A stretch of DNA of 19,234 nucleotides from Planctomycetota bacterium (GTDB taxonomy: Bacteria; Planctomycetota; SZUA-567; H5-PLA8): positions 1 to 19,234 of the forward strand of contig JBBRPR010000100.1 of NCBI GenBank assembly GCA_038227875.1, given 5' to 3'. The position numbers and the translations under genes were made by a program. The stretch's first letter is position 1; each line of letters starts with the position of its first letter. Shown in pieces: positions 1 to 19,234 of the stretch. A model generated the notes under the pieces. It saw only the letters and a list, made by a program, of their open reading frames with translations. It was not told the DNA's origin and searched no databases.

Positions 1-98
1 ACAATCTGATTCTATTCCCGCTGCGGCACCGTCACGCGATTCATAACGCCATATATTTTGAGAATCAATCCGCGCCGTTCACACTTTCCCGCGCCGAT

Positions 99-473
99 TT
101 ATCTGAGACTCACAACGCTGAAGTACGTGATTCCCGACAACGTCGCCACGTCGCCTTCTACTGAGAAGTGAACACCGCTATGAAGCGTTCCCAGTTCGTG
201 GGCAATCGAGGCCAGAAGGCTTCGGATTTTCACCGGTCCTAGTTCGGGTTCCACGTCCCGTGTCAGGCTTGAAGCCCGGCTCACAAAGCGTTCGAGGTAG
301 TCCAGATCGGACTCGATATGGGTGAGGAGCGGCGATGGTTCGGACTGCCGGGAGGTCAGGATCTGGACATGGCTCTGAAGCGGTTGCAGTACATTGCGTA
401 ATTGGTGAAGAAGCGTGCTTGCGCATACGCTAATTTCATCCGCCTGGGGGGCGAGTCGCTTGCGCGGTTTCAT
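99..473 (-). pseudogene. Truncated histidine kinase (HisKA/DHp part only), fourth gene of the phc-like operon
   Basis: Starts 12 nt after the stop of the 486..1688 gene. Has an H-box LLHQLRN and a DHp-like second helix, then the start of a CA domain (VHFSVEGD). Stops before any N, G1 or G2 box. A shifted frame reads VVGNHVLQR and also stops soon after. Confidence 0.55.
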
Positions 474-485
474 GCGATTCCGTTC

Positions 486-1688
486 TTAACTGTCTTCGCG
501 TTCAAAACGGAGCAACAATTTTTCCATGGCGTTCTGCTCCAACGGGGCGCGTTTGGAGGAGAGCGGATTGAACGGGATGCGGACGAGAAAACCGGCCTGC
601 CCGTTCTTGCTAATTGAGATGTCGCCGCCGTGATGGTGCGCGATGAAGAACGCCGCGAGCAATTCAAGTCCGAGGTCCGTCGGGTCGTCTTCGGCCGGGG
701 CAAACGCGGTGAAGATGGAGGCCACCACCTTTTCGTCCCAAGCCGGACCGTTGGTGCTGATCCGAAGTTCGAAACCAGGAGCGCTCCAGACATCAGGCAC
801 GGCCGTGATGTTGAGCTGCAGTGACTTTGAATTGCTCAGCCTGGCGGCGCGTTTCAACAGAATGGCCAGCATCCGCGGCAGCATGTCGCTGTCGCAGGCA
901 ATTTCACCTATGGGGATGGAGCCCTGAACGGTAACGTCGCCGGAGAGGTGTGGTTTAAGCAGCTCTGCAATGGAGAGTTTGCCGCCGAAATTGTAAGACG
1001 GTGCGACGGTGGCATCGGCGACGTGCTGTACGAGCTGCAAAATGCGGTGGTTCTCCTGCAGCGCAAGCGACCACATGTCCTTCCAGAACTCAGGATTCTT
1101 CAACGCCGAATCGGACACCTCCTGGCGCAGTTTGCTGGGAGCCAGCTCCAGAAATGTTGACAGGGCGGACGTCGAATTGCGGATCTGGTGCGCCAGTCCC
1201 GTGGCCAACACAGAGAGACTGTGGACGCGGTCGGCCACGATGATCCGCTGCAATACGCTGAGTTTTTCGCGAAGCAATAAATTCCGCTCGTGTTGGACGG
1301 TAAAATAGTCCATGGCTCGGAGCAGTACGCCGCGCAGATCGCGAACATTCCAGGGTTTGACAATATATTTATAAATCGCGCCAGCGTTCACTGCTTCAAT
1401 GGCGCTATCCATGTCGGCGTAAGCGGTGGTCAGAATTCGAACAATTTCCGGGCGATCCTGCCGAATTCGCTCCAACAGATTGACACCGGTTTTTCCAGGC
1501 ATGCGCTGGTCGGTGATCAACACGCCGATCCGGGAGCCGTCGGTTTCAATAAGTCCTAAGGCATCGTCAACGTTGGTCGCAGTGAGTATGTTAAAATCGG
1601 CTTCGTAGGCAAGTACGAAGTATTTTAGGGCCTGTTCTTCGTCGTCGACATATAGAATCTTGAAGTCACTGTACTTTTTAGTGCTCAT
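486..1688 (-). CDS. PhcR-like hybrid protein: N-terminal receiver + HisKA + degenerate HATPase
   Basis: REC motifs ILYVDDE, LITDQRMP, LTTAY, YIVKPW. H-box LAHQIRN. Degenerate ATP-binding boxes: LLKRA at N, TNGPAW at G1, IFTAF at F, DLGLEL at G2. ATGA overlap with the upstream sensor at 1685-1688. Confidence 0.88.
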   Translation of the reverse strand: MSTKKYSDFKILYVDDEEQALKYFVLAYEADFNILTATNVDDALGLIETDGSRIGVLITDQRMPGKTGVNLLERIRQDRPEIVRILTTAYADMDSAIEAVNAGAIYKYIVKPWNVRDLRGVLLRAMDYFTVQHERNLLLREKLSVLQRIIVADRVHSLSVLATGLAHQIRNSTSALSTFLELAPSKLRQEVSDSALKNPEFWKDMWSLALQENHRILQLVQHVADATVAPSYNFGGKLSIAELLKPHLSGDVTVQGSIPIGEIACDSDMLPRMLAILLKRAARLSNSKSLQLNITAVPDVWSAPGFELRISTNGPAWDEKVVASIFTAFAPAEDDPTDLGLELLAAFFIAHHHGGDISISKNGQAGFLVRIPFNPLSSKRAPLEQNAMEKLLLRFEREDS

Positions 1689-4255
1689 TGCCGTACCCCC
1701 GCTTCGGACATTGCCAGATCAAAGGAGACTTCCGTCCACTGGCCAGGCTCGCTTTTTACAATCAATTCGGAGCCATGGTTTTTGATGATAGTGTGACAGA
1801 CACTTAAACCCAACCCCATTCCCTCTCCCACGCCTTTAGTGGTGTAAAACGGATCAAAGATTCGAGGAAGGATTGCTTGATCGATGCCAATCCCATTGTC
1901 GCGCACTTTGATTGTTGCTTTCTCGCCAATGGGTGTGATTTCAATCCGAATTTCAGGATCCGCGGGTTTGCGTTTGTTCACGGCCCAAATGGCGTTCAGG
2001 ATCAGGTTGACAAAAACCTGGGTCAGTTGGGTTTTGGAGCCAAAGACAACCTCGTTACTCTGGGGCTCGACCAGGCGGATATTCTTGAATTCGTGCGACG
2101 TCAGGCGCTTGGCCGATTTGATGACATCGGCTAGGGCGACGTCTCGCATTTTGACGTTCTTTTCCGGGTAGGCGAACGCACGGAGATCGGTGACGATGTC
2201 GTTGATGCGCAGCATGCCGTTTTCAATATCGTCGAGCGTCTCTTTGAGCTTGGGATCGCTTTCAGGCGCGGAGTTTTTAGCCAGTTGGATGGCCATCATC
2301 ATGAAGTTCAAGGGATTGAAGATTTCATGCAGGAGTCCGGCGGACAAACCACTGATTGCATTTATCTTTTCACTTTGAATCAGTTGGGACTCGGTTTCCT
2401 TCAATTGGGTTAAGGCCCGCTCCAGATCGGAATTGCGCGTCTTTAATTGACGATCCAGTCGCGAGGCGGCGAGTAGATTCTCGAGGCGGGTGGTCAGTTC
2501 AAGCGTGCTGAACGGTTTGGTCAAAAAATCATCGGCACCGCGCTCCAACGCCGAGAGGCGGGAGCGTTCGTCACCGCGGGCTGTCAGCAGCACCACGCGA
2601 ATATGCCGGGTCTCATCGGAGGATTTCAAATTCTGACAAATATCCAGTCCGTTCATTTCCGGCAGCATCAGGTCGACCAGCACCAGATCAGGTTTTCGAG
2701 CGAGGGCGAGTTCCAGTCCGCGGCGCCCGTCACTGGCTTGAAGCACACGAAATTTTTTCTCCAGCGAAGACACCAAAAACCGGCGCATATCAGGTTCGTC
2801 TTCGATGACCAGGAGCGTGAATTCCCCACTGCCGGTTTCCGATGTTGCCGGCACTTCAGTTGGAACGGACAAGAAGCGGTCCGAACGGCGGTAGATGTCG
2901 GAGATCGGATCATCGGGTGACTCGGGCGCTGGGGTGGGATTGGCCTGCGTCTGCGACAGTGCCGCCAGCGGCAGTTCCAGTGTGAAGGTCGTACCCTTGC
3001 CCACGGTGCTGCATGCGGATAGCTGTCCTCCCTGTTCCTGAACCAGCTCCTTGGCGATGGTCAGGCCAATTCCCGCGCCCTGGTGTTTGCGCGTGGCCGA
3101 CCCGTCCACCTGTCTGAATCGATCGAAAACGTAGGGCAGTTCCTTTTCGGGAATACCTACGCCGGTGTCTTCAAATTCGATGGAGGCGTTGGCCCCCTTG
3201 CTCGACCAGCGCACCTCAATCGTCCCGCCGGAGGGCGTGAATTTAAGCGCGTTGGTGAGAATGTTCAGGATCACTTTTTCCAATCGCCCGCTGTCACCGA
3301 AAACCTCCAGCGGTGTTCCAAGAACGTTCGATTTGATCTTAAGGCCTTTCATGACGGCCAGATGGCGCACCGAATCGACCATCGCCGGAACGAAGGCGTC
3401 GAGATTGATGCGTTCACGCTTGATCTGCGAACGCCCGTCCTGCAGCCGGACCAGCTCCAGCAGGTCGCTGATGAGCTTGAGCAGCCGCAATGAGTTGTCA
3501 CGGATCAACACCAGGGATTCACGAGCCGTGCCGGAAACGTCGTCGTTGCGAAGGATTTCATCGATCGGTGCGATGATCAGTGTCAGGGGCGTGCGGAATT
3601 CGTGGCTGATATTGGCAAAGAACTCCGATTTCAGCCGGTCGGCCTCCGCCAGGTCCTTGTTGCGCTGGTCCAGTTCATGCCTAAGTCGAAAGTCGTCGAA
3701 GCGAGACCGTGACGTAAAGAACGAGGAGACGACGCAGATGATGTCCGTGAGGATGATAAAGTAGACGTTGTTAAAGAGCTCACCGAGATGTCCGGAAATC
3801 GAACCGTGGAGCAAACAGGCGCAGAGATAGGCGCCAAGGGTGACCACGCAGGTGAACAGCGTTTCGCCAAACGTCCACGGCGACAACACCGCCACGGCCA
3901 AGATGGACATATTCAGGCCGGCATAATAGGGAGAGCTTACGCCTTGGGCGCGATAGATCATGAAGGCAATGGCAAATTGAACGGTCAGGGCCCAACTGAT
4001 GGCCAGAGGGCGAATGTGATTCCGGCCGATTTCTGAAAAGTGAAGCGCTAGAATCGAACCCAGGACCACGGCGGAGATGAGTCGAACTGTGAAGAACTCC
4101 CCGATGCGATCCGGGTAAACGAAGTAGTCCAGGCTAATTCCCGCGGGCATCAAGACGAAGGCGAGGATGTTGCCAATCTTGGAATACCGCACACGAAGCT
4201 CCGCATCGGCCTTGGAGTATGCATCGGCGATGACGGAAGGGGCGATCGTGCTCAT
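1685..4255 (-). CDS. Membrane hybrid sensor kinase in PhcS position: ~6 TM + HisKA-HATPase + REC + second HisKA-HATPase
   Basis: Hydrophobic N-terminal ~180 aa. Kinase 1: SHEFRTPL, NILTNALKF, DTGVGI, FDRF, GAGIGL. REC: VIEDE, VDLMLP, LLTA, TKPF. Kinase 2: LHEIFNPL, NLILNA, DNGIGI, FDPFYTTK, GMGLGL. ATGA overlaps at both ends. Confidence 0.93.
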   Translation of the reverse strand: MSTIAPSVIADAYSKADAELRVRYSKIGNILAFVLMPAGISLDYFVYPDRIGEFFTVRLISAVVLGSILALHFSEIGRNHIRPLAISWALTVQFAIAFMIYRAQGVSSPYYAGLNMSILAVAVLSPWTFGETLFTCVVTLGAYLCACLLHGSISGHLGELFNNVYFIILTDIICVVSSFFTSRSRFDDFRLRHELDQRNKDLAEADRLKSEFFANISHEFRTPLTLIIAPIDEILRNDDVSGTARESLVLIRDNSLRLLKLISDLLELVRLQDGRSQIKRERINLDAFVPAMVDSVRHLAVMKGLKIKSNVLGTPLEVFGDSGRLEKVILNILTNALKFTPSGGTIEVRWSSKGANASIEFEDTGVGIPEKELPYVFDRFRQVDGSATRKHQGAGIGLTIAKELVQEQGGQLSACSTVGKGTTFTLELPLAALSQTQANPTPAPESPDDPISDIYRRSDRFLSVPTEVPATSETGSGEFTLLVIEDEPDMRRFLVSSLEKKFRVLQASDGRRGLELALARKPDLVLVDLMLPEMNGLDICQNLKSSDETRHIRVVLLTARGDERSRLSALERGADDFLTKPFSTLELTTRLENLLAASRLDRQLKTRNSDLERALTQLKETESQLIQSEKINAISGLSAGLLHEIFNPLNFMMMAIQLAKNSAPESDPKLKETLDDIENGMLRINDIVTDLRAFAYPEKNVKMRDVALADVIKSAKRLTSHEFKNIRLVEPQSNEVVFGSKTQLTQVFVNLILNAIWAVNKRKPADPEIRIEITPIGEKATIKVRDNGIGIDQAILPRIFDPFYTTKGVGEGMGLGLSVCHTIIKNHGSELIVKSEPGQWTEVSFDLAMSEAGVRQ

Positions 4256-5667
4256 CCGGCGTGCTCCGCACCGGGCGCCTTGCGGATTTCCAGGAAGACA
4301 TTCACGCCAGTGGAATCGGTCCTGACGATCCGCTCCACGGAATCAGCGGGTGAAAGCGACTGCATACCCGCCTCGTCGCGATAGATGAGGTGCCATTCAA
4401 GCAGGTGTTCCATATAGTAACGCACAGGATTGTTCTTATGCACATTCGTCGCCGCGACCAATCCCCCCGGGGTGGTCCAGTTGTAGAAAAGCTGCACGAG
4501 GCGCTTGCAGGTCTTATTCGAAAGATAGTCGAACAAACCGGCGCAATAAACAAGATCATATTTGGACGGTTGGGTTTCGCGGATCCCCGCGGCTTCTTTC
4601 AGCAGGTCGTCAACCGATTTGTGTATAAAAGTAATATTTAATTTACGGTTGGCCGCACGCTCCGCATCCGCAATCTTCAACTTTGTATAATTTAATGTCT
4701 CTTCATTAAAATCGAGCAATTCCAACGTACATTGTGAACTCAGCGGATTGTGTATAAATTGTTGGACTTCGACGGCAGGCCCGCATCCGACATTTAGTAT
4801 GGAAAGCTGCCGCGACTGTGACGCGGCCCGGGCGGATTCCTTTTCCAGTATTTCCTTTAGCATTTCGATGCGATTGCGATGGGCCGCCGCAGGCGCGGTA
4901 TTGATATTAAATGAATTCACAACCTTCGCGTACGTGGTTGGGCCTTCCGAGGGGTTGCGCAACATCATATTCACCATCTCGTAGTCGCCAGCATATCCCA
5001 GGGGTTTGGTAAAGGTTCGATGGACAAAGGGGGCGCACAGGATGAGGGGATGAATTTCACGGCGTGCAAAGGAGCGGTGCGCATCGGACTCTTCCAAGGC
5101 TACCGCGCCGGCCTCATGCTCGAAGTTTTCAAACAATTCACGTATCTTGGGCGCCAGTGGTATCTCCACCTCCGCACAAAACTCGTTCTTTAATTCCTGA
5201 GAATCGTCCTGTGCGGGTGTGCTCGATTCAACCTCGACTTGTTCCAGCCAGCGGCTTAGCTCGCCAAGGAAGGAGCGGAGTTTGGTGATGACGACCTGAT
5301 ACGACGGGCGCAGAGCGTGGGTGACTTCCCACTTTTTGACGAAGTCTTCGACCTCGCGTCGGAGTTCGGGCCCGGGCGTCATGCCAGCCAAGTCTGACCA
5401 TGAGTCCACCAATGTTGCCGAGACTATGGTCATCAATCCAGTGGCAATAATATTGCTGACGACTGCGCGCCCCGAATATAAAAATCTTCCCTTCCGAAGA
5501 ATTTGTAACGATTGCAGCACTTCACTCATTTGGACGACGGAGTACGGATTGTAGACTTCGAAGATTACATTAGAGCGGGTAACGTGGATGAGCGTACCGC
5601 GTCCACTGACGTCTCGGGTATTTCGGAAGGAGACAAGGCTATCGGTGTTGTCAATACGATTGTCCAT
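4252..5667 (-). CDS. phcB: PhcB-like class I SAM-dependent methyltransferase (candidate hydroxy-fatty-acid methyl ester signal synthase), 471 aa
   Basis: SAM motifs ILNVGCGP, LLDFN, YDLVYCAGLFDYL, PGG. KPLGYAGDYEM is a motif I associate with PhcB homologues. It lies directly upstream of a sensor kinase and a REC-HisKA gene, the phcBSR order. Start moved to ATG 5667 (AGGGA RBS, promoter just upstream). Confidence 0.75.
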   Translation of the reverse strand: MDNRIDNTDSLVSFRNTRDVSGRGTLIHVTRSNVIFEVYNPYSVVQMSEVLQSLQILRKGRFLYSGRAVVSNIIATGLMTIVSATLVDSWSDLAGMTPGPELRREVEDFVKKWEVTHALRPSYQVVITKLRSFLGELSRWLEQVEVESSTPAQDDSQELKNEFCAEVEIPLAPKIRELFENFEHEAGAVALEESDAHRSFARREIHPLILCAPFVHRTFTKPLGYAGDYEMVNMMLRNPSEGPTTYAKVVNSFNINTAPAAAHRNRIEMLKEILEKESARAASQSRQLSILNVGCGPAVEVQQFIHNPLSSQCTLELLDFNEETLNYTKLKIADAERAANRKLNITFIHKSVDDLLKEAAGIRETQPSKYDLVYCAGLFDYLSNKTCKRLVQLFYNWTTPGGLVAATNVHKNNPVRYYMEHLLEWHLIYRDEAGMQSLSPADSVERIVRTDSTGVNVFLEIRKAPGAEHAG

Positions 5668-5688
5668 GGTGTCCCTGTGTGTTAGAGG

Positions 5689-5717
5689 ATTATAGTACAC
5701 CTTGCAAGTGGGTTCAA
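5689..5717 (-). promoter_or_regulatory. Sigma70-type promoter of the phcB-like operon
   Basis: Minus strand TTGAAC (5717-5712), a 17-nt spacer, then TATAAT (5694-5689), ending 21 nt before the ATG at 5667. Confidence 0.7.
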
Positions 5718-5776
5718 CTCTGTACAAGCTTGAAAAGTGGGTTAAGGTCGAATTACACACGAATATTGAGGTAGTT

Positions 5777-6898
5777 GTGACTACTGGTGATCAAAACGAG
5801 AAGAAGTTGCCGGAAGAATCTTTCAACCTGGAACGGTTGGCGCTGATGGGCGAAATGCTGCCGGAGGTGGCGCATGAGATCCGGAACCTGATGCAGGTGG
5901 TGACGGGTTTCATTCAGGTCGAGTTGAGTCAGAACACGTTCAGCCCCACCACGCAGCGGCGGCTACAACGTTCATATGAGCACGCCATGTTTGCCAGCGA
6001 ATTGACGGGCAGCCTGTTGAGATTTGTTCGTCCACACTCGGAGGAATTCGGAGATCCTGGGGAGGCCGTGAAAGTCGTGGTGGATCTGTTTCGATCTCTG
6101 CATAGACAGGGAACCGCGATTCAACTGGAGATGCAGGGTCCACGCAGTTCGGTAGTGCTCCCCACCGGATACCTGCAGCTGATCTTCGCCAATATTGTGA
6201 AGAACGCTCTTGATGCATTGGAAAATGCGGACAAACCGCAAATCTCAATTCGGGTAAATACGGACATTGATCCCGTACAAATTTGTATATCTAATTCCGG
6301 TCCGCATATTTCTGAGAGCGTGTTGGCCCACCTGTTTTCAAAATATTCAACTAGCAAGCCGTCGGCTCGCGGTACCGGGTTAGGTTTGCATATTGCAGCC
6401 AAGCTAGTGGCCGAGGCTGGGGGTCAAATCCTGGCGGAGAATGTGGCCACCGGCGGAGTGAAATTTGAAATTTCGCTTCGAAAGGCGAGTCAACCTTCCA
6501 TCAACCGCGCGCCCCAATCCCTGGAAACGCGGATGGAGGGTGCGCGCATTATGCTGGTGGACGATGATCAACTTGTAAGAGAAGTGCTGCAGCTCATGAT
6601 CGTGGAATCGGGCGGACACGTAGTGCGGACGTGTGGATCGGGGCAGGAGGCGCTACAAGCGGTGGCGTCAACAGACTTCGATGCGCTCTTGCTCGATCTC
6701 CGCATGAAAGGCCTCTCCGGCCGTGAGGTCTTTGCTCAACTGGATGCCGGTTATCAGAAGAAGGTGATCTTCATAACGGGCGACAATCTTGATAAGTCCG
6801 CGCAGAACTTCTTGAAGGGTACGGGTCAACCGGTGCTGCTCAAGCCGCTGAAAATAGCCGCAATTGTCCAAGCTGTGCAACGGGTTCATGGCATTTAA
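5777..6898 (+). CDS. Soluble hybrid histidine kinase (HisKA-HATPase-REC) with no input domain
   Basis: VAHEIRN, NIVKNA, NSGPHI, LFSKYSTSK, GTGLGL. C-terminal REC with LVDDD, LLDLRM, FITG, LKP. Start moved to GTG 5777 (GAGG upstream), which removes the overlap with the divergent gene and promoter. Confidence 0.88.
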   Translation: MTTGDQNEKKLPEESFNLERLALMGEMLPEVAHEIRNLMQVVTGFIQVELSQNTFSPTTQRRLQRSYEHAMFASELTGSLLRFVRPHSEEFGDPGEAVKVVVDLFRSLHRQGTAIQLEMQGPRSSVVLPTGYLQLIFANIVKNALDALENADKPQISIRVNTDIDPVQICISNSGPHISESVLAHLFSKYSTSKPSARGTGLGLHIAAKLVAEAGGQILAENVATGGVKFEISLRKASQPSINRAPQSLETRMEGARIMLVDDDQLVREVLQLMIVESGGHVVRTCGSGQEALQAVASTDFDALLLDLRMKGLSGREVFAQLDAGYQKKVIFITGDNLDKSAQNFLKGTGQPVLLKPLKIAAIVQAVQRVHGI

Positions 6899-7260
6899 TG
6901 AACGTGCCGCGACATCAGGCTTCTGGCGAGGGCGATGAGCTGGGATGGATTATACGGCTTAGCGATAAAGCCGCTGTTTTCGTCCAATTCAAAGGGCGGG
7001 TCTGAATATCCTGAGGTATACAGAACCGGGAGCTCGGGATGCTTCTGGCGTAGGATTTGGGCCAATTCGGTTCCACCCATCTGCGGCATCATCAGGTCTG
7101 CAACGAGCAGACCGATATCGTACCTTTTCAGTTCAAAGATGCGTATAGCCTCCATCGCCCCGCAAGCTGCGATGACGTTCATCTCCGCTGCTTGAAGGAG
7201 ATCCAAAGTAATCCCAAGGACTTCAGCGTTGTCATCGACCAATAGCACGGATGGGTACAT
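6895..7260 (-). CDS. Single-domain response regulator (CheY-like), 121 aa
   Basis: VLLVDDN, VADLMMPQMGG, YTSGY, IAKPY. Start moved to ATG 7260 (GGAG RBS). Stop overlaps the stop of the convergent kinase. Confidence 0.88.
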   Translation of the reverse strand: MYPSVLLVDDNAEVLGITLDLLQAAEMNVIAACGAMEAIRIFELKRYDIGLLVADLMMPQMGGTELAQILRQKHPELPVLYTSGYSDPPFELDENSGFIAKPYNPSQLIALARSLMSRHVH

Positions 7261-7690
7261 AGACACTCCAGTTTTGACTAGTTGGGACCAGCAGTTCCGT
7301 TGCTCATCCTTGGCCTGCGTGGTGAACCTCCACTGGTCTAGGCGCCTCACGGGGAAATCGGGAGTAGGGTCCGGTGTAAGGGTGCTTTCAGCGGGCAGCT
7401 GGCGTATCAGCCCGTTGAAAAAGGCTTCGTCCTCCAATTTCTCCGTGAAACGCCTGGCCGTAATGGCGATTCGCGGCGCAGGGCAGTGTTTATCAACGGG
7501 CTGCAATGCGCAAATTTCATGCACTTACGATTTGTGACAATCTGCCCACGTGAATCGAACGGGATCGTTGCACTCGAATTGTGCAGCTGCCTCTATATTG
7601 AGCAAATTTCATCGGAACTTTTCGCCTGATTCTTCGAATTACATTGGCTTGTTATTTGTTGTAAAAACCCGCAAGAGGGTTGCACTTTCA

Positions 7691-8068
7691 ATGAAGCAGA
7701 AAATACACGTACTCGTCTGTGATCAAGATGTGCAGACGCGGGAGTTCGTCCTGAAGTTACTGACTGCCGCCGGGTATATCGTACATGTGTTTGAAGGCAC
7801 GGAATCGCTGGACGCGATGGCCAGCCATCCCGTCGAATTGGCGCTAGTCGATGTGGTCGATCCGGAAAGCGACGGATTTTACCTGGTGGATGGCCTGCGG
7901 TTGGGTGGAATGCGAGGACCGATTGTGTTTATGTCGGCAGCCATCACCGCACATCTCAAAACTGAAATGTCCAACTTTTCAAATATACGCGGAATCCTGC
8001 AGAAGCCATTGGTAGCCCGAGAGCTCCTTCAAAAAGTGGGCAGCATCCTGGAACTTCAAGAGGTCTAA
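7691..8068 (+). CDS. Single-domain, somewhat atypical response regulator, 125 aa
   Basis: VLVCDQD, ALVDVVDP, DG, VFMSA, LQKP. Start moved to ATG 7691. Confidence 0.8.
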   Translation: MKQKIHVLVCDQDVQTREFVLKLLTAAGYIVHVFEGTESLDAMASHPVELALVDVVDPESDGFYLVDGLRLGGMRGPIVFMSAAITAHLKTEMSNFSNIRGILQKPLVARELLQKVGSILELQEV

Positions 8069-8077
8069 CTAACAGCG

Positions 8078-8106
8078 TTGACTATCTGTTCCAACTCGTG
8101 TATTTA
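8078..8106 (+). promoter_or_regulatory. Possible sigma70 promoter for the HTH gene
   Basis: TTGACT (8078-8083), a 17-nt spacer, then TATTTA (8101-8106). The -10 box is imperfect. Confidence 0.3.
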
Positions 8107-8152
8107 ATTCGCAACACGACCTTTAACCACTGATTTGGGCTTGAATATCACC

Positions 8153-8449
8153 ATGGACAAAGTTGACGTTTTGAAAGTGTCGAATCGAACGGGAATTGCC
8201 GCTGAACAGATCGTTAGATGGCACGTTCACGAAGGACCGCTTTATGTGTCCAAAAATCCCGGCCGCCCCAAGGGGAAGACGCCGCGACCACCGGGGTTCA
8301 TCTCCATTGGCGATGCCGTTAGGAAGTACCACGTCAAGGCCGACCGGATCCGTCAATGGCGAGCCGAAGGTCTGCCGACGGTAAACGTGGGCCGGATGAT
8401 CGCGCTTAAAGAGTCACAACTTCGAAAACTCATTAAACCCAAAAAGTGA
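8153..8449 (+). CDS. Small basic DNA-binding protein, MerR/excisionase-like HTH (apparently two HTH units with an AT-hook-like linker)
   Basis: ISIGDAVRKYHVKADRIRQWRAEGLPTVNVGR fits HTH_17/Xis/Nu1-type winged HTH. The N-terminal segment shows a similar pattern, and the linker contains PGRPKG. Start is ATG 8153 or TTG 8135. Confidence 0.7.
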   Translation: MDKVDVLKVSNRTGIAAEQIVRWHVHEGPLYVSKNPGRPKGKTPRPPGFISIGDAVRKYHVKADRIRQWRAEGLPTVNVGRMIALKESQLRKLIKPKK

Positions 8450-8792
8450 ACACCAACGGGGCACAAATTCACTGAACGCCCTGGCTGAATCCACTGCGCT
8501 CATGCCGCCTCCGGTCGAGAGCGGCAAAGACGCAGAGCCTTTATCGCCAAGGATGTTGGAAGTGACCATGAGCGTGTTGCTGTAGACATCGGAGCGGGTA
8601 CTTGGCTTATCGTGAGCCCGGATTACGGGGCATCCCCTCGCAACACGGAATTGCAGGCCGAGGTCAAGGCCATGCTCAGCGGGATGATCGCGAAGTTGCG
8701 GCTGGAGCAGGTGGCCCCGTGAACGGAAGGCGGAGCATTCGCCGGTCAATACGCTTGCGGAGAAGTACACTGCGATCCGGATTCCTCAGGAC

Positions 8793-11070
8793 TCATAACC
8801 CGCTTCGTCCCGCAATCTGACCGCTTGATCCATTCGACGCCAGCTTGAAAGTCACCGGCGCCAGCGCTTCGTAGCTGACTCCAGCGAAGACCAGCGCGAC
8901 TTGAATGCTGCGGTTTGCGCCTGATTTTCCCGCCGCGTCTATCGCGCCGGCAACAATGCCTTCGGTGTCGAATCCGGCCGCAGTGAGCGCCGCGCCGGAG
9001 ACCGTCACGTTTACACTCGCCTTCTGCCCGGCGGTAGTCTTCGTACCGCTCGCGAGTTTCGGATACTTGATCTGCAGCTTAGTGATGCGCGTGTTAAGCC
9101 CTGGAGTTTTTCCCTTCCCTTTTTGCGTCGACCGAAACCGTGTCCACGATATTACCGATCGCAAAACTCAAGCTTTGCATTTTCGACAGATCCAGTCCAG
9201 CGGGAAGTTCCAGCGTGCCACCGAACGTCACGGAATCGGCCGACGTTTTTCCGCTGAACACAAACTTGCCTTTCAACTGGCTGGGTGCAATCGCCCGACT
9301 GGCGGGGAGCGATGAAAACGCGACGGTTTCGCCGGTCTCCTGCGCGCTGAGCGCCAGCGTTTTTCGCGCCTTGCCGGCAACCGTGCTGGTGCCCGTAGGC
9401 CTGGCGGTGCTGGTCGCGACGTAGATGCCGCTTTGGATGAATTTATGGACCGCGATTGCGCCCACTGTCGCCGACCGTCCCGGATCGTACTCGCAAAATC
9501 CGTGCTGATATCGAAGGCCGCGCGGAGCGCCGAGATATCGATGCCCAACTGAATCACGCCGCCATTGCTGCCGGTGACTTGCGTGGAAATTCCTGTGAGC
9601 GGGTTGGGAATCGCGGCCTTGCCATCGGAACCGTTCAGCACGCCCGCGGCTCCGGAGTTCGGTGCCAGCACAGAGATGTCGACCGGCGACGGCACGTTGG
9701 TCGTACCGTCGCCGACGGAGAGCTTCACGGTGAAAGGCGTATCTGCGAAAACATTGTAGACATGCGAGACGGGGCTGACCGTGCCCGTGATGGCCGACCC
9801 ATTCAAGGCCAGTCCGGTGGGCAGCCCGGTCGCCGCGAACGTCGGCGGCGGATTGCCTGCAGTACCGCTGGCCGCAAACGAACTGGTGAGCATCGGCGGC
9901 GCGGGAGGAGTAATGGGCAGCGACAGCACGGCTGTCGTGCCGCCGCCGGGCGCGGGATTGGTTACCGTGATGCTCGCCGTACCGCTCGACGCAATGTCGG
10001 TCGCAGAAATCGCCGCGCCCAGCAGTGTGGAAGATATGAACACCACCGATGCGGGGGCTCAACGTTGTGGACGCTGGCACGGGATTGGGCGCGATCGTGT
10101 TGATCAGCGTCACTCCGGTGCCGCTGTAGGACGGCGTCAGGTTCGACGTGCCTGGCGAATAGGACGGAAACGTGCTGGTGACGCTGGCGCTGGTGATCAC
10201 CGCGAACGTGTCGGCGGGTTCCGGCGATAGCCGCTGAGCGTCACGTTGAGCGCGCCGTTGAGTGTGGCAGAGCGGACACCACCAATTGATCGAACTGCCC
10301 AACCGCGGTGTCCGAGATAGTCGTCGCAAATGACCCGGCGGCGCCTTGGGAAAACTTGGTGGTGAGAGCAAGTTTGCCGCGCGCGAGAAACGAAATTGCG
10401 CCGCCGTTATTGCTGAGCGACCCGGTGAGCGTGCAGTTCTGCGAAAGTTTCAGATTTCCGCCGTTGATCGTGGTATTTGCGGTCAGGCGCCCAGTGTGAT
10501 CTGAGTCGTTCCAGCGCTCTGCGTGTACCCGGCGCTGCAGGCCAGTGTGGTCAGACCGGCGGTGACCGTCACGGTGCCGGTGTTGATCAGGCTGGGAATC
10601 GTGAGATTGCCCGGGCCGCTGTTGATGTTGAAAACGCCGGCCACGTTAACCGTCGGCGCGATGCTCTCCGAACCGATCGTGGTAAAGCCAAGCGTCCCCA
10701 TAGCTGCGACCGCGATGGTTCCCGATCCGGCGATGTTGCCTGTGGTGGCGTTCGAGCTCCCCTGAAGCGCCAGCGTCGCGGGCGAATTGACTACCATTTG
10801 AATGTTGGTTGTGTAGCTGAAGCCGCTGGCGCAGGTCAGATCGGAATTGACCTGAAGACCCGCGCTCGAGGCCGTAATCGACGCGACGGTTGCAGGCACG
10901 CTTAAGACATCCGTGCCGCCACCCGTCAGCGAAAACGCGCAACTGCTGTTGATACTTCCAGTCCCGGTAATCTGTGAACCGTTCCCGCAGCGGTGGCCGT
11001 AATCGTTTTGTTGTTGAGCCCCTGGTGCAAGCCCAGCGTCCCTGTGTTTACCGTGACCGTCGCGCCCGCG
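8793..11070 (-). pseudogene. 5'-truncated, multiply frameshifted gene for a large secreted protein (beta-helix/passenger-like repeats, IPT/TIG, Ig/PKD-like, conserved-looking C-terminal domain)
   Basis: T/S/G/A-rich protein text jumps between frames at about 10990, 10485, 10270, 10225, 10055, 9490 and 9120. Motifs include YTQSAGTT, GQFDQLVV..ATLNGALNV, GTASITVTNPAPGGG and FAATGLPTGLALNGSAITGT. No start codon or signal peptide; the C-terminal stop at 8793 is intact. Confidence 0.85.
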
Positions 11071-11108
11071 ATTTAGTCATTCAAGAGTGAGTGAAGTCAA
11101 TACTGCAT

Positions 11109-11139
11109 AAAAAAAGCCCTGCGCATTTCGCACAAAGGC
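11109..11139 (-). terminator. Intrinsic terminator downstream of the terminase gene
   Basis: Minus strand GCCTTTGTGC-GAAAT-GCGCAGGGC hairpin (two G-U pairs, one bulge) followed by T7. Confidence 0.65.
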
Positions 11140-11367
11140 GTGTCGGAAACGAAGTCGGATAATACGTTAACTATTAGGGCATGTCTGCGGCGTCGGTCGG
11201 TCGGCAATCGCCTCACGCGTGGCATCCGGCCTCCACTGCAGCCGTTTGAGCGTTATGCCGCTGAACCTTTCGGCACTGCCATTGCAATGAACGGAATCGG
11301 CACGAGTGTGCGGCTTTAGTGCACCGAATGGATGTTCAACAAGAGGTTGGAGCACATCGACACGCCT

Positions 11368-12891
11368 TTATAGAAACGGTCGCCTGTGCGCCAGAAAATT
11401 TGCAGCGCTGAGGGCGTAGATCAAGGAATGCAGCGCATCATCCGGGCGCCCCGGCGATTTGACGTAGCGGATCACCCGGCGTTCTTCGTCAGGGACGCAG
11501 CGCTCGGATGCCACTTCCAACAGATATGTTTCCATTTCGCTCTGACGGGGAAACGTAATCCGGCGCGACTTGACCCGAAATACGAGGTCGGAAATGGCCT
11601 TGGTCTTGTTCATGCTGAGAAGATGCCGATAATCAGTCTCGACTTTCGTGGAGAAATCCATTTCCTCGGTGTAGGACATGCCGAAATTCGGGATGTTCAT
11701 CTGCAGACGGTCAAAGAGCATCGGCCGGAATACCGATCCGTTTCCCTGCGAATCGACGGCAATTGCCGAGACATTCATACCCCTGCAAATATCCGCAACA
11801 AAGGCGAGCACCTCGTCGGGACTTTTACCGGGCATCAGTCTAAACCAGTTCAACACATGAAAAACGCGCTGCGTGTCCAACGTGCCTAGGCAAACTGATG
11901 TCGTCGCGTGACCGGTGTTCCCCCAATCGATTCCCGCGATGATGCTGAAATTGAGATCGGGAGTCAGCGCGGCGCGGGTCTCGATCGGCGGCCGCGCGGT
12001 GCAGCAGGCAGTCAAGTCTGAGAGGGTCAGCGACAGATCGCCTTCCGTGATGCTCTCCCCCAGAACCTCGTTTTTGAACTGAGCGAACTGGTACGTCTGT
12101 TTCTTTTCGAGGACCGTTGAAAAATTCATCCATGGCACAATCAACTGTGGGATGCGAAAACTCTCCGCGAATGTTGATCCAGGATTTAATTCCTTCCAGA
12201 TTCCCAGCGCGGGATTGAGCGGCTGCTGGCAGCCGGGGCAACGATAGCCATCCGCTCCAAGGATCTGTTCGTTGGCCTGGCTGTCCTGCCCACAACCCTG
12301 GCACGAAATCATCCAGACATTGGCCGTGCCCCGTACGTACGCCCGTTCGAGCTCATTGTCGGAAAGTTTGGCCGTGCCGCTGATCACCGTGTGCGGATCG
12401 GTCTGATGCGACTGAGTCTCTTCGAGCACGGCCAGGCTGTTGGTCGCGCAATCTTGAAATTCATCGATGGCCAGGATCCGGGCACTGACGCCGCGGGCTG
12501 CATCCGGGTTATGGTAGGCCGAATCCAGAATTAATTCGCTCCCATTGGAAAAGACGATGTGCTTCATCGCCGTGCGCGTACTGGCAACCAGGCATCTTTT
12601 GAGGATCGGGCTTTCTTCGATGATCGGATGCAATCGGGAAGCCACCAGGCGGTGGATCTGTTCCTGGCGCGGCAGGATCAGCAGCGCGGTGGTGGGCGCC
12701 CGCACCACGAGATTGAATGTGATCAGCTTGATCAGCGTCGTCGACTTTTCGCACTGGCGCGCGGTGCACAAAACCGTGCGCCGCGCGCTTTCCAGGGCGT
12801 TATAAATTTTCGACAGGTAGGGGCGCCCGACATTGTCGAGTCGTTTGTTCTGGTGGATGTAAAACCGACCCGCGAAGTCGTAGAGGCGCAT
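11368..12891 (-). CDS. terL: Phage terminase large subunit (GpA-like), 507 aa
   Basis: Adenine-binding-like RPYL, Walker A variant ARQCEKSTT, Walker B ILAIDEFQD and coupling motif ISGTAK. Zn-ribbon CQGC...CPGC, FKNEVLG, RNase H-like nuclease IIAGIDWG, IAVD and C-terminal PDDALHSLIYA. Confidence 0.88.
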   Translation of the reverse strand: MRLYDFAGRFYIHQNKRLDNVGRPYLSKIYNALESARRTVLCTARQCEKSTTLIKLITFNLVVRAPTTALLILPRQEQIHRLVASRLHPIIEESPILKRCLVASTRTAMKHIVFSNGSELILDSAYHNPDAARGVSARILAIDEFQDCATNSLAVLEETQSHQTDPHTVISGTAKLSDNELERAYVRGTANVWMISCQGCGQDSQANEQILGADGYRCPGCQQPLNPALGIWKELNPGSTFAESFRIPQLIVPWMNFSTVLEKKQTYQFAQFKNEVLGESITEGDLSLTLSDLTACCTARPPIETRAALTPDLNFSIIAGIDWGNTGHATTSVCLGTLDTQRVFHVLNWFRLMPGKSPDEVLAFVADICRGMNVSAIAVDSQGNGSVFRPMLFDRLQMNIPNFGMSYTEEMDFSTKVETDYRHLLSMNKTKAISDLVFRVKSRRITFPRQSEMETYLLEVASERCVPDEERRVIRYVKSPGRPDDALHSLIYALSAANFLAHRRPFL

Positions 12892-12901
12892 GACTGGGCC
12901 G

Positions 12902-13267
12902 TTACCGGGTGTCGCCGAGGAGATTCTGCAACTGTTCGCGCGGGATCAGCGCGCTCATCTCTTCGAGCAACTCCGGATCCGCCAGCAAGCGCACCTTCAG
13001 CCGATCGGAGATGGGAATGGTCGCCGACTCGCCTTCTTTCGGCAGCAGATCAGCGAGCGTTTTCAGCGCGCCTTGGTAGACCTTAAGCTCCGCCGGCGAG
13101 ATGGTGCCGTTGAGCCCCATCCCAATGAGCTGCTCTATGGCCCGAGAAACGTCGTTGCGACTTTTGTATTTCCGTGGGGGCTGGACGCCGGGAGCAGGTC
13201 CCTGCGGAGGCGCAGGTCGAGGCGTAGGCGGCGTTTCAGGGACGCTTTCAGTGTGGGGTTCGGTCAT
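12902..13267 (-). CDS. Small helical protein with Pro-rich N-terminus; candidate terminase small subunit
   Basis: AGGAG RBS 6 nt before the ATG. Stops 10 nt before the terL ATG. Size and position suit TerS; the function is inferred from position only. Confidence 0.6.
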   Translation of the reverse strand: MTEPHTESVPETPPTPRPAPPQGPAPGVQPPRKYKSRNDVSRAIEQLIGMGLNGTISPAELKVYQGALKTLADLLPKEGESATIPISDRLKVRLLADPELLEEMSALIPREQLQNLLGDTR

Positions 13268-13301
13268 GATTGACTCCTAAACGGTTGACGTGGGCGGTGC
13301 A

Positions 13302-14057
13302 TCACAGGCTCAAGCGCGCGCCCATAAGCGCTTCAGCAACTTCAGGGATCGAATGCAGCGGGCCGGAAAGATTGAGCGTGCGGATCATGCGCAATACGCG
13401 GCGGACCGTCGCCTGCCGATCAACCTCCATCACGCGCGCGAGCGTGGCGACGCTCACGTCCGAACAGTGCGAAAAAACCAGGACAGCCGCGAACCAGGCC
13501 CAGAGCGGCACATGGCTATTCTCCAGAATGGTTCCGATGAACATCGATTGCTGCCGACCGCAATTGCGGCAGCGCCAGGCGTTCCGATTGGGTAACAGCA
13601 GCCGCTGACCCGAGCAGGCGCAGCAGGGGACGTCCTTCTGGAACGTGGCAAGAGCGACAATCAATTCAGTTGCATCGACGGCCTGTAAAACCCTGAGGGC
13701 CGCGAGGGTCGCGTGGGGAAGCTCGGACGTAAATTGCAGCTTCTGATTGCGAGTAGGGGCTGGTGAACCCGATTTGTAGAGTCGCATCAGCCGTTCTACA
13801 TGCGTGAGCAGGCGCAGGGCATCCTCGCGCGACTTCCTCCCGGTAAACGAATCGGGTGATGCGGCGCAAATATCCAGCGACCTCTGCGCTTGGGTCAGAA
13901 GGTTACTGAGCAGCTGTTGAACCTGGTGTTCCGCGTCCCGTTCCATGCTTGCAGTTAACCGGAATCGGCAAGAATGCGCCATCCGTCGGCAGAGGGAATG
14001 CAAGCAATCGTGCAAGAATTGTTTTTTAAGTGCTGGATTGCCCGTTTCACCCTGCAC
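13302..14057 (-). CDS. Protein with C-terminal IS1595-transposase-like Zn-ribbon + HTH and no DDE domain
   Basis: CCAC...WRCRNCGRQQSMFIGTILENSHVPLWAWFAAV...VSVATLARVMEV...TVRRVLRMIR follows the IS1595 N-terminal pattern (CxxC..CxxC..SxxxGTIFExSxxPLxxW..S..LAR..T..R.L..IR). The ORF ends about 22 aa later. Start uncertain (GTG 14057, ATG 13982 or ATG 13946). Confidence 0.7.
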   Translation of the reverse strand: MQGETGNPALKKQFLHDCLHSLCRRMAHSCRFRLTASMERDAEHQVQQLLSNLLTQAQRSLDICAASPDSFTGRKSREDALRLLTHVERLMRLYKSGSPAPTRNQKLQFTSELPHATLAALRVLQAVDATELIVALATFQKDVPCCACSGQRLLLPNRNAWRCRNCGRQQSMFIGTILENSHVPLWAWFAAVLVFSHCSDVSVATLARVMEVDRQATVRRVLRMIRTLNLSGPLHSIPEVAEALMGARLSL

Positions 14058-14114
14058 CGATAAGATGAACAGTGTTGGGCTCTATAAGGACGCCAAAATA
14101 AGGAGTACAGAACG

Positions 14115-14785
14115 ATGAACAAGACCGCCGGTCGCGACGGACCAGACGAAATTCGTCGTGCGAAGTTGATTGTCAACGAGGCCCGGGAGTCGGAGGGTGT
14201 CGTCTTGCCAGAGCCGACTACCCCCGGCGAAGCGGCACTGATCGGGAAAGAATACGAGTTTGGGGCCCGCGGTCTGGCCCTCAATCATCAGGCCTTCCCG
14301 TGGGCTATCCTCGGGGAGGTTCCAGCAGCTGCAATGCGGGGCCCTATTCCGTGGTGGCGGACGGCCATCAGTACGACGTACGGTTCCATTTTAATGTCTT
14401 CCCGGCCAAGACTGGCTGGCCTAGATTTCCGCCGGTTGAAATATTCATGGACTCTGGCGAGGTGCGCTATTTTGGACGCCCTCTCGATCTCAAAAAGCAT
14501 CAGCGCGAGACGTATCTGAAGTTGATCGAGCAAGGCCAACAGAAGCGCCGCACGGTGACGACTCTAAGTATTCTGAAGACGTTGGACGGGATCGACGCAC
14601 ATCAGTTGGAGCAATACCTGTGTCGCGTGCGGAAAGCATTTAAAGATGTGGCAATTCGCCTGCCGGAGGTCTCAGACCGGAAACCTGCGGAAGATTTGGC
14701 GGATATTATCGTCCCGTTTCGGAAGTCGGGTGGATACGCATTCGAACGCCCCGAGCTCTTCCTTGTCCATAACACTCGCGAATGA
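14115..14785 (+). pseudogene. Winged-helix (OmpR/PhoB effector-like) regulator split over two frames
   Basis: Strong TAAGGAG RBS before ATG 14115. The -1 frame is open from 14102 to 14785 and encodes GEVRYFGRPLDL...LEQYLCRVRKAF...IIVPFRKSGGYAF, which resembles Trans_reg_C. Probable junction near 14340. Could be a mutation, an assembly error or recoding. Confidence 0.55.
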
Positions 14786-14957
14786 ACTGGCCAAATTTCC
14801 TGCGCCAGATCCGGTGGGTGGAATGAGCCTAAAAACCGTTAGAATTTAGATCGAACTCCACTGTGCGAAACTGATATCGATCCGTGTGGAACTCCTCGCC
14901 CATTATACAAGGGGTGAGGGCAAATAACGGGGAATGGGTACCTAATAAAATTGAAGC
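14742..14957. repeat. Diverged direct repeat, copy 1 (3' end of the wHTH gene plus downstream DNA)
   Basis: Aligns by eye with 16711..16932. Exact 27-bp block AAAACCGTTAGAATTTAGATCGAACTC at 14832-14858. Confidence 0.92.
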
Positions 14958-15086
14958 ATAACCGTGTTGAACCGCCAAGCGGAGGAGAAGAACGGCGTTG
15001 CTCCTCGCTACGGCCAGGCTCAGATCAGTGACCTTAATTCCCAGCGTGTTTAGGGAACGATAGACGCGGATTGCAAGTACTTCTCA

Positions 15087-15111
15087 AAGCGCCACCTTCG
15101 AGCTGGCGCTT
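15087..15111 (-). terminator. Hairpin after the IPT/PKD gene, possible terminator
   Basis: AAGCGCCA-N9-TGGCGCTT perfect 8-bp stem, 35 nt past the stop at 15147. The T-tract is short. Confidence 0.4.
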
Positions 15112-15146
15112 ACGACTGCCTTCATTTGGTGCAGCGAGTCGGCGAC

Positions 15147-16739
15147 TCACTTTCCAACCACGTTGGCTCCGGTTGTGGTCACGTTCAGATTCAGGATTCC
15201 GGCGTAGTCGGCGCCGCCGAAGGTGATCGTGACCGGTATCGTGGCTTTGCCGCTGCCGCCTGCGGGAACACCAGCGGCGGTAAGGACGCTGCTCAGGTTG
15301 GCGCTGATCTTTGCGGTGAACGGCGCGACGGACGTGCGCTTGCCGAACTTGAACGAGCTCGGCACCGCGGTGCCAGAGCCCTTGGCGTTGAGCGCGAACG
15401 TCTTGCTGACGCTGCCGATTGAGATGGTCAGCGGCCCGGAGAGGCTGGTGACGGTCGTTGGCAAGGCGATCGATCCGCCCAGCGTCAGGACGTCCTTGCC
15501 CAGCGACGGGTTCTTGCCCTTTAGCGCGGCCTTGGTGAGCGTAATCGTGCCGGGCGGAGTGGCGGCGGCGGTGACGGTCACCGTCGTGTTGCTCTTGATC
15601 GTGTTGCCCTGTGTGTCGAACATCGTCGCCGTCACGGCGTAGACCTGCGGCGCAGTATAGGTATGCGTCGCGCTGGCTCCACCGGCGGCCGGGGAACCGT
15701 CGCCGAAATCTCAACTGACCGTCAACGCCACGCCATTGGGGTCTACCCCGGACACGGTGGTGGTGACCACTTGGCCGACCTTCGCCGGGTTGGGGGTTGC
15801 GGTCGCCGGACTGACGACGACCAGCTTGCCCTTCACCAGGTACATGACGGCATTGGAGACGCCGCCTCCGGGCGTGGGGTTGGCGACGGAGATGGCGAAG
15901 GAACCGGCCGCGGCCAGGCTCGCCGCGGGGATGGTGGCGGTGAGCTGCGTCGCGCTGACAAACGTGGTCGTCAGGTTGATGCCGGCGAACTGGATCTTCG
16001 AGGCACTGACGAAGTTGACGCCCGAGACGGTGATGGCAGTTGCGGGATCGCCAGCGGTGGCGGTGAGCGGCGAAACATCGGTCAGCACCGGCGCAGGGTT
16101 GTCCACGCTGAAGCTGGACGCCGCCGACGTACCACCACCCGGCGCGGGATTGACGACGGTGATGGACGCAGTGCCGGCAGAGCTGAGGTCGCCGGCGGGA
16201 ATCACCACAATCAGCAGCGTGGAGTTAATGTACGCGGTCGGACGGCTCAGCCCATTGAAGTTGACCGTGGCCGACGGGGCGAAGCCGGTGCCGTTGAGCA
16301 TGATGTTCAGGCCAGGGGTGCCGACGAGTGTCGACGACGGGCTGATGCTGGTGATGACCGGCACGGCGTTCGGGGCGGTCACGTCGAAATTGACGGCCGA
16401 AGAAGTTCCGCCGCCCGGACCCGGGTTGAAGACCGATACCGCGTTGGTCTTGACCACTGCCAGGTCGGCCGCGGTGATTGCGCCGGTGATCTGCGTGGAG
16501 GAGACAAATGTCGTGACGCGGGCCAGGCCATTCCACTGGCAGACCGAACCGGGAACGAAATTCGAGCCAGTGATGGTCAGCGAGAAGGCCGAAGCTCCCA
16601 GCGTCGCAGTATTCTGGCTCAGGTTGCTGATCGACGGCGCCGGGTTGACGATCGTGAACGTCGCGGCCGCAGACAGGCCTCCGGCGGGGAGCGGATTGAA
16701 GACAGTGACCTCGAATGCCCCGCGCTTATCATTGTCCAT
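15147..16739 (-). pseudogene. 5'-truncated IPT/TIG-repeat + PKD surface protein gene with one in-frame nonsense codon
   Basis: Three complete IPT-like units (NP.P.I...SP...G.NF...TFVS.TQ.TA.I.A.DL...NP.PGGG.S). The PKD motif reads VS*DFGDG..THTY, with TGA at 15713-15711 replacing Trp. ORFs 15711..16739 and 15147..15635 are in the same frame. No signal peptide. Confidence 0.85.
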
Positions 16740-16932
16740 GCCCCTCGCTGATGATCTGCCAAAGTTTCTGCGCCAAAACCGGTGGGTGGAACGTGCCTTA
16801 TTAATAAAACCGTTAGAATTTAGATCGAACTCTATTGTGCGGAACTGATTTCGATGCGTGGTGGAATACCTCGCCCAATATACAAGGAGTAAGGGTAAAT
16901 AACAGAGATCGAAATCGAGATAAAATCAAAGC
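16711..16932. repeat. Diverged direct repeat, copy 2
   Basis: Same orientation as 14742..14957. Exact 27-bp block at 16806-16832. Begins with a paralogue of the last codons of the wHTH gene (LECPALIIVHAPR* vs FERPELFLVHNTRE*). Confidence 0.92.
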
Positions 16933-17390
16933 CTTTTTGAGTTACAATTAGACTATAGGTATTCTACTTTATGCGGCTAAAATTATTATAAAATCGTGTT
17001 ACAATCCTTTGAATATGCCAAGTGTATTGCTTAAGAATTAATAGAATGGTCAAGACATCCATCGGGATTGCGCGCACCTCCGCCACCTGAAAAAGCAACA
17101 AAAACGCGTTACAATACTGTGTAGATAAGTGCTATTCGCTACACCGTTATTCTGAAATGAATCCATCGCGTCAGCTCTGTGTGCTTTGAATTCCGCATGA
17201 GCGTGTGGAGTTTCTAGCTCAAGCAGGCCATCGATAAATCGTTATCCGATGCCTTAAAACGCCTCGGTGTCCGGGTGTTTCACGGATTTTTGTCGGAACG
17301 GGAGCTTGAGTAAAGCTCGTTAGCGCCAAAGTCTAACCGTCAAGCGGCAGTCCAGAATTCTCGTATCTAAGCTAAGAAAGGAGGAGAACG
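16933..17390. promoter_or_regulatory. AT-rich intergenic control region
   Basis: Sharp drop in GC, no long ORF, three GTTACAAT copies, several short hairpins, ending in an AAGGAGG RBS. Confidence 0.55.
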
Positions 17391-17864
17391 ATGATAAAAA
17401 TCTGCGCCAACGTGGCGAAGAAGATTCCCTTACCGGGAATAGATTTCAGCAGTCAGCAATTTGGTGCGGCGATTGAAATTGAAGTTGCACACGGCGAGTC
17501 GCCCGATGTCATTCGGCTGCGCCTGCAGGAATTGTACAACCTACTCTCGGAGACGGTGGACAAGCAATTCGAGATCGCATCGATATCGAAAAAGTCCGGC
17601 AAGCGCGCGCTGCTTTCGCCGGGCGGCTGCAAAGAATGCCAGGCACTTCATGGCGCCAAGACCCTTCGTGCGGTCTCGGCCACAGCGGCGCAACGAAGGG
17701 CCATATGCGCGATCTGTGCCAGTCTCGATCTGGATATCGCGGGTGTTCTGGCGGATCGCAATGTTTCGGACTTGGCTGAACTCAGCGTTCAGGCTGCGTC
17801 CCGCCTGATCGACGAGCTCCGATCACGACAGAACGGACATTCCGGACCCGATCAGTCTACCTGA
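17391..17864 (+). CDS. Hypothetical mobile-element protein, 157 aa
   Basis: AAGGAGG RBS. N-terminal beta-beta-alpha-like part (KKIPLPGIDFSSQQFGAAIEIEV) and a C-terminal helical motif ATAAQRRAI...LSVQAASRLIDELR. Confidence 0.8.
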   Translation: MIKICANVAKKIPLPGIDFSSQQFGAAIEIEVAHGESPDVIRLRLQELYNLLSETVDKQFEIASISKKSGKRALLSPGGCKECQALHGAKTLRAVSATAAQRRAICAICASLDLDIAGVLADRNVSDLAELSVQAASRLIDELRSRQNGHSGPDQST

Positions 17865-17960
17865 GTTTGTTTTCCAATTAAATCGCGACAGGTCATTGGG
17901 ATTGCGCCATTAATTAAGTCGCGGCGTATTATCCCATTTAAATCAAGAGGAGGAATTCGT

Positions 17961-18803
17961 ATGAACGCTACGGCGATGGCGTCCGCGTCGGACTCCAAAC
18001 GGGCCGACGTCAAAAGCATCGAACATCTTTCGTATAGCAGTCTGACGACCTATGCCCAGTGTCCTCGAAAATTTTACTATCGGTATATTCAGCACGCGGA
18101 ACCGGAATTTATTCCGGCAGCGTTGGCTTTCGGCGGCGCCATCCATCGGGTTGCGGAATTGATTCATCATGCCTGCCTTGAAGGTCAGCTGCTTCCCGAG
18201 TTGGAATCTCTAATGGAACGCTTCGATGAAGCGTGGAGGTTGTCGACTGCCGGCGGGATTCCTATCAGTTATGCCCGTCTGGATGATGAGCGCTCCTTGC
18301 GAGCGCTGGCTGAGCGGATGCTCAGCGCATACCGTGAACACGTCTTCGCGATGAGTCAGCACCGTACCTGCCAGGTTCTCGCGATCGAGCACGTTGAACA
18401 GTTCCACTTTTTGAAGTCTCTGCCGCCCCTGGAAATGCGCGTGGATTTGGTTGAATTGGCTCCCAACGGCGACCTGATCATTTCCGATTTGAAAACCAGC
18501 CGTTCGCGCTGGAACGAGATCAAGCTCCGCGAAGCCATTCCTCAATTGGTTTTGTACTCCATCGGGCTAACACCGCTGTTTCGTGCCATGAAGGCTGAAC
18601 GGATCATGGCGCGCTTTATCGTGATCACAAAGGCGAAGTCGCCGTTGATTCAGGAACTGAATTTTTATCTCAATCAATCGGACGTGGACAAGGTCAAACG
18701 CCAGGTGAACGAGGTCTGGCATGGTATTCAGCAGCAGGTCTATATTCAACGGCCCGGATGGCCGTGCGCACAGTGTCCGTATAAAACTCGCTGCCTTGGA
18801 TAA
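17961..18803 (+). CDS. PD-(D/E)XK nuclease, RecB/AddB/Cas4-like (PDDEXK_1), with 1+3 Cys Fe-S staple
   Basis: HLSYSSLTTYAQCPRKFYYRY, FGGAIH, AIE, RVDLV, ISDLKTS, QLVLY, CAQCPYKTRC. GAGGAGG RBS. Confidence 0.9.
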   Translation: MNATAMASASDSKRADVKSIEHLSYSSLTTYAQCPRKFYYRYIQHAEPEFIPAALAFGGAIHRVAELIHHACLEGQLLPELESLMERFDEAWRLSTAGGIPISYARLDDERSLRALAERMLSAYREHVFAMSQHRTCQVLAIEHVEQFHFLKSLPPLEMRVDLVELAPNGDLIISDLKTSRSRWNEIKLREAIPQLVLYSIGLTPLFRAMKAERIMARFIVITKAKSPLIQELNFYLNQSDVDKVKRQVNEVWHGIQQQVYIQRPGWPCAQCPYKTRCLG

Positions 18804-18921
18804 CCGCCCTTTTCCTATTCAGCCTATTACGCAGATCTCCGCGGACGCATCACAGATGGCGTCGTTAGTAGGTTAATTTCTATCGGAATAAGTTTTCAAC
18901 ACATACTTTTAGGGAGGCGCC

Positions 18922-19093
18922 ATGCATAAGATACGTATTGTAAATTCGATCCGGCTGGCACGCGCGCTGCGCTCTGTCACCGCTGAATTCATCGACTACG
19001 GAATCTGGACGCGAAAGCTTGCCCGGATTCCGGTGAATCTGGTTCTGTTCAGCCGCTGGTACGGCTGGCAGGACTACGGATCCACCGGCGAGA
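18922..19093 (+). pseudogene. 5' part of a hypothetical gene interrupted by an IS
   Basis: GGGAGG RBS, ATG 18922, MHKIRIVNSIRLARALRSVTAEFIDYGIWTRKLARIPVNLVLFSRWYGWQDYGSTGE, then an abrupt switch to T-rich IS-end sequence. Confidence 0.6.
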
Positions 19094-19234
19094 GTAACTG
19101 TTTAGCGTTATTTTTTTTCCGACGATTCAGTCCTATTTTTTTTGCGGCAGGCGGCGATACTGTCTGCATGGATGATGCGTTGCGCGCAGAAAATGAGCGG
19201 TTGCGGGCGCTGGTTGAGGTGCAGGCCGCGCAGA
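19094..19234 (+). mobile_element. Left end of an IS66-family-like insertion sequence (single-ORF, ISBst12-like), running off the window
   Basis: Begins GTAACTGTTTAGCG (IS66 ends start GTAA). ATG 19168 gives MDDALRAENERLRALVEVQAAQ, a coiled-coil start typical of IS66 transposases. Confidence 0.7.

Follow-up and report, generated by a model that had tools for sequence, protein, structure and literature searches.

A c5–c4–TerL trio on a Planctomycetota contig looks like a maintained stand-alone terminase module

The locus described here encodes a terminase large subunit (TerL) preceded by two small genes, c5 and c4, and raises the question of whether such a trio is the wreck of a prophage or a unit maintained in its own right. 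The window is the entire 19,234-bp contig C100 of a Planctomycetota metagenome-assembled genome (MAG; 176 contigs, 9.34 Mb, 88% complete, 4% contamination), so that the 19 kb over which head genes are absent is a limit set by the assembly. The three genes are co-oriented on the minus strand (11368–14057; Table 1), and their coordinates give the gaps of 34 and 10 nt already noted in a sequence-only reading of this DNA. That reading had proposed a stand-alone module, predicting that the trio would recur without head genes under purifying selection, as was found. The trio looks like a maintained stand-alone module rather than a prophage wreck, because it is conserved, mobile, and recurrent without virus-shell genes.

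Table 1. Coordinates of the trio and associated features in the window.
Feature	Position	Strand	Details and basis
c5	13302..14057	-	251 aa, GTG start; ORF call
c4	12902..13267	-	121 aa, ATG start; ORF call
TerL, GpA-type, intact	11368..12891	-	507 aa, ATG start; Pfam, PHROG, alignment, PDB profile
Inverted-repeat arm 1, CGACACGCCTTT	11358..11369		Perfect 12-nt repeat, overlaps TerL stop codon
Inverted-repeat arm 2, AAAGGCGTGTCG	11134..11145		212 nt from arm 1, abuts hairpin
Terminator-like hairpin + T-run	11117..11137	-	Operon end; hairpin scan
157-aa protein + 280-aa PD-(D/E)XK (Cas4-like) nuclease	17391..18803	+	Pfam, NCBIfam, BLASTP

The claim that the window lacks virion genes was borne out: none was identified in 22 + 13 ORFs by Pfam or in 18 ORFs by PHROGs, in which TerL is the sole "head and packaging" match. 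Neither an integrase nor a primase-replicase is matched among the window ORFs (Pfam, PHROGs), and a marginal MerR_1 helix-turn-helix (HTH) is present at 8135–8449 (22.0 bits vs. a cut-off of 21.6). The window and 16 related loci contain no tRNA genes, and thus offer no tRNA-type attachment site; no Rfam family is matched in the window, and therefore no known RNA is present in the spacer.

TerL is intact, as the sequence-only reading had it, with ATPase residues, a four-Cys insert, and probable RNase H-type nuclease residues (Pfam, PHROG, and alignment). It matches PHROG 675 "terminase large subunit" (4.5e-49) across residues 16–499, including the C-terminal half, as well as Terminase_6N in Pfam (1.4e-4), and the TerL-family profile matches T4-type gp17 in the PDB (5.4e-7). 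The GpA assignment holds for the ATPase domain (PF05876; 5.8e-15, 56.1 bits, above the curated cut-off of 25.6); for the nuclease domain, the match to PF20454 (0.0089, 15.7 bits) falls under the cut-off of 22.5. Residues R45/Q46/E48/K49/T51, D143/E144/Q146/D147, C197/C200/C218/C221, D322, D380, and D484/D485/H488 are invariant in an alignment of eight sequences with identities down to 34%; we read them as Walker A, Walker B, Zn-ribbon, and nuclease acidic residues. Homologues with 87% and 84% identity are both 507 aa, the same length as the window TerL. The C-terminal tails show no conservation between clades, and are therefore uninformative on portal docking.

We propose that c5 is a DNA-recognition subunit. 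It consists of a helical (coiled-coil-like) N-terminal part, a four-Cys zinc ribbon, and an HTH region. In the AlphaFold model of the window c5, residues ~141–240 form three short strands and four helices (pLDDT 83–94), and the N-terminal part is of low confidence. Residues 144–217 match phrog_25593 (unknown function; 1.5e-10), and the nearest ESM Atlas clusters carry Zn_ribbon_IS1595 (PF12760; score 0.91). An hhalign comparison of the window c5 with a profile of 13 c5 proteins, all of them from other loci, gives 98.8% (E 1.2e-16), a match limited to residues 140–227, the C-terminal 88 residues. Pfam identifies the PF12760 zinc ribbon in five c5 proteins (2e-7 to 5e-5), and the window c5 aligns to the PF12760-bearing region at 98.8% (hhalign). 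An N-terminal zinc ribbon of this family with a following HTH stretch is also found in IS1595-family transposases; unlike these, c5 has a long helical N-terminal part and stops shortly after the HTH, without a DDE catalytic domain, and it matches NCBIfam transpos_IS1595 (NF033547) at positions 2–95 of 215 only (28 bits vs. a cut-off of 75). The 300-aa protein c9, encoded upstream of terL in a sister clade, was considered as a relative of c5 and rejected (hhalign 0.1%).

For c4, a role as an adaptor between c5 and TerL is possible. The protein has a disordered, proline-rich N-terminus followed by five helices (model pLDDT 65); the window c4 has no match in Pfam, PHROG, PADLOC, or NCBIfam, and matches a profile of 18 c4 proteins at 95.8% (hhalign; E 7e-9, 100 columns). 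Placement directly upstream of terL is the sole trait of a small terminase (TerS) that c5 and c4 fit, and neither matches a small-terminase family in Pfam or PHROGs. Structure comparisons based on the c5 and c4 models (pLDDT about 65) are uninformative (Foldseek best E 1.6; VIA-align best Z 4.8), and a profile search of the PDB gives only generic zinc-ribbon matches for c5 and none for c4.

The gene order c5, c4, TerL is present in all 15 trio-clade loci that have at least 1.5 kb upstream of terL. Thirteen of these were identified by BLAST clustering, and the window and a related genome with the cassette, G010, by hhalign (in G010, c5-like 97.7% and c4-like 80.9%). The trio frames are intact in 15 of 15 assessable loci, with TerL identities down to about 34%. 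Values of dN/dS are 0.07–0.17 for TerL (8 pairs, dS 0.18–2.5), 0.19–0.21 for c5, 0.12–0.19 for c4, and 0.28 for a further gene, c26, none of the pairs combining the window TerL with its 84–87% identical relatives. In a FastTree phylogeny, with SH-like support only, the trio-linked TerLs form one group (28 rows, support 84), and the neighbours in the sister clade (34 rows, support 99) belong to other families, c9 and c12.

Most trio loci are on short metagenome contigs. Of 150 ORFs (90 aa or longer) that neighbour the trio in 18 loci, none matches a portal, capsid, protease, or tail family (Pfam, PHROGs), and in one locus, L023, no structural gene is matched within ten kb on each side (Pfam, PHROGs). 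This lack of matches is by itself weak evidence, because the phage-like sister clade also gave none near terL (Pfam); the argument for a capsid-less unit therefore depends on recognisable host genes in the flanks. These include PSD/PSCyt, DUF1559, sulfatase, GatB, Ogt-AraC, and alginate lyase genes; host genes begin 0.1–2 kb downstream of terL in five loci (L005, L010, L013, L020, and L031), and one is directly upstream of c5 in L047. Thus, the trio is a conserved unit with its own TerL clade, situated among host genes and under purifying selection. It can also occur as a ~4-kb cassette in different flanks: loci L024 and L028 are 91.6% identical over only 4.1 kb (c26-c5-c4-TerL and a downstream array), with unrelated flanks on both sides, and neither terminal inverted repeats nor target duplications were seen at the boundaries. 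The distribution is sporadic: of 60 relatives, one has a TerL homologue, as does one of 400 further Planctomycetota genomes sampled; a plasmid collection gave only six weak matches (20–28% identity).

Close homologues beside portal or capsid genes, named in the sequence-only reading as evidence to the contrary, were seen only outside the trio clade, in Bacillus phages at ~25% identity. The nearest cultured TerLs are those of Bacillus Andromedavirus phages (Eoghan gp9; 25–27% identity over ~95% of the protein), which, like GpA TerLs, have the same ATPase, Cys insert, and nuclease architecture and conserved catalytic residues. In Eoghan, terL is directly followed by portal, head morphogenesis, protease, scaffold, and capsid genes, whereas none of these follows terL in the trio clade; upstream, the trio clade has c5 and c4 and no recognised small terminase, in contrast to GpA-type tailed phages. 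Because TerL is followed in the classic way by portal and head genes in the closest cultured phages, the cassette is taken to be a derived state.

The ~230 nt of non-coding DNA and the terminator-like hairpin reported 3' of the TerL stop codon are both present. The hairpin, with a 9-pair stem and a T-run, is ~230 nt past the stop, and is by itself weak evidence, because 4 kb contain 11 terminator-like sites vs. 3.8 +/- 1.7 in shuffles. Directly after terL in 12 aligned loci (13 with the near-duplicate L041) there is an array of ~190–250 bp, in which four direct sites spaced by 31/23/54 nt are combined with a conserved AAGTCC, a CACCA..TGGTG palindrome, and 2–3 inverted sites. Four or more copies of an 11-mer are present in 4 of 27 downstream windows vs. 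1 of 381 control windows, and the array is still kept in L023, in which two genes are inserted between it and terL. Among 27 relatives whose sequence extends past terL, 14 have no such array. The array profile has no significant match in the window or its genome (best E 0.74, on another contig), and a GTGTC core shows no downstream enrichment in array-less loci (10 observed vs. 6.2 expected, P about 0.1); for the window, the cis site therefore comes down to one inverted 12-mer pair. The 12-mer AAAGGCGTGTCG has two occurrences in the whole 9.34-Mb assembly, both at the window terL. This pair may be a reduced counterpart of the arrays in relatives, its likeness to the array sites (GACA...TTTGTG) being judged by eye only. 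Co-variation between c5 and array motifs was not seen: the c5 proteins of L015 and L041 are only 36% identical despite a common site motif, a value not above that of other pairs. Three IMG/VR matches to site 4 plus the palindrome were rejected as short chance matches without array or TerL.

The founding GpA terminase uses cos of phage lambda, which has the layout cosQ-cosN-cosB with Nu1 R-sites. The arrays in relatives of the window resemble cos in layout, not in sequence: several phased site repeats accompany a short palindrome, and the terminase genes are adjacent. They differ in being located after terL rather than before the small-subunit gene, and in having sites on both sides in opposite orientation, and the window itself has no array.

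The trio may tentatively be read as a self-contained unit for DNA recognition, cutting, and translocation that depends on capsids supplied in trans, which we regard as quite possible, if short of probable. Under this reading, c5, perhaps with c4, would take the small-terminase role and bind a specific DNA site, for which the candidates are the multi-site array after terL in about half of relatives and the unique inverted 12-mer pair in the window. TerL, loaded at that site by c5/c4, would cut the DNA and pump it into procapsids not encoded by the cassette. These would come from a phage, either co-infecting or resident, and plausibly from among the large ones with the sister TerL clade. The cassette would then be a minimal satellite-like, "natural cosmid"-like element, by which the cassette itself, and possibly flanking host DNA, would be transduced. 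Counted against capsids in trans are the lack of any small-terminase family match for c5 and c4, the missing array in the window and 14 of 27 relatives, and the fit of the window c5 to its family in the C-terminal 88 residues only. Neither a capsid supplier nor a link between helper and cassette was found, and the cassette is without integrase, replication, or regulatory genes, in contrast to every satellite family described (PMC10085698).

According to the same account, PICIs are defined by an integrase, a regulator (alpA/stl/merR type), a primase-replicase, and terS, in that order, and carry integrase and replication modules and terS but typically no other phage genes; cfPICIs have capsid, head-tail adaptor/connector, integrase, regulator, and primase-replicase genes in addition to terL (PMC10085698). 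The cassette resembles cfPICIs in being a chromosomal element with its own terL, separate from a helper phage (PMC10085698; bioRxiv 10.1101/2022.09.08.507074), but the window has terL only, and none of the cfPICI capsid, adaptor, connector, integrase, regulator, or replicase genes. With PICIs/SaPIs and P4-type satellites it would share the redirection of helper packaging via its own recognition subunit or site, and a repeat-rich cis site beside a key gene; in contrast to PICIs/SaPIs, it has terL and lacks an integrase or replication gene, which places it outside the PICI definition.

Alternatively, and in our view rather unlikely, the trio may act independently of capsids, as an ATPase-nuclease aimed by c5. 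Such a complex could serve in anti-phage defence, cutting or stripping related phages of their DNA, or provide the machinery by which the cassette itself is cut and moved, in which case it could be a new transposon or site-specific mobile element with the array as recognition site. The Zn-ribbon and HTH module of IS1595 transposases in c5 is consistent with this, as is the RNase H fold of the TerL nuclease, which is also the fold of DDE transposases. The 92%-identical cassette in different flanks without an integrase and the sporadic distribution (1 of 400 other sampled Planctomycetota genomes) point the same way, as do defence-like neighbours: PADLOC models such as PDC-S02, ZorD/DpdE-like SNF2, and IetA-like AAA are matched by 10 of the 150 proteins, spread over 6 of the 18 loci. 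However, the neighbours are mostly housekeeping genes rather than defence islands, and the trio itself has no PADLOC match (PADLOC 2.0, E up to 0.01; 0 families for the window TerL, c4, and c5, and likewise for the c5, c4, and c26 proteins from three further loci), with the exception of a 38-residue Zn-ribbon match to Cas12u4 (0.0013). Furthermore, array sites are at one end only, the L024 and L028 boundaries showed neither terminal inverted repeats nor target duplications, and we know of no terminase that acts without a portal.

It is also unlikely, and more so, that the trio belongs to a larger element or prophage, the rest of which is too divergent for recognition or lies past the contig ends. 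Annotated sister-clade loci are on phage-like contigs of up to 205 kb with RNA-polymerase, SSB, HU, and sigma genes, and these too have no Pfam portal or capsid near terL; c12 of this clade (about 700–790 aa) has no PDB sequence or Atlas match that would mark it as a portal. G010 and L023 have further phage-type genes close to the trio (Cdc48-like AAA (phrog_8638, 1e-133), DUF2997, Cas4-like nuclease), two more genes are common to the window and G010, and many trio-adjoining ORFs are without annotation. Set against a larger element are the host genes near terL in five loci and upstream of c5 in L047, the common unit of only 4.1 kb in L024 and L028, and the ten kb without structural-gene matches on each side in L023.

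That the trio is prophage debris, left by a deletion of portal and head genes too recent for it to have degraded, is very unlikely, and at the family level is already contradicted. The gene adjoining terL (~8.8–11.08 kb, minus strand) is indeed broken, as described in the sequence-only reading; the figure of ~7 frameshifts was not confirmed, with at least five frame changes evident (the blastx alignment to a paralogue of 1542 aa on contig C16 passes in turn through frames 2, 1, 3, 2, 1, 2), and mis-assembly of this repeat-rich gene may be an alternative cause. The missing array, the N-terminal part of the window c5 that fails to match its family, and other phage remnants in the genome, such as a capsid fragment on contig C112, would also suit debris. 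Against it stand the intact trio across such divergent TerLs, family dN/dS well below 1, the exactly equal length of the 84–87% identical TerL homologues, and trio GC3 (0.68–0.71) typical for the genome (mean 0.72). Weakest of the three options in the sequence-only reading, and highly improbable, is a dispersed GTA-like packager serving head genes elsewhere in the genome. In its favour, genes for a head protease and a major capsid protein adjoin primase/helicase and RuvC on contig C35, and neither a terminase nor a portal was seen within the first 12 kb of that contig. Against it, the only complete head module in the genome (contig C92) comes with a different TerL, from family phrog_38, G010 carries the cassette with no match to six portal/capsid families (PF04860, PF05136, PF05133, PF06074, PF05065, PF03864; the PF06074 negative counts little, because its control gave no match in any genome), and the cassette is far too sporadic (1 of 60, 1 of 400) for the lineage-conserved head-tail cluster, served by a terminase, of a GTA.

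The stand-alone module might be either a minimal selfish packaging cassette (three or four genes, c26, c5, c4, and TerL, often with a cos-like array, and no more) or a terminase joined to an IS1595-type DNA-binding subunit as a new class of mobile element; even taken together, we consider these two possibilities doubtful. A selfish cassette would spread via the procapsids of any compatible phage, with packaging begun at its own site, and would also drive transduction of the neighbouring host chromosome; in the mobile-element version, the terminase would have been recruited as nuclease and motor. Either would be the first terminase lineage long kept outside the virion gene set, and no description of a capsid-less terL cassette was found in the literature searched, which was mostly outside subscription journals. 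TerLs count as hallmark genes of tailed viruses, with which prophages and viral contigs are called; a capsid-less lineage would give rise to false prophage calls. The cassette would point to a new form of capsid exploitation, or to a packaging motor used outside the capsid, in a phylum for which, to our knowledge, phages and mobile elements have been little studied. It would also provide a compact set for the study of terminase targeting: DNA-binding protein, adaptor, motor, and an array of ~200 bp.

The two genes common to the window and G010 encode the 157-aa protein and the Cas4-like nuclease (34% and 41% identity, E 1e-24 and 3e-70; BLASTP). The window nuclease matches PDDEXK_1 (3.2e-31) and, under the NCBIfam cut-off, Cas4 models (8.5e-10). 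This pair may be linked to the cassette, because the G010 homologues are located directly after terL, an arrangement found in only one of the other loci.

The window encodes a three-gene terminase unit on the minus strand, in which c5, c4 and the gene for the large terminase subunit (TerL) are co-oriented and separated by gaps of 34 and 10 nt (see the table). The sequence-only reading had described this unit as lacking portal and capsid genes, and ORF, Pfam and PHROG scans confirm the description: no virion proteins were detected among 22 + 13 window ORFs (Pfam) or 18 window ORFs (PHROGs). The predicted layout beyond the TerL stop also held, with a spacer of ~230 nt that contains no plausible ORF followed by a terminator-like hairpin. 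The trio genes have GC3 values of 0.68–0.71, which are ordinary for the window's genome. The gene adjoining terL (8.8–11.08 kb), reported earlier as frameshifted, is a large repeat-protein gene in broken form; aligned with a paralogue of 1542 aa from contig C16, it passes through frames 2, 1, 3, 2, 1, 2, and the break could be an assembly artefact. Because the broken gene aligns to this paralogue, the window, a complete 19,234-bp contig from a MAG that is 88% complete and in 176 contigs, is tied to its genome.

Coordinates of the window trio, the downstream hairpin and the repeat arrays after terL in related loci
Feature	Locus	Position	Strand	Source
c5 ORF, 251 aa	window	13302-14057	minus	ORF calling
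c4 ORF, 121 aa	window	12902-13267	minus	ORF calling
TerL ORF, 507 aa	window	11368-12891	minus	ORF calling
terminator-like hairpin	window	11137-11117	minus	hairpin scan, beyond TerL spacer
array	L005	1191-1376		
array	L015	8000-8141		
array	L016	4614-4801		
array	L017	3675-3847		
array	L023	13202-13401		
array	L024	11189-11374		
array	L028	10679-10868		
array	L031	1150-1337		
array	L033	1072-1256		
array	L034	951-1137		
array	L039	1751-1940		
array	L046	910-1094		

By its sequence, the 507-aa protein is a GpA-type large terminase. It matches Pfam GpA_ATPase (5.8e-15, over the curated cut-off), GpA_nuclease (0.0089, under the cut-off) and PHROG 675 'terminase large subunit' (4.5e-49, residues 16–499), and among PDB entries the family profile matched T4-type gp17 (5.4e-7). 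Eight aligned relatives, with identities down to 34%, show no variation in the RQxEKST motif, a DEFQD box, four cysteines or the acidic residues D322, D380 and D484/D485; we read RQxEKST as P-loop-like, and the other motif names are likewise our reading. TerLs of this type are rare: a homologue was found in one of 60 related genomes (G010, from the organism's own family; 35% identity) and, at E up to 1e-20, in one of 400 further genomes sampled from Planctomycetota, the phylum to which the organism belongs (G010 again), and 190 cluster representatives were recovered at E up to 1e-30 among the 1.84 billion searched. The word-index homologues are 507–509 aa long, with identities of 87, 84, 56, 55, 42, and 37%.

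Pattern scans for relatives gave five loci from species genomes, 69 metagenomic loci and one weak viral contig, and gene families were defined by all-against-all BLASTP clustering of all stop-to-stop ORFs in 76 loci. Upstream of terL the order is fixed, c5 (~310 aa, including the window's 251-aa protein) and then c4 (~145 aa), and clustering finds both families in 13 of the 15 trio-clade loci whose sequence extends 1.5 kb or more upstream of terL. For the window and G010 the families were recognized by profile: a c4 profile from which the window's 121-aa protein was left out still matches that protein (95.8%, E 7e-9), the window's c5 matches the c5 profile at 98.8% over the C-terminal 88 residues only, and the two ORFs upstream of terL in G010 match the c5 (97.7%) and c4 (80.9%) profiles. 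A fourth gene, c26 (~190 aa), precedes c5 in four loci. In a FastTree phylogeny of 66 TerLs, which has several long branches and no bootstrap, all rows with c5/c4 neighbours form one clade (28 rows, SH-like support 84) that takes in the window and G010, and rows with the families c9/c12 upstream form a second (34 rows, support 99).

The c5 family has a long, helical N-terminal part, with an NAxxHGL motif in most members that is missing from the window copy, and a CxxC...CxxC zinc ribbon; we read its conserved helical stretch as a helix-turn-helix (HTH). PF12760 (Zn_ribbon_IS1595) was detected in five c5 proteins and is carried by the Atlas clusters nearest to c5, the NCBIfam model for IS1595 transposases is matched by c5 at its start and under the cut-off, and phrog_25593 (no function assigned) matches the window c5 and 10 others. 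The AlphaFold model of c5 is confident only where it covers the zinc ribbon and HTH, and c4 is predicted to have five helices behind a disordered N-terminus (pLDDT 65); fold and PDB searches with both proteins gave no informative match.

The trio is under purifying selection. Between related loci, Nei–Gojobori dN/dS is 0.07–0.17 for TerL (8 pairs, dS 0.18–2.5), 0.19–0.21 for c5, 0.12–0.19 for c4 (full-length pairs) and 0.28 for c26, these ratios being slightly inflated by the use of stop-to-stop ORFs. Outside these ranges lie a near-identical TerL pair (0.60 at dS 0.011), one saturated TerL pair and an 82-codon partial c4 pair (0.59). Loci L024 and L028 are 91.6% identical at the nucleotide level over 4.1 kb, from ~170 nt ahead of c26 to just beyond the repeat array after terL, with unrelated flanks on both sides; homology confined in this way indicates that the cassette is moved or exchanged in one piece. 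In L015 and L023, a 2.2-kb stretch upstream of the cassette (L015:309-2530, L023:4574-6793), comprising YhcG/DUF1016 (PADLOC PDC-S02) and a neighbour, is 91% identical at the nucleotide level and the TerLs only 47%, so the islands around the cassette are mosaic.

Head genes are missing from these surroundings. The neighbour set comprised 150 ORFs other than TerL, each 90 aa or longer, from 18 trio-clade loci, chosen by a greedy longest-ORF rule that took an opposite-strand ORF in place of c5 in two loci; portal, capsid, protease, scaffold and tail families were absent from it (Pfam E ≤ 1e-4; PHROGs E ≤ 1e-5), the sole 'head and packaging' row being a Laminin_G_3 domain in a 1105-aa DUF4838 protein. 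The flanks carry typical Planctomycetota genes (PSD/PSCyt, DUF1559/N_methyl proteins, sulfatase, GatB, Ogt-AraC, heparinase/alginate lyase, 2-hydroxyacid dehydrogenase), and in some loci island-type genes (SNF2 helicase, YhcG/DUF1016, Cdc48-like AAA [phrog_8638], HigBA-like pairs, DUF772 transposase). By contrast, in the closest cultured phages, the Bacillus Andromedavirus group (TerL identity 25–27%, 136 matching phage records), terL is immediately followed by the genes for portal, head morphogenesis, protease, scaffold and major head proteins. In G010 (contig C36, L004:600-11906, minus), the TerL homologue has a DUF772 transposase upstream and is followed by a 170-aa protein, a Cas4-like PD-(D/E)XK nuclease, a JAB-domain protein, a ThiF/E1-like protein, DUF6744, a Cdc48-like AAA ATPase (phrog_8638, 1e-133) and DUF2997; this is a ubiquitin-like conjugation gene set beside the terminase.

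The second TerL clade qualifies this absence. Its 12 annotated loci, on contigs of up to 205 kb, have Rpb1-like RNA polymerase, SSB, RNase HII, HU, RdgC and sigma genes near terL and look like large phages, yet no Pfam portal or capsid was seen near terL in these 12 either, so that a blank is weak evidence where flanks are unannotated. The order c12 (700–790 aa), c9 (300 aa), TerL is conserved in L036, L038, L043, L044, L053, L059, L061, L064, and L071 (contigs of 23–205 kb). Some TerLs of this clade and of the representative library reach ~930–1460 aa, which suggests inteins or fusions.

A genome-wide search for portal and capsid genes located a standard head module on contig C92 of the window's genome (8596-16429), with portal, head-tail adaptor, a 603-aa ORF matching major head protein families (phrog_10, 3.5e-41) and its own TerL (phrog_38, 3e-87), which belongs to another family, unrelated to the window TerL. 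Contig C112 holds a capsid fragment. Contig C35 (1016-9871) carries a compact element with primase, primase/helicase, RuvC-like resolvase, head maturation protease (phrog_53, 1e-60) and major head protein (phrog_10), and no terminase or portal was seen in its first 12 kb; the same genome holds capsid genes without a packaging enzyme there and a packaging enzyme without capsid genes in the window. G010 (91% complete) had no match to six portal/capsid families, in a search whose PF06074 control matched in no genome.

Directly after terL, 12 aligned loci (13 with L041, a near-duplicate of L023) share an element of ~190–250 bp. It consists of four direct repeats of an imperfectly palindromic ~18-nt site (consensus roughly TGACAA-N4-6-TGTGTCC; start-to-start spacings 31, 23, and 54 nt), an AAGTCC that is conserved between the third and the fourth site, a CACCA-N-TGGTG palindrome immediately after site 4, and two or three inverted site copies. 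With one mismatch allowed, an 11-mer is present four or more times in 4/27 windows downstream of terL vs. 1/381 elsewhere in the same loci. The array is retained where two genes (L023) or ~0.9 kb (L039) are inserted between it and terL. An nhmmer profile from 11 loci also recovered L015 and L041, with nothing further in related loci and nothing in the window or its genome, and the GTGTC core was not significantly enriched downstream of terL in 14 array-less relatives. In the window, a perfect inverted 12-mer, AAAGGCGTGTCG, lies on either side of the spacer (11134-11145 and 11358-11369), these being its only copies in the 9.34-Mb assembly; by eye, one arm resembles the array site.

The trio is thus a conserved, selected, mobile unit that lives without head genes, as the sequence-only reading had required for its interpretation to be supported, and no description of a capsid-less terL cassette was found in the literature searched. 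The best fit, which we infer, is that c5, perhaps with c4, would be the subunit that recognises a cos/pac-like site, where TerL would cut and then translocate DNA into capsids supplied in trans by a phage. Against such packaging stand the lack of a known helper, the lack of any match of c5/c4 to a small-terminase family, the missing array in the window copy, and a cassette with neither integrase nor replication genes, unlike described satellites (PMC10085698). One serious rival is that the trio works independently of capsids, either in defence or in moving the cassette itself; PADLOC models match 10 of the 150 neighbours, in 6 of the 18 loci, and none of the trio proteins. Another serious rival is membership of a larger unrecognised element. 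Plain debris, even beside a disrupted gene, is unlikely for genes that recur under purifying selection, and a GTA-type role is unlikely as well.

Elsewhere in the window, positions 15711-16739 (minus, GC3 0.83) encode a 342-aa protein with three IPT/TIG repeats of the 'choice-of-anchor Z' type (NF058597, 1.9e-88); the 362-aa ORF antisense to it (15663-16751, plus) has no database matches and is probably spurious. Host signalling genes, 3.3 kb away from the stop of terL, occupy positions 486-8068, where hybrid histidine kinases and response regulators (856, 400, 398, 209, and 172 aa) are densely clustered with a methyltransferase-domain protein of 502 aa. Between the signalling genes and the broken repeat gene, a small ORF (8135-8449, plus) has a marginal MerR-type HTH (22.0 bits, cut-off 21.6) and could be an excisionase-like regulator.
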